From the NCBI GenBank assembly GCA_963663405.2, contig CAXXSM010000132.1, positions 1 through 64,000 on the forward strand: a DNA stretch of 64,000 nt, written 5' to 3'. Made by a program: the position numbers and the translations under genes. Below the pieces are notes generated by a model that saw nothing but the letters and a program-made list of their open reading frames with translations, did not search any database and was not told the DNA's origin. Source of the DNA: a bacterium (GTDB taxonomy: Bacteria; Hinthialibacterota; Hinthialibacteria; Hinthialibacterales; Hinthialibacteraceae). Shown here piece by piece: positions 1 through 64,000 of the stretch (positions are counted from its first letter, which is position 1; every line of letters starts with the position of its first letter).

Positions 1-2331
1 GCTGAAGAACAGGAATCGCAGCAGAACTAAAATCAGTATGACGAGAACGCCTACAACGGAATAGAAGATGTAGGGATTCGTACGGACAAAAATCCGGAGA
101 TCCACGGACGCGGGGCTAGGATCAATGTTCCCCGCTGCGTCGATCGCGCGAACTTCTACGATGTAACCCCAAGCGTAAAAGGGTAAGTTTTTATCCCAGA
201 TCCACTGGGAGCCCGAATTATGGTTGAACGAAATCCAATCGCCGTCGGCGATACGGTATTCATATTTCGATGGTGGTTCGTTTCGCGTTGAATCTGTCAA
301 AGGTGGATCGCTCGCTTCTAAACTCAATACGGCGAATTTCCCTGAATAGGTCTTAGTGAAAGACGCGCTTGTATCGGGGGGAGTGCGATCGACTTTCCAG
401 CGATGGGTGAATCGGGGAGTTTCGTCACCGGAAGCGTCGCGGCCCCAGATGACGATATCGTATTTGCCTTCCTCTAAATCCGTGAATTCCAAGTTGCTGA
501 TATCCTCACATTGCTGAGCGGCCGCCCCATTCAATGAATAGTAACAGGTCAGTTCAACCGGTTGACCTTTGTCGTCTTTGGAGGACATCGAGAATGAGAT
601 GGTCTTCGCATTTGTGTTCAGTTCAGGAGCGCTTTCCATGATCAATTCCAAGCCGACTTTGATAAGGACCGGGCATTCATCAGGAGTGGGATCTTCGTTG
701 CCTCGTGTATCGCGCATTTTGATACGGAGGATATGCCGTCCATTGGGTAAATCGGTGAATGTGTGATCCAGGCCCTTCACAAAGGGGCTCCAGGCGCCGT
801 CATCAATTTGGGCGGAATAGGTAAGTTCTGAAGCCGGGTCGGAATTGTCTTCGCCCGTAAAAACAACTGTGACATTACGGGTATTGAGTTCTTCATCCGG
901 CGCAGGCGCTTTAGTGATGGTTGTATTGGGGGCGGCTTTAAACGTATGGAATTCAAATTCCGAGAATGGGTCCTGGATATTTCCCGCCACATCTTCCGCC
1001 CGGAGACGGAATGTATATTCTCCATCCTTGGGGGTTTTGATCGTTGTGGTTGTCTCGGACTGTGGTTTTGACCATGAGTTGTCGCCGATTGCGAAGGAAT
1101 ATCGCAGGCGGTTGGTATCGGATATATTGTCGGCGCCTTTCCAGCTAAACGTGATCCGGCTTTCCACGACGCCGGGATTGACGGGTTGCGTCACTTGCGA
1201 TGTGGGTGGAACATTGTCGGTCCGGATATAAGCGAGCCAGCTTTCTTCCTGCTGCCCGGCTTCCCAGACAGTGTGGAATACGCCATCGGCATAAGCAAGC
1301 CGGGGAAGCGAGCGAACGTAATGCGCGGGGGAAAGTTCAACCAACTGGTTTGACGTCCCTTTACGGAAATTGACGGAGACCGGCTGGAAAGGTTTATAAT
1401 CGATGGCGATGGCGTTCCGTTCCCCATTGACGATCAATAGGTCGTACACCATATTGGGATCGAAATATTCACGATCCTGGAAATACGGCGACCACGATTG
1501 ACCCATGTCCTGGGTTTGGAACGACCGGATTTGTTCGTTTTCATTGACGGTCACATAAATATTGTTTTGAATCGGACCATAAATGGACAAGATGTATGGC
1601 AGCCGTTGGGAGAATAGATCCGCCGCCGCAATCGAGATGGCATGGGAAAACGATCCGGCGCTGGGATTGTATGTGGACGATTTTAACGAGGTGCGGACCT
1701 GCCGCCTTTGTTCCGCCACTGTCCCGGTTGTGATCTTCGTTGTATAAAGCTGTTCCATCGATTCCGGGGAATAATCCACACCGGTTTTCGCGCCCATCTT
1801 CCCCAACGTTTCCTTCAAAGGCGTCTCTATCCAAAATAGAATCGCTCTATTATTCACGTTGAGAAACCGGGGATAGAATGTGTCATCACCGGTAGGATTG
1901 ATGTGACGGGGTTTAGTCCAGGTTTTCCCCTCATCGTCGCTCTCGACTGCGACTAGTTGGTAGGCGGTTAGGTTCCGCACCTCCATTTTGGCTGACCAGA
2001 CGATAATCACTCTTGATCCAACGATCGTAATAGCGGGGGAGTGACAAACCCGGTATTCCGGACCCAATTCAACCGGTTCGCTCCATGTGGCGCCTCGATC
2101 GCGGGAGACGATCAGTTTCATCGTCTGTTGACGGTAGACGATATACACATTATCATCCTGCGCGGCTATGGCGGGATAAGCGACCCGGTTATCCAGGGTA
2201 TTGGCGCGGAGAAGGGTTTTTTCTTCACACCATCCTTTGGTCTGCCCAAACGCGGTTGGAGCGGAGAATACAAGCGGCAAAATAAAGAGAAGAGAGATTA
2301 TACACCATGAGCGATTTTGGAAACGTTTCAT
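1..2331 (-). CDS. Membrane-anchored secreted protein: BNR/Asp-box (sialidase-like) propeller plus several Ig/FN3-like domains; 3' end beyond window
   Basis: Translated by hand; open frame from ATG 2331 (GGAG upstream) to base 1. Signal peptide MKRFQNRSWCIISLLFILPLVFSAPTAFG; Asp-boxes SRDRGATW, SDDEGKTW, TQDMGQSW; repeated Ig-like ends (RAEDVAGN, RDTRGN, RAIDAAGN); hydrophobic helix VVGVLVILILVLL at the edge. Confidence 0.8.
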   Translation of the reverse strand, partial: MKRFQNRSWCIISLLFILPLVFSAPTAFGQTKGWCEEKTLLRANTLDNRVAYPAIAAQDDNVYIVYRQQTMKLIVSRDRGATWSEPVELGPEYRVCHSPAITIVGSRVIIVWSAKMEVRNLTAYQLVAVESDDEGKTWTKPRHINPTGDDTFYPRFLNVNNRAILFWIETPLKETLGKMGAKTGVDYSPESMEQLYTTKITTGTVAEQRRQVRTSLKSSTYNPSAGSFSHAISIAAADLFSQRLPYILSIYGPIQNNIYVTVNENEQIRSFQTQDMGQSWSPYFQDREYFDPNMVYDLLIVNGERNAIAIDYKPFQPVSVNFRKGTSNQLVELSPAHYVRSLPRLAYADGVFHTVWEAGQQEESWLAYIRTDNVPPTSQVTQPVNPGVVESRITFSWKGADNISDTNRLRYSFAIGDNSWSKPQSETTTTIKTPKDGEYTFRLRAEDVAGNIQDPFSEFEFHTFKAAPNTTITKAPAPDEELNTRNVTVVFTGEDNSDPASELTYSAQIDDGAWSPFVKGLDHTFTDLPNGRHILRIKMRDTRGNEDPTPDECPVLIKVGLELIMESAPELNTNAKTISFSMSSKDDKGQPVELTCYYSLNGAAAQQCEDISNLEFTDLEEGKYDIVIWGRDASGDETPRFTHRWKVDRTPPDTSASFTKTYSGKFAVLSLEASDPPLTDSTRNEPPSKYEYRIADGDWISFNHNSGSQWIWDKNLPFYAWGYIVEVRAIDAAGNIDPSPASVDLRIFVRTNPYIFYSVVGVLVILILVLLRFLFFS

Positions 2332-2702
2332 TCATTTACTCCATTTCACTGGAAACTGTCTATAGTACACGGCGCCAAATAGAATTCGGCTAAACAAATT
2401 AAATTATGTATATAGAATCCCTATCAACACCGGTATTTTTGAATTATGTTTCGTTTGACTTTTTCCCATTTCGCTGTAATTACAAATCATGATAGTCAAT
2501 ATCATATCAGTTACAGAAGGGAAACGATTTCCACCAGACGAAACAGATGTCTATTTTTGTATTAAAGTCATCCTGCACGAATTTTGTAAAGTCAGTAATT
2601 CAGGTATCTCCTCTGGGCCGTTTCGTCCTTGCTGGGTCCTTCTGTTTATTCAAATCCAACCGTGAAAGGATAGCAGGACTTGCGAGAGAATGGAAAGGGG
2701 AT

Positions 2703-2723
2703 AAAAAAAGGAACCGTTGTTCC
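2703..2723 (-). terminator. Possible intrinsic terminator downstream of holA
   Basis: Minus strand GGAAC-AACG-GTTCC followed by T7; short stem. Confidence 0.4.
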
Positions 2724-2875
2724 ACCCGGTGGGGCGGCGTCCAGTATTGAACAAGGAAATCACGGATCGTTGGGCCTGAAAATAAATGAATACTAAATAC
2801 ACGAATCTCTTACCATTCCGTTCACCGCGTTACATTCGGACGTATACTCAAGTATAGTGCAATTTGATGGAATTG

Positions 2876-3898
2876 TCAGCTCATGGAGTCCTTGGCCGCG
2901 GCGCCGCATAAATCCATAATCGCCCGTTCCAGCGCAAAATTGATATCCAGTTTATTTCCTTTGATGTCTTCATCGGCCTGCTGAAGGCGGGAGACACCGT
3001 CCCGGAGGGCTTCGATTGTGAAGCGTTTACTCTCTCTCATTTTGAGATCCAATCCCCATCCACGCATTCCTGTTCGCTTTTCCCATTCCGAGGGGGGAAC
3101 TTTTTCGGTGGTGAGGGCTTTGCATTGCAATAAATCGCGAAAGAGTTTCGAAAGCTGTCCGACAATTTCCTGCGGCGCTTTACCGAGTTCAATCGATTGA
3201 CCCAACGCGAGCAACGCCTTTTCCGCATCTTTCGCGGCGACGGAATTGGAGACCGCCCAGATATCTTCTTCAATCTCTTTTTGGATTAAGAGACGACAGT
3301 CTTCAATCGTGACCGTCTGGCCTTCTTTCGCCCATAAAAGCAATTTCTGCGTTTCACGCTGGGCGGCTTCCGCGTTATCTCCACAGCATTCCAAGATGTA
3401 TTCAAACGCGTTGTTTTTCAGTGTTACGTTTTGTTGCTCACACCGGCGGAGAATCGCTTTACGAATCTCGGCGGGAGTGGTTTTTTTTAGCTCGGCGATT
3501 CGCTTTTTCCCCAGCGCGGTTTCGATGGGTTTAGGGATATCGCTTTTGGCTTCACAGAACATGATTAAGGGAGTGGAGCCTCTCGGTTTATTGATAAAAT
3601 CGGCGAGTGAGCTGAATGGGTCCGTTTTTTTCTTCCGGCTATTCGTGGTGGATTGGGCGCTTTTTGCGCGGGCCGGTTTTTTGATTCGTTTAATGACGAC
3701 AATTTTATTTGAGGAGAAAAGGGAGAGCGATAGCAGTTCTTCTATTGCTTGGGGTATTTCCCCCGCGCCGGCGTCGAAATCCTTTCGCTCGATTTCTTCA
3801 TCCCCGAATTGTTCTTTGCGGATTTTCTGGATGACACGTTCCATTTGAAGCGTGTCTCCACCATGATAGAGGATAATAGGTTGTTTTTCGGGAGCCAT
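2876..3898 (-). CDS. holA: DNA polymerase III delta subunit
   Basis: ~340 aa; LSLFSSNKIVVIK, ETQKLLLW, IWAVSNSV and C-terminal ADEDIKG...ALERAI pattern; directly downstream of lptE as is typical. Confidence 0.9.
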   Translation of the reverse strand: MAPEKQPIILYHGGDTLQMERVIQKIRKEQFGDEEIERKDFDAGAGEIPQAIEELLSLSLFSSNKIVVIKRIKKPARAKSAQSTTNSRKKKTDPFSSLADFINKPRGSTPLIMFCEAKSDIPKPIETALGKKRIAELKKTTPAEIRKAILRRCEQQNVTLKNNAFEYILECCGDNAEAAQRETQKLLLWAKEGQTVTIEDCRLLIQKEIEEDIWAVSNSVAAKDAEKALLALGQSIELGKAPQEIVGQLSKLFRDLLQCKALTTEKVPPSEWEKRTGMRGWGLDLKMRESKRFTIEALRDGVSRLQQADEDIKGNKLDINFALERAIMDLCGAAAKDSMS

Positions 3899-3949
3899 TA
3901 AAACCAATCGATCGCGTCATCCAACCAGAACGCGCATTCAATAACGGAA

Positions 3950-4459
3950 TTACCAATCTTCCAGCAGGGCGCTTAATACCGCTTCCGAAAGAGACGCGAC
4001 GACGTCGCGGCCACGGCTATCGCTGATTTCATTGCTGAGGATGAAGACGCCGGTATTGCTGAATGGACGGTCTTTAAAGATCGGTTCGCCGCTGGCGGTA
4101 TCGAGCGCGTCGACAAGGATTTCTATATTCATATTGTATCCCACCGCCCGGTCGATATCCGTGTAGGCGAAGGGGAAGACGTCGACTTTGGAGATCCGCG
4201 TTCTTAATTCGATATCGGCGGCGGATTTCCCCACCACGCGCAGGCGTCCATCTCGCTGGAACGCGGTGATCATGCCATGCGTCAATTTTTCTCCCAATCC
4301 GGTTTCCGTCGTCTCATTTTTGACCGTAGGGATATGTATCGTCTGGTAATTCTCACTCAACGTCCGGGGCGAATGCGCGCTGCAGGAGAGCAGCGTGAGA
4401 GCGATCGGCAGAATAGCGGCCCAGAGAAACAGTGAATTGAAATGGATGAGTTTTTTCAT
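3950..4459 (-). CDS. lptE: LPS assembly lipoprotein LptE family
   Basis: Lipobox LLSC; TIHIPTVKNET...LGEKLT pattern; 169 aa; lptE-holA synteny. Confidence 0.75.
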   Translation of the reverse strand: MKKLIHFNSLFLWAAILPIALTLLSCSAHSPRTLSENYQTIHIPTVKNETTETGLGEKLTHGMITAFQRDGRLRVVGKSAADIELRTRISKVDVFPFAYTDIDRAVGYNMNIEILVDALDTASGEPIFKDRPFSNTGVFILSNEISDSRGRDVVASLSEAVLSALLEDW

Positions 4460-4644
4460 AATGTATCTGGAACTGGATCCTAGTCGTTAACGGTAAACGG
4501 ATTCCCGTTGGGATTCCATTCCTTCCGGCGCCTCGTGCGGCGTCTTCGATAGTGTAGTGTGATTTCGATTTTTTGGAATAGCCGGTCATCCCTATTGAGA
4601 GAACGGAGATTCTATTACGAATGAATAATGGATTCTCTCTACGA

Positions 4645-6897
4645 TTAAAAATCCCCAACCACATCAACCTTCCATTCTTTATCGAATAATCCGCCCCAGG
4701 CGGGTTTTCCATCGTTGGAAAAAACAATGAAATCCCCTGAGCTTCCCCCCTCCAGATCCCGGCTGGCCGAGGAGTTGGCGCGCAGCGCTTTCAAACCTTC
4801 GCGTGTTGCGGCGGTGTAAATCGCTATGTACCGTTTAGGATTTTCGGGATTGGGGTAGATTATCGAGAGCGCTTGATTGGGTTTAATGATCCGTCCGGCG
4901 AATTCGATTTCTTCTCCATTTACTTGAAATGGAAGTTGGTTGAGATGCTTTTGCAAATAGGCCGATCCGTGGATGGTTGAATATAAGATAATATTGTATT
5001 GATCTTGTAACGGCGCGAGATCCTCTTCCGGAAGCAGAGCCCATCGCTCGTCCGCGATAGACGCGGGCATAGAATGAATCATCGCCAATTGTCTGCACTC
5101 AGCGGTTTCCTCTTCCGAACCGGCGGTTCCATACGAAAAGACCTGCCGTGACAGGCGGGCTTCATGAATCCCCGCGTTTCCCGGCAGTAAGGGGGGCGTA
5201 TAATCGCCGCCGCCTTTTTCCCATTTTCCATTTTGATGGATGAAATGCAGTTCCTTCCCCGTTTGGGAGCCTTCTAAAACGGCGCCTCCATCAATAACGA
5301 CTCGCAGCGGATCGCCGTTCGGTATCCATTTTTCAGGAACAGATACGCTGAGCCGCGCGGTGTTCTCTGTTTTGATGGAGACGGTATTCTCATCAATCTC
5401 CGCATTGACCTGGGCGAATTGACGGATGCGTTCGGGTTCCTGAATGGCGATCCAATACGCGCCGCCGCCATAGGGGGAGCCTGTTTTAAAGATCACTTTT
5501 TTAGGCGCGGGATCGCGTTTAAATTGAGCGAACCAATCAAAAATCCGCGCGTTCTCATACGCGGGTACCCAGGCGGCGTGATCGACGCCTGGATACATCT
5601 CCAATTCGGTGTTGTATCCCAGTTCTTTCAAACGGGCGTGCAACGCCACGGAGCCTTTCGGGGGAACGACGGGATCCGCGTCGCCGTGCATGATTTTGAC
5701 GGGTACGTGCAGAAGGTTTTCCGCGACATCATGTGTGGATGACATGGATTCCAAACGGCGCTGGAAATCGGGGATTTTCTCATCTTCCGAACGCCATAAT
5801 CCAGGCGAGAAAAATCCACACACCGGCGCGGCTGCGGCAAAGCGGTCTGGATGGCGGAATCCAATTTTTGATGTGCCCGCGCCTCCCATGGAGAGGCCTG
5901 TAACATAAACCCGGTCCGGATCGACGTTGAAGAGAAGATTCATTTCATCCATCACCCGCCAGACATCCTTTTCGGCGAAACCTTCATACGACATGGTTTC
6001 ATAGCCGTTGGGCGCCACGATCAGATAGGGCACATCCGGCAGTGGGGGCATGAATTGTTTGGCGTCGGGATCGTTTTCACCTCGCCGGTTCGAGTGTCCC
6101 AAGACACGCCGCAGGGCCAAGTGATGATTCGACCAGGCGCCATGCAGCATCAGAACCAATGGCCAGGCTTTTTCCGCATCGTACGCTTTTGGCTTATAGA
6201 CAGAATAGAGCTGCATCTCACCGTTCTCTTCCGACCGGTAGCCGCGCAGCTGATAGCCGTTTGTATCTGTGAGTGGATCTTTTTTATTCTCGATCGCCTG
6301 CGCCGCTTTTCGCAAGGCGGTCAGCCGGCGTAGTAATTCCATGACGTGATTGCCGTTCGCGGTTTTCATTCGTTCCAAGAGGTCTTCCGCGTAGGCTAAA
6401 CCCGCCCATATGTTTCTGAGTTCCTTTGAATTAGGCGCGGCGTTTCTCTCCATCGCTTCGATCCGGCCGATGTAATGAAGGACCTGATCGTAGAAATCCG
6501 GTAACAGAACGATCGATTCCTCCGCCACGGGAATCCACCGGCCGTGCCGGTCCGCTTCGAGAATGACGCGCATTCTTCCTTTGAGCGATCCGGGAACGCG
6601 GATCCCTTTTGTGACGAACGATTCCGAAATCTGGAGAATTTCCTGAACCTGAAGGTCTCCTTCCGGGGTTGTGACGGAAAGGCGCAAGGTTGTTAACAAG
6701 GGTTCATAAACCTGCGCGGTGACAGAAAACGAGCGGCCTTCCGTGAGCACGGCGGGCTGAACGCTTAATAACGCGGTTTTTCGATGAATCTTCGCGCCTT
6801 GCGCAAAAACAATTTGTTCCATGACGATACCTAAAAGAACAGCGAGAATAAGTGAAACGCGGATACGGTTGAACGTGGACTGGCTCACGTGTTTCAT
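4645..6897 (-). CDS. Secreted alpha/beta-hydrolase (S9/esterase-like) with extra N- and C-terminal domains
   Basis: Signal peptide; PLVLMLHG, nucleophile GLSMGG, HGDADPVV, DHAAW. Confidence 0.8.
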   Translation of the reverse strand: MKHVSQSTFNRIRVSLILAVLLGIVMEQIVFAQGAKIHRKTALLSVQPAVLTEGRSFSVTAQVYEPLLTTLRLSVTTPEGDLQVQEILQISESFVTKGIRVPGSLKGRMRVILEADRHGRWIPVAEESIVLLPDFYDQVLHYIGRIEAMERNAAPNSKELRNIWAGLAYAEDLLERMKTANGNHVMELLRRLTALRKAAQAIENKKDPLTDTNGYQLRGYRSEENGEMQLYSVYKPKAYDAEKAWPLVLMLHGAWSNHHLALRRVLGHSNRRGENDPDAKQFMPPLPDVPYLIVAPNGYETMSYEGFAEKDVWRVMDEMNLLFNVDPDRVYVTGLSMGGAGTSKIGFRHPDRFAAAAPVCGFFSPGLWRSEDEKIPDFQRRLESMSSTHDVAENLLHVPVKIMHGDADPVVPPKGSVALHARLKELGYNTELEMYPGVDHAAWVPAYENARIFDWFAQFKRDPAPKKVIFKTGSPYGGGAYWIAIQEPERIRQFAQVNAEIDENTVSIKTENTARLSVSVPEKWIPNGDPLRVVIDGGAVLEGSQTGKELHFIHQNGKWEKGGGDYTPPLLPGNAGIHEARLSRQVFSYGTAGSEEETAECRQLAMIHSMPASIADERWALLPEEDLAPLQDQYNIILYSTIHGSAYLQKHLNQLPFQVNGEEIEFAGRIIKPNQALSIIYPNPENPKRYIAIYTAATREGLKALRANSSASRDLEGGSSGDFIVFSNDGKPAWGGLFDKEWKVDVVGDF

Positions 6898-7004
6898 CTT
6901 TCTATACCTTCTGTTTTATTATAGTTGGCGGCGGCGGAAATGAGTTCCCACCGAACGCGCCACCGTTTTTTCTCTTTGAATCGTTGTGTGGATTTCTGTT
7001 AGTA

Positions 7005-8144
7005 TTAAAAATCAAAATACGCGCTTATGCCGACATAGTCCCCATCTTCCTGTATGAACGGCCATTGTAAATTATTTCCATTGTAATATTCGAGAAGCAA
7101 CCGGAGGGTGCGGTTACGAAACGGCCAATCGGAGATCTCGATGCCCGCGGCGTAGCGTTGAAAGACTTGCCATTCGGATTCCTTCGTCTGCCGCAGGTGA
7201 ATCCCGGCGATAGGGTGTACGGTCCATTTTTTCCAAGGGGTGAATTCTAGGCCATAGATGAATTCCCAGGGTTCGGTGTTGCGTTTCGTGTCAAATAGAT
7301 AGACGCTCCCCCAATAGACGCGCCACCAGGGTTGTTCGTAAGAGAGGGTCAGATCGATCAAATTATCATCGAGCGGCCTAACTCCAAGATTCGGATCAAA
7401 TAGGATGCCGGGGTTCCGGGCCAGGTAATCGTCTCCATAATGCGAACTGCGATGCATGAAGCGAAGCCGTGAGGAAAAATCATGGTAACGGTAAATAACG
7501 GGTGTCCCCACTTGAAAATCGACGTTCATCAAATCCGAACTTCTCACGTCCAGATCGAAATAGGCGAAGACGGCCGCTTCCAAGTCGATTTGGATTTGAT
7601 GCCCTTCCGCAAAGACATCATTCCAGCGGTAGAAACCAAAGACCTCACCGAAACTGACCGCCGCGATACCGCGCTCTTCTTCCAGATCGTATCGATAGGC
7701 GGCGGAGAATCTCGATTCGAGAGGATCGGCCATCAGTGGGGTGAAAAGATCGTTTGCGGGGAACGCGCCGCTGTAATCTTCAGCGTTCCGGTTAATCACC
7801 TTTTGTTCCTTGGTTGGTTCTTTTGGCAGGGCGCTTACTATTTCCTCTTCCCATTCCACCTGTTCGATTCCTTGGATTTGCAACAGCCGTTCCGTTATCT
7901 TGGTTCGTAATTGCTTGTCTTCTGGAACGTTTCGCAAATAGACGGTTCCCTGCCGGACTTCGATCTCCACGGAAGGCATATCATACGAGGTCTCGATCAA
8001 CGCGGTGACATAGCCTTCAAGAAATTCACCGCTTCGCTCCGCGCCGGCGCTTTCTACAATCGGCGCGGTGGTAAAAAGGCAGAGGAGAAAAGCTACTTGA
8101 GTATAGAAGAAGAGATTCTTTTGTAATGCGAAATTCCAGATCAT
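7005..8144 (-). CDS. DUF1207-like protein with N-terminal BON-like domain; probable outer-membrane beta-barrel
   Basis: Signal peptide; FTPLMADP, HRSSHYGDD; C-terminal ISAYFDF resembles a beta-signal. Confidence 0.65.
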   Translation of the reverse strand: MIWNFALQKNLFFYTQVAFLLCLFTTAPIVESAGAERSGEFLEGYVTALIETSYDMPSVEIEVRQGTVYLRNVPEDKQLRTKITERLLQIQGIEQVEWEEEIVSALPKEPTKEQKVINRNAEDYSGAFPANDLFTPLMADPLESRFSAAYRYDLEEERGIAAVSFGEVFGFYRWNDVFAEGHQIQIDLEAAVFAYFDLDVRSSDLMNVDFQVGTPVIYRYHDFSSRLRFMHRSSHYGDDYLARNPGILFDPNLGVRPLDDNLIDLTLSYEQPWWRVYWGSVYLFDTKRNTEPWEFIYGLEFTPWKKWTVHPIAGIHLRQTKESEWQVFQRYAAGIEISDWPFRNRTLRLLLEYYNGNNLQWPFIQEDGDYVGISAYFDF

Positions 8145-8200
8145 CGCATGGTTTCCTTTTCCTGCAGCAGCTTACTACAACAGCTTTATACAACAGCGTA

Positions 8201-9952
8201 TTAACGCAGTTCAATTTGCTTTTCTATCAATCCACCCTTGACCGAGTCCACGAGTATAGACGCGGGGCCATTTCCTTTTGCGAAAAACTGTACGCGGACC
8301 GAGTCTTCGCCACGGATTGTAACCAACTGTAAACGGTGAGGCCGTGTGTTGATGGGATCGACATGGTTGAAATACTTATCCATCACGAATCCGGCGCTTA
8401 AGACATTCACATTTTCCCCTTTCAGAATCAGGAGGTCGGGAGTGGAAATATTGTGTTTTAAATCCTGCTCCGTTCGTGTGGGAATCATCCCGTTGTTGCG
8501 CACTTCGACTCCGATTTTGTATAAATCATCATTCATTTTTTCAATGAGAATTTCACCAAATTCGAGGTTCGGCATCGATTCCGCATGATAGAGTGTGAAA
8601 GCCATATTGCGGTGGCATTCTTCTTCTAACAGGAAGGAGGGAGGCACGCGCATGATCTCTTTGGAGACACCGCCGATCTCAATCATTCCATACGTAGGGT
8701 GATCAAATTCTTTCCACTTGGTCACGCCTTGGTCTTGAAGCAGGTAGCGTATAAATTCAGCGCGGTCTGTTTCCCCTCTGGCCTCCGATCGATACATGTT
8801 TTGCATTGTCCAAAGTTCATTCGTAAAAGTAAGAATGCCGCGTCCTCCGTAAAACCAATCAATTTCCCCTCCCCAAACCGTGTAGAGGTCGTCCCAAAGT
8901 AACAAAGAGCGGTAGAAGGGTATCATCCGCTCTCCTTTTTGAGCGATGTTTTGCAATATGCGATCGTCGGAATAATGGGCTTCACCGCCTTTCCTGCCAG
9001 GCCCGCGAAGGATCATCCCGCCGGCGTTGTGGTATGATTGAGCGGCGGCGATGTTAGGATGCGCCAGGACGAATTGAGCGACCGCGCGGGAATTCGGCAG
9101 CGAGAAGGGGAAATCGTTCGCCCCGTATTGAATATAATTGGGCTGCCAGTCGTATCCCCAGTTTCGGTTGGAATCGTATCCGCCGGGACCGTCTTCATTG
9201 ATTTCTCCATCGCCATCGTTGTCGACGCCTTCTGAGCCGAGGAGGGTATATTCGCCCCGCTCATCGGAAGGTACGCGGATCATGAGGTATTCCGGATAGT
9301 CTGGATTCGGTTTCCAACGGCCATTGGGATCTTTGATCCGCATCATGGTGATCGAGCCGTCTCCGTCTAGATCATCGTATCCGTCTTCATCAATGAGACC
9401 GTCGCGATCGTTATCCAGCGGCTTTTTTCCGGACCGGGAACTATGGGCTGTATTGGCGGCATGAAACCAGTAATCCCGCCCATCAGGATTGATGGTGGGA
9501 ATCAGGTAAAAGACTTTTTCATCTAAGAGAGTCGTGATTCGTTCATTCTTTCCGTAGGATTCACAGAGATACCATGCCGTATAAGCGACCACTTCTCCCG
9601 CTTGGACTTCGTTGCCGTGAATGTTGCCGTCGATATACATGCCCGGTTTGCGGTCGGGATCGCCGCAATTCCGGTTTGTCACTTCGAGACACCAGATTTC
9701 TCGTTCTTCATACGACTGTCCTATGGAGTAAAGGCGCGTTAAATCCGGATGCGCGGTGGCGAGTTTTTTAAGAAGATCCGCCATCCCTGCGCAATCGTGA
9801 AAGCGGTTCCATGAGACATCGACTTTCCGTTCGGCGGGCGCGCCCAAGGCTCGATAGAACTGCGTTTCCGTATCCTTCGTTATCCCCTGTGGAACGAGGA
9901 GGCCGCATCCAAAAATGACTGTGAATAGTGTTTTCAATATGTTCCCTCTCAT
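8201..9952 (-). CDS. M14 zinc carboxypeptidase family protein, catalytic residues intact
   Basis: IHGNE zinc motif, NPDG, NRN, SYHN, FTNELW; DxDGD repeats; signal peptide. Confidence 0.85.
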   Translation of the reverse strand: MRGNILKTLFTVIFGCGLLVPQGITKDTETQFYRALGAPAERKVDVSWNRFHDCAGMADLLKKLATAHPDLTRLYSIGQSYEEREIWCLEVTNRNCGDPDRKPGMYIDGNIHGNEVQAGEVVAYTAWYLCESYGKNERITTLLDEKVFYLIPTINPDGRDYWFHAANTAHSSRSGKKPLDNDRDGLIDEDGYDDLDGDGSITMMRIKDPNGRWKPNPDYPEYLMIRVPSDERGEYTLLGSEGVDNDGDGEINEDGPGGYDSNRNWGYDWQPNYIQYGANDFPFSLPNSRAVAQFVLAHPNIAAAQSYHNAGGMILRGPGRKGGEAHYSDDRILQNIAQKGERMIPFYRSLLLWDDLYTVWGGEIDWFYGGRGILTFTNELWTMQNMYRSEARGETDRAEFIRYLLQDQGVTKWKEFDHPTYGMIEIGGVSKEIMRVPPSFLLEEECHRNMAFTLYHAESMPNLEFGEILIEKMNDDLYKIGVEVRNNGMIPTRTEQDLKHNISTPDLLILKGENVNVLSAGFVMDKYFNHVDPINTRPHRLQLVTIRGEDSVRVQFFAKGNGPASILVDSVKGGLIEKQIELR

Positions 9953-11763
9953 GACCGTCCTCCTTCCTCGTTTAATTCAATGACGCATTCGGCCCGTCCC
10001 GCAAGGGCGGAGATGACTTCCAATTTGACTTGGGCGCCCGGTTTGGCTTTGATAAGGTAATGCGTTTCGGTTGCAGCGCCGCCTTCTAAGGGACCAAGGA
10101 TCGTCCGCTTGCGTCCGGCGAGGATCGACTCATTCGGAAGATCGATTTCGAGACGGGTGGGGAGGATCTCCCGCGTCCGCTCTTCATGCGCGAGGACGGT
10201 GGGTAAATAGCCATCGTTTTTCACATACGCCCGGATATCATACACACCGGCGCCGAGGTGTTTGACTTTGACATCTTCGATGACGATTTTGGGATGTTTT
10301 CCCGCCAGTTGAATGAGAAATTCTGTCTCTTTCGCTTTTAGATCCGGTAGAAGATTTAACGGCGGAACTTTCTTTGCATAAGGGAAGAAACCGCCGATTT
10401 CCACTTTCTGGCCTGGAAAGTCTGGATGTTCGATCTCTTGCCGCCAGGGTAGGAATGAATCGAGTAAACCTTCGGGGCGTTCCTCCAGCCATTTCAAATA
10501 GTCCCGCTCCGTTTTCGCCCGATCATCTTCGTCTTTTTTCTTCTCATCTTTTTTCTCTTCCGTGTCTTTGTTCTTCTTCGATTCGTCCTCGGTATCTTTT
10601 TCGTCCTCGTTCTCTTCGTCCTTCTCTTTTTTCTTTAAGGCGAGGGCGATTTCGGGACTCCAAACGGGGGCGCTGAGAGAGAGGCGGCCCCGGTGGAAAT
10701 ACATCCAGTTGGAAAACGATCCTGGTGTGGGATCGGTTTGAATCTCTTTCCCGATCTCCAGGATTTCGCGATAGTCCTTCCCCAATTGTTCATAGTATTT
10801 TGCGTCTTCAGTTCGGATTTTCGTCTGGGCGTCCCGGTCTTTTGAACGATCGCCGGATTCGGGTTTTTTCAACAGATTACTTTGACTTTCAAATGTAAAC
10901 ACAATCCCGATATGGGGATGGGAGACCACGAATTCCGCGAGCGCCCGCGTCTCATTTTCACTCATTTGATGAATCCCCGCTTGTGGATCGAACCAGGGGT
11001 AATCGAACGGGAAGTTCTTGTTAAAATTGACGCCTTCAATACCGTCTTCATTGATTTTTTCATCCCCATCGTTGTCTTTGCCTTCAGTTATCAGGAGCCA
11101 TTTCCCTTGTTCACCTTTAATTGGGTCCGCTTCGACAAGGATACGGTTATCATCGGGATGGGAGATGTATTTGCCTTTCGGATCTTCGATCCGTATCCAG
11201 GAGATGATCCCATCGTGGTTGAGATCGTCCGGACCGTCTTCATCGATCAAACCGTCGTTGTCATTATCGAACGGTTTAAGATTAGCGCTGGTTTCGAATT
11301 GGGGCGTTTCATAATACCGTTTCGCGCTGTCCGGATTCAGGCAGGGAATGATATAGATCGATGTGGTTTCCAGCAGCGGACGGATTTCTTCAGACTCATT
11401 TCGCTCGCAGAGTGATTCGGCGAAGGCCATCGCGGCTTCCATTCCCGGCAGGTCATCGCCTTCGATCCCGGCGACAACCAGCATGGCGGGATTCTGAAGC
11501 CGGACGCTCTCGTCTCCAAAACCAATGTCCAACAACCATACATTTCTCCCTTGCGTTGATTTCGCTAGAGTGGAGAGACGGACAAAATCGGGATGTTCGC
11601 GCGCGAGAGACTGGATGGACGCGGAGAGTTCTTCACAGGTGGATATTTTGTTAGGATCGGGGGCAAATGGATTCGATTCTGATGAATCCGCGGCGGAAAC
11701 ATGACTTGACAGCCATAAACTGATTCCGAGTGAAAGATAGAAAATACGGGTGAGATGAATCAC
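9949..11763 (-). CDS. M14 carboxypeptidase paralogue with degenerate active site
   Basis: Colinear with the neighbour but IEGDD, NKN, FES, APVW at the catalytic positions; 4-nt overlap with the downstream gene. Confidence 0.8.
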   Translation of the reverse strand: MIHLTRIFYLSLGISLWLSSHVSAADSSESNPFAPDPNKISTCEELSASIQSLAREHPDFVRLSTLAKSTQGRNVWLLDIGFGDESVRLQNPAMLVVAGIEGDDLPGMEAAMAFAESLCERNESEEIRPLLETTSIYIIPCLNPDSAKRYYETPQFETSANLKPFDNDNDGLIDEDGPDDLNHDGIISWIRIEDPKGKYISHPDDNRILVEADPIKGEQGKWLLITEGKDNDGDEKINEDGIEGVNFNKNFPFDYPWFDPQAGIHQMSENETRALAEFVVSHPHIGIVFTFESQSNLLKKPESGDRSKDRDAQTKIRTEDAKYYEQLGKDYREILEIGKEIQTDPTPGSFSNWMYFHRGRLSLSAPVWSPEIALALKKKEKDEENEDEKDTEDESKKNKDTEEKKDEKKKDEDDRAKTERDYLKWLEERPEGLLDSFLPWRQEIEHPDFPGQKVEIGGFFPYAKKVPPLNLLPDLKAKETEFLIQLAGKHPKIVIEDVKVKHLGAGVYDIRAYVKNDGYLPTVLAHEERTREILPTRLEIDLPNESILAGRKRTILGPLEGGAATETHYLIKAKPGAQVKLEVISALAGRAECVIELNEEGGRS

Positions 11764-12065
11764 GAAATTACTCCGTTCAGTGAGTTGGGAACTCCCGGTC
11801 AGACCTATTGAAACGTGATTATGAATCGGGATAGCGCCGGGAAAAGTCCATGCATTCTACCATACAGTAAAGACCGGAGCAATTCCCCTGCGGCTTGCAT
11901 AAATGGGAAGATCGTGTTAGAAATGTGTTCGGTTTTAATCCTTTTGAAGACGAATCGTCTACTGTTTTTGTATATCACGCCGGATATATGTTTCCCTTCC
12001 ATGTGAGGGAAGGGAATTGGGAATCGAGAACGAAAACACCATACACCTCACAGGAGGTTCTTTTC

Positions 12066-14063
12066 ATGCCAGATCTTTCAAATTCAAATAATCTTCCTGA
12101 ACGAGAATATTGGGGAACCAAAATTGGAGTTATTCTTGCGGTGGCGGGCAGCGCTGTAGGATTGGGGAATTTTTTACGGTTTCCAGGAATCGCGATCCAG
12201 AACGGCGGGGGGGCTTTCATGGTCCCCTATTTTCTTGCGTTTCTTCTGCTGGGGATTCCGGTTTGCTGGGCGGAATGGATTATGGGCCGCCGGGGGGGGC
12301 GGCTTTCCGGTCTTTCTTCTTCACCCGGTTTGTTTGGCGTATTGACGAAGGGGAAAAAGATCCGCTATTTAGGCGCGCTGGGATTGTTTGTCCCCGTCGT
12401 GATTTATATGTATTACGTCTATGTCGAATCCTGGTGTCTTGCGTATACCTGGTTTTCATTGAGCGGCGCGTTGAATTTAAAGGATGTAGCGGGGGAAGAT
12501 ATCTACACGCAGTTTTACCAGGAATTCATCGGCAGCTATAAAGGCGAGCCTCTCTTCTTTTCAACGATCGCGTTTGGGTATACGTGCTTTATGATTACCT
12601 TCGCCTTTAATTTCTACTTGATCTACCGGGGGCTGTCCCGTGGGATCGAGAAATTCTGCCGTGTGGCGATGCCATTATTGGTTGTGATGGCGATGATTCT
12701 GGTCTTGCGGGTTGTGACGCTGGGCGCGCCGAATCCGGATCTGCCCGAACAGAGTTTCATCAATGGATTGGGGTATATGTGGAATCCCCATTGGGAGCAG
12801 CTCCAAGATCCCAAGGTCTGGTTGAACGCCTGTGGGCAGATTTTCTTCTCGCTTTCGGTTGGATTTGGAATCATTGTCACATACGCCAGTTATTTGACAA
12901 AGAAAGACGATGTGGTGTTGTCCGGCCTATCCGCCAGCGCGACCAATGAATTCTGTGAGGTGTGTTTGGGTGGTTTGATTGTCATTCCCGCCGCGATGAT
13001 CTTTTTAGGCGCCTCGCAGATGGAAACCGTCGCAAACGCGGGAACCTTCAGCATGGGTTTTGTCGTCATGCCGAACATTTTCGATCTAATGCCCGCAGGG
13101 CAATGGTTCAGCGCCTGTTTCTATTTCCTTCTCTTCTTGGCGGGAGTGACCTCATCGCTGTCGATGCTGCAACCGGCGATCGCCTTCTTTGAAGAAGGCT
13201 TTGGATTGAACCGTCGGACCTCCGTCACGCTTCTTTTCTTTCTCACGTTTATGGGCTCCAACGCTGTCATCCTCTCACCGGGCACAACGGTGATGGATAC
13301 CGTCGACAATTACGCCTCCAATATCGGGATTCCGTTATTGGCGTTGTTCGAGGTGATTGTCTTTATTTTCGTATTGAAGGTAGCGAATGGAATTAAGGAG
13401 GCGTCGTATGGGGCTGATATGAAAATTCCCAAGTTTTTTGGATTTGTCATTACGTATATCACCCCTATCTTCTTAGTCGCCATTATTGGTTGGTGGGTCT
13501 ATGATACGATTGAATCAAGGAATGATTTCTTCAATGATAATAAGGCCGGCGTCGCTCTCGTTCTCGCGGATGGCACGGAAAACGATCTGTCGGATGTGAC
13601 GGATTGGAACGCGCTGAAGGATCGTATCAGCCAGCTGCCATCCCAATCCTACTCCAAAGCCGCGCAAACGGAGATGGCGAAAATGAATGAGCTGATCGAC
13701 GAAAATCAGGGCGCCGGGGAGATCGATGAAGACTTGCTGGCCGAAACGAAAAGTGAACTGACGTTGATTGTGATGGAGAACGCCGATACAAAACTGGCGG
13801 GCAGCGCTGATCTGCTGTCGTTGAAAAAATATATCGATGAGACGTCCACCACGGCTTTTTCAGAGGAATCCAAAGAACAATTTACCAAAATTACAGAAGC
13901 CGTCGCGGAAGAGATCCGAGCGAAACCCTACCGGCTGGTCACGATTTTAATCATGATCGGATTCTTTATATTCTTGCTTCTTCTGCAAAAACAGGCGTGG
14001 CCGCGCATGCGCCGGACATATCAAGCCTATAAACAAGCGCTGGGACCGGATGAATTGGATTAA
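12066..14063 (+). CDS. Sodium-dependent transporter, NSS/SNF (LeuT-like) family
   Basis: GSAVGLGNFLRFP, NGGGAF, GQIFFSLSVGFG, AGVTSSLS; GGAGG 8 nt before ATG 12066. Confidence 0.92.
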   Translation: MPDLSNSNNLPEREYWGTKIGVILAVAGSAVGLGNFLRFPGIAIQNGGGAFMVPYFLAFLLLGIPVCWAEWIMGRRGGRLSGLSSSPGLFGVLTKGKKIRYLGALGLFVPVVIYMYYVYVESWCLAYTWFSLSGALNLKDVAGEDIYTQFYQEFIGSYKGEPLFFSTIAFGYTCFMITFAFNFYLIYRGLSRGIEKFCRVAMPLLVVMAMILVLRVVTLGAPNPDLPEQSFINGLGYMWNPHWEQLQDPKVWLNACGQIFFSLSVGFGIIVTYASYLTKKDDVVLSGLSASATNEFCEVCLGGLIVIPAAMIFLGASQMETVANAGTFSMGFVVMPNIFDLMPAGQWFSACFYFLLFLAGVTSSLSMLQPAIAFFEEGFGLNRRTSVTLLFFLTFMGSNAVILSPGTTVMDTVDNYASNIGIPLLALFEVIVFIFVLKVANGIKEASYGADMKIPKFFGFVITYITPIFLVAIIGWWVYDTIESRNDFFNDNKAGVALVLADGTENDLSDVTDWNALKDRISQLPSQSYSKAAQTEMAKMNELIDENQGAGEIDEDLLAETKSELTLIVMENADTKLAGSADLLSLKKYIDETSTTAFSEESKEQFTKITEAVAEEIRAKPYRLVTILIMIGFFIFLLLLQKQAWPRMRRTYQAYKQALGPDELD

Positions 14064-14137
14064 CCGGGATTTGACGGATACGATGTATACTGGATTGGGA
14101 ACGCAATCGAAGTTTGTGTAAGAAGAAAGGCATAATA

Positions 14138-14317
14138 ATGGAACCACTTGGATGGATTATCTTTATCGTTTCGAATGTGATCGTACTCAGTTTGACGGGA
14201 TTCTGTTTTTACCGGGTGTTGGCGATTCCAAGAGAACACATTCATTCGCCTTTGGATATTGACACCAAGGACCTTAGCGCGGAAGAATTGGATGAGGAGA
14301 ATCAGAACGGCCTGTAG
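14138..14317 (+). CDS. Small single-pass membrane protein (59 aa), possible NSS accessory subunit
   Basis: GAAAGG RBS; one TM helix plus acidic tail; immediately downstream of the NSS gene. Confidence 0.6.
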   Translation: MEPLGWIIFIVSNVIVLSLTGFCFYRVLAIPREHIHSPLDIDTKDLSAEELDEENQNGL

Positions 14318-14318
14318 G

Positions 14319-14972
14319 CTACATCGAACGTATGAGACCGACAACAACGCCGAGAATGCCGACGTCCTGGCCGAACTCGATCCCACCGCGATCAGGAATG
14401 CGAATCGGGGGATAGGCGGGATTTTCCGCTTGTAAGATAATCTCGTCTTTTTTCCGGTAATACCGTTTAACCGTCGCTTCGTCATCCATCCGGGCGACGA
14501 CGATATCGCCTTCATTCGCGTCATTCTGCGGCCGGACAACGACTACGTCACCATCGAGAATCCCCGCGTTGATCATACTGTCACCCGTCACGCGCAGCCC
14601 GAATAAATCCGGTTTTTTCGCGCGATCGCCGAAGTACTTGGCGTCGACGCCGATCTCGTCTTCCCGCATGTCCGGTGAGGCGAAGTTAAATGGACCGGCG
14701 GGGATCTGGCCTAAGAGGGGCATTGGGTAGAGTTTTTGGGCGCTTGCAGATTTTTTGGAGGCGCCAATGAGCCTCACCCCCCGCGAGGTATAGCGTTTCA
14801 CTTCCAGAAATCCCAATTGTTTCAATCGCTGAATGTGGTAACGCGCGCCATTCGTCGAGGAAAAACTAAACTTCTCGCAAATATCCCGTAACGTAGGAGG
14901 ATAGCCCCGGTTGGTAATGGATCGTTCGATAAAGTCGAGAATCTTGCGCTGGGTGCGTGTCAGTTCGGCCAT
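14319..14972 (-). CDS. lexA: SOS repressor LexA
   Basis: LTRTQRKIL...GYPPTLRDI winged HTH; Ala-Gly site IPAG; GDSM (Ser) and ATVKR (Lys); GGAGG RBS. Confidence 0.95.
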   Translation of the reverse strand: MAELTRTQRKILDFIERSITNRGYPPTLRDICEKFSFSSTNGARYHIQRLKQLGFLEVKRYTSRGVRLIGASKKSASAQKLYPMPLLGQIPAGPFNFASPDMREDEIGVDAKYFGDRAKKPDLFGLRVTGDSMINAGILDGDVVVVRPQNDANEGDIVVARMDDEATVKRYYRKKDEIILQAENPAYPPIRIPDRGGIEFGQDVGILGVVVGLIRSM

Positions 14973-15002
14973 TAGATGAACCTCCATCAAAGCGGCGGCA
15001 TA

Positions 15003-15055
15003 GACAGTGAACGTATGTACAATTCATACTATATTGCCCATTTGTTCACTGTCAA
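15003..15055 (-). promoter_or_regulatory. lexA sigma70-type promoter with candidate LexA operator(s)
   Basis: Minus strand TTGACA-N16-TATAGT; GAAC-GTAT-GTAC at 15009-15020; inverted repeat GACAGTGAAC (15003-15012) / GTTCACTGTC (15044-15053). Confidence 0.65.
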
Positions 15056-15100
15056 GTCAAAGATTTGGTTTTTTGAATTTTTTGGAGACCATAAGACTGA

Positions 15101-15168
15101 GGAGTTATGGATTCAATGGGGGGATGATTGGTCTATGAGTCCGGTAAGGTAGTTTGGATTGACGTACG
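15101..15168. repeat. ~70 bp direct repeat, copy 1
   Basis: GGAGTTATGGATTCAATGGGGGGATGATTGGTCTATGAGTCCGGTAAGGTAGTTTGGATTGACGTACG aligns end to end with 16157-16227. Confidence 0.85.
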
Positions 15169-15247
15169 GATAGGTTGAGTTGTTTTTTATTCATCCTGCG
15201 AGCTGGTCTTGTTACCCGAAAGTATATATTTTTAAAGATGCCATTTT

Positions 15248-15958
15248 CTATTTTCCAGATCGATACGATTTCAGCTCGCTGATTACTACACGGGCGGGTT
15301 TGAGAGTATTTCCATTTGGATCCAACAACGCTTCGTACTGAATGACTTCTTTCACCAAACCAATCTTTCTGTCATACCATTGATCTGTTTGACTCACCGA
15401 TAAATCTCCTTTTTTTGGATTGCCTACTCGCGCGCTTTTCTTGATTGAAATTCGTTTGCATTTATGGAATGTTCCAGCGGGTACTGTGATATCCTCATCC
15501 GGCAAGCGCTTGGTTGTGCGTTCGATATAGATTTTTACAGCGTTTTTCTGTTTCAATTTTGAATGATAGGTGGTTATGTCCTTGACGGATTTCTCTTCTT
15601 TTTCCTGAAGTGAGAGAGGGCTTTCAACCGGTGGATTGATCTTGACTGTCACGTTGTCTCCATCGGCTCTCACTTCATGGAGCGCGTTGGTATTCACGGA
15701 GATATATTCCATCGCCGCCGCGCCGTCTTGCGAATAATGATCTTTGACGATCCAACATTCAATGTCATTCACTTTCTCTTTCTTCAACACGGAGCGTGTG
15801 CGGATTCCCTCTTTATCCAGTTTGTGCCACTCACTGCCTCCATTGTTTTCGTATACCCAGGTTTGGCCGATTTGATAGGGAAAGAGATCTTCCGCGTGAG
15901 CGGTCAAACACCAACCCACAATTAAAACCGGCGCCAATCCATAAACGAATGATCTCAT
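15248..15958 (-). CDS. Secreted hypothetical protein (DUF3108/TapB-like)
   Basis: Signal peptide ending AHA; EDITVPAGTF..C and WYDRKIGLVKE motifs; GGAG RBS. Confidence 0.65.
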   Translation of the reverse strand: MRSFVYGLAPVLIVGWCLTAHAEDLFPYQIGQTWVYENNGGSEWHKLDKEGIRTRSVLKKEKVNDIECWIVKDHYSQDGAAAMEYISVNTNALHEVRADGDNVTVKINPPVESPLSLQEKEEKSVKDITTYHSKLKQKNAVKIYIERTTKRLPDEDITVPAGTFHKCKRISIKKSARVGNPKKGDLSVSQTDQWYDRKIGLVKEVIQYEALLDPNGNTLKPARVVISELKSYRSGK

Positions 15959-16156
15959 TCTCTTTTCTCCTTTTGCTCTGTTAAACGCTTGTTTTTAGGT
16001 TGCTATATATAAAGTACTTTATATTATAAATTAATCATTGTAAATAGTCTCCCCATAAAAAAGAGAATTTTTTTTCCTCATGTTTGGATTCGATGCATGA
16101 TGTTCGCCACGTACACTTGCGGCAATCTATCCGTATATGGCGGACAGTAAAATTGG

Positions 16157-16227
16157 GGAGTTGTGGATAAAAATGGGGGGAAATGATTGGTATATGTGTA
16201 CAGTAAGGTTCTTTGGATTGGCGTACG
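16157..16227. repeat. ~70 bp direct repeat, copy 2
   Basis: GGAGTTGTGGATAAAAATGGGGGGAAATGATTGGTATATGTGTACAGTAAGGTTCTTTGGATTGGCGTACG. Confidence 0.85.
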
Positions 16228-16299
16228 TCAGTGATGGGCTGCGCTTTAAGGCAATAGTAAAGGCAGCGCAAACGCCGATGTTACTTTGCCGCCCAGTGA

Positions 16300-18642
16300 T
16301 TATCGTTGTTGATCTTCTTGGATTGTGTTTCCCGGCGTTAACTCTTTTCCGGCCAATCCAACATAGTCCACAGCGTAGCGGCGTGTCATGAACATTCCAC
16401 CGCCTCCTGGGCCACCACCAGGACCGCCGCCCGGTCCACCAAATCCACCCGGTCCACCCCCTGGTCCACCGGGGCCACCACCACCAGGTCCTCTACGTCC
16501 TCCCCGGCCGCCAAATCCTCTAGGACCGCCGGGTCCTCTCATTCCTTGCGGAGGTCCATCGGGGATTTCATCTCCTTTAAGAACGCCATCGTTGTCTTTG
16601 TCGAGTTCTTTGAAACTATCCTCATCGATGAAAGGCATTGCAGTGGCTTCTTGCAACGTGACCTGTCCATCGTTGTTTGAATCTAATTCGAAGGGAGGCC
16701 GGTCACCTCGATCCCGTCTTAGACGATCCCAATCCCGGCCGCGCATTCCTGGACCTCGCTGGCCCCGGCCGGCTCCTGGACCGAACATTCCAAACATCCC
16801 CGGCGGAGGGCCATCCGGCAGTTCATCTTCGGTGAGAAAACCATCGTTGTCTTTATCCTGCTGTTTAAAGAATTCCCCGCTGAAAAAAGGCATATTTTTC
16901 GTTTCGTCCAGTGATAACTTTTTATCTTTATTTCTGTCAAACATGGCGATGGGAGAGCCTCCAGGTCCTCCGCCGGGAAAACCGGGGAAGTTCATTCCAG
17001 GAGGTGGGCCTTTTGGAAATTCGTCTTCGGTGAGAAATCCGTCTTTGTTTTTATCCAATTCTTTTACAAAATCTTCGTTAAAGAAGGGGATTTCTTTGGC
17101 TTCCTCGAGTGAGACTTTTCCATCGTTATCCTTGTCGAACATTTCCATAGGAGGTCTTCCCATCCCGCCAGGACCAAAGGGAAAACCACCGCCGCTGGAC
17201 ACGAGGTAATTCCAGACCTTTTCTCCATCGGCGGTCACTTCGATCACATCTCCACTATTTCCACTGCAGATCAAAGTATTCCCATTGCCAAGACGTTGGA
17301 CGCTGGAAAGGAACGGGGAATATAAGTCGCTTTTATTAGGCGCTGAATATGTCCATATGGGTAAATCCGGCCCAAAGGGTTCGCCCGGTTCCCGGATGTA
17401 ATTTCCATCTTCATCGAGCGGGGGAACAATTTCGTCCACCGAAGAATAATCGCCTTTAAAACGGCCACGGCCGTTGTTATAGACCAGAAGATGACCAGCG
17501 CCCGGCAATCCAGGCTTGATCCATTGGACGTCGTGCTGCGAGAAGAGTTGCTGGTCTTCCAGAATTCCTGCGCCGTACGCCATAGGATTGCCCCACCGGT
17601 AAAGCAGGTCGCCGCCTTTTCCACGTTTCCCACCTGTATGGCCAGCGGCTTCTTTCGTTGTTGTGCTATGATCGATGACCCAGATTTCACTAAATCCAAG
17701 AACGCTCAGCGCGATCTGATCCAGTTCTGGATTATACGAAACAGCGTTGGTATGATTGAAATCACCATGCATAGGATTAAACATATTACCGCCGCCAGGA
17801 CCGCCATGATGATCGTCCGAATCTGAATCGCTCGATCCACTGATATAACCCAACGCTTTCAATTGATCGATATCTTCTTCACTGATGTCGATCATCCATT
17901 CGATGGGATTGATGTGAATCAGTTCCGGATGTTCCGCGACCTTTCCATAATTCTCTTTTTTGGGATCGTATTCTTGGATCAGATGATCCCAGACATGCCA
18001 TTCCCAAACGATTTCCCCGGTGGTTTTACCGGTTTTTTTGACTTCAATGATTTTATCAATCCAAAGATCGCCATTCCCCTGCACTTCGGGAGAGCGTCCC
18101 GCTTTGATGGCTTCTTCCGCGGTTTTTCGTTCCCATACGATCATCAATACATTGCCGTTGGGCATCTGATCAATGCCGTGATGAAGAAGATAGTTATCGC
18201 TGGAGTATTTGAAATCCCACACCAATTCCCCATCCCAAGTGTATTCCTGCACACGGCCGGTCGCTCCGCCACCGTGGAACGACTGATTGCCTCCTCCACC
18301 TGGGCCCATTGAGGAAACCGTTCTGAGCATATGACCGTTGGGGAGTAAATAGGCCGACATTCCGGAAGAATCGCATTCCCATTTATGTACAATCTTTCCA
18401 TCATTATCGATTAAATAGACTGTCGAGGACATCATGGGATTCATTAAGGTATATCCCTTGAACGCCTCAGGTTTATTCAATTTCAAACCCGTGTTACGAT
18501 CCGGTCCATCCGTGTTTTCGTCACTCGCTCGATCGGCTCGTGGAGAATTCTCTTCTCCCGCCCAGACGGTTTGGACTCCTCGATCGATCGCGAGGAGGAC
18601 GCTGAGCGCAAGTATTACTGTTAGCAGAATCTTTTTGGGCAT
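16300..18642 (-). CDS. Aryl-sulfate sulfotransferase (ASST) family protein with EF-hand / Gly-Pro-rich insert
   Basis: HHGIDQMPNGN, FNHTNAV, SQHDV, YNNG, RLGNGNTLI; six DxDxDG-type EF loops; signal peptide. Confidence 0.85.
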   Translation of the reverse strand: MPKKILLTVILALSVLLAIDRGVQTVWAGEENSPRADRASDENTDGPDRNTGLKLNKPEAFKGYTLMNPMMSSTVYLIDNDGKIVHKWECDSSGMSAYLLPNGHMLRTVSSMGPGGGGNQSFHGGGATGRVQEYTWDGELVWDFKYSSDNYLLHHGIDQMPNGNVLMIVWERKTAEEAIKAGRSPEVQGNGDLWIDKIIEVKKTGKTTGEIVWEWHVWDHLIQEYDPKKENYGKVAEHPELIHINPIEWMIDISEEDIDQLKALGYISGSSDSDSDDHHGGPGGGNMFNPMHGDFNHTNAVSYNPELDQIALSVLGFSEIWVIDHSTTTKEAAGHTGGKRGKGGDLLYRWGNPMAYGAGILEDQQLFSQHDVQWIKPGLPGAGHLLVYNNGRGRFKGDYSSVDEIVPPLDEDGNYIREPGEPFGPDLPIWTYSAPNKSDLYSPFLSSVQRLGNGNTLICSGNSGDVIEVTADGEKVWNYLVSSGGGFPFGPGGMGRPPMEMFDKDNDGKVSLEEAKEIPFFNEDFVKELDKNKDGFLTEDEFPKGPPPGMNFPGFPGGGPGGSPIAMFDRNKDKKLSLDETKNMPFFSGEFFKQQDKDNDGFLTEDELPDGPPPGMFGMFGPGAGRGQRGPGMRGRDWDRLRRDRGDRPPFELDSNNDGQVTLQEATAMPFIDEDSFKELDKDNDGVLKGDEIPDGPPQGMRGPGGPRGFGGRGGRRGPGGGGPGGPGGGPGGFGGPGGGPGGGPGGGGMFMTRRYAVDYVGLAGKELTPGNTIQEDQQR

Positions 18643-18775
18643 ATTCTCTCTCCATCTTTTTTTTGTTTCATCCCACGTGTAGAAACAACCTATTAAACGT
18701 ATTCATTGTGAGATTATTGTTTTTTTTTAGATGTATGTTTATTTGCAATATTTAATTATATAGTTCAACTAACAT

Positions 18776-18805
18776 GCCGCTTACAAAACTAGTATTGTAA
18801 GCGGC
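18776..18805 (-). terminator. Hairpin, probable terminator after the 18870-21197 gene
   Basis: Perfect 11-bp stem GCCGCTTACAA/TTGTAAGCGGC; weak U tract. Confidence 0.45.
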
Positions 18806-18869
18806 GGTGATGGATTACACTTATAACTTGTATTGAAGACAAAATATCCGGTTTATTAGAAATGGGATT

Positions 18870-21197
18870 TCAGTGGTTAGGTTTACGCCAATTTAAATGC
18901 CTGTGGAGGAAATCAAATGTTCCCTTGCCATGAATCATATGGGGGCCGTCGAAGAATTCAATCTCCGCGCGGTCTCCGATTCCCAGCTGGACGTAGTGTC
19001 TTTTTACTTTGGCGAATTCATAAGCGACCCATTCATCCGGCGCGACGCCGTCGTGATGACCGCGTTCGACCATGAAAGGCCGGGGGCAGATCAGCCAGCT
19101 CAATTCCGCATAATTAAACGTTTCTCCTATATTGAATTCCATCATGTCGTATTCACCTGTTATCAGGTAACTGTAGCGATGACGGGTGGAGACGTTTTTC
19201 CAGATCCATTCGTTGAAATCCGCCGAACAGATTGAAAGGCAATAGCCATCCAGAAGCGCAGGCGCACGCATGGCGGTTTTGCCGCCGTAGCTCAATCCAT
19301 AAAACGCGATGCGTTCCGGATCAACAGGGGGGAGTGAAGAGAGCCATTGCAGGATCCGTTCGTGCTGCCGTGTGATGAACGCGAAGAGCGATAATCCAAG
19401 AGGGTGAGCTTTGCGCTGGAGAACGCGGAAACGATCCTGACCGATGTATGGATTCTGGGGCGCAAAAGTGATGAAACCGCGTTCAGCCAATTGGCACGCG
19501 AATTGACCATAGGCGGATTTATTGATACTTGGATCGGCGACATCCTGGGGACGGCCCTCCAAACCATGCTGACAGACAACAACGGGACGGCGTTCGCCGG
19601 GTTGGATATCTTTTGGCAGTAGGAGAATTCCATACGCAAAGACATCGGGATAGACATCGAGTACGATCTCATAGCCCCGGTATTTGGGTTCGTCATACAC
19701 CAACCGGGAACGGGGATTCATAGGGATTTTGGATTCCGGCAGGCGGCCGATGATCTCATCCCAGAAGTAATCGCGGTACCATTGAGACGATCGCTTCCAT
19801 GCTTCCAGACTCGACGCGTCCGCCTGGTTCCAGAATTCGGCGCGGGTGAATTCGCTTTCGCGCATGAGAGATTGAGTGTGTTCGAGAATTTGGGTGAATT
19901 GGCGTTTCATCCGAGATTCGGGATCGAATTCTTGAAATCGTTTGGGAACTGATTTCGAATCGATGAATTGATCGTCTGAATCTAAAGCGGTCAGGAATGT
20001 GGAGAGAATTTCTTCGCAGCCGGGTGGACCATCAAGGTTTTTAATCAAGGGAATTGTTATGGATGGTTTTAAACCTTCGATCAATTCATTCGCGCGGCGC
20101 GCTTCCCGTTCGACGGTTGCGAAGGGAGGAGTCGTAATGACACCGGGCGCGGCTCCACTTCGATTGGGTAATTGGGGTGGGCCTTCGATCTCTGGGTGTT
20201 TACAGGCTTCAATGATGAGGGAACGGGGGGCGATCATCGCGGCGGTTTCGGCGGCGCCGAATTCTTTTAGCAGAGACCAGACATTCCGATAAATCGGTTC
20301 GCGCCAAAGTTCTTCGCGGGGCTGGAAATAACCGAGTACCGCCGCCGCGTCGATGCGGGTATCGACAGCGGTGGAGTAGAACGCGAGCAGGCCCCCTTCA
20401 CCATAGCCTATAACACCGGTGGGCCGGACGTTTTCGTCTTGGGTAAACCAATCGATCGCGGCGAGAATTTTCTGTATTTCATATCCGATCATCGTACGCC
20501 CCATTTCGTAGGCGGCGCGGTAGAGATATTCGCGGTGAGGTTGGTTTGTCATGCGGTATTGTTCAATTCCGGAATAATCGCAATGACGGTCGATCAAAGT
20601 TGGAATGAGGACGCGGCAGCCGTTTTCCGCCAGACGCCGGGCGAACTGTCCATCAAGGGGGATGCCTTCCGTCAGTCCGCAGAGCATTTCCGGTGTTTGA
20701 TCGCAGTCCGGAAGGGCGATGAGATCCGCGATGGGAGTTTGATCCGGTTGCAGCAACAACCCTTCAGCGTCGACGTTTTTCAATACACTCCAACGAACAT
20801 TGTAAATCTTGTAATTAGCGCCAGCTCCGATCAAGCCTGCCGCCTGCTTATCATTGTTGGAAGAAAATTCCGATGAAATGGGAGAAACAATCGAAAATGT
20901 GACCGGTTCGCGATCGTCGGCGAGACCAAGGATTTTTTGAAGCCGTTCCCGGTTGGGCGCAATGGATTGGGTGTAATTCTCATGCGAAGAAAGATCCCGG
21001 TTCCAGAATTGGCTTCTCCGCTGCGCGGCGGCGCCGGTCTCGCGCATGAGATAGCAGTCGATACCCGCAACCATTTGGGCGGCGAGATCTCCTTCCATCG
21101 TAAGGGGCTTGGTGTTGGGAAGTTGTGAAACATTTTCAGCGAATGTAAAGATTGGGAAAGATAGTATTAAGGAGATGGTTAGGGGAAGGCGGATCAT
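18870..21197 (-). CDS. Secreted tandem alpha/beta-hydrolase (dienelactone hydrolase-like)
   Basis: Signal peptide; two hydrolase modules, GYGEGG (no Ser) and GLSYGG; CQHGLEG; C-terminal DGPH. Confidence 0.8.
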   Translation of the reverse strand: MIRLPLTISLILSFPIFTFAENVSQLPNTKPLTMEGDLAAQMVAGIDCYLMRETGAAAQRRSQFWNRDLSSHENYTQSIAPNRERLQKILGLADDREPVTFSIVSPISSEFSSNNDKQAAGLIGAGANYKIYNVRWSVLKNVDAEGLLLQPDQTPIADLIALPDCDQTPEMLCGLTEGIPLDGQFARRLAENGCRVLIPTLIDRHCDYSGIEQYRMTNQPHREYLYRAAYEMGRTMIGYEIQKILAAIDWFTQDENVRPTGVIGYGEGGLLAFYSTAVDTRIDAAAVLGYFQPREELWREPIYRNVWSLLKEFGAAETAAMIAPRSLIIEACKHPEIEGPPQLPNRSGAAPGVITTPPFATVEREARRANELIEGLKPSITIPLIKNLDGPPGCEEILSTFLTALDSDDQFIDSKSVPKRFQEFDPESRMKRQFTQILEHTQSLMRESEFTRAEFWNQADASSLEAWKRSSQWYRDYFWDEIIGRLPESKIPMNPRSRLVYDEPKYRGYEIVLDVYPDVFAYGILLLPKDIQPGERRPVVVCQHGLEGRPQDVADPSINKSAYGQFACQLAERGFITFAPQNPYIGQDRFRVLQRKAHPLGLSLFAFITRQHERILQWLSSLPPVDPERIAFYGLSYGGKTAMRAPALLDGYCLSICSADFNEWIWKNVSTRHRYSYLITGEYDMMEFNIGETFNYAELSWLICPRPFMVERGHHDGVAPDEWVAYEFAKVKRHYVQLGIGDRAEIEFFDGPHMIHGKGTFDFLHRHLNWRKPNH

Positions 21198-21459
21198 GAT
21201 CGGCTCCTATGGTTTTTAAATGTATGAAAAATGAGTACTTTTCAGAAGTTGAATTGTACTATTGTAATCTTTCTTCGTCCGAATCTTGATAGCCAGAATG
21301 GGATGATTCAATATTCGAAGAGGATAAGCGCTTCTAACTCATAGAATTATTTTTCGAAAAAACGGTTTACATACTGTATGTTTTTATGTTAGGATTGAAA
21401 GTGGATTAAAAAAACGGATTCATTATCCGTTATATTCAACAAATATGGGGGAAAAAAAC

Positions 21460-22320
21460 ATGAGGCGTATTTTGTTGACTGTTACACTTGTTATCATCTT
21501 AACCGCTATTCTTCCTACAGTTCAGGCGCAAGACCGCGACGAATCAGAACGCCGGCTTATTGAAGTTCCGTACTCGGCTTCGATTCCAACGATTGATGGT
21601 GTGCTGTCGCCGGGGGAATGGGAGGACGCCGCAGTGGATTATGTCTCTCTCGACGATCGTGGTTTTTATGGCGATGGGGCCGACAGCTGGTCAGGGCCGG
21701 AAGACTCCAGTTTTCATTTCTGGGTGAAATACGACGGGGATTTCATCTATTTTGGCGTTGACGTGAAGGATGATGCATACATCTCAGAAAATTATGGTGA
21801 AAAAAAACGCGGGAGCAATTATCCCGTTTGGGAAAACGACGCGGTGGAATACTTTTTCGATGGAGACCTATCTCGCTCCGAAACCCGGAATGATCCCTTG
21901 ACGGGTGGACAATTCATCTTAGGACTCGGAACCGAACCCGCCAATACCGTGTACAAGGATATCACCGATGACTTGATCGAGGAGGGTGATTATGAATGGG
22001 TCACGATTTGGGACGAAAACACCAATGATTGGTCCCAAGAAGCCAAGTTCGCTCTTTATATGATCGGCGAGCCCGGTGAGGGAGATTCCATCGGCTTCAA
22101 CATCAATGTGGACGATCCTGACACCTACGATCCCCAAACACGGGATCCAGACAATACGGATTACATTGATTTACGCGATACCCAGGTCTATTGGGAAGCG
22201 TTTCCAACTCTCTGGGGTGGGAATGTGAACGCCCAGGGCACAGAAAATATTGAGAATATGTGGGGAACTATGACCTTTCTTCCTGAAGGGGTGAATGTTG
22301 AACATTGGGATTTGTTTTGA
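21460..22320 (+). CDS. Secreted CBM9/DOMON-like sugar-binding domain protein
   Basis: Signal peptide; PTIDGVLSPGEW, YFGVDVKDD, WENDAVEYFFD, IGFNINVDDPD; ends VNVEHWDLF. Confidence 0.75.
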   Translation: MRRILLTVTLVIILTAILPTVQAQDRDESERRLIEVPYSASIPTIDGVLSPGEWEDAAVDYVSLDDRGFYGDGADSWSGPEDSSFHFWVKYDGDFIYFGVDVKDDAYISENYGEKKRGSNYPVWENDAVEYFFDGDLSRSETRNDPLTGGQFILGLGTEPANTVYKDITDDLIEEGDYEWVTIWDENTNDWSQEAKFALYMIGEPGEGDSIGFNINVDDPDTYDPQTRDPDNTDYIDLRDTQVYWEAFPTLWGGNVNAQGTENIENMWGTMTFLPEGVNVEHWDLF

Positions 22321-22333
22321 CTAATGGGGTCTT

Positions 22334-22393
22334 CACAAGGGCAGAAAAAAATCAATGCTCCAGCGAAAACGCCTGTACTTGCCCTTGTCGTCC
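22334..22393. repeat. REP-like palindrome, long form
   Basis: CACAAGGGCAG...GCCTGTACTTGCCCTTG; same layout as 29386-29446. Confidence 0.7.
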
Positions 22394-22627
22394 AGTATTT
22401 TATTTTTCAGATCAGACTTCAGGATCTTTCCAAGATGCGCGGGACTCCCTGCTGAGGTGTTTGTTGGCTTTGAGGGATAGAGGATCTTGCCGTTTTCGCC
22501 ATCCAGGTGAAACAACGTCCGGTTTTGTGCGAGAACATTCCGAGCAGGCTCATGGCGGTGACATTTAGACAATTGGAGAGTATGCGCTATAGAGTAGATT
22601 TGAGACGATTTCTAACGGCGCTCTTGA

Positions 22628-25003
22628 TTATTGGCAGTCATTCACAATGCCCAGATCTAGTAAATTGAGATAGAGCCAATACGGGATTTCCAGCAGATTC
22701 ACCTGATCGCCGCAGTCGATCACGATGACGATCGGCAGATCATTATTTGATTCATAATCAGGCATCGTTCCGTTGTTCGCGTCAACATATTGGAAAATCT
22801 CATCCACAAGATTGGGATCCCATGTGACGCCTCCTCCTTTGATGTGACCGGCGCCCCAAGGAAAACCATTGAAGAGCAATTTCCAGATCACCGCTTGAAT
22901 ATCACTGTTGCTTGCTTGAATAAAGATTGGATTGCCGTTGTTTCGATAGCAATATAATAAGAAGTTAACGAGGGGAAGATTCGCCGGATTCCCTACAAGA
23001 GCGCAATCATCCGAAGCGGTTAGGGACGAATAACACTTCACGTCGTGATACCAGAAGTCCAGATAAATTTTAGTATCAAGATCCGCGCACCAACCCGGAT
23101 AGATTTCATCCCCCCCTGCGGTTAGCGTATCCGAAAAACGCGCGTCAAAATAACCAAGGATTCCCGGCCAATTCGGCGCGGCCCCGCCTCCCGGAAGAAC
23201 ATAGTCTTCATCATCGTTTACAAGATAACAATGAAGCGCCAACCGTCCCGAGCCGAATAAAGTATCTTTTCCTGGATCCCCAAGATCGATCGCCCATTTT
23301 TCTAACAGAGAAGCGCATTCGTCTATCGTCAGTTGGGGATATCGGGAGAGTAAGAGCGCCGCCGCTCCCGCGATGTGAGGCGTCGCCGCCGATGTGCCGC
23401 TGAAACTCTTCGAACCTGATATCGAAACCGATGTTGGACCACAGATATCCGGTTTTACATTAGCGCCTGGTAAAGGCGCTTCCCCTCCTGGACCATTGAT
23501 TGGCCCTTGGGAACTATAATATTCTAGAATCCCATCGTACCAAAAATACTTGGCAATGGCGCCAACACATAGCGCATAAGGAGAGTCAGATGGAATGATG
23601 ATACTTCCCGAAGAAATAGAATAATTGAAGTTATGATTTTCACTGTAAAGTTCAATATAACAATCAGGGGGGATGCTGGTTTCATTCGATTCAATCCGGA
23701 TTACATACCATCCAGATCCAGTTGTATTTGTATATTCGAGATATTCGGTTGGCGTTTGACCCACCGTTCCGTCTTGCGTATTGTCGGATTCAGCGACTTC
23801 CATGTAACTTCCAGCGGTCCATTTCAATAAACGCAGTTTCAGATCAAGGTCACAACTCGTCCAATCGTTCCAACTTAGATAGAGTTGAATTTTTTTATCC
23901 TTTACGACATAGACAAGATTATCTACTGAATTTCCGCCATCAGCTGGATGCGGATTTTCGAAGTCGTGCATGTAGAGTGATTCCATACTGTATGGATTGG
24001 CGCTCGTTTGTAAAAGTGGATTAAAATAGCCTTCGTAATGCATCTTGGCTTGGTTCCCGGCGGCGTTCATCCACAAAATTCCATTGTTATACGCGTTTTC
24101 AACAATATCACAAACAGGACCCGTTCCATCATACGGACCGAGGTTCGCCCAACCAACCGAAAAGGAGATGACATTAATTCCTTCCCCAATAAGCCAATCG
24201 ACAGCGTTTCCCAATTCAACGATGGTTCTGAATCTCACCAGATATAACTCGGCTTCGGGCGCCATGTCATACACGATCTCCGCGCACTTTCTACCATGAT
24301 CGCTGCCACCAGGAAAAGCGCCGTTTCCATTTTCATCGTTTACAAAAGAACGGGTTATGACAGACTGGGGCAAATCTGTGCCTAATATATCGTAATAACC
24401 GATAAAACCAACATCGACGACTGCGATTTTCACACCCGCCCCACGGAATCCTGCGTTATGAAAGCAGAAAGCGCCAGTCAACCCCACTCCTTCACTGATC
24501 GTGGGAATGTCACATGAGATGGGATCATTTGGTATTCGAATATAAAGCACTCCTGAGATTTGACTGACCGCTTCAAGAGATGAAATAGGAACGGTCGCTT
24601 GACATAAATTTTTATACCAGCCCTGCGTTTCGACTCCCTCTTTTTCAAGTAACAGCGTTAAACCATCCGGATTTTGATCTTCATCCGTGACAATGATGAC
24701 TTGTATACCAAGTGATTCCTCTTCACTGACTTGCGTTTTTCCATATAAACCTTGTTTATTCAAATCGATAAGACGGCTTAAATAGCCATCCATTTTTGGA
24801 TTTTTAGTAGGATGGATGGCAGGACCGGCTTGTAGAGAATTTTTATAAGATATTCCCTCTTCTTTTGATTGAGATGGCGCGGCATCCGCAAATCCATAAA
24901 TCAAAAACAGAAATAACAATGAGTAAAGTAATATAAATTTATTTAACGTTAAATTCATGATAACTGAATTATGCTTTTTTTTATTGAATATTCCGTTCGT
25001 CAT
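22628..25003 (-). CDS. S8 subtilisin-like serine protease with C-terminal thioester-domain-like module
   Basis: Triad IAVVDVGF, SDHGRKC, FSGTSAATPH; oxyanion NAAGN; GAAGGAG RBS before ATG 25003; C-terminal GWCAD and IQAVIW. Confidence 0.85.
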   Translation of the reverse strand: MTNGIFNKKKHNSVIMNLTLNKFILLYSLLFLFLIYGFADAAPSQSKEEGISYKNSLQAGPAIHPTKNPKMDGYLSRLIDLNKQGLYGKTQVSEEESLGIQVIIVTDEDQNPDGLTLLLEKEGVETQGWYKNLCQATVPISSLEAVSQISGVLYIRIPNDPISCDIPTISEGVGLTGAFCFHNAGFRGAGVKIAVVDVGFIGYYDILGTDLPQSVITRSFVNDENGNGAFPGGSDHGRKCAEIVYDMAPEAELYLVRFRTIVELGNAVDWLIGEGINVISFSVGWANLGPYDGTGPVCDIVENAYNNGILWMNAAGNQAKMHYEGYFNPLLQTSANPYSMESLYMHDFENPHPADGGNSVDNLVYVVKDKKIQLYLSWNDWTSCDLDLKLRLLKWTAGSYMEVAESDNTQDGTVGQTPTEYLEYTNTTGSGWYVIRIESNETSIPPDCYIELYSENHNFNYSISSGSIIIPSDSPYALCVGAIAKYFWYDGILEYYSSQGPINGPGGEAPLPGANVKPDICGPTSVSISGSKSFSGTSAATPHIAGAAALLLSRYPQLTIDECASLLEKWAIDLGDPGKDTLFGSGRLALHCYLVNDDEDYVLPGGGAAPNWPGILGYFDARFSDTLTAGGDEIYPGWCADLDTKIYLDFWYHDVKCYSSLTASDDCALVGNPANLPLVNFLLYCYRNNGNPIFIQASNSDIQAVIWKLLFNGFPWGAGHIKGGGVTWDPNLVDEIFQYVDANNGTMPDYESNNDLPIVIVIDCGDQVNLLEIPYWLYLNLLDLGIVNDCQ

Positions 25004-25310
25004 GGTGTCTCCTTCAGGTCTCAAGATGTGATGGAATAAGTACGGGGAACCGTACATATTTATGATTATCAATTCGGTATATCTATTATAAATATAATTA
25101 AATCAAATAAATAAATATCAAATGAAATAAATATGACCATTAAATTATATATTCATTCTCATTTCATTCAATGGATTTAAAAAAAATTGATAAAAAAGTA
25201 ATATTACATTACAATTATAGACAGTGTAATATAAACAAATTGAGCATAATAAGATTCTTTATATGTGGAACAACTGAACGAGAATATGGGAATAAGAAAG
25301 GGGAGGGGGA

Positions 25311-26429
25311 TTAAATCTGATTTGCGTCGCGTTCTTTCAAGCATTCAACGATCTTGCGCACTTCCTGCAGCCGATTTTTCGGACAGATCAGGAGTCCATC
25401 ATCAGTAGTGATGACCACGATGTTTTCCATGCCGATCACTCCAACCGCCATTTTTTCCGCGCCCGCTTCGTTGTATACAGTCACATCGTGACAGTCGACC
25501 AGGATCGGATCTCCCAGCGCGACATTGCCGTTTTCATCCTTAGGCCGGACACGGGCGAGGGAATCCCAGGAGCCGACGTCATCCCAGATGAAACGGCCAC
25601 GAACCATGAAAACGCTGCTGGCGTGTTCCATCAGAGCGTAGTCGATCGACACATTCTCCATCTGTTCGAAGATCGCCTCGATTTCTGGATCGGGATTTGA
25701 AGATGTTTTCAGAATATCCCGCATATCCCGCACATGTTGCGCCAATTGCGGCATAACCCGCTCCAACTCGGCCATGAATACGGAAACCCGCCAGAAAAAC
25801 ATACCGCTGTTCCAATAGAACCGGCCCGTGGAAAGAAATCGCTCCGCCAATTCTCTTTCCGGTTTTTCGCGGAACTGCGCGACGGGATAGGCTTTGACGC
25901 CATCTTCATCCGGCAGCGGTTCAGTCCCTTCGGCGATTTCGATATAGCCATATCCGGTTTCTGGACGTGTCGGCGTTATTCCAATTACTCCCAAGGAATC
26001 GTGTTTTCCCGCGTATTGCAGGGCGGCGGCGATTGTTTGGCGGAACTGATCGTCATGGCCGATCCGGTGATCGGCCGTGAGGACCGCCATCAGAATATCA
26101 TCACTGTTTTCTTCATAACGCGCCAAAGCATGAGCGGCAGCGAAAGCGAGGCAGCCCGAAGTATTCCGCCGGAATGGTTCTCCAAGCACATTCTCCTTCG
26201 GCAGCTGGGGGATAGATTTAATTATTGTATCACGCAGGATTCTATTGGCCGCGATGAAGGAATGCTCGTATGGAATCAGGGGATTCACCCGCTCGAGCGC
26301 TTCTTCGAGCATGGATTTGGTTTCGTGTGTCAGACGCAGCAACTGCTTGGGCCGCCGGATCCGGCTCAACGGCCAATACCGCTCGCCCGATCCTCCAGCC
26401 ATGACAACCAAGATGGTTGGGATGTTCAT
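25311..26429 (-). CDS. manC: Mannose-1-phosphate guanylyltransferase
   Basis: MAGGSGERYWPLSR, PKQLL, EPFRRNT, PETGYGYI, FREKP, WNSGMF, SIDYALME, WDDVGSW. Confidence 0.93.
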   Translation of the reverse strand: MNIPTILVVMAGGSGERYWPLSRIRRPKQLLRLTHETKSMLEEALERVNPLIPYEHSFIAANRILRDTIIKSIPQLPKENVLGEPFRRNTSGCLAFAAAHALARYEENSDDILMAVLTADHRIGHDDQFRQTIAAALQYAGKHDSLGVIGITPTRPETGYGYIEIAEGTEPLPDEDGVKAYPVAQFREKPERELAERFLSTGRFYWNSGMFFWRVSVFMAELERVMPQLAQHVRDMRDILKTSSNPDPEIEAIFEQMENVSIDYALMEHASSVFMVRGRFIWDDVGSWDSLARVRPKDENGNVALGDPILVDCHDVTVYNEAGAEKMAVGVIGMENIVVITTDDGLLICPKNRLQEVRKIVECLKERDANQI

Positions 26430-26565
26430 GCAAGTACCTCTTTAAGAATAAGTAATGAATACGGATTGAAGCCACTTCCAGGGTAAATCTCGGATTTCCC
26501 GTTCCATCTTCGGAGGTCAATATGAAGTGATTATGATTCCGCGTATAAACCGTTAATCATACCCG

Positions 26566-26610
26566 AAAAAGCCGATCCGCTCCACGTCTCGAAGCGTAGA
26601 GTGGATCGGT
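26566..26610 (-). terminator. Intrinsic terminator of clpB
   Basis: Minus strand ACCGATCCACTC...GAGCGGATCGGC then T5, 40 bp after the clpB stop. Confidence 0.6.
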
Positions 26611-26650
26611 TTGAATCAAAATCATACTTCCTGCGGCCTATTGATTATCT

Positions 26651-29296
26651 CTATGCGGGAATTGGTTCGGCGATTTCCGGTTCAGGGGTGGGATTTTCAT
26701 GAGTAATGAGAATCTCGCCATGTTTTACATCCGTGAAGATTGTCGCGCCGTCAAGAATATCCCCTGCGATCAACGACCGGCCGAGTTTCGTTTCTAATTC
26801 CCGCTGAATCATACGCCGGAGAGGACGCGCGCCGTAGATGGGATCGTATCCGGTTTCGGCGATATGCTTCCGCGCTTCAGGTGTAACTTCAAGGCGAATC
26901 CGGCGATCCTTGAGGCGAATCCGCAATTCATCCAGTAGAAGATCCACGATCCGCTCGATTTCTTCCAGGCGAAGCGCCTTAAAGAGCACGATATCATCAA
27001 CGCGGTTCAAGAATTCCGGCCGGCAATGCATTCGTAATTCATCCATTACACGCGCCCGCGCGCTTTCCTGGATTTCTCCCGATCCGCTTACCCCTTCGAG
27101 AAGATGTTGCGAACCGATGTTTGAAGTCATGATGATGACGGTGTTTTTGAAATTCACCACACGGCCCTGCGCGTCGGTCAAGCGCCCGTCATCAAGAATT
27201 TGCAGCAACACGTTAAAGACATCGTGATGCGCTTTTTCGAATTCATCAAACAGGATGACACAGTATGGCTTTCGCCGGACCGCTTCGGTCAATTGCCCGC
27301 CTTCTTCATATCCGACATAGCCTGGAGGCGCGCCGAGCAGCCGGGCGACGGTATGTTTTTCCATATATTCTGACATATCGATGCGGATCATGTTCTCTTC
27401 GGAATCGAACAACGATCGCGCAAGAGTTTTTGCGAGTTCGGTTTTCCCCACGCCCGTCGGACCAAGGAAGATGAACGAACCGATGGGGCGCGTAGGATCT
27501 TTGATCCCAGACCGGGCGCGGATAACGGCGTCTGCGACGGATTGAACCGCCTCATCCTGGCCAATAACACGCGCGCTAAGGGCTTCATCCAGATGAAGAA
27601 GTTTTTCACGTTCCCCCTCGACCAAACGGGTAATTGGGATACCCGTCCAGCGGGAGATGATCTCGGCGATTTCATCCTGGGTCACCTCTTCGCGCAGAAA
27701 TTTTGATTCCCCCTGTTTACGCGCCAATGCCTCTTCTTCTTCGTTCAATTTCTTCTGGAGGCCGGGCAGCCGTCCATGACGCAGTTCGGCGGCTTGGCTA
27801 AGGTTGTATTCCCGTTCGGCGCGTTCAATTTCCTGGCGGATCGATTCGATTTCTTCCCGAATCCGGCGGATTTTTTGGATGGTCTCTTTTTCCGCCTCCC
27901 ATTGAGCCTTCATGCTGTCGGCTTTGTTCCGGAGATCGGCCAGCTCTTTGTGTAGATTATTCAGGCGTTCTTTGCTGGCTTTATCCCGTTCTTTGCTCAA
28001 AGCCTGTTCTTCAATTTCCAATTGCATGATACGGCGTGTATACGCGTCCAGCTCCGAAGGCATGGAATCGATCTCGGTGCGGATCATGGCGCAGGCTTCA
28101 TCAATCAGATCGATGGCCTTATCCGGCAGAAACCGATCTGAAATGTACCGGTTCGAGAGCGTGGATGCGGCGACGATAGCGTTGTCTTGAATTTTTACAC
28201 CGTGATGGACTTCGAATCGATCACGCAGCCCACGCAGGATCGAGATCGTGTCCTCCACGGTGGACGGCTCAACAAGAACCGGCTGGAACCGCCGCTCTAA
28301 AGCGGCGTCTTTTTCGATATGTTGACGGTATTCATCCAGCGTCGTGGCGCCGATACAGTGTAATTCACCCCGCGCCAGCATCGGTTTGAGCATATTACCC
28401 GCGTCGATGGAGCCTTCCGCTTTACCGGCGCCGGCGATGGTGTGGAGTTCATCGATAAACAGCAGGATTTGGCCGTCACTGTTTTTGATCTCATCCAATA
28501 CTGCTTTTAGACGTTCTTCGAATTCACCGCGGTATTTAGCCCCGGCGACGAGCGCGCCCATATCAAGAGCGAAGACATGTTTGTTTTGCAAACCATCCGG
28601 CACGTCACCCCGGACGATGCGGTGCGCGAGTCCTTCCACAATGGCGGTTTTCCCGACTCCAGGTTCACCGATCAGGACAGGATTGTTTTTCGTTTTCCGT
28701 GAAAGAATCCGGATGACGCGGCGGATTTCTGAATCCCGCCCGATAACCGGATCGAGTTTGCCCAGGCGGGATTCAGCCACGAGATCGCGCCCGAACCGCT
28801 CCAGCGCCGCGTAGGACGATTCCGGCGTCGCGCTTGTGACCCGCTGATTGCCCCGCACGGAGGTGAGAGTTTTGAGAAAGCGGTCTCGATCCACACCCGC
28901 GCTGGTCAAGATTTTCGACGCGGAGGAGGATGTATCACGCAGCAGGGCTAGGACTAAATGTTCGACACTAACGTATTCATCTTTTAAGCGTTTGGCTTCG
29001 TCTTCCGCCTGAACCAGTGATTTATTCAGCCGGTTTGTCACATAAATCGAACCAGACGCCGTGCCCGGCCCACTCACTCGCGGGCGGCGCTCCAATTCCT
29101 GGATCAATTGTTCCTTCACAGATTGAGATGGCGCGTCCATTTTGGATAACAAACGGGGAATTAATCCTTCCGGCTGTTCAAGAAGCGCGAGCAGCAGATG
29201 TTCCCCGTCGATTTCCTGATGACCAAAACGAATCGCGAGAGATTGCGCTTCCGAGAGCGCTTCTTGTGATTTCTGTGTAAATTTATTAACGTTCAT
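26651..29296 (-). CDS. clpB: ATP-dependent disaggregase ClpB
   Basis: Two AAA+ modules ([16 protein letters not shown]), KYRGEFEER, coiled-coil middle domain, GAPPGYVGY; 881 aa. Confidence 0.98.
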
Positions 29297-29385
29297 AAGC
29301 GATTCCCTTCCTGACGAAGCGATAAAACGAATCCTGTAGGGTGAGGCGCCCTACCACTACTACGGCAATAAAACCGTACAAAATT

Positions 29386-29500
29386 ACACAAGGGCAGATG
29401 AAAATAAAGGCTCCGGCGCAAGCGCCTGTACTTGCCCTTGCCACCCTCTCCAAGTTCTTCGCGCGGGTACCCAGGGCAAGGCTTTTTCTGCCCTGGCTAC
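29386..29500. repeat. Pair of oppositely oriented REP-like palindromes
   Basis: 29386-29446 ACACAAGGGCAG...CTTGCCCTTGCCACCC and 29465-29500 GGGTACCCAGGGCAAGGCTTTTTCTGCCCTGGCTAC. Confidence 0.8.
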
Positions 29501-29642
29501 GTTCCGGAAATTCTTTTACCGGTTCGTCAAGTAATGTTTGACATTGCAACGGTCCACTCCGGTTTATTCTGCGCCAAACCGGCGGAGATTGTGCATTTTT
29601 GGCGCAAACATTCGTTATTAAAGGCTGTTTTCTATATATGTA

Positions 29643-29658
29643 TGCAATTAGTATGCCA
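29643..29658 (-). promoter_or_regulatory. Candidate sigma54 (-24/-12) promoter facing clpB
   Basis: TGGCATACTAATTGCA: GG-N10-GC spacing, close to TGGCAC-N5-TTGC consensus. Confidence 0.65.
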
Positions 29659-29674
29659 ATACAAATGGGAGGAA

Positions 29675-30667
29675 TTACAGGCGAACTCGCTGTTTCGAGA
29701 CTTTCGCGAGTTGGTGATAGGCTTCTTTTTCTTCCTTGGTCAATCGATGAGGAACAACAATTTCGATCAGAATATATTGGTGTCCCCGTCTGTGATCTTT
29801 TTTCATCAATCCCCGGTAATCCAGCCGGAGCCGTTTCCCTGAATTTGTGCCCTCTGGCAGACGCACTTTCGTGGAGCCATTCAGCGTCGGCACTTCGATT
29901 ACAGAACCCAACGCCGCTTCATAGGGAGTGACGCGCACGCGGGATTCGAGATCATATCCCCGGAGGAAAAACTGGGGATGTGGTGAAATCCGCACCCGCA
30001 TATAGAGATCCCCCGCAAGTCCGCCATTCTTCCCATTTCCACCCTGGCCGGTCAAGCGGATTCGGGTGCCATTTTTTGTTCCCGGAGGGATTCGCAATTC
30101 AAAACGCTTGTGCTCGCTCCAGCTGTTCCCGTTCCGGTCCCGTTCATTCCAAGAAAGTTCAACACACTTCGCGTTTCCGTGATAGGCTTCTTCAAGCGAA
30201 AGTTCGAGAACGGCTTCAATATCGGGCCCCCGCTTCAAATGATTGTTCGATCGTCGTTTTTGTTGGAATTTTGAATGGAAGGAATCGGACTTTTTTTCGC
30301 CATTTCCAAAGAACGTCCGGAAAAAACGGCTAAAACCACCACCGGAATCGGAGGTTTCTGATGAAGTGTGAGTTTTTTCATTCTCCGAAAAATCCGATTG
30401 ACGCGTCTTGCCATTTGGAGGGGAATTGAATCTCGCGCCTTGCTCCCATCCATTACCCAGGGCGTCATAGCGCTTTCGTTTCTCCGGATCGCCCAGCACT
30501 TCATAGGCTTCGTTGATCTCTTTGAATTTCTCTTCCGCGAAGGAAAATTTATTGCGGTCGGGATGATACTTAAGAGCGAGAAGACGAAACGCTTTTTGAA
30601 TCACATCACGGCTGGCGTCCCGCCTTACACCGAGTATCCGATAATAATCTTTATATTGCACAGTCAT
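29675..30667 (-). CDS. Class B J-domain protein (DnaJ/CbpA-like, no zinc finger)
   Basis: [13 protein letters not shown] motif, G/F region, DnaJ C-terminal domain; no CxxCxGxG repeats. Confidence 0.9.
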
Positions 30668-30808
30668 ACTATATTTTGAGTGATTCATGGAATTCAATAA
30701 AAATAAACGCAAGGATGTTTAAAATTATGCGATATATATTGAACGTTATCCTTCAAAAGCGTCAATATTCTTAAACAATATTACCGTCAGGTCCCTCTCT
30801 TTTCAATC

Positions 30809-31885
30809 CTATTTTATCGATTCCAACAATGCGGCGGTTTCGCCGGATCGAATTCCTGTCAGTATTTCAATCCGTTCCCGATCCACGGCTTTTCCCAGCG
30901 TGACCGCGCGGCGGTGGATCGTTCCATTCGGATCGACTACGTTCACAAATTGCAACTGACCGATTCGTTCCACGGCTTTCTCCGGTAGAAAGAGTTGCTT
31001 TTCTGTAGAAACGGGGATTTTCATGCGTCCAAACATGCCTGGATACAGCCCCTCGTGTTTGGGCAGGGAGATTTTTAAGAGAAACGTGCGGGCGCCTAAT
31101 TCCGCTTGTGGAACAATTTCATCCACCTGCCCTTCGAGCGTGGTTTGGATCGCGTCAATCGTAACCTCAAATGTTTTCCCGGCGAGTGACGACGCGAGAG
31201 ATTCCCGGACGGGCGCTTCCAGCCGCAGCCGTTGAGGATCGTACAAATCGAGAAGATTCTGCCCGGGAGAGACCATATCGCCCACTTCGACAAACCGTTC
31301 GACGACGCGTCCCGCCGCAGGGGAACGGATCTGGGAATAGGTCAGCGCGATTTGGTTCTCATCCAACGCGCGTTTGGCGCTTTCCAAGGCGGCGAGGGCG
31401 ATATCGCGTTCGGAACGGGCATTGTCGAATTGGCTTTGGGTGATATTCCCTGTTTTGGATAGTTTTTCAGCTCGTTCAAAATCTTTCAGGACACGGTCGT
31501 AGGTGGCCTTTGCCGCATCCCGATTCTGCTTCGCTTGATCGGTTCGCGCCCGCAGATCGCGGGAATCAAGTTCGATGATAAGATCGTCTTTTTTTACCTG
31601 ATCGCCCGCATTGATAGTAATTTTCAAAACCTGGGCCATAATCTTTGAAGAGACGGTGATTCGTCTCGCCGCTTGGATCGATCCTACGACATGCTCGAAA
31701 AGCGGCTGCTCCGCCGATTCCACAACGGCGGTGGGGCCATCCCATTTCTGGTTTATCTGCGATTCCACCTCCGCATCGGGGCTGACTTTTTCACGGAAAC
31801 TGCCCGACATCCACATGACAATGATCAGGACAATTCCGAGTCCAACGGTAATTTTTATGATGGGAATGATTCGAGAGAGTTTCAT
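30809..31885 (-). CDS. RND efflux periplasmic adaptor (membrane fusion protein)
   Basis: N-terminal TM, lipoyl halves (GDQVKKDD; IRSPAAGRV...VGDMVSPG), helical hairpin, LYPGMFG; ATGA overlap with the permease. Confidence 0.92.
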   Translation of the reverse strand: MKLSRIIPIIKITVGLGIVLIIVMWMSGSFREKVSPDAEVESQINQKWDGPTAVVESAEQPLFEHVVGSIQAARRITVSSKIMAQVLKITINAGDQVKKDDLIIELDSRDLRARTDQAKQNRDAAKATYDRVLKDFERAEKLSKTGNITQSQFDNARSERDIALAALESAKRALDENQIALTYSQIRSPAAGRVVERFVEVGDMVSPGQNLLDLYDPQRLRLEAPVRESLASSLAGKTFEVTIDAIQTTLEGQVDEIVPQAELGARTFLLKISLPKHEGLYPGMFGRMKIPVSTEKQLFLPEKAVERIGQLQFVNVVDPNGTIHRRAVTLGKAVDRERIEILTGIRSGETAALLESIK

Positions 31886-34800
31886 TTTTCATCGTCCTCC
31901 AAATCGGTTTCAATTTGTAATCCATGTCCAGGCCTATTTTGGTAAACGAGGTTATATGTTAAAGGAATAACAACAAGCGTGAACGCTGTCGATACAAAAA
32001 GCCCGAATATTAACGCCCAGGCCAAACCGGAAAATATCGGATCCAGTGTAATCGGCCAAGCCGCCAGCAACGCCGTCCCCGCCGTCAGGAAAATCGGCCG
32101 GAACCGGACAGCGCCCGAAGCGAGCAGCGCGTCCCGCAGCGTTTCGCCTCTACGCAGCGCTTCATGAGCGAATTCAATCAAGAGAATCGCATTGCGGACG
32201 GCGATCCCTGACAGGGCGATCATCCCGATCATAGCCGTCGCAGTAAAAAAAACAGGCGTAGGATATCCGTTCACACTCATCGTCCCCAAATGATTCAAAA
32301 TCCAGAAACCCGGCATTATACCTATCATCGTCAGCGGAATGGAAATCATTAGAATCATCGGCATGAAATACGAACCGGTCTGGTAGATCAGCAAAACATA
32401 AATCCCTAAACAAGCGGCCAGAAACGCGAGACCGAGATCCCGCAGCACATCCAACGTGATCTGCCATTCCCCCTCCCCGTTCCAAACCAACTGTGTTCCT
32501 TTGGGGACAGACCATTCATCCCCCCCACCATTGGTGAAGTACGTGCGGGAGGAGAGCGGGCGGACTGAGGATGCTTGCGAACTACCCGGTTCATCGGCCA
32601 GATCGAACTGCAGATCGATAATCGCTTCCGCCGGCGCCCGTCCCGCCATTTCAGCGAAAACGTAGACGACCCGCTGGAGATTTTTGTGATAGATCATTTG
32701 ATCGTTGACCGTCTCTTCGAACGCGCCGATTTCACCCAGCTGAACCAATGGAACCGGCGCGGTCCGCAATCCTCCTCGTTCGCGCGTCTGGGCGATGCCG
32801 GGCCGTCCTTTGACGTAGATCGAATTGAGCGACGCTTTTGACGAACGCAGTTCGCGGGGCAGCCGCAAGATGATCGGCAAGGGATTCACTTCGCTGGGGA
32901 TCTGCGCGTAGGACGCGGTTTCACCGGCGAGCAGAAACCGCAATGTTTTCGCCACATCGTCCGTCGAGACGCCTGATAGGGCGGCTTTTTCCTTGTCTAA
33001 TTTATATATCTGTTTGGGATGATCCGCTTCGATCGTTGTATCGATATCCACGACTAACGGTTCCCGCTTGAGGCGTTCGGAGACTGCGCGGGCCGCCTCC
33101 TGCATTTGGGAATATGGAACTCCCGGTTCACCGTAGACTTCGACGGCGAGAGTCGAAATCACCGGCGGGCCTGGGGGCATTTCCAAGAGTTTGATATTGG
33201 CGTCCCACAGTGCGGCGGTTTCTTCCAATTGTTTTCGGAGCCGTAAAAGAATCTCATGCGATTGCTGAACACGATCGTCTTTCGGCAATAAATTGACTCG
33301 AATATCACCAACGTTGTTACCTTTCCGTAAATAGTAATGGCGAACCATGCCATTGAAATCCATCGGGGAGGCCAGTCCGCTGAAGAGCGCCACCTCTTTC
33401 ACTTCGGGCGCCTCCCGCAGCGCATCAGCCAAGGCGCGCAACGCCGCGTCGGTTCGTTCCAACGTCGTTCCCTCCGGCATGTCCACGACGATCTGCACTT
33501 CGTTCTTGTTATCAAAGGGAAGCATTTTAAGTGGAACGAATCTCGCCGCGGCTAAGTAAATAGAGAAGAGGAACAAGAGGCACACAATCCCCAATCCGAG
33601 CCAGGCGATGGAGCGGGAATCCAAAAATGGAGCCAACGCGCGGGAATAGATTTTATACATCCCCGATTCTTCCAGAACCCATTCTTTTTCATCCTTACGT
33701 CCTGCGACGGATTTTAAGACATGGTAGCTCATCCAAGGCGTGATCGTAAACGCGACGACCAGAGACATCAGCATGGCGAGAGGCACGTTCAAAGCCATCG
33801 GCCGCATATACGGTCCCATCATTCCTGTGATGAAGAACAGCGGCACAAAGGAGATAATCACTGCTAAGGTCGCCAGAATAATCGGCGGGCGTACTTCATT
33901 GACCGCCGTCAAAATCGCTCGAAGGGGTTTCTCTTTCCGCATTTGGAAATGGCGGTAGATATTTTCCACATCCACGATCGGATCATCCACAACCAGCCCC
34001 AGCGCGAGTGTGAGCGCGAAGAGCGTGACCCGGTTGATCGTGTAACCCAAGAAATAATTGACGATGAGAGTCAACGAAAACGTGATCGGCACGGCGAACG
34101 CGACAATCAAACCTTCCCGCCAGCCTAGCGTGAAGGCGATCAATCCGATCACGATCGCGATCGCCACCAGCAGATTTTCGACCAATTCGTTCACTTTATC
34201 GTTCGCGGTTTCGCCATAATCGCGAATGACGCTGAGATGAACGTGTTCGGGCAGGTGTGTTTTTTTGAGTTCCTCTAATTTGTCGTGAATCGCGCGGGCG
34301 ACAAAGACGGCGTTCGTGCCTTTCTTTTTCGCCACGGAGATATGGACCGCTGGAAAATAGGACTGGAACGCGGTTTCCGGCGCATTTTCACACGCCGGTC
34401 CAAAACCGATCCAGGTGTAGGAATCCGGCTCCGCCGGGCCGTCATGAATATCCGCCACATCACGAAGATATACCGGCACGCCATCGACCACATTGACGAC
34501 TAACGAAGGCAGCGCGGCGGCGCCTTCGAGAAATACGCCCGCGTCCACGAGAAAAGATTGATCCAAGCGGTTCATCTCACCGGCGGGGATTTGCGTGTTC
34601 GACACTCCCAACGCCCACGCCACTTCGAGCGGTGTCGTCTGCCGCGCCGCCAAGGCGTCCGGCCGAATATCCACCCGCACATGACGCGGGCGGCCGCCCA
34701 CGACTTCGGTCTTGTTCGTATTGTCGACGGATTGCAGAGAGATTTCGATCTCCTCCGCGATGCGGCGCAGCGTGTAATCGGAGACTTCATCGGGGCGATC

Positions 34801-35262
34801 GCTCCATAATGTCGCGATCACGATAGGCACATCATCGATCTCCACCGGTTTCACTACCCACGATTGAATACCGGGGGTGACGTAATCCATATTGGAGTGA
34901 ATTTTATTGTAGATTTTGACAAGGGAATCCTCTCGGTTCTCCCCTACGTAAAACCGCACTGTCACGATCGCCTGACCCGGACTGGACATTGAATAGACGT
35001 ATTCCACCCCATCAATTTGAAAGAGCAGTTTTTCCAGCCGTGTGGAGATCTGCCGTTCCACCTGTTCGGCGGACAATCCCGGCGCGGAGATATAAACGTC
35101 GGCCATAGGAACGACAATTTGCGGCTCCTCCTCACGGGGAGTCACCATGAGAGCGATGATTCCAAGCAGAAGCGAAATCAGGATAAACAGTACAGACAGA
35201 TTCGAACGAAGAAACAGTTCAACAATCCGTTGGGTAAAGGAATTCGATTTCATAGGTTCCAT
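31882..35262 (-). CDS. RND efflux permease (AcrB/AcrD/AcrF family)
   Basis: PREEEPQI, LGLVVDDPIV, GIAVRNAILL, RFRPIFLT; >1100 aa; start codon uncertain (35253/35262/35277). Confidence 0.93.
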   Translation of the reverse strand: MEPMKSNSFTQRIVELFLRSNLSVLFILISLLLGIIALMVTPREEEPQIVVPMADVYISAPGLSAEQVERQISTRLEKLLFQIDGVEYVYSMSSPGQAIVTVRFYVGENREDSLVKIYNKIHSNMDYVTPGIQSWVVKPVEIDDVPIVIATLWSDRPDEVSDYTLRRIAEEIEISLQSVDNTNKTEVVGGRPRHVRVDIRPDALAARQTTPLEVAWALGVSNTQIPAGEMNRLDQSFLVDAGVFLEGAAALPSLVVNVVDGVPVYLRDVADIHDGPAEPDSYTWIGFGPACENAPETAFQSYFPAVHISVAKKKGTNAVFVARAIHDKLEELKKTHLPEHVHLSVIRDYGETANDKVNELVENLLVAIAIVIGLIAFTLGWREGLIVAFAVPITFSLTLIVNYFLGYTINRVTLFALTLALGLVVDDPIVDVENIYRHFQMRKEKPLRAILTAVNEVRPPIILATLAVIISFVPLFFITGMMGPYMRPMALNVPLAMLMSLVVAFTITPWMSYHVLKSVAGRKDEKEWVLEESGMYKIYSRALAPFLDSRSIAWLGLGIVCLLFLFSIYLAAARFVPLKMLPFDNKNEVQIVVDMPEGTTLERTDAALRALADALREAPEVKEVALFSGLASPMDFNGMVRHYYLRKGNNVGDIRVNLLPKDDRVQQSHEILLRLRKQLEETAALWDANIKLLEMPPGPPVISTLAVEVYGEPGVPYSQMQEAARAVSERLKREPLVVDIDTTIEADHPKQIYKLDKEKAALSGVSTDDVAKTLRFLLAGETASYAQIPSEVNPLPIILRLPRELRSSKASLNSIYVKGRPGIAQTRERGGLRTAPVPLVQLGEIGAFEETVNDQMIYHKNLQRVVYVFAEMAGRAPAEAIIDLQFDLADEPGSSQASSVRPLSSRTYFTNGGGDEWSVPKGTQLVWNGEGEWQITLDVLRDLGLAFLAACLGIYVLLIYQTGSYFMPMILMISIPLTMIGIMPGFWILNHLGTMSVNGYPTPVFFTATAMIGMIALSGIAVRNAILLIEFAHEALRRGETLRDALLASGAVRFRPIFLTAGTALLAAWPITLDPIFSGLAWALIFGLFVSTAFTLVVIPLTYNLVYQNRPGHGLQIETDLEDDEK

Positions 35263-35385
35263 CCTATCGTTTCTCAAACGGCCTGAGTTAGAATCCTATT
35301 CTATTATTTCAGTAAAATATTCAGAAAATATTATATTTCAAATGATCAAAATATTAACGTGGAAACACAATCCGGGAATCATGAA

Positions 35386-38300
35386 TTATTCACTGCGGAG
35401 CGCTTGGATGAGTTTTTCCCGCAATGCGCTGGCTGTAGCGAGATAAATCCCCACAACGCCGCTTATGAGAATGGACAGAAGAGTCAGCGAAAGCGAGAGA
35501 TAAGGGTATGTGGCAGTATGAAAATGCAACGCGGGCAAGGATGCGGTCAATCCGGATATCACGCCGCAATCCAGGCCGAAGAATAAAAGATACAAGTGTT
35601 CGGTCACCACCATCCGGCGGATGGCCGCGTTGGAAAATCCCACCGCCCGCATCAGCGCGAATTCCGAACGCCGTTCGAGAATGTTCCGCATCACAACAAC
35701 GCCGATCCCGGCGCATCCTAGAATCAACCCCAATCCACCCAGAATCTGAAAGATCGACAAGTATGTGTTTTCCATCTGGGAAAACGTCGCGAGCCGCTCA
35801 CCGGCAGGCGTCAACTCGAGTCCCAAATCCTGAAGCGCCTGAAGAAGAGTGTCCCGGCAGGCGGTCCGATCCGCTTGGGGGATATCCAAAAGTAAAATTC
35901 GATAGCCGCCGGATGAGGGAAAACGCTTCATAAAATGTTCTTCGGAAATTAATACACTTCCTTGAAAAATCGAATTCGACAACAGTCCGGCAAGGGTGAC
36001 CTGGAACGAATTTCCGTTTTCGTCCGTATAGGTCAGCGTGTCTCCGATCGATTTCCCCAGCGCCCACATGGCGGTGGATTGATCGACTATCGCAGGGATC
36101 GAACCGTCGTCCAACCGTTGATCTAACAATTTCCATGCGGTCTCCGGGTCTATTTTTCCATCAGCGGTCTGTACGAATTGAAACGCGCCGAGGGAAGAAA
36201 ACCGGTCCGCGTTCACGCCAATCAGCCGGGGATTCTGCGCTTGGTTTAGGTTCAGACAATTGGCCTCATCCCCCTCCCGGAGGCGCAGGGGATACACGGT
36301 GAGATTCGGCAGATCGCTGCGGGATAATCCAAACTCGTTACACCCTTCTTCCGTATTCAGATCGTAGAGCAGAGGAAGCGCCGTTTCTCCATAATAGGCG
36401 AATCCTCCCGTCCCCGACGTTCGCGAATCCGCGCCAAGAAGCGCGTCGCGCCGGTTCGCTCCAACCGCGATCGTCAGGAATACGCCGATGGAAAAGATCC
36501 CAATCACAGCGAGGCTGCGGCCCCGGCGGCGGCCGATGTTTCTCTTCCCGATTTCAGTTAAAGTGAGATTGCGGTTGGTTCCTTCTTTCATGATGTGGGA
36601 GAGATAGGTTTGGCACACGCTAATCCCAGCGATGAGAAGCAACGCGCCGATCCCAAAAAACTGCCCGGCGGCGGCGGTCGCGTCATCCGGTGAAATAAAC
36701 AGAAACAACGCCAGAGCGGAGACTCCCGCCACGGCCGCCAGCCACAATCCCCGGCTTGTGGATTTGATTACGGGAATGTATTCGCTGCCATGCGTGGCCA
36801 ACAAGGATTGAATCGATGGTTTTGACTGCCGCCAGACCGCGAACCAAATCGCGCATGCGCTGATGACGGCGCCGGCCAGAAAACTGCCGATCAACGTCAT
36901 AGGCGAAAAAACCATCTCAAACCGCATCCCGGCGACGGCGCCGCTCCAAACCGTTGAAAGCGCCCAGATCATGAAACGCGAATAGACCAACGCTGCGATC
37001 ACTCCCAGCGCGCTTCCCACGATCGCCACGCCCAAGCCCTCGCTCCAATACAAGTGGCGAATTCTTTTTTCGGGAAAACCTACAGCGAACAATACGCCGG
37101 TCTGACGCGCGCGCCGTTCAACGCCGAAAATATAGAGCAACGCCGTTAAAATCAACGCGGAGACGATTAAAAAGAAACTCAAACTAATGAACAAGACACC
37201 GAAATTCAACGCACGATCGACGGCCCGCAGGGCGATCTCCCGCACGGGTTGAAATAACAGCCCAAAATCGGCGGGATTCAATACGCTGGTGATTCGATTC
37301 TTGATTTGCGATTCAGTATCGGACTCATTATGAAAGCGTATCGCAGTCAAATCGCCATAGAGATTGCTCCACATCGCCTGCCCCGCTTGAAGCGAAACAA
37401 ATGCTTTGGGAGTCCCTTTATATAGATCCCAATACGCTTCATCCTTACCGCGGATTTTTTCCAGGTCGATCAGGAATCCCGGATCCCATTCGCGGCAGTG
37501 TTCGGTTTTGGCGATTCCTGGAAAATCGGGCATCAAAGAGGGATCGCACAATGGATTCGACATGGGGATGACCGCATGTACGGTGAACGTACGTTTCCGT
37601 TCGATCAATTTCCGCATCGGCCCGAGAACGTTATACGTTAATGTTAAAGTATCGCCTTTGCGCGCGTTTAAATCTTCGGCCAGCCATTCATTGATGATGA
37701 TTCCATTGGTGTCTAGATTGAGCGTTTCTGGATAGAGCGCCGGTTGGACGCTGTTTTCTTGAATCGCCGCCACCATCGAATACGGCGCCACATGATCTCC
37801 GGCGCGAATCTCGTTGACAAAATAGGTCAGGATTCCCATATGAGAATTCGAGTTCGAGTTTTGAAGCGTATCTTGAACGAGTCCATGCAAAATACGGGAG
37901 TCGAAAAAAATCCGTTCCGTCCGAAGTTCATACCATCCTGGATGGGAAATCGATTGTAATGTAAATTGCGCGTCGTCCAAGTTCCAATTTCGCCGCATCG
38001 CTTCAGTGATCTGTTCCGCTGTTAATGTCGAGTCTTCCCGGCCTTTGAGCAGGATCGAATTGATCTGCCCGGTCTTTCCGGTTTTTTCCTGCAGGAAGGA
38101 TAGTGGGAGAAAGGCGTTGTACGGCGCGACTTGATTGGCGTTCAGATCGAAGCGGCCCATTTGCCGGTCTTCCACGATCTTGGCGATGGGCAGACGGAAT
38201 GCGAGAGACGAGTCATCGACTGTGGTTAAAGGAATTTCGCGGGAGATAACAGACGGATTTTCAATGCGTATGACAATGGAATCGCCTTCGCGAACAGAAA

Positions 38301-38727
38301 GACGTTCCGCGAGCGGACGATTGATGATAACGGATTCTTCTCCAGCGGGGAATCCATCAAACGGTTCCCATCCAAGAGACCAAAACCGGGAATCCACACC
38401 ATAGAGAGAGACGCTGTTCGCGCTGCGCGTTCCATCCCCTTTCCTTGCAATGGCCCGTGTATGAATCACCGGCGCCGCGGTTGTAGATAGTTCATCTCCA
38501 AGCGCGTCCGCCAATGACGCGCGGAAAAACCGGGAGGGATGAATCAACGCGTATTCGGTTGTCCCCAACCGATTGAGAGCCACGGCGCGCAGTGTATGGT
38601 CGACGCAATCCCCTACAATCAAAGCGCCCGTCAAGGCCATCACCGCGAACAAGGTTCCCAGCGCCGCCCCCAAGTGCGCTCTCCAATAATACAGCAGGCT
38701 GTTTATAATCAGGCGAAATCGGTTCAA
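35386..38727 (-). CDS. ABC transporter permease, duplicated MacB/FtsX type
   Basis: Two FtsX-like halves (ERRARQTGVLFAVGF; ERRSEFALMRAVGF) with large periplasmic domains; 1113 aa. Confidence 0.9.
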   Translation of the reverse strand: MNRFRLIINSLLYYWRAHLGAALGTLFAVMALTGALIVGDCVDHTLRAVALNRLGTTEYALIHPSRFFRASLADALGDELSTTAAPVIHTRAIARKGDGTRSANSVSLYGVDSRFWSLGWEPFDGFPAGEESVIINRPLAERLSVREGDSIVIRIENPSVISREIPLTTVDDSSLAFRLPIAKIVEDRQMGRFDLNANQVAPYNAFLPLSFLQEKTGKTGQINSILLKGREDSTLTAEQITEAMRRNWNLDDAQFTLQSISHPGWYELRTERIFFDSRILHGLVQDTLQNSNSNSHMGILTYFVNEIRAGDHVAPYSMVAAIQENSVQPALYPETLNLDTNGIIINEWLAEDLNARKGDTLTLTYNVLGPMRKLIERKRTFTVHAVIPMSNPLCDPSLMPDFPGIAKTEHCREWDPGFLIDLEKIRGKDEAYWDLYKGTPKAFVSLQAGQAMWSNLYGDLTAIRFHNESDTESQIKNRITSVLNPADFGLLFQPVREIALRAVDRALNFGVLFISLSFFLIVSALILTALLYIFGVERRARQTGVLFAVGFPEKRIRHLYWSEGLGVAIVGSALGVIAALVYSRFMIWALSTVWSGAVAGMRFEMVFSPMTLIGSFLAGAVISACAIWFAVWRQSKPSIQSLLATHGSEYIPVIKSTSRGLWLAAVAGVSALALFLFISPDDATAAAGQFFGIGALLLIAGISVCQTYLSHIMKEGTNRNLTLTEIGKRNIGRRRGRSLAVIGIFSIGVFLTIAVGANRRDALLGADSRTSGTGGFAYYGETALPLLYDLNTEEGCNEFGLSRSDLPNLTVYPLRLREGDEANCLNLNQAQNPRLIGVNADRFSSLGAFQFVQTADGKIDPETAWKLLDQRLDDGSIPAIVDQSTAMWALGKSIGDTLTYTDENGNSFQVTLAGLLSNSIFQGSVLISEEHFMKRFPSSGGYRILLLDIPQADRTACRDTLLQALQDLGLELTPAGERLATFSQMENTYLSIFQILGGLGLILGCAGIGVVVMRNILERRSEFALMRAVGFSNAAIRRMVVTEHLYLLFFGLDCGVISGLTASLPALHFHTATYPYLSLSLTLLSILISGVVGIYLATASALREKLIQALRSE

Positions 38728-39431
38728 TTTCTTCCCTCGAGACGGCAGAGAATTCCGTCTTTCAATTCAAGCGCGCGGTCCATGTTGTGAATCCATTCGA
38801 GCGCATGGGTAACGACGATGGATGTCAATCCACGTTCCTTGTTGATTTCGACCAATAGTTTCATGAGCCGTTCGGCGTTTTCCCGGTCCAGCGCGCCGGT
38901 GGGTTCATCGGCGAGTAAGACGAGTGGTTGATTGATCAACGAACGCACATACGCCACGCGCTGCCGCTCACCTCCAGAGAGTTGCGCGGGGCGGTGGTTC
39001 AACCGGTCAGACAATCCGACACGGTCCAGCAGCGCGTTGGCGCGTTGAACGGCGTCATCGCCCGCCGAAGCGTGATACGCCAATGTGGGTAAGAGAACAT
39101 TTTCTAAAATGGAGCACTGAGGCAACAGATGATGATCTTGAAAAACGAAGCCGATTTTTTCGTTCCGGATTCGGGCGAGTTGGGATTCATCCAATTCAGA
39201 AAGATCTTCGTTATCAATAAACACATTGCCTGATGTCGGCGAATCCAATCCACCGATCAGATTCAGCAGCGTGCTTTTTCCCGATCCGGACGGTCCGATG
39301 ATTGCGATCGTCTCTCCAGCGCCGATTTCTAACTGAATGTCCCGTAGAACGGAAAGACCCGGCCCACCGGCGGCGCCCTCATATTCTTTTGATACGGATT
39401 CAATTCGTATAAGCGGGGATGTTTGATTCAT
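38724..39431 (-). CDS. ABC transporter ATP-binding protein (LolD/MacB-like)
   Basis: GPSGSGKS, LSGGERQR, LLADEPTG, VVTH. Confidence 0.95.
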   Translation of the reverse strand: MNQTSPLIRIESVSKEYEGAAGGPGLSVLRDIQLEIGAGETIAIIGPSGSGKSTLLNLIGGLDSPTSGNVFIDNEDLSELDESQLARIRNEKIGFVFQDHHLLPQCSILENVLLPTLAYHASAGDDAVQRANALLDRVGLSDRLNHRPAQLSGGERQRVAYVRSLINQPLVLLADEPTGALDRENAERLMKLLVEINKERGLTSIVVTHALEWIHNMDRALELKDGILCRLEGRN

Positions 39432-39454
39432 AACTCTCACCCAATGTTCTATAT

Positions 39455-40756
39455 TTATTGCGTGGATTTTGATTCCCGGACGCGCTCCAGTATAGGAAGA
39501 ATTTCTTGCGTCATCCGTTCGATCGTGAAATATTGAAAAACAGATTCTCTCCCGCGAACGCCCATCTCTCTCGCTTTTTCCGGCTGAAGTAATAATTCCG
39601 TCAAAGCGGAATCATACGCGTCCAAGTCATCGGGTTCGTATAAAATTCCACCGCCTGTCCGTTCAATGATTTCAGGAAAGCCGCCACTGCGGGGTTGGAC
39701 CACGGGAACACCCGCCGCCATCGCTTCGATGACGTACAATCCGAACGCTTCCTCGTGCGCGGCCGGAACCGAGAGTACGGATAGGGATTTTAACAATTCA
39801 ATTTTTTCTTTGCGGGTGATATTTGGATGAAACGAAACGCTTTCCAGTACACCCGCTTCGTCCAACTGTTTTTTCATCGCTTCAACAAAAGGCTCATCGG
39901 CGTTGGTCATTGTGCCGGCGATTTTTAATCGTAACGAGTTAAATTCCGATTGTTTTTTCAACCGGATAAACGCATCGACAAGATGATCCAATCCTTTGGC
40001 GGCGAATAGATGCGCCAGGAAACCTAATACCGGCGTTTCAGGAATGGGATTCAAATCCCCATATCCATCTAGGGATATTCCGTTCTGCACAGGAACGCAT
40101 TGCTCCGGGCGCAGGTTCATTCGTTCTTTCATCACACCGGCGTAGTAATGGCTGACGGGAAGAAACATGTCTATATATCGCGCATTCTCAACCATCAGGC
40201 GCCAAGCGTCCTTGCTGAATGGTTCTGGAAGATCGTCCAAAAAACCGTCTTCACCCTGCAGCGAACAAACCACGGGGATGCCTAAATCTTGGGATATCGC
40301 CTTGGCCATTCCTGATAGTAATCCATTGGATAGCAAAACGACATCCGGCTTTTCCTGATGCCGCATCCAGGCGATAAATCGGTGTAATTCCTTGACCTGT
40401 CTCCCCTCTTCTCCCGCGAGCATCGAGACGGTCATATCACCGAGTTCAGACGCGTCGGTCATCCCTGCTTTTTTCGCGGCTAGATTCAACAGCCAACGCG
40501 AATCGAAAAGCTTGTCGATCCAGCGAGGCGTATTTCGAAACAATCGTACTTTTTGTTGGAGATATACATTAATACCACCAAAAAAGATAGGCGCGTCGTT
40601 TTCAATATCAGGCTCGTCTGTGCACAAGGGAAGGTACAGTGGCTGGAGAACAACATCATGTCCAACTTTCCGCAAAGCGCGCGCCAGCGCCGTATCACGA
40701 ATGCATCCGCCACAATAAAAATTGGCCGTGCCGGGGATGATGATTAAAATTCTCAT
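39455..40756 (-). CDS. Glycosyltransferase family 4
   Basis: EAFGLYVIEAMAAGVPVV (E-x7-E), KG motif; N-terminal YCGGC. Confidence 0.9.
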   Translation of the reverse strand: MRILIIIPGTANFYCGGCIRDTALARALRKVGHDVVLQPLYLPLCTDEPDIENDAPIFFGGINVYLQQKVRLFRNTPRWIDKLFDSRWLLNLAAKKAGMTDASELGDMTVSMLAGEEGRQVKELHRFIAWMRHQEKPDVVLLSNGLLSGMAKAISQDLGIPVVCSLQGEDGFLDDLPEPFSKDAWRLMVENARYIDMFLPVSHYYAGVMKERMNLRPEQCVPVQNGISLDGYGDLNPIPETPVLGFLAHLFAAKGLDHLVDAFIRLKKQSEFNSLRLKIAGTMTNADEPFVEAMKKQLDEAGVLESVSFHPNITRKEKIELLKSLSVLSVPAAHEEAFGLYVIEAMAAGVPVVQPRSGGFPEIIERTGGGILYEPDDLDAYDSALTELLLQPEKAREMGVRGRESVFQYFTIERMTQEILPILERVRESKSTQ

Positions 40757-40822
40757 AAGCAACCTGTTAAACGATTCTTTTTAAAATAGATAACGATTTA
40801 GCGCTCTTATTGCCGATCGTAT

Positions 40823-41983
40823 TCATTTCCTCTTGGCGCCGAAAGCGTACACAATCCCATCCTCCGCGCCGATGATGAGTTTTTCATCCGCGATCGCGGG
40901 CGAGCCGGGAATCCCCGCGCCGATTTCGTATTCCCACCGTAACGCTCCATCCGCCAATCCGAGGCGATACAATCGGCCATCGCTCGATCCAACCAGGACA
41001 TCATCGCCGCATAAGACGGGGGATGAATCCACTTCCCCCTTGGTCCGGAATACCCAGATTCGTTTCCCTGTTTTTTTGTTGACGCAATGGACACGGCTGT
41101 CTCTCGCACCGAAAACAACGTAGTCATTCCCCACAGCAGGGGAGGAGAAATAGGGAAACTCACGATCCTTGTATTCCCATACGATTTCTTGGTTAGGTAT
41201 ATCTACACAGAGAAACTGGTTCGCATAATGACCGATGTACGCCCGTTTTCCTTCAAACGCGATCGACGCGGCGATATACGCGCCAACGTCGAAAACGGAA
41301 ATTTGTTTCCCATCCTCCAGAGATACACAGTGGATCATCGCGTCACAACCGCCAAAGACCGCCTGGTTGTTGGATATGGCAGGGGAACCATTGATGTAAT
41401 TTTCGGATTCATACCGCCATCGTTCCTTTCCTGTTGGCGAATCCAGCGCGTATAAATATCCATCGTAGCTGCCGAAAACGATCAGTGGCTCCTTTTCCCC
41501 TTCTAATACAGCCCAATTGGCTGAACCGAGAATTTGATCGGAGGTTTCGAATTTCCAACGTTGCGCGCCGCCGCTTGCGCTAAGGGAATAGAGAAATCCA
41601 TCCGTTGAACCGATATACACCGAATCATTTAACACCATCGGCGGCGCTTCAATCGAGCCTTCGGTTTTAAACGCCCAGACTCGGGCGCCACTTCCCAAAT
41701 CGAGCGCGTAAACAAATCCATCTCCAGAACCAATAAATACCGTTCCATCCGCAATGACAGCCGAAGAAATAATCGGGCCGCCGGTTTTGTATTGCCAAAG
41801 GAGATCCAATTCTGTAGGAAGCGAACCGGCGCATACGCCCAATTGGCGCTGCCCGCCCCGGAACATCGGCCAGTTGGCGGAGGGGGATTTTTCCTCTGCC
41901 ACACCCATGAGGCTATGAAGGACTAGGACGAAACACAAGAATGAATTCTTGATTAAAGCGTTTATTCGTTTTTTCATCAGCAT
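40823..41983 (-). CDS. PQQ-binding-like beta-propeller repeat protein
   Basis: Signal peptide, WPMFRG, repeated SSP..-GSxDG.LYAL...G...W blades; AAGGAG RBS before 41983. Confidence 0.85.
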   Translation of the reverse strand: MLMKKRINALIKNSFLCFVLVLHSLMGVAEEKSPSANWPMFRGGQRQLGVCAGSLPTELDLLWQYKTGGPIISSAVIADGTVFIGSGDGFVYALDLGSGARVWAFKTEGSIEAPPMVLNDSVYIGSTDGFLYSLSASGGAQRWKFETSDQILGSANWAVLEGEKEPLIVFGSYDGYLYALDSPTGKERWRYESENYINGSPAISNNQAVFGGCDAMIHCVSLEDGKQISVFDVGAYIAASIAFEGKRAYIGHYANQFLCVDIPNQEIVWEYKDREFPYFSSPAVGNDYVVFGARDSRVHCVNKKTGKRIWVFRTKGEVDSSPVLCGDDVLVGSSDGRLYRLGLADGALRWEYEIGAGIPGSPAIADEKLIIGAEDGIVYAFGAKRK

Positions 41984-42199
41984 TAAGGTTTTCGCTCCTT
42001 TGTATCCTGCTGAAACAAAAACTTGTTTAATAGTATACCTTCGCTTGCTCCAATTTTCTGAAAAGATCATTGAATTCTTCTTTCCAAATTCAGTTCTTCT
42101 ATTAACCCTCGCTTTCGAAGCGTGACTCATGTATGCTTACAAACGTATAAACAAAACCATTCTCATTGTGTAGTATTTTTCCACAAGACTCATATCGAT

Positions 42200-45100
42200 A
42201 TGGAAACGAAAATGATTAAGACGAAACCTTTCCTATACGCCCGCGCCACCTGGATCGTAGCCTGGTTTGCGTTCGCAATCTGTTTCATGGGATACTCGAA
42301 CGCATGCGCCAAAGACCTAGGTGAAGAGATCTGGAACGCGTTTTTTAAAACAGGGAATATCGACAACGCGCTGGCCGCGTTTAAAGAAGCTGCCGCAGAG
42401 GATGAATCCGACGCGTTGGCCCACGCTGGAATCGGTCTTCTCGCGTCCAGCCGTGTTTCTGAATCCGATCGATTTGTCCATCTGCTCGACGCCTTGGAAG
42501 CGGGACTGTCGAAGTCCGAAGCGGCGTTCTACCTCTACGAAGCGGCGGATGCCTTATCCGATCGTCCGGATTTTGAAACGGCGCTTGAACGCCTGGATAC
42601 AATCCTAAAGGACAATAACCCCGCCGAACATATCCACGACGCCATTCTCTTTGTCCGCGCGCGGTGTCTCCAGCGCCTGAGCCGGTGGGAAGAGGCGGAA
42701 AAGGCGTTCTCTCAACTTGGATTTATCACCCGTTTCTGGTATTGCGGCCCCTTTGACAACGCCGAAAAAAGCGGTCACAAAAAAATATTCGAACCCGAAA
42801 AAAAACTCGATCTTCAAGCGAAATACAAGGGGCGGCGCCAGACCGTCACGTGGCGTCCAGTCCCGATCGATCCCTATAACGGCTACATCGAGTTACACGC
42901 CCTTGTAACTCCGAGTCTCGAATCCACAACCTATTTAGCGGCGTCGATCCAATCAAAGGAATCACAGCGGTGCAGAATCCAACTCGGTCACGCCGGCGCG
43001 TTGAAAGTGTGGTTGAATGGCGATTGGATCGCCGATGTGGATCGCTATCATGAACCGGTTCCCGATCAAGTGATTCTAGATGCCCGCCTGCAAGAAGGAA
43101 ACAACACACTCTTAATCAAAATCTCGGCCGATGAAGGAGGAAAATACGGTCTTTTTACCCGTATCCTGCCAGATAAAGAAGGGACAATCGAAATCGTCGA
43201 TCCCCGCGCCATTGAATCCCTTCCCGATCTGACCGCCCACACGCCAAAGCCGGATCAAACCGAAACATCCAATCCCGATTTCGAACCCATCCCCCTCCGT
43301 CAACTGCGGGCGCTGGGAGAAGCGCCCGGCTCGAAACCGGTCCTGCATCTCTTTTATACGCTCTTGCTCCAGCGTATGGAGGTTGCGGATGATAACGACC
43401 ACAGCGCGAACACGATGCTGTCACAACTCAACCGCATGCTTCCTGATAATCCATTTCTTCTGCGTTTGCTTGGGGAGTCGGAAAAAGACGATAACCGCCG
43501 GCGCCTCGCGTTTGCCAAGGCTCTTGAGAAAGATCCTAACGATCTCGCCAGTTTCGTTCATCTGTTAACCTACTATCAACATTCTCCCTACGCCACTAAA
43601 GGATTTGAATTAATTCGTGAATGGGAGAAGAACAACGAGACGCCTGTCTCCGTCCGGATGCAGGAAGCCCAGATGCTGAAAGATGAAGGATTGAGTGAGG
43701 CGGCGATCCAGATCCTCCATGCGCGGTTGGATGATCTGAGCATGGACGAAAAAAAGTTCCTTCATGAAAGCCAACAATCGTTCATGACGGACCAGGAGAA
43801 AATGAAATGGCTTCGCGAAGCGTTGAAAGAGGAGCCTTATCAATCATCACTAGTCTATCATTTAATCGAGTTAGACCTCCGACACGGTCTGGATGAAGAA
43901 CTGCCATCGTTACTCGAACACGAGCGGCGGATCGATCCATTTTCAAACGCCGGCTTATACCAGTCCGCGCTGAACCATTTAGGAAAAGGCGATTATCAAA
44001 CCGCCCTGCAGTATTTAAATAAAATTCTCGCCATGAATCCAAGCGAGTTCGAAGCGCGCCGCAACGCCGCAATCGCATATCACGGTTTAGGAAACGATGC
44101 GGAGGCGGTCGCGTCAATTCAAGCCGCGTTGACTGTCCAGCCGTCCCATCCCTGGTGCCAGGATTACTTGGAGTTTTTACAGCCGAAAGAAGAGAACTAC
44201 GCGGCGCCGTATTTAAAAGATTGGCGGGAAATTGAAATTCCCGAAACACTCGATCTTTCGAAAGCCAACTATGTGACGCTGCTCGATCAGAGAATCGTGA
44301 AAGCGCACAAAAACGGCAATTCGAGCGAAACTGTCCAGACGGTCTGCAAAGTGCTGACGGATACCGGCGTCCGTTTCAAGCAAGTGGATGGTGTCTATTA
44401 CGAAGGCGATTCGGAAGAAGTGCGCATCCTCCGCGCGCGGGTATGGAAACCCGATGGCTCCTACTTTGACGCTCCCGCGCCAGAACACCGCAACGCGTCT
44501 TCCGGTGGCGGCGGCTCTGAACGGGTATATGAAGACTATAATGTCGCAATCATACGTTTCCCCGCCCTCGAAAAAGGATCGGTCGTAGAATTGGCGTATG
44601 AGAAAAAACAGAAAAAAGAGAATATTTACGCGGACTATTTTGGCGACCAGTTTTACGCGGGCGACCAATATTTCGAACCATCCGTCCTCTCCGAATATGT
44701 CTTGATCACACCTAAATCCCGCGATTTTTACTGGAAGTTCATCGAAGCTAATTATCCCGAATCCGTGTCCATGGACCATGTCTCGATCCCTCAAGAACCC
44801 ACAATCCATGAAACGGGGAATGAGCGCGTCTACTCGTGGACCTTCAGCCACCTGCCACGGCTTCCCCGCGAACCGCAAATGCCTCCTCCTTCGGAAACAC
44901 TGCCCTACTTGAAAGTTTCCACCTTCAAGACCTGGTCGGATATGACAAAATGGTATTGGAACCTGATCCGCGAGCAGATCCAACCGGGAACCGTCGTTAA
45001 ACAGCAACTCAAACGTGTTTTAACCGAGTATCGACTCAAACAGGGATACAGTGTGGAACATCCCTTAAGCGAGTGGGACATCGTGCAGGCGGTCAACGCT

Positions 45101-46135
45101 TTTATTAATACTGAAATCCGCTATCTCGGCCTCGAGTTCGGTATTTACGGATACAAACCCCGCAAAGTGGATGAAATCTGCAACGCCCGCTACGGCGATT
45201 GCAAAGACAAAGCGTCGCTGGCTGTTTCTATGTTGAACGAGGCCGGTGTAGACGCCAATATTGTGGTTCTTCGCACACGGAATCGGGGTGAGATCGATTA
45301 CGAACTTCCTATGCTGGGTATATTCAATCACGCCATCTATTTCGTTCCAGGCGTGGGTAGTGATGGACGTTGGATCGATGGCACAGCCACCTTCTTCAGC
45401 GCGAAAGAACTGCCCTCGATGGATGCGGGAGCGAACAGCTTGATTGTCAAACCGGGTGGGGAATATGAATTTAGACGCATCCCCCATACAGAAGCGAAAG
45501 ACAATGGTCTCATCACCACGTCGGAATTTACGCTGAATGAATCGGGCGCCGCAACGGGCTACCGGACGACGGACTACATCGGTTTATATAATCCCAATAT
45601 CCGCCGCACTCTCGAAAATCCGGCTAAAGCCAAAGAACTCATTGAGCAGACTCTAGTCAGTCACTATCCCGGCGCGGAGGTCCATCAATTCGATATTTCG
45701 GATATGGAAGATTATTCCATCCCTGTCACGCTTTCCAACCGGTTTCGTATTCCTCAATTCGGCGTGAAAGAAGCGGAACGGCTCGTGATTCCCTCTACGT
45801 TGTTCAAAGAAGAACTCTCCCTGACATACGCGCAGCTCTCGGAACGGGAATATGACATGATTCTGAATTTCCCCGAAATGCAAAAAAATATCACCACACT
45901 GACACTCCCCGCAACCTATACTCAAGTCAAAACGCCGCCCGACCGGGATCTCACCAGTCCATTTGGACACTATACGCGCAAATCCGAATGGAAAGACGGC
46001 CACGTCACAATTAATGAAGCTATCCTGTTCGAACCGGTCCGCGTTCCCAAAGATCAATACCAGGAATTCCGCGAATTCTGCCGACTCGTCGACCACTACC
46101 AAGATGAAAAAATCTACGCCAGTCCGGAATCATGA
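42200..46135 (+). CDS. Large secreted TPR + DUF3857 + transglutaminase-like protein, triad intact
   Basis: Signal peptide; WYCGPFDN sandwich domain; TPR helices; IRYLGLEFG, YGDCKDK, FNHAI, WIDGT; start 42200 or 42212. Confidence 0.85.
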   Translation: METKMIKTKPFLYARATWIVAWFAFAICFMGYSNACAKDLGEEIWNAFFKTGNIDNALAAFKEAAAEDESDALAHAGIGLLASSRVSESDRFVHLLDALEAGLSKSEAAFYLYEAADALSDRPDFETALERLDTILKDNNPAEHIHDAILFVRARCLQRLSRWEEAEKAFSQLGFITRFWYCGPFDNAEKSGHKKIFEPEKKLDLQAKYKGRRQTVTWRPVPIDPYNGYIELHALVTPSLESTTYLAASIQSKESQRCRIQLGHAGALKVWLNGDWIADVDRYHEPVPDQVILDARLQEGNNTLLIKISADEGGKYGLFTRILPDKEGTIEIVDPRAIESLPDLTAHTPKPDQTETSNPDFEPIPLRQLRALGEAPGSKPVLHLFYTLLLQRMEVADDNDHSANTMLSQLNRMLPDNPFLLRLLGESEKDDNRRRLAFAKALEKDPNDLASFVHLLTYYQHSPYATKGFELIREWEKNNETPVSVRMQEAQMLKDEGLSEAAIQILHARLDDLSMDEKKFLHESQQSFMTDQEKMKWLREALKEEPYQSSLVYHLIELDLRHGLDEELPSLLEHERRIDPFSNAGLYQSALNHLGKGDYQTALQYLNKILAMNPSEFEARRNAAIAYHGLGNDAEAVASIQAALTVQPSHPWCQDYLEFLQPKEENYAAPYLKDWREIEIPETLDLSKANYVTLLDQRIVKAHKNGNSSETVQTVCKVLTDTGVRFKQVDGVYYEGDSEEVRILRARVWKPDGSYFDAPAPEHRNASSGGGGSERVYEDYNVAIIRFPALEKGSVVELAYEKKQKKENIYADYFGDQFYAGDQYFEPSVLSEYVLITPKSRDFYWKFIEANYPESVSMDHVSIPQEPTIHETGNERVYSWTFSHLPRLPREPQMPPPSETLPYLKVSTFKTWSDMTKWYWNLIREQIQPGTVVKQQLKRVLTEYRLKQGYSVEHPLSEWDIVQAVNAFINTEIRYLGLEFGIYGYKPRKVDEICNARYGDCKDKASLAVSMLNEAGVDANIVVLRTRNRGEIDYELPMLGIFNHAIYFVPGVGSDGRWIDGTATFFSAKELPSMDAGANSLIVKPGGEYEFRRIPHTEAKDNGLITTSEFTLNESGAATGYRTTDYIGLYNPNIRRTLENPAKAKELIEQTLVSHYPGAEVHQFDISDMEDYSIPVTLSNRFRIPQFGVKEAERLVIPSTLFKEELSLTYAQLSEREYDMILNFPEMQKNITTLTLPATYTQVKTPPDRDLTSPFGHYTRKSEWKDGHVTINEAILFEPVRVPKDQYQEFREFCRLVDHYQDEKIYASPES

Positions 46136-46165
46136 ATAGATAAACAAACTCAGAAGTAAAACAAA

Positions 46166-47482
46166 ATGAGCACAATTATAAATAACCAATATTTTTTGTT
46201 TGATCTTGATCTTCCACCAGTTCAAGAGAACAAGCGCCGTGCTCGAACAGGCGCATTTACGGATAATATGAAGCTTCCCATTCACCGGTGGTTTCGATAT
46301 TCCGCAGGATTCTCGGCGGAGTGGGTTGAGAAAATGTTGACAAGTGAGATGTTGCAAAATGAAACCGTATTTTTTGATCCATTTGCTGGATCCGGCACAT
46401 CTCTACTTGTCGTTGAAAAACTTGGATTGAAGGGATTTGGGCTCGAAACTCATCCCTTTGTGCTCCGAATCGCAAAAATAAAATTATCTTGGAACGCTAA
46501 CCAACATAAATTTCTAACCGCAATTTCAGACTTGATCGAAAAGGCGCAGAAGATTGAAAAGGATATCTCTCCAAGTGATGTTCCTCTTCTTTACAAGTGT
46601 TTTACACGAGACACATTTCAACGCCTTGAAGCGTTACGTTTGTCTTTCCAAGATTCATTTTCTCCTGGAGAGACTATAGCCGATTTAGTATGGTTAGCGC
46701 TCACAAGCATTTTGAGAGATTGTAGTGGAGTAGGAACGGCGCAATGGCAATATATTTTACCCAACAAAAGTAAAAGCCGGGTCCTAGAACCATTTTCCGC
46801 ATTGATGAACAAAGCCTATCTCATGGTTCATGATATGCAGTATGCAATGGATAACGGATTTCAAAAAACCGCGTTAATAATCAATGATGATGCCCGATTC
46901 ATTTCGACTGTTGATAATCAATCCATTGATATTGTGATCACTTCCCCTCCTTATCCGAATAATTACGATTATGCGGACGCAACCCGGTTGGAAATGACTT
47001 TTTGGCGCGATATCACGTCTTGGGGAGATATACATGAGGCCGTACGAAAGTATCTTATCCGTTCTTGTTCTCAACATTCGGCAAAGGACCGATTGTGTTT
47101 AGATGACTTGCTGGATGATCCTGCCATTGAACCGATTCGTGATGAATTGTCTGAAGTGTGTAAAACTCTTGAAACAATTCGGCATGAAAAAGGTGGGAAA
47201 AAAACGTATCATACAATGATCGCCGCGTATTTCATTGATCTGGCGCATACCTGGATTTCCTTAAGACGTCTTTGCAAGGATAATTCAAAACTCTGTTTTG
47301 TTATTGGGGATTCCGCTCCTTATGGTGTGTATATACCTGTAGATGAATGGTTAGGGAAATTAGCTCTGTCGGTTGGATTCAAACATTATAAATTTGAAAA
47401 AATCCGCGATCGAAACATTAAATGGAAAAATAGAAAACATAGAATTCCTTTGAAAGAGGGAAATCTGTGGGTGAGTGGATGA
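46166..47482 (+). CDS. Amino-DNA methyltransferase, alpha-class motif order, probably N4-cytosine
   Basis: Motif I FDPFAGSGTS precedes motif IV ITSPPY; SPPY is typical of m4C enzymes; AT-richer than flanks. Confidence 0.88.
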   Translation: MSTIINNQYFLFDLDLPPVQENKRRARTGAFTDNMKLPIHRWFRYSAGFSAEWVEKMLTSEMLQNETVFFDPFAGSGTSLLVVEKLGLKGFGLETHPFVLRIAKIKLSWNANQHKFLTAISDLIEKAQKIEKDISPSDVPLLYKCFTRDTFQRLEALRLSFQDSFSPGETIADLVWLALTSILRDCSGVGTAQWQYILPNKSKSRVLEPFSALMNKAYLMVHDMQYAMDNGFQKTALIINDDARFISTVDNQSIDIVITSPPYPNNYDYADATRLEMTFWRDITSWGDIHEAVRKYLIRSCSQHSAKDRLCLDDLLDDPAIEPIRDELSEVCKTLETIRHEKGGKKTYHTMIAAYFIDLAHTWISLRRLCKDNSKLCFVIGDSAPYGVYIPVDEWLGKLALSVGFKHYKFEKIRDRNIKWKNRKHRIPLKEGNLWVSG

Positions 47483-47485
47483 TCG

Positions 47486-48352
47486 ATGGCAGAATCATCG
47501 CCGCATAAGTTTGGCCAAATTATAGGAAATCTAATGGAAGAAATTACATTTCCTTTTTTAAGGGATTTTTGCCAACAACGTGGTCTATATTTAGATCGAC
47601 AAGGGTATCGAGGGAAAGCGCGTAATGGAAGGAAAGTGTGCTGGAAAGATCAATATGGTAATTCACACGATCTCGATTTTGTCATCGAGCAAGGAGGAAC
47701 CTCCGATAAGATAGGCCGTCCAATCGCCTTTATTGAAGTTGCTTGGAGACGTTATACCAAACACTCAAAAAATAAGGCTCAGGAAATTCAAGGCGCAGTA
47801 TTACCAATCGCTGAAACGTATCAATCTGATCGGCCTTTCTTGGGAGTGATTCTTGCGGGGGAGTTTACGCAACCTTCTTTAGAACAACTTCGCTCTGTAG
47901 GATTCGAGGTTTTATATTTTCCATACAAAACGATCACCAGCGCATTCTCTCATATAGGGATCAACGCCGAATTCAATGAGAGCACATTGGATAGTGAATT
48001 TACTGAATGTGTCAATGAGATTATACAATTATCATGCGCTGGAAGGACGAAAATAAAACAATTTCTGGTCAATCAAAATAAAGAAAATATTGAGAATTTC
48101 TTTTTTAAATTGGAGCAAACCCTCGACCGCCGGATTGACTCTATCATGATCGTTCCTCTTTATGGAGATGAACGTCAATTTCCTACAATACATGAAGCCC
48201 TTCATTTTCTGGAAACGTACGAGAAAAATCATGATGGGCAATTTCGCAAGTTTGAAATCCTAGTGAAATACACAAATGGAGATTCTATTAATGGGAATTT
48301 TCAAACAAAAAATAAAGCCAGAGAATTTCTTGATTATATCTTTCATTCGTAG
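47486..48352 (+). CDS. Putative type II restriction endonuclease (PD-(D/E)xK-like)
   Basis: 3 bp after the MTase; G..ME helix, HDLDFVIE, AFIEVAWRRYTKHSKNK; AT-rich. Confidence 0.6.
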   Translation: MAESSPHKFGQIIGNLMEEITFPFLRDFCQQRGLYLDRQGYRGKARNGRKVCWKDQYGNSHDLDFVIEQGGTSDKIGRPIAFIEVAWRRYTKHSKNKAQEIQGAVLPIAETYQSDRPFLGVILAGEFTQPSLEQLRSVGFEVLYFPYKTITSAFSHIGINAEFNESTLDSEFTECVNEIIQLSCAGRTKIKQFLVNQNKENIENFFFKLEQTLDRRIDSIMIVPLYGDERQFPTIHEALHFLETYEKNHDGQFRKFEILVKYTNGDSINGNFQTKNKAREFLDYIFHS

Positions 48353-48410
48353 AATGTATCGTTTCGTAATGATGCGCAAATTAACCAGTAATAATGAAGG
48401 ACATAAAACC

Positions 48411-51400
48411 ATGACTATACGTCTCTCAAAATCAATTTTTTTCTATAGCGTTTTTGTATTCACGGCGATGGGCTCTTTGGCGTTCGCGGATCTGGATAAG
48501 GGGTGGGACGCGTTGTTCGAAAATCATTATGAGGAGGCGCGAACGGCGTTTCAGGAGACTCTCCCAATTGATGAGGAACGCGCCCTGCAGGGATTGGCCC
48601 TGCTCGCCTGGGCCCAGGGAGACACTCCCGAACTCGCCCGGATTCTCTCCCGCTTGACCGTCTCCTATCCGGACAGTCCCTATACCCCATGTTACTTTGG
48701 CATCTGGGGATCCTCCGATCTGCAGGGGTGGGAACCGGCGAAACGGATCGACGCGTTGAAACAGGCGATGGAAAAAGAACTCCCAGCGCCTATCCGTCAA
48801 CGTCTCGCCTACCACCTCTCGGACATGCTGGCCATGATGCTCGATCCCTCATGCGGCGCCTATGCCAAGGAAGCCGGTGTGTTGACGAGTCAATGGTACA
48901 TCGTGGGCCCGTTCGGACAGTATGGCGCCGCGGATTTCTTCCGACCCTTCGGTCCGGAAACCGGTGTCCGGCGAACCTATTCCGGTTTTGGAAAAGAAGT
49001 GGAGCTTCACCCCGTCACACCTGTCAGCCCCACGGGGATTATTGAAATGGATGGTTTAATCTATCCCCAGACGGGTGTCTCCTACGCCTTGAACGTGATC
49101 GAAAGCCAGAGTGAAGGGGAAGCGGTTCTAACCGTTCATTCCTCGGCGGATTATCGTATCTGGTGGGATGGAAAGCCGGTGTTGGAACGAACCCACATGA
49201 AACTCCAAACCGCGAAAACTCTCTCTGTTCGCGTCCCTGTCCGAAAAGGCAAAATCCTTCTCACAGTGAAATGCCAACAGGATGATACTGGTTGGTTTAA
49301 GATCAAATTGCAAAATACAGCGGATTCAAACCTGAACATAACAAGCGTTCCCTTCGATCCGAGTGAATTCGCCGATCTCTATCACCAGCCTTTCGAGACG
49401 CTATCCCCTCTAGTGGAGTCCGCTGAGAAAATGGTGTCAACCTATCCGTTTGTTCTACCAGAGGCGGAATACGCGAACCAAGACATTATCAATGAAATCT
49501 TTTTAACCTGTTGGTACGCGAACCGGAACGAGTTTGACACAGCGAAGTCCCATTTACTAAACACCATAAAGAAAACCCCATCGTTTGCGTTCCTCCAAGC
49601 GATTTATGGTGACTTATCCCTACTCCACGCGTCCAATCGGCCCGGTTCACGTTCGCGTTTTCAACAAGAAGGAGAAACCGCCTTCAACCGGGCGTTGGAA
49701 TTGGATCCACACTGTAAAAAAGCGCTGGTCGGTTTGGTGACGTATTACCTCGAACGAAGACAGATCGACAGCGCCCGCGAAATCTTGAAAACACAGGAAG
49801 AAGAAAATCCGGAACTGTTCACGAAAGGCTATACGGGCCTTCTACAATACGCCCAGGCGCTCCTCTCCGAACATAAGGGATTCCGGACAGACGCCACACG
49901 CCAATTCGAAACTCTGTTGACTGGATGGATTCCTTCCAAAGAAGTCTACCGGCGTTTGTTTGACTATTACGAAAGCAACAACAATACGATCAAAGCCGCG
50001 CAAATCATCTCCCAGGCGTTGAATTACTTTCCCGCCTATCTCCCCTTCCTCGATCGCGCCAGCCGTCTCGACGCCGGTACACCCGGCGCGCCCGATGCGG
50101 TGGCGTGGCTGAAAAAAGCAGTGGCGCTGCATCCTTACGCCCCTCGGTATGTCTATGTTCTAGGGAACGCGCTGGAAAGGCGGGGACAGTTAGAGGACGC
50201 GAAAGCCCTTTACACCGATTTAAAAGACCGGTTCCCCGGTCAACCGCAGCCAATTGAACGGCTCGCCTCGCTGGCGCTGGCCCAATCGGACCAGGAAACC
50301 GCGATGGAAGCCTACCGCGCTTTGTACGAAACAACGCCGCGATGGATGACTCCATTTCGCGCCTTGCGGGACATCGCGGGAGAGAACGATTTTCCCTACC
50401 AGAAGTACGATTCTCAATTAGAAGATATTGAGATTGAGAAAGCGGATAAGTGGAATAATTCACGCGCCTCTTCCATCTTCCTGCTGGATATCATGGTGTT
50501 GGATTTACACGAAGACGGCACATATGACCAATACATCCATCAAGCGATTAAAATCCTTAACCAGGAAGGAATCCGGCAATGGGCGGAGATTGATATCCCC
50601 GCGGGTGGACATGTGGAATTGATCAAAGCCCGTACCATTGAACCGGATGGAACGGAATGGGCGGTTTCCAACGTGCAACGTCATAACGGACAGCAGTCAC
50701 TCTCCATGTACGGCGTCAAAGAAGGATCGATTGTTGAATTCGCGTACTTGGAGCGGACGGGCAATTCCAGTCCAGGAATCAACTATTATGCGGGAGGATA
50801 TTTTTTCGGTACGGATAACGATCCTATGGTTCTCTCGAAATTGACCCTCATCCGGCCCGATTCAATCGCCTTCCATCTGGACAGCAATCCCAACGATTTC
50901 GCGCCGAAGATCACTCGTGATAAAAACCGGACCGTCTACACATGGGAACAATGGATGCAGGATGGACTCAAACCCGAAGCCTTTGCGCCTCCCCTGTCGG
51001 AACGCGTCCCATCCATTCAATGGACTACTTGTCCGGATTGGTTGCCTTTTGTCGAACGGACGCGCATGTCCATAACAGAATATGAAGAAGAAACGCAGGC
51101 GATTGATGATTTGATTGCGGAATTGAAACAAGGCGTGGCGTCAAAACTCGATCTCGTTCGATCCATCTACGATTGGGTTCGCGAATCGATTGAAGACGGC
51201 GGAGGCGGCGCGACGACGGCGGATACGATCGCCCTGCAGGCGGGAGGGGAATATCAACGCATGCGTCTCGCGCATCAGCTGCTGCGGAAAGGTGGTGTTG
51301 AATCGCATCTCGCCGCCGCTTTGGAGAACAACGAATACGACGGTTTCCGCCCATTGCCCTTCCCGAATTACCCAGCCGAATCGTTATTGATTGCGCCGGT

Positions 51401-52199
51401 CCAAGAAGGAATCCCCAATCGGATCATCCTGAAATTTGAAAGCCGGTTCGCCCCAATGAACGATATTAATCCCCGTATGCGCAAAATGGTCGCGCTCGTA
51501 TTTGATGGCCCAGTTCCCTATTTTGAACCATTGGAACCTCGTTTATGGGAACGGGGACTAATCACCAAAGAGGCCCGTCTTGTCATGCGGGACGATCAAT
51601 CGGCGTCCATTGATGGATCGTATTCCTATAGCAATCAATATGACCAGCAAATCCGGGAAATATTAACCAATCCAGAGGTCGAGAAGCAGTTGATTGACAG
51701 GCAGATCGTCAATGATCTGCGTGGCATCCGGATCGAACAGAAATCGCTGGAAGATGTAGATGACCTTTCTAAACCACCGCGCATTGTCTTTTCCGGTGTT
51801 CTACCGGATATGGCGAAGACGGATGGGCCCAACCAGCTAAGAATTCCCGCTGTCTTGATCCCATCCAACGCCTCCGCGCTGGTCAATGAACCAACCCGCG
51901 AATTTCCAATTCAATTCTTATCCAGTCCGGTCAATGAACCACTTCGACTCCGGTTCGATCTGTCGTCGTATATAAAAGAAGGAGCCACAATTATCCTGCC
52001 ACCCAATACACTACTTCTGACTGAATATGGATACTATTCACTCTATTACGCTTGGGAAGGAACAGATGTCGTTGTCCAAAGATCATTCCTGATCCCTGGG
52101 CAAACGATCCTACCCGATCGATATAAAGGATTCGTAGAATTCTGCCGCACAATTGACCAGGATGAAAAGCGGGAAATCCGTATTTCCTTTCCTGGTTAA
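48411..52199 (+). CDS. Large secreted TPR + DUF3857 paralogue lacking the transglutaminase triad
   Basis: Same architecture as 42200-46135 (WYIVGPFG, KARTIEPDG, FVEFCRTID) but no GDC/NH/D residues; GAAGGA RBS. Confidence 0.8.
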   Translation: MTIRLSKSIFFYSVFVFTAMGSLAFADLDKGWDALFENHYEEARTAFQETLPIDEERALQGLALLAWAQGDTPELARILSRLTVSYPDSPYTPCYFGIWGSSDLQGWEPAKRIDALKQAMEKELPAPIRQRLAYHLSDMLAMMLDPSCGAYAKEAGVLTSQWYIVGPFGQYGAADFFRPFGPETGVRRTYSGFGKEVELHPVTPVSPTGIIEMDGLIYPQTGVSYALNVIESQSEGEAVLTVHSSADYRIWWDGKPVLERTHMKLQTAKTLSVRVPVRKGKILLTVKCQQDDTGWFKIKLQNTADSNLNITSVPFDPSEFADLYHQPFETLSPLVESAEKMVSTYPFVLPEAEYANQDIINEIFLTCWYANRNEFDTAKSHLLNTIKKTPSFAFLQAIYGDLSLLHASNRPGSRSRFQQEGETAFNRALELDPHCKKALVGLVTYYLERRQIDSAREILKTQEEENPELFTKGYTGLLQYAQALLSEHKGFRTDATRQFETLLTGWIPSKEVYRRLFDYYESNNNTIKAAQIISQALNYFPAYLPFLDRASRLDAGTPGAPDAVAWLKKAVALHPYAPRYVYVLGNALERRGQLEDAKALYTDLKDRFPGQPQPIERLASLALAQSDQETAMEAYRALYETTPRWMTPFRALRDIAGENDFPYQKYDSQLEDIEIEKADKWNNSRASSIFLLDIMVLDLHEDGTYDQYIHQAIKILNQEGIRQWAEIDIPAGGHVELIKARTIEPDGTEWAVSNVQRHNGQQSLSMYGVKEGSIVEFAYLERTGNSSPGINYYAGGYFFGTDNDPMVLSKLTLIRPDSIAFHLDSNPNDFAPKITRDKNRTVYTWEQWMQDGLKPEAFAPPLSERVPSIQWTTCPDWLPFVERTRMSITEYEEETQAIDDLIAELKQGVASKLDLVRSIYDWVRESIEDGGGGATTADTIALQAGGEYQRMRLAHQLLRKGGVESHLAAALENNEYDGFRPLPFPNYPAESLLIAPVQEGIPNRIILKFESRFAPMNDINPRMRKMVALVFDGPVPYFEPLEPRLWERGLITKEARLVMRDDQSASIDGSYSYSNQYDQQIREILTNPEVEKQLIDRQIVNDLRGIRIEQKSLEDVDDLSKPPRIVFSGVLPDMAKTDGPNQLRIPAVLIPSNASALVNEPTREFPIQFLSSPVNEPLRLRFDLSSYIKEGATIILPPNTLLLTEYGYYSLYYAWEGTDVVVQRSFLIPGQTILPDRYKGFVEFCRTIDQDEKREIRISFPG

Positions 52200-52515
52200 T
52201 TCTATAACATTTTAAATTAAATAAAAAAATGTGATTAAAAAGATATAAATTGCATTATAATGATGAAATAGGAAAAGTCGAAAGTAAAAAATACAACCTC
52301 ATATAGATATGAGTGTTGAGAAACTTTCACTACATATGATATTCTGAGTTTTATTTTTATGGAACGGCGCATGATCTGGTTATAGGACCTTTGAAACCGT
52401 GTTTCTGATTCTTTTTAATTAAGAAAAATGCTATTTCCATTAAGATTGAGTTAGATCTTTTACACTGCATATAATACAGATAACCATGAACTGAGGAGGC
52501 AGTGAGAGCGGCCGT

Positions 52516-53694
52516 ATGAACGCTAAACGTTATTCCATCTTGGTTGTTGATGATTCGCGCGCCGATCAATTATTAGCGCAGAAAGTTCTTGAAAGCGCTG
52601 GATATACTATTCAGATTGAGTCAACCTGCTCCGGCGCTCTTCAGAATATTCAGAAGAACGTCCCAGACTTGGTTTTACTGGATGTGATGCTGCCGGATGG
52701 AAATGGATACGATCTTTGCCGCCAAATCAAAGAAATTATTGCCGAAAGAGAATTATTTGTTCCCATAATGCTGATCACTTCCAAGAATCGCTCGGAAGAC
52801 AAAGTCATTGGATTTAAGAGCGGCGCCGATGATTATCTCATCAAACCACCCGCCAGTGATGAAATGATCGCCCGCGTGCAAGGCCTGCTCCGGATGCGGG
52901 ATCTTCAACAGGATCTAAAAGAAGCGCATGACCGCGTGGCCCACGCCAACCGCCTCATTGACCGGGAAATGAGAATCATTGGAGATATCCAACGCTCCTT
53001 TCTTCCCCAGGAATTCCCCGCGCATCCCGAACTGGAACTCGCCGCGTTTTACGAACCTTCCATGCAGGCCGGGGGGGATTATTACGATGTGATCCAACTG
53101 GATGAGGAACATTGGGGAATTGTCATGGCGGATATCGCCGGTCATGGAATCTCGGCCGCCGTCGTTATGGCGATCACGCAGATGACCGTTAAAGAATTCG
53201 CCCCCCATCATACCAGTCCAAGCGGCGCCTTGCATGAATTCAACAAGAAATTGAAGCAATACATCACGGAAGACTATTATGTGACCATGTTCTATTCCAT
53301 ATTAAATCTTCAGAATATGGAGATGGTCTACTCTTCCGCTGGACACAATCCGATGTTGTATTACTCTATTTCCGATCGGCGGATTTCTTCACTCGAAACA
53401 GCCAGTGGTTTCCCCCTCCGGACATTCGATATGAAGCGATACGATGAAAGAAAAGTCTCTATCCTCCCCGGTGATAAGATTCTCTTATTTACAGATGGTG
53501 TTACGGATATTATCAACTCAAAGAGAGAATTTTATGGAACGAAACGGTTGGAGAAAACATTTGAAAGAAACGGAGATCGTTCTCCCTCCGATTTGATCCA
53601 AGAAATTGAAAAAGACACGGAAGCCTTCCGGGAAGGAGAAAATCGCCTCGATGATTTCACCCTTCTCATCATTGGCCGCCGGAACTCGTCATAA
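52516..53694 (+). CDS. Response regulator with PP2C/SpoIIE phosphatase output (RsbU-like)
   Basis: REC: VVDD, LLDVMLP, DDYLIKP; PP2C: GGDYYD, DIAGHG, FTDGV, DDFT. Confidence 0.92.
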   Translation: MNAKRYSILVVDDSRADQLLAQKVLESAGYTIQIESTCSGALQNIQKNVPDLVLLDVMLPDGNGYDLCRQIKEIIAERELFVPIMLITSKNRSEDKVIGFKSGADDYLIKPPASDEMIARVQGLLRMRDLQQDLKEAHDRVAHANRLIDREMRIIGDIQRSFLPQEFPAHPELELAAFYEPSMQAGGDYYDVIQLDEEHWGIVMADIAGHGISAAVVMAITQMTVKEFAPHHTSPSGALHEFNKKLKQYITEDYYVTMFYSILNLQNMEMVYSSAGHNPMLYYSISDRRISSLETASGFPLRTFDMKRYDERKVSILPGDKILLFTDGVTDIINSKREFYGTKRLEKTFERNGDRSPSDLIQEIEKDTEAFREGENRLDDFTLLIIGRRNSS

Positions 53695-53753
53695 ACGTCA
53701 ATTGAAAAGAAGCGATGCAGTTGGCGTCCCTCATTCATCCCACTGAACAACAT

Positions 53754-54830
53754 TCACATTTTCACCCAAGTCACACCTTCTACAGACTTCTCCACAAGGG
53801 GAACGATCGCTTCGGGGAAGATAGACTCACTCGCTCCATGACCCACTGTAAGAACGTTAAGCCCCAATTCCTCCGCCTCCCAGAGCAGATGGTATCCCAC
53901 CTCTCCGGTTAGATACGCGTCCACTCCCATCGATGCGGCGCAGGAGATCAACGAATTTCCACTGCCTGTGGAAAGCGCGATTGTTTGGATCTTCCGGCGT
54001 GTATCAGGCCGTGTTCCCGACAGTGTTGTCGGGATAGGAAGGCTTTTCTTCACGCGCGTTTCAAACTGCGGCCAGGACAGTTTTTTTTCAAATTCAACCA
54101 CCCATAGCGCCTGTTCTAAACCGCGCGCGTCCTGCAAGGGATAAAGATCGTATGCGGGTTCCTCATACGGGTGAACCGTATAGAGCGCATGGATCACCGC
54201 CTGCCGCCGTTTGATGGGCAGAACCATCTCCAACCGGTCTTCTTCCTCTCGCTCCAGTTGTCCAGCGCGTCCAACGAAAGGATTGGCGCGTTCGGAACCG
54301 CGGAATGTGCCAGTCCCCTGCAGTGTGAACGAACAAAGATCATACTCGCCAATCACCCCGGCGCCCGCCTGCGCCAGCGCTTCTCTCACACGGTCTGTGT
54401 AATCAGCGGGAACGAAAGTAACAATCTTCAACCGGCCCGCCTGGGGTTTCGCCGCAATGCAATGAGCGTTCACACACCCCAATTTCTTCGCCCATAGAGC
54501 CGCGATTCCTTGCGGGTGAAGATCTATATTGGTATGGGCCGCGTACAGAGCGATATCCCGCCGGATCAATTCCCTGGCGAGACGTTGAACCGCGTCCGTC
54601 TCCACAATTTTTTTCAAAGGACGGAAGAGCAAGGGATGATGAACGAGCAGCAGATCCACTTTTTGACGAACTACTTTTTGGAGGATCTTTGAAGTTACCT
54701 CCAGACTCACGGCCACTCGTTTCACGTCCTGGTCTGGATCACCAATCTGCAGACCCACAGGATCATCCGGCAGCGCCCATTCGAGAGGAACGGCTTGCTC
54801 AATTCGACGGATCAATTCGCACAGTTTCAT
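53754..54830 (-). CDS. Nif3-like dinuclear metal centre protein with PII-like insert (YqfO type)
   Basis: DPVGLQIG, HHPLLF, HTNID, AGAGVIGEYDLCSF, HPYEEPAYD, GHGASE. Confidence 0.92.
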   Translation of the reverse strand: MKLCELIRRIEQAVPLEWALPDDPVGLQIGDPDQDVKRVAVSLEVTSKILQKVVRQKVDLLLVHHPLLFRPLKKIVETDAVQRLARELIRRDIALYAAHTNIDLHPQGIAALWAKKLGCVNAHCIAAKPQAGRLKIVTFVPADYTDRVREALAQAGAGVIGEYDLCSFTLQGTGTFRGSERANPFVGRAGQLEREEEDRLEMVLPIKRRQAVIHALYTVHPYEEPAYDLYPLQDARGLEQALWVVEFEKKLSWPQFETRVKKSLPIPTTLSGTRPDTRRKIQTIALSTGSGNSLISCAASMGVDAYLTGEVGYHLLWEAEELGLNVLTVGHGASESIFPEAIVPLVEKSVEGVTWVKM

Positions 54831-54902
54831 GGTTCCACTTTCATTTACACGTTGTGTTCTCAATCATGATGGTTTTAATGAAAATTGACGAGAGGGTGGC
54901 GT

Positions 54903-55080
54903 GGGCGCCCAGGGCAAGGCTTTTTTCTGCCTTTGCCTTATTCCAAATCACATACGATCGGTGTAATAATCAATTTCCCACTGTTTTTATTTGTGGGTGG
55001 CCAGGGCAAGGTTTTTCATCTGCCCTGGCTACATCCCTGAAATCATGTAAGGGGAGAAAAAAGCCTTCCCCTTGCTACCC
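54903..55080. repeat. Cluster of three REP-like palindromes
   Basis: 54903-54937 GGGCGCCCAGGGCAAGGCTTTTTTCTGCCTTTGCC; 54995-55032 GGGTGGCCAGGGCAAGGTTTTTCATCTGCCCTGGCTAC; 55046-55080 inverted copy. Confidence 0.8.
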
Positions 55081-55195
55081 AGCTGATTGATATATACTTT
55101 GTGTAATCGTAATCTACATTTCTCATTATTATAAACAAGCTCGTTGAAAGTAAAATATGGATCGAAAAGCTCGGATTATGTTAGCGCTCAATATT

Positions 55196-56462
55196 TCATG
55201 TATTGGGCAGCAACAATCCCTTACACAGCCGGTTGGGCGTTAGGAAGGTGTCAAATGAATGCTCCAATTGATCCAGCGTAACAGTTTCGATCCGCTCCTG
55301 ATAATGCACCGCGTTTTCAATCGTAGTCATCGTGTGTCCAAAGCCGAAGGTATGGGCGATAGAAATCACTTTTTCATTGGAAAAAGCGAAATCGGCTCTC
55401 GACATGCTTTTCACTTTGGTCAATTCGCCTGGTAAAATCTGACTGCGCAGTTTTTGCAGTTCTCCGGTGATCTCATCCTCCACCTGCTGGACTTTTTCCG
55501 GTTCCGTCACCGCTTCGATTAGAAACAATCCCGCGTTGGCCAGATTCCAATAACTGCAGCTGATGGAAGAAACAATCCCCAATTCATCATTCAAACGGCG
55601 GTGAAGCCGCGACGATTTCCCCTCTCCAAACACCATTGACAAAAGATCCAGCGCATATTCGTGAGGCGTCTCAAATAGATCCGGCAGCGCGTATCCAAGA
55701 ATTAAGTAGGATTGATTCACGTCCCGTTTCATCGTCACGGATGCCGGCTCCTCAATAAGGGGCCAGTCCAACGCCTCTTCTTCAAATGGCGCGGAAGGAA
55801 AAGGCGTCTGGTCTAGAAGATGATTCAGTTCATCTTCCGCTTCCTGGTAAGAGAGATCGCCGATCAGACAGAGTGTGATATTTTCCGGATGATACCGTTT
55901 TTGATGGTAATCAACAAATGTGTCCCGTTGAATGGTCTCTAGAGATTCGTGCGTGCCCAGCACATCGCGTTGGTATCGGCAGCGGGAAAAGGCGGCGCGA
56001 GTGAATTCATCATATATTTTTGACCAGGGATTATCTTCGTGCCGTTTGATCTCTTCATTGATCACCGCCCGTTCCCGCCTCAATCTCCTCTGGATCGAAG
56101 AGAGGATTCATGAGTGAGTCGATTAGAACGTCCAACGCCTTCTTCCATCCCGCGCTGGGAAGCACAACGTAATAATGGGTATAGTCAAGTGAAGTCGCCG
56201 CATTGTTATACCCTCCCAGCGAGGTAATAATCCGGTCCATCACTCCCACGCCGTGTCTTTCCGTACCCTTAAAAAACATATGCTCGAAAAAATGAGAAAG
56301 GCCATAGTGGGGATCGGGGTCGTTGACAGCGCCGGTCTTCACCCAGATATCGATCCCAATGATCGGGGCGGCCCGCACTTCCTTATGAAGCAACGTAAAT
56401 CCACAGGGGAGAGTGGTTTTTGTATAGGGCATTAGTGGATTGATGGTTTCTGGTTTTCTCAT
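55196..56462 (-). pseudogene. M16 (pitrilysin-family) zinc peptidase split by a 1-nt insertion
   Basis: HFFEH motif in 56055-56462; removing one base near 56078 restores EEIERERAVINEE and joins 55196-56083. May be an assembly error. Confidence 0.8.
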
Positions 56463-56478
56463 CGCATTAACCGATCTT

Positions 56479-57213
56479 TCAATCGAGATTATTCGCGCCG
56501 GTGCGCGCGATCAGGCTGCCCGCTTCATGGAGCGAGGCGCGGGTTTCGCCGCAATCCGCCCACCATCCCTCCAGGATATCATACGTCAGTTCCCCCGCTT
56601 CCAAGTAGGCTTTGTTGACGTCCGTAATTTCAAACTCGTTCCGGCCTGAAGGGGTCAGGGTATCAATGATGTCATATACGCGTTCATCGTACATATAGAT
56701 CCCCACCACGGCGTACTGCGAAGCCGGTTCTTTGGGTTTTTCTGTAATCGTAACAATCCGGCTGTCTTCGAATGACGGCACACCGTACTGTTCAGGGTGA
56801 TCGACTTCTTTTAAAAGAATCTTCGCGCCTTTTTCCTGGCGCCGGAACGCGTCCACATATTGGATGATATTCCGTTCAATAATGTTGTCACCCAGCATGA
56901 CCGCCACCTTGCCCCCGGCGGCGAAATCACGGGTTAGCGAAAGCGCTTCCGCGATGCCGCCCTCGCGGGATTGATAGGTGTAGTGCAGCCGTTTCAGACC
57001 GAATTCCGAGCCGTTGCCAAGTAAAGGAAGGAAATCACCGGCGTGATTGCCTCCAGTGATGATCATAATATCTTCAATCCCAGCTTGAACCAGCGTTTCA
57101 ATCGGATAGAAAATCATGGGACGGTCGTAGACGGGAAGCAGATGCTTGTTTGTCACACGAGTCATGGGAAGCAGGCGCGTTCCCAATCCCCCGGCGGTTA
57201 TGACACCTTTCAT
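56479..57213 (-). CDS. rmlA: Glucose-1-phosphate thymidylyltransferase (short form)
   Basis: AGGLGTRLLP, NKHLLPVY, LGDN, EKP, SGRNEFEITD; overlaps rmlB by 4 nt. Confidence 0.85.
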   Translation of the reverse strand: MKGVITAGGLGTRLLPMTRVTNKHLLPVYDRPMIFYPIETLVQAGIEDIMIITGGNHAGDFLPLLGNGSEFGLKRLHYTYQSREGGIAEALSLTRDFAAGGKVAVMLGDNIIERNIIQYVDAFRRQEKGAKILLKEVDHPEQYGVPSFEDSRIVTITEKPKEPASQYAVVGIYMYDERVYDIIDTLTPSGRNEFEITDVNKAYLEAGELTYDILEGWWADCGETRASLHEAGSLIARTGANNLD

Positions 57214-58241
57214 GATGGTTCTTTTCCTTGAGCCAGCCGCTCACCGTATTGTTTTTTGTAATAGGCTTTGAACTCATCGCCTTTGATCTTTTTCCACCAT
57301 TTCTTATTCTTCTTATACCAGGCGACGGTTCGCGCCAGCCCTTCCTCCAATTGGACGGCGGGAGCCCAGCCCAGTTCTTTGATTTTAGACGAATCCAAGG
57401 AGTACCGGAAATCATGGCCGGGGCGGTCTTCTACGTGAGTAATCAGATCCGCCGGTTTTTTGAGATGTTCCAAGATCAGATCGGCGATGACGCGGTTTCG
57501 TTCTCCAGAGGCGCCGCCGACGTTATAGATCTCCCCGGCTTTGCCTTCCCGCAGAACCAGTTCGATCGCGCGGCATTGGTCTTCAACAAACAGCCACTCC
57601 CGCATTTGATTCCCATCCCCATATAAAGGAAGCGGCTCATCCTCCATCGCGTTCGTGATAAATAGCGGGATCAGTTTTTCTGGATATTGAAACGGCCCAT
57701 AATTATTGGCGGACCGGGTAACGAGCGTGTGCACGCCATAGGTCACATGGTAGGCGTGAGACAACAGATCCGCCCCCCCTTTGCTGGCCGAGTATGGGGA
57801 AGAGGGATATAAGGGGCTCGCTTCAGGCACGGCGCCTTCTAGTACGGGGCCATAGACTTCATCTGTGCTGATCTGGAGATAGCGGCTTATATTGAACTGC
57901 CGGGCGGCCTCCAGAAGGACGAAGGTTCCATGAATATCGGTCCGGAGAAAATCGTCGGGACGGCTGATGGATCGATCCACATGTGTCTCGGCGGCGAAAT
58001 TGACGATCGCGTCGAATTGTTTCTGCGCCACCAAGTCCATGACCAGTTGACGATCGGCGATATCCCCTTGAAAAAAGCAATAGCGGCTGTCGCGCTCGAC
58101 GGATTTTAGATTGTCGAGATTCCCGGCGTAGGTCAATTTATCCAAATTGACAATCTGGATCGATTCATCCGTCCTAAGCATATATTGGATAAAATTCGAT
58201 CCAATGAAACCAGCGCCTCCTGTGACGAGCAAGCGTTTCAT
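57210..58241 (-). CDS. rmlB: dTDP-glucose 4,6-dehydratase
   Basis: GGAGFIG, DKLTYAGN, AAETHVDRS, STDEVYG, YSASK, PEKLIP, DRPGHD. Confidence 0.95.
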   Translation of the reverse strand: MKRLLVTGGAGFIGSNFIQYMLRTDESIQIVNLDKLTYAGNLDNLKSVERDSRYCFFQGDIADRQLVMDLVAQKQFDAIVNFAAETHVDRSISRPDDFLRTDIHGTFVLLEAARQFNISRYLQISTDEVYGPVLEGAVPEASPLYPSSPYSASKGGADLLSHAYHVTYGVHTLVTRSANNYGPFQYPEKLIPLFITNAMEDEPLPLYGDGNQMREWLFVEDQCRAIELVLREGKAGEIYNVGGASGERNRVIADLILEHLKKPADLITHVEDRPGHDFRYSLDSSKIKELGWAPAVQLEEGLARTVAWYKKNKKWWKKIKGDEFKAYYKKQYGERLAQGKEPS

Positions 58242-58437
58242 TCGTTCCACAACTCCTTATTCTGGGGAGCCCGTTCCGCTCATCCTTTTTGGAATCCGCA
58301 TCCGTTACTGGAACCGGGCGCCTCAATCATGAAATCAGCCCGTGTCCGAAACGAACGGGCTGTCTAGTTTAACCTTCTTTATACTCCATACCCTATCATA
58401 TGGAATCCAAAGGGAGAAGCGAAGGGGGGAGGAGAGT

Positions 58438-58474
58438 AAAATGTGAAAGCCGCTCATAACCATGAGCGGCTTTC
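58438..58474 (-). terminator. Strong hairpin terminator upstream of rmlB
   Basis: 13-bp perfect stem GAAAGCCGCTCAT/ATGAGCGGCTTTC, then ACATTTT on the minus strand. Confidence 0.6.
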
Positions 58475-58620
58475 GCACAAATCTTTTTGGTTTTTGAGAA
58501 ACCGTGCCTTATTCTTACATTATTTATAATACCATTTTTTAACCGGTTGTCTAGACTTTTTTTTTGATTTTTTTTTATACTGATATTTTCTATTGAAAAT
58601 CTTTTGTAACAATTTGATTT

Positions 58621-58863
58621 TTATAGACTTTTGTGTCTATACGGTTGATTGGATGGCGCGAAAAACTCTAAAGATCCGCATTCTTTACATCGATAAGCGG
58701 TTACATAATACTGGTCGCGCATCCCTATTTTAACGCCCAAAAATCCCTCTTCGGGCGTACCTTGTACCCAAGATATCCGTTCTAAACGCACAAAATTAAT
58801 ATCCAATAAATATCCTTCCTCCATCTCATGCCCACACCGGCCGCATTTCATCGTCTCATCCAT
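58621..58863 (-). CDS. Small zinc-ribbon protein (DUF6487-like)
   Basis: CGRC..EMEEG and AYRCKECG; AAGGAGG RBS. Confidence 0.75.
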   Translation of the reverse strand: MDETMKCGRCGHEMEEGYLLDINFVRLERISWVQGTPEEGFLGVKIGMRDQYYVTAYRCKECGSLEFFAPSNQPYRHKSL

Positions 58864-59129
58864 TTCATTCCTCCTTATATGGTTTACATTATTTGAGTTC
58901 TTAAGAATATGTTTTATTTAAATAATACGCTTCTCTCCACCGGGTATTTCGTTTTGGAAGAGTTGACACCTAAGACGATTACATATTTATAAATGAAGCG
59001 TTAGTTAATCTTTTAGAGGAATCACTTTATATTTCAGTCTTATGCTGTATATAATTGAATCTTCGGCTTTACAGATTCATCATGATTCTATAAGCAATCG
59101 ATAGAAAAGAAGAATGGATGGAGAAACCA

Positions 59130-60257
59130 ATGAGAACATTCAGAATCATCATGGTTGTTTTTTCTTTCAGTTTGGCGCCCAGCGTCTTTGCGCAGCCGCA
59201 GGGGGAACGGGAATTTCCAGCGGATGGATATACGCCGGGGCAGCAATATCTGGTGCAAATTCGCGTAACGGGGGAGGCGGAAGCGGTTACTGTCACCGAG
59301 ACACCGCCGGAGGGATGGACTGTCGGAAGGATTATGTCCAGTGGAACGCTGCAAGATGGCGTTATCGTATGGGAACTGGCTTCGCTTTCAGGCTCGAAAG
59401 CAATTCGCTACTATGTAAGCGCCGGCGCCGATTCAACGGGAGACGCGGTATTTTCAGGTAATGTTGACGGGATTGAGATTACAGGACACACCCTCATCCC
59501 TCAACTGGTCCCCGGACCCGGCAAACAAGCCCCCGTAATTTCCGATACCCATTACAACTATCAGATCTATCTCCCCGCAACATATGGCGAAGAGGAAAGA
59601 CAATGGCCGCTCATGATGTTCCTGCATGGGGCGGGTGAGCGGGGGAGTGATTTGGAACTCGTAAAAGTTCACGGCCCTCCTAAACTCGTTGAAAACGCCG
59701 CGTCAATGGAGGAAGTCTTTGGCGGCGAATTCAATTTTGTATTGGTATCACCCCAATGTCCATCGAATGAATGGTGGCGCAATGAACAATTAATCCCTAT
59801 TCTGGATGAGATTATCGCTGAATACTCCATCGATACCAGCCGCGTCTATCTGACAGGAATAAGCATGGGAGGATTTGGAACTTGGAGCCTGGGCAGCGCG
59901 ATCCCCGAACGCTTCGCGGCGCTGGCGCCCATCTGTGGCGGTGGAGACGCTTGGGGAACGTTTCATGGCTCGTATAATACAACCTCCGATCTTTCTGCGG
60001 CGGATCCAAACGCGCTCGTGAACACTCCAATCTGGGCGTTTCATGGCGACGCGGATACAACCGTTCCAATAGAAAACGATGAAGAGATCATCAACGCGGT
60101 GTTGGAACTGGGCGGCGATGTGACGTTCACCGTCTATCCCGGAGTCGGTCACGATTCCTGGACACAAACCTATAACAATCCCGAATTGTATGAATGGTTC
60201 ATGCATCACCAACGAAGCGCCACGTCGTCCTCTCCCAGCTGTGAATTGTATAATTAA
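59130..60257 (+). CDS. Secreted esterase/peptidase (alpha/beta-hydrolase) with N-terminal Ig/cohesin-like domain
   Basis: Signal peptide; FLHGAGERG, GISMGG, HGDADTTV, GHDSW. Confidence 0.85.
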   Translation: MRTFRIIMVVFSFSLAPSVFAQPQGEREFPADGYTPGQQYLVQIRVTGEAEAVTVTETPPEGWTVGRIMSSGTLQDGVIVWELASLSGSKAIRYYVSAGADSTGDAVFSGNVDGIEITGHTLIPQLVPGPGKQAPVISDTHYNYQIYLPATYGEEERQWPLMMFLHGAGERGSDLELVKVHGPPKLVENAASMEEVFGGEFNFVLVSPQCPSNEWWRNEQLIPILDEIIAEYSIDTSRVYLTGISMGGFGTWSLGSAIPERFAALAPICGGGDAWGTFHGSYNTTSDLSAADPNALVNTPIWAFHGDADTTVPIENDEEIINAVLELGGDVTFTVYPGVGHDSWTQTYNNPELYEWFMHHQRSATSSSPSCELYN

Positions 60258-60457
60258 CGAATGGAGCCAAAACGGGTGAGCGAGGATTCAATGGAGAGCG
60301 AGCGTCCCGCCCGCAATAATAATCTCAAAACATTCGGCGTATCCGGTAAGTACGTAGTTATCATTATACTCTCATCAATAACGGATGTTACAAAAATCCT
60401 TAACCACTTGACTTGAACCGGATGTTAAAGATAAACGGGATAAAGCAATCAATAGAA

Positions 60458-60500
60458 ATCCTGAAAATCCTGTTCATCCTGGATATCCAGATTCAGACAA
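60458..60500. repeat. Four tandem 9-bp ATCC(T/A)G-NNN units
   Basis: ATCCTGAAA ATCCTGTTC ATCCTGGAT ATCCAGATT CAGACAA. Confidence 0.7.
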
Positions 60501-60521
60501 AATTACAAAATCAGAGAAATA

Positions 60522-60860
60522 ATGAATAGGAAAGACACAAAGCGCGCCTGGAAAGCGGCGCAGTATTCCGCGTTCCTTATTCCCGGCGCCGGACAAATCT
60601 ACAACCGTCAATGGCTGAAAGGCGTGTTCCTGGCGATCGTATTCTTAATCGCGTCAATGGCGGTCTTAGTCCCCATCACCCTCGCGTATATCAATCATTT
60701 CATGGCTTTCAACGGAGAACTCCCAAACCAATCCATATTCACCTTCGAAACGCTCTGGAAAATGAAGTACCCGTTGATTACACTTTCAATCCTATGCGGT
60801 ATAATCTATGTTTATTCGATTGTGGACGCTCTCAAAGAAGGAAAGAATAACAGAGGATGA
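60522..60860 (+). CDS. Small membrane protein (DUF5683-like)
   Basis: SAFLIPGAGQIYN...KG motif, two TM helices, YSIVDA. Confidence 0.7.
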   Translation: MNRKDTKRAWKAAQYSAFLIPGAGQIYNRQWLKGVFLAIVFLIASMAVLVPITLAYINHFMAFNGELPNQSIFTFETLWKMKYPLITLSILCGIIYVYSIVDALKEGKNNRG

Positions 60861-60944
60861 TTGAAGCCGTATTTTCCTCTATATGTGAAGAGTTTTATAT
60901 GTTACGATAAATGTAATCTTCATCATTCTCTAAAGAGATCTTCA

Positions 60945-62286
60945 ATGACAAATAAATGGCCGAAAATCATTCGCGATCCGATCCACGATCTGATCTCTTT
61001 TGAAGATATACCAGTTGATCATTTATTGTTGAAACTAATCGACACAAAGGAATTTCAGCGGCTTCGCCGAATCCGGCAACTTGGAATGAGTGATTTAGTC
61101 TTTCCTGGAGCGAATCACAGCCGTTTCGCTCATTCAATCGGTGTCATGAATACGGCGCGAAAGTTTTTGAAACGGATCGAACGTATTCCTGGATCAACAA
61201 TAGATGAAATCAATCAAATCGTTGTATTAACCGCCGCGTTACTTCATGACATTGGTCACGGTCCTTTCTCTCATACATTCGAGAAAATATCAGGAGGAAA
61301 ATCACGAACAAAGAACAGTAGAAATTATTAAAAACGAATCCACAGAGGTGAATAAAGTCCTCCGTGAAGTGGATGAACAACTGCCAGGAAAAATATCTGA
61401 TTTCTTTGAAACGGAAAGCGAGGAAAGCGATAGTCCTTCACCTTATCTCACAGGCATCGTATCGAGTCAGCTCGATGCGGACCGTTTTGATTATTTACTC
61501 CGGGACAGTTATGCGACGGGAACGAACTATGGGCAATTCGATCTCAATTGGCTGATCCAGCATCTTTTTATTGATGAAGAGAAAGGGCGGTTTTATTTAA
61601 GCAAAAAAGCATTTACGGCGGCGGAGGCGTATATTTTCGCCCGTTTTCACATGTACCAAACCGTTTATTTTCATAAAGCGACACGAGCCGCTGAAATCAT
61701 GTTACGATTAGCGTTTATGCGCTATCGAGATCTTCTATCTCTGAAGAAAACGCCAATAGAAAAATGCGTGTTGTACCTAAAGCGCCTCTTTCGGTTTTTA
61801 ACGCTTTTTCGGATACAAAAAATGCAGCTCCATGATTACCTTTTACTTGACGACAATACGATTCTTGAGTTTCTAAAAGTATGCGGTGAAGCGGACGATT
61901 CTATTTTAAAGGAAATCAGTCAAGGATTATTGAATCGGAGATTATATAAATGCGTGGATGCGACGGATGCGGATAAGGATGATGTTGGCCATTTTACAAT
62001 GCAAGTAGCTCAGTTTTTATCGGGAAAAGGCTCTAAAATGCCCTATACATTCATTAATGATTCACCAAAAGATATTCCTTATAAACTTTATGATCCCGAT
62101 GAAGAAAAACCAACAAGCGAAATATATGTTGAAATGACGACTGGTGAGCGTGTAGAGATAAGCAAGCAATCGTCTTTAATCGCTCAATTAAAAGATAAGT
62201 ACACTTTATTTCGATATTATTTCCCTGATGAATACCGTAATGAAATCGATAAGATTGCACAGATAACTCTGCGAAAGGACCGATGA
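60945..62286 (+). pseudogene. HD-domain phosphohydrolase (SAMHD1/YwfO-like), frameshifted
   Basis: IRDPIH, FQRLRRIRQLG, HSRFAHSIG, LLHDIGHGPFSH, LDADRFDYLLRD, VYFHK; extra base near 61296. Confidence 0.85.
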
Positions 62287-62804
62287 ATGGTTGATAAATT
62301 GATAGAAAAATTCCGTTGGTTGGCTGGAGCGATCGCCGCGCATCCGGATCAGCAAATTGCGGGAAGAATCCGATTGCAGAAAACAATCAAACTCCTTCAA
62401 CGCCTTGATTTTCCAACGGATTACTCGTATACACTCATTTTTACGGTCCTTATAGTGAAGGGCTCAAAGCTGAAATCAACCTTTTGGAAAGTCTCGATCT
62501 AGTTGAAGAAGAAGAACGGCAAACGGCAGATGGTCTTCCATATTTTATAATTAAAGCGAAAAAGGGCGCTGCTTTAGATGAAGATGATATCAAGCCGTTT
62601 CAAAAATATATTGATATCATGAGTAAAATTAAAGATCAAGTCATTTTGGAATTGGCGGCCACGTATGATTCCTTCCGGGAAAGAAATTACGATCATGAAA
62701 AGTCTCTTGATTTATTGAACAGAAAAAAAGGGAGTAAATGTACTCCAGAGCGCATAGAAAAATCAATGGAATTGTTAATGGAATTAGGATTACCTGCAAA
62801 ATAA
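62287..62804 (+). pseudogene. YwgA-like winged-helix protein, frameshifted
   Basis: GRIRLQKTIKLLQ; adding one base near 62436 restores FYGPYS and joins the LELAAT-containing ORF 62484-62804; ATG directly follows the HD stop. Confidence 0.7.
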
Positions 62805-62829
62805 ATATTCATTTGGAAGGTAGATAGAA

Positions 62830-64000
62830 ATGAGTTCTGTAAAAAAAGTCGTTCTCGCGTATTCGGGGGGATTGGACACATCGGTGATTATCCCCTGGTT
62901 GATCGAAAATTATGATTGTGAAGTCATCGCGTTCGCCGCCGATATCGGGCAAGGCGAAGAATTGGAACCGGTCCGGAAGAAGGCGATCGATTCCGGCGCG
63001 TCGAAAATCTATGTTGAAGATTTGCGCGAAGAGTTCCTGCGCGATTTCTGTTTCCCCATGCTTCAGGCCGGCGCCATTTACGAACGCCGCTATCTGTTGG
63101 GCACCTCCATCGCCCGGCCATTGATCGCCAAAGCGCAGGTGGCCATCGCCGAAAAAGAGAACGCGGACGCGGTCTCGCACGGCGCGACAGGCAAGGGCAA
63201 CGATCAAGTCCGGTTTGAGTTGACCTATCAATCTCTCGGCCCGAATTTAAAGGTGATCGCCCCTTGGCGGGAATGGGATATCCGTTCGCGCGAAGACGCG
63301 GTCGCGTACGCGAAAAAGCACAATATCCCCGTCCCCGTCACAGTCGAGAAACCCTACTCGATGGACCGCAACATGTGGCATTTATCCTTCGAGGGTGGTA
63401 TTCTCGAAAATCCGTGGAACGAGCCTCCAAAAGATATGTTCATCCTGACCAAAAATCCGGAAGACGCGCCGGATGAGCCGGTCTACGTCGAGATCGAATT
63501 CGAAAAAGGTATCCCCACCGCGCTCGATGGAGAGAAACTGCCTCCAGTCGATCTGGTCGTCCGGCTAAACAAACTCGCGGGTGAACACGGCGTGGGCCGG
63601 GTGGATCTGGTCGAGAACCGCCTGGTGGGCATGAAATCACGCGGCGTGTATGAAACCCCTGGCGGGACCGTCTTGTTCAACGCCCACCGCGAACTGCTCT
63701 CTCTCGTCTGCGACCGCGACACGCTCCATTACCGCAATCTCGCCGCCGAACGGTACGCCGAATTGGTATACAACGGGCAGTGGTTCTCCCCGCTCCGCCG
63801 TTCGTTGGACGCCTTCTTCCAAGAATCGGAACAATACGTCACCGGAACCGTCCGCATGAAATTATACAAAGGCAACTGCACAGTAGCGGGCCGCAAATCC
63901 GCGCAATCTCTCTACAGCGTAGATTACGCCACCTTCGAAGAAGACAAAGTCTACGACCAGAAAGACGCCGAAGGCTTCATCCGCCTCTTCGGCCTCCCCA
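62830..64000 (+). CDS. argG: Argininosuccinate synthase (3' end beyond window)
   Basis: [59 protein letters not shown]. Confidence 0.97.

Follow-up and report, generated by a model that had tools for sequence, protein, structure and literature searches.

A subtilase with a C-terminal thioester-domain-like module that recurs on many secreted proteins of an outer-membrane bacterium

The product of one gene in a 64,000-nucleotide stretch of DNA from an uncultured bacterium (the whole stretch analysed, hereafter the window) is, judged from its sequence, a Sec-exported subtilase with an intact Asp/His/Asn/Ser set, and its last 200 residues are predicted to adopt a thioester domain (TED) fold of the class I type. 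The same module forms the common tail of about 20 other secreted proteins, and this tail may be a shared covalent anchor. Because it recurs on about 16 paralogues whose heads are unrelated, we interpret it as a C-terminal tether common to these proteins, and we consider it somewhat probable that the subtilase is one of many proteins using such a covalent tether. With about 22 genes ending in this way, a role common to many proteins becomes likelier than one peculiar to the protease. The arrangement lies outside the described TED picture in its outer-membrane host, its C-terminal position and its combination with a protease and about 20 other heads: the excerpted text of PMC4450167 places TEDs 'exclusively in Gram-positive bacteria', with the domain N-terminal and distal in proteins anchored by sortase, and that of PMC13685950 (October 2026) gives their occurrence as 'Firmicutes and Actinobacteria'; both texts present TEDs as adhesin warheads.

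The features of the gene and its 80-kDa product are collected in Table 1. The stop-free open reading frame (ORF) spans 22628-25072 on the minus strand and reaches back to a TTG at 25072. The gene had been called AT-richer than its neighbours, which is true but only slightly so (GC content 0.442 for the gene against 0.491 for the window); with values of 0.468 for the module and 0.469 for the genome, the gap to the genome mean is less than three points, too small to argue for foreign origin, and the idea of such an origin was dropped. Promoter-like and terminator-like sites are no commoner than in shuffled sequence, and an Rfam scan of positions 21000-27000 at E ≤ 1 returned zero matches, with no riboswitch before the gene. 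The adjoining genes encode exported CBM9-like and esterase-type proteins.

Table 1. Features of the subtilase gene and its product (positions in the window)
Feature	Position	Strand	Basis or remark
Coding sequence, subtilase with TED-like module	22628..25003	minus	791 aa from ATG at 25003; stop codon 22628-22630; gene call P0002
N-terminal signal peptide	24881..25003	minus	basic stretch, hydrophobic run FILLYSLLFLFLIYGF, ADA, then likely cleavage site; from sequence reading without a predictor
N-terminal region, likely pro-region	24503..24880	minus	no family match; S8 alignment begins downstream
S8 subtilase catalytic domain	23273..24502	minus	Pfam PF00082; residue-level alignment to subtilisin DY and BPN'
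Catalytic Asp; His; oxyanion Asn; Ser	24413-24415; 24296-24298; 24053-24055; 23390-23392	minus	alignment to subtilisin DY and BPN'
Roughly 180-aa insertion separating the Asn and Ser segments of the S8 domain	23507..24043	minus	two aligned stretches separated by a gap
C-terminal TED-like module, 200 aa, class I type	22631..23230	minus	alignment, model, structure searches, distant relatives
Candidate thioester Cys639 (791-aa numbering), module Cys48, in W-C-A-D	23087..23089	minus	end of predicted strand
IQAVIW helix motif, its Gln and Trp; counterpart of TQxxΦW	22883..22897	minus	alignments and model; motif definition from PMC4450167
Candidate thioester Gln767 (791-aa numbering), module Gln176, in D-Q-V-N-L	22703..22705	minus	start of last strand
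Module Cys76	23003..23005	minus	likely disulfide partner of Cys199, from joint presence and absence
Module Cys199, penultimate residue	22634..22636	minus	likely disulfide with Cys76
Promoter-like hexamers TTGAAT, 16 nt, TATAAT (10/12), upstream of gene	25144..25171	minus	weak; regional count not above shuffles

As the preliminary description had proposed, an S8 catalytic domain is present. PF00082 matches at 71.7 bits (cut-off 21.8), and subtilisin DY and BPN' have the matching D, H, N and S residues in the aligned VVDVG, HG, AAGN and GTSAATPH segments; we take these to be residues 32, 64, 155 and 221 of BPN'. The protease has the look of an active enzyme. Its internal insertion is common to the wider S8 subfamily, whose members cover 86-100% of residues 60-590, and the core is 54% identical to P0155, a paralogue in the same genome, and 33-42% identical to other relatives. 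In the S8 relatives the catalytic domain closes with a conserved GSGRL, after which a modular tail begins, and where the TED stands here they bear dockerin, PPC, T9SS-type (PF18962) or Ig-like tails. The dockerin-bearing P0155 and the PPC-, Ig-like- and T9SS-tailed subtilases therefore resemble our protein in their S8 core, internal insertion and modular tail, but their tails are non-covalent, whereas the TED tail would attach covalently. In keeping with the earlier statement that no characterised S8-TED fusion was known to its author, none is found among the 119 S8 relatives listed or among the 134 TED-like relatives scanned with Pfam (from the best 150 of 207 representative matches). A simple gene fusion from the C6 locus was considered and rejected: the closest TED and the closest S8 domain adjoin there, but in the order TED to S8, the reverse of the fused gene.

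All three sequence hallmarks named in the preliminary description, an aromatic residue before Cys, a Q..W helix and a late Gln, occur in the module. YPGWCAD, NLPLVNFLL and GDQVNLLE all occur in the ORF translation, with the Cys and Gln codons where they had been placed (Table 1); DIQAVIW exists as well, but the range given for it, 22883-22900, holds IQAVIW only, the Asp codon being 22901-22903. The module recurs at the C-terminus of nine other proteins at 48-51% identity, and W-C-A-D, I-Q-A..W and D-Q-V-N-L are invariant in all ten sequences of this set (alignment A1). The only invariant columns of a broad alignment of 28 sequences (A2) are Cys48, Asp50, Val88, Gln112 and Trp116 in module numbering, and the late Gln is found in every row that extends that far. 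The own genome has 23 ORFs with the module, at 22 loci, and each of them likewise retains W-C, Gln112, Trp116 and Gln176 in every such column that it covers. Chance would be far from producing such motifs, and a profile of the module run against 1.84 billion representatives matches 207 proteins at E ≤ 0.001.

The fold assignment comes from an AlphaFold model of the module built on A2 (pLDDT 86.0, pTM 0.86). In a Foldseek search, a check that had been suggested for this module, the top 11 rows are all TEDs (probability 0.80-1.00, query TM 0.43-0.55) and the next row has a probability of 0.03; the E-values are modest (best 1.1e-3), with TM values of about 0.5 and an rmsd of 3.6-4.1 Å. In an unbiased VIA-align comparison of the model with 48,161 representative solved chains, all eight chains with Z of at least 5 proved to be TEDs (Cpa 9.7, CpTIE 9.6, SfbI 9.4, BaTIE 8.7, FNE 8.5, PnTIE 8.2, EfmTIE86 7.5 and SaTIE 7.0), followed by a chain at 4.0. 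A second VIA-align search agrees, TEDs being the only strong matches throughout, and TEDs were also top-ranked with an earlier model from a shallower alignment (pLDDT 66.9).

In the model, the Cys stands at the end of predicted strand 43-48, the Q..W motif in helix 108-120 and the late Gln at the start of strand 177-183, a context that fits the published TED, in which Cys and Gln lie in strands and Q..W in the middle of three core helices (PMC4450167, excerpted text). Residues 1 to 184/185 were aligned to CpTIE 102 to 275/276, SfbI 78 to 270 and PnTIE 56 to 255. Gln176 is located 8-9 residues before the aligned end, like the bonded Gln267, Gln261 and Gln247 of CpTIE, SfbI and PnTIE (same excerpt), and the Cys-Gln spacing is 128 residues as against 129 in CpTIE. 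Cys48 and Gln176 are thus in register with the bonded pairs of these three solved structures, and this Gln is the one singled out in the preliminary description. The model contains the β-barrel and three-helix subdomains of class I TEDs. Class II TEDs are defined by a β-sandwich of about 75 residues inserted in the TED fold as a slipknot (PMC6194298), for which the 200-residue module has no room.

The class I TEDs CpTIE-TED (5A0G), Cpa/Spy0125 (2XI9, 4C0Z), SfbI-TED (5A0L), PnTIE-TED (5A0N) and FNE (5DCQ) share with the module the β-barrel and three core helices (Z 8.2-9.7 over 150-164 residues), the three motifs in the same order and secondary-structure context, the Cys-Gln spacing and their occurrence in secreted proteins. 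The module is 8-13% identical to them in the structural alignments and lacks a direct Pfam match; it adds the Cys76/Cys199 pair, and its Cys and late Gln are preceded by Trp and Asp, respectively. It stands at the C-terminus rather than at the N-terminal tip, is fused to an enzyme and belongs to a host with outer-membrane and LPS genes, in which no sortase was found. The protein has no LPXTG motif and no isopeptide- or ester-domain stalk. Since the position is reversed, the logic may differ too. The class II TEDs BaTIE (6FWV), EfmTIE86 (6FWY) and SaTIE (6FX6) match the module with their upper lobe (Z 7.0-8.7); the module is without the inserted β-sandwich and slipknot, whereas the class II matches span 222-256 chain residues including the insert.

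By sequence comparison the link to the known family is transitive. No Pfam family matches the module of our protein at E up to 10; another member of A1 gives a chance-level ApeP-like match (E 0.15). NCBIfam is silent on the module region and gives no TED-related family for 18 distant relatives, and profiles of A1 and A2 find chance-level matches only among PDB sequences (best E 0.012, reovirus turret protein). A search of the own genome with the Pfam TED family PF08341 yielded no match and is uninformative, as control genomes came out empty with the same search; a pattern scan of the genome contigs for relatives gave 21 matches, 0 of them confirmed by tblastn. On the distant relatives, PF08341 was detected in 10 of 40 at E ≤ 0.01 (5 over cut-off) and in 6 of a further 94 at E ≤ 0.001 (2 over cut-off), that is, in 16 of the 134 taken from the best 150 of 207 matches, 7 over cut-off, and no other family recurs on the module-equivalent region of these 134. 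The top ESM Atlas cluster for the module (score 0.93) has PF08341 in 11% of its members.

If the module acts as a tether, we propose that Cys639 and Gln767 would be joined by an internal thioester once the protein has been exported and folded, ammonia being released. A nucleophilic amine of an acceptor would then attack the thioester and become amide-linked to Gln767, leaving the protease covalently tethered. The thioester bond is here a prediction, and the domain may instead have kept the TED fold without the chemistry, serving for non-covalent binding or stabilisation with Cys639 free or disulfide-bonded. In P0015, a close relative found in a different assembly, Arg replaces the Cys and the rest is conserved, so loss of the bond need not mean loss of the fold; moreover, thioesters are described as no structural determinants of TEDs (PMC4450167, in the excerpt), and the motif flanks depart from the published consensus, with Trp rather than Tyr, Phe or Leu before the Cys, Ile for the Thr of TQxxΦW and Asp instead of a hydrophobic residue before the late Gln, whose flanking pattern fits the published motif only loosely. 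We nevertheless regard a loss of reactivity as decidedly unlikely. Cys48 is one of just five invariant columns of A2, and none of the 23 own-genome ORFs lacks Cys48 or Gln176 where it covers the column, not even the six diverged copies, which preserve little else. Nor does the disulfide variant agree with the distribution of the other cysteines. Of the 16 close copies, 14 have both Cys76 and Cys199, one has Cys76 but is gapped at column 199, and in the C39 copy the two fall on separate frame-split pieces; both are missing from all six diverged copies. This joint presence and absence suggests that they pair with each other and that Cys48 is left unpaired.

The setting of the module in the genome bears on what a tether would do. 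The own genome holds 14 intact, 2 split and 6 diverged copies, each at the extreme C-terminus behind an unrelated N-terminal part, and in the 14 intact copies 0-4 residues separate the end of the module from the end of the ORF. The heads of about 16 close paralogues include LRR, PKD, β-propeller, β-helix and GEVED domains and a giant sulfatase-maturase/caspase-like protein, and their TEDs are 50-66% identical. The host had been taken for a diderm, and its genome indeed contains two Omp85 (BamA) matches, LpxC and nine secretin matches. A sortase search of the genome found no match; as the genome is 82% complete, absence is not proven. A shared C-terminal module would fix secreted enzymes and binders to one common acceptor without a sortase found in this bacterium, and the acceptor may belong to the producing cell, as its surface or matrix, or be an external material common to all of them.

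Classically, a TED would bond a specific foreign protein of a host, prey or particle and carry the protease to it, rather than anchor it to the cell's own surface or matrix. Targeting of this kind is the sole demonstrated TED function, as for SfbI and fibrinogen (PMC4450167 and PMC13685950, both in excerpt); the fold and motifs of the module are those of known TEDs, and the exported CBM9-like and esterase-type neighbours put extracellular substrates in play. Even so, we think it unlikely here: some 16 unrelated heads joined to closely similar TEDs fit a common acceptor better than target-specific warheads, the TED occupies the C-terminal place where S8 relatives bear anchoring or targeting tails, and the protein has neither an isopeptide- or ester-domain stalk nor a cell-wall anchor.

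Sorting domains, too, typically recur at the C-terminus of numerous exported proteins of a genome whatever their heads, and T9SS-type tails (PF18962) occur among the S8 relatives. The module could accordingly serve mainly to be recognised by a machine for secretion or sorting, like the T9SS C-terminal domain, and be removed or irrelevant after export, an explanation that we hold to be very improbable. Known sorting tails are much shorter than the 200-residue module, which has the TED fold and whose conserved residues are exactly the TED reactive set; furthermore, no machinery gene recurs beside the TED loci, and the expansion is confined to a single genus among the 41 genomes searched. Sorting and shared anchoring are not mutually exclusive.

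The shared-tether reading can be taken further. A 'covalent dockerin', an autonomous and enzyme-free module, would bond about 16-22 secreted proteases, binders and enzymes to one amine-bearing acceptor on the own surface or matrix of a diderm in which no sortase was found. As a complete scheme this is doubtful and we offer it tentatively. The bond of SfbI-TED is reported to be reversible in a pH-dependent manner, so the bond of a 'covalent dockerin' could possibly be released again. Sortase/LPXTG and PEP-CTERM/exosortase anchoring are similar in that many secreted proteins of one genome carry a common C-terminal element, but their signals are short and processed by a dedicated enzyme, whereas the module is a 200-residue autonomous domain with candidate chemistry of its own. 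No PEP-CTERM-like tail follows the module, with which the protein ends. If true, the scheme would constitute a new mode of surface display for outer-membrane bacteria.

Should the bond form, TED chemistry would be far more widespread than described, tethering enzymes rather than tipping adhesins, and the module would represent a compact natural device for covalent enzyme immobilisation. The protease fusion is the most readily tested member, as activity and tethering can be read out together.

A 'choice-of-anchor L' head occurs on one distant TED-like protein. When 256 flanking ORFs around 24 TED ORFs were clustered, no recurrent gene for a candidate acceptor or processing enzyme emerged at the TED loci. 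The recurring families were those of LRR and other secreted-repeat proteins only, at 4-5 contigs, with none of them beside the subtilase gene.

The exported protease encoded on the minus strand at 22628-25003 retains an intact S8 catalytic set and ends in a class I-type thioester domain (TED) whose reactive Cys/Gln pair is conserved. Its reading frame is open throughout on translation (22628-25072), and the public gene call, P0002, starts at the ATG at 25003 and yields 791 residues. Read directly from the sequence, the N terminus is signal-peptide-like: a basic segment is followed by a hydrophobic run and then ADA. Peptidase_S8 is the sole Pfam family found in the protein (71.7 bits, cut-off 21.8), and its catalytic residues align with those of subtilisin DY and BPN', an insertion of ~180 residues separating the Asn and Ser segments. 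The preliminary observations are confirmed: every motif quoted there occurs in the protein, with the Cys and late Gln codons as tabulated, and the description of the gene as AT-richer is correct yet slight (GC 0.442; window, 0.491; genome, 0.469; C-terminal module, 0.468). No Rfam element precedes the gene.

Residues and neighbouring genes of the S8-TED gene
Feature	Position	Strand	Basis or remark
Catalytic Asp of S8	24413-24415	-	alignment to subtilisin DY/BPN'
Catalytic His of S8	24296-24298	-	alignment to subtilisin DY/BPN'
Oxyanion Asn of S8	24053-24055	-	alignment to subtilisin DY/BPN'
Catalytic Ser of S8	23390-23392	-	alignment to subtilisin DY/BPN'
Candidate Cys codon of module	23087-23089	-	translation
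IQAVIW of module	22883-22900	-	translation
Late Gln codon of module	22703-22705	-	translation
Exported CBM9-like protein (PF06452, E 3.2e-7)	21445-22320	+	convergent with S8-TED gene
775-aa exported protein, two alpha/beta-hydrolase lobes (DLH; esterase/AXE1-like)	18870-21197	-	

The 200-residue C-terminal module, by whose numbering residues are cited here, gave no sequence match in Pfam, NCBIfam or the PDB when searched alone. It also ends nine other proteins (48-51% identity), and positions W47-C48-A49-D50, C76, I111-Q112-A113, W116, D175-Q176-V177-N178-L179 and C199 are among those invariant in a ten-sequence alignment. A module profile run against 1.84 billion representatives retrieved 207 proteins at E <= 0.001, 35 at <= 1e-10 and 14 at <= 1e-30; in distant relatives (local hmmsearch, segments filtered at domain E < 1e-5) Y-x-G-W-C-[VIA]-D and [DE]-[IV]-Q-x-A-I-W are nearly always kept. 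Across a broader alignment of 28 rows only C48, D50, V88, Q112 and W116 are invariant, and a Gln aligns with Q176 wherever a row extends to the last strands. Over the same region, 10 of 40 relatives have a match to the Pfam TED family PF08341 at E <= 0.01 (5 over cut-off), as do 6 of a further 94 at E <= 0.001 (2 over cut-off), and no second family recurs there in the relatives scanned. A separate, weak hint of a TED comes from an ESM Atlas feature search, whose first match (score 0.93) is a cluster with PF08341 in 11% of its members.

Structure prediction bears out the proposed TED-like fold. The model built from the ten-sequence alignment was mediocre (pLDDT 66.9), and TEDs nonetheless ranked top; the 28-row alignment gave pLDDT 86.0 and pTM 0.86, with strands at 2-5, 28-32, 43-48, 59-61, 65-68, 166-172 and 177-183 and main helices at 82-97, 108-120 and 139-151. 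TEDs fill rows 1-11 of the Foldseek table (probability 0.80-1.00; next row, 0.03). In an independent VIA-align comparison with 48,161 representative chains, the eight reaching Z >= 5 are likewise all TEDs: Cpa (9.7), CpTIE (9.6), SfbI (9.4), BaTIE (8.7), FNE (8.5), PnTIE (8.2), EfmTIE86 (7.5) and SaTIE (7.0). In absolute terms such Z scores are moderate; the assignment convinces because the scores separate cleanly, the ninth chain falling to Z 4.0, and only TEDs stand above the gap. A second-look structure search agrees.

The available text of Walden et al. 2015 (PMC4450167) defines the TED motifs [YFL]C-Phi-zeta, Phi-Q-zeta-Phi-Phi and TQxxPhiW, gives the bonded pairs as Cys138-Gln267 in CpTIE, Cys109-Gln261 in SfbI and Cys94-Gln247 in PnTIE, and shows that the helix Gln of TQxxPhiW is not the bonding one. 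Our model aligns over residues 1 to 184/185 with CpTIE 102 to 275/276, SfbI 78-270 and PnTIE 56-255, so that the Gln reported there as bonded precedes the end of the alignment by 8-9 residues, just as Q176 does; the Cys-Gln spacing is 128 residues in the module versus 129 in CpTIE. By this register the late Gln was rightly picked as the candidate partner of C48, and Q112 corresponds to the helix Gln. The chemistry itself is predicted; that the module keeps a TED fold while lacking the chemistry appears distinctly unlikely for a domain in which both C48 and Q176 are conserved.

C76 and C199 probably form a disulfide that would pin the C-terminal tail and leave C48 unpaired, since 14 of the 16 close copies in this genome have both and all six diverged copies lack both, while C48 is always kept. 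Of the two remaining close copies, one (contig C36) retains C76 and is gapped at column 199, and in the other (contig C39) the two cysteines lie on separate frame-split pieces. Consistent with this pairing, P0015, a 640-aa LRR protein of another assembly with the same C-terminal module, has Arg at position 48 and keeps C76 and C199; it represents a natural Cys-less variant.

The window belongs to an 8.44-Mb assembly (170 contigs, 82% complete) with two Omp85/BamA, LpxC and nine secretin matches, which identify a diderm, as had been proposed, with LPS genes; a sortase search of this 82%-complete genome gave no match. Here the same module terminates about twenty other secreted proteins. Of its 22 loci, 14 hold intact close copies, 2 frame-split close copies and 6 diverged ones; every one of the 14 intact copies stops 0-4 residues short of the end of its ORF, and nearly all ORFs inspected have signal-peptide-like N termini. 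The heads are unrelated: six are LRR, two are PKD, and GEVED, a PD40 propeller and a beta-helix occur once each; one 2,904-aa protein combines FGE-sulfatase, fn3, caspase-like and PKD domains, another is the window's S8 protease, and several have no family match. Despite this terminal position, a mere sorting signal is a very improbable role for a module with a TED fold and a kept Cys/Gln pair. Only 4 of 40 other related genomes have a match, each single and weak (E about 1e-14), and the expansion is therefore specific to this lineage. No gene family recurs beside most loci. The frame changes on contigs C87 (12859-16609) and C39 (1119-2008) fall inside or just before the module, and an in-frame TAA occurs in two diverged copies on contig C130. 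Large exported proteins of one family (ORFs of 174-2,194 aa) are encoded within 6 kb of five loci, on contigs C130, C149, C36, C4 and C87, and not near the S8-TED gene.

The S8 core, insertion included, is one of a large family: of 7,998 candidates scored, 526 proteins reach E <= 0.001, and the best 120 of these 526 share 33-54% identity with it. Among the matches listed, C-terminal tails are varied (dockerin, PPC, Ig-like, GEVED and T9SS-type), and none of 119 listed relatives matches the module profiles, even at E <= 10. We infer that a thioester would form in the module and capture an amine, tethering the protease; covalent tethering overall is, on balance, the probable outcome. We favour a tethering module that these proteins share and that has a single common acceptor, because its copies on different heads resemble each other closely and occupy the place where S8 relatives carry anchoring tails; for the same reasons a classical harpoon directed at a specific target seems unlikely. 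As far as computation reaches, the earlier interpretation of a self-tethering secreted protease is supported.

In the available text of PMC4450167, PMC6194298 and PMC13685950 (October 2026), TEDs are described as exclusively Gram-positive, N-terminal and sortase-anchored, and among the matches listed in a full-text literature search we found none that deals with TEDs fused to subtilases or with TEDs of diderm bacteria. New here are the fusion to an enzyme and the argument from anchor position. The CBM9-like and hydrolase neighbours suggest extracellular polymer degradation. Upstream on the same strand (25311-29296), a mannose-1-phosphate guanylyltransferase-type nucleotidyltransferase and ClpB, identified by eye only, appear to be housekeeping genes without a functional tie to the protease.

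Among the matches listed, the closest S8 relative is P0155, a paralogue with a dockerin tail (54% identity) on contig C6 of the same genome, outside the window. Within 31653-34502 of that contig, its gene follows immediately after an ORF of 262 aa consisting almost entirely of a TED, the one nearest to the window's own (65-66% identity); nearest TED and nearest S8 thus adjoin, but in the order TED then S8. In P0022, a distant relative of 612 aa, an NCBIfam 'choice-of-anchor L' head (236.9 bits) is followed by a C-terminal TED-like domain, in the position usually taken by a sorting tail in proteins of this kind.
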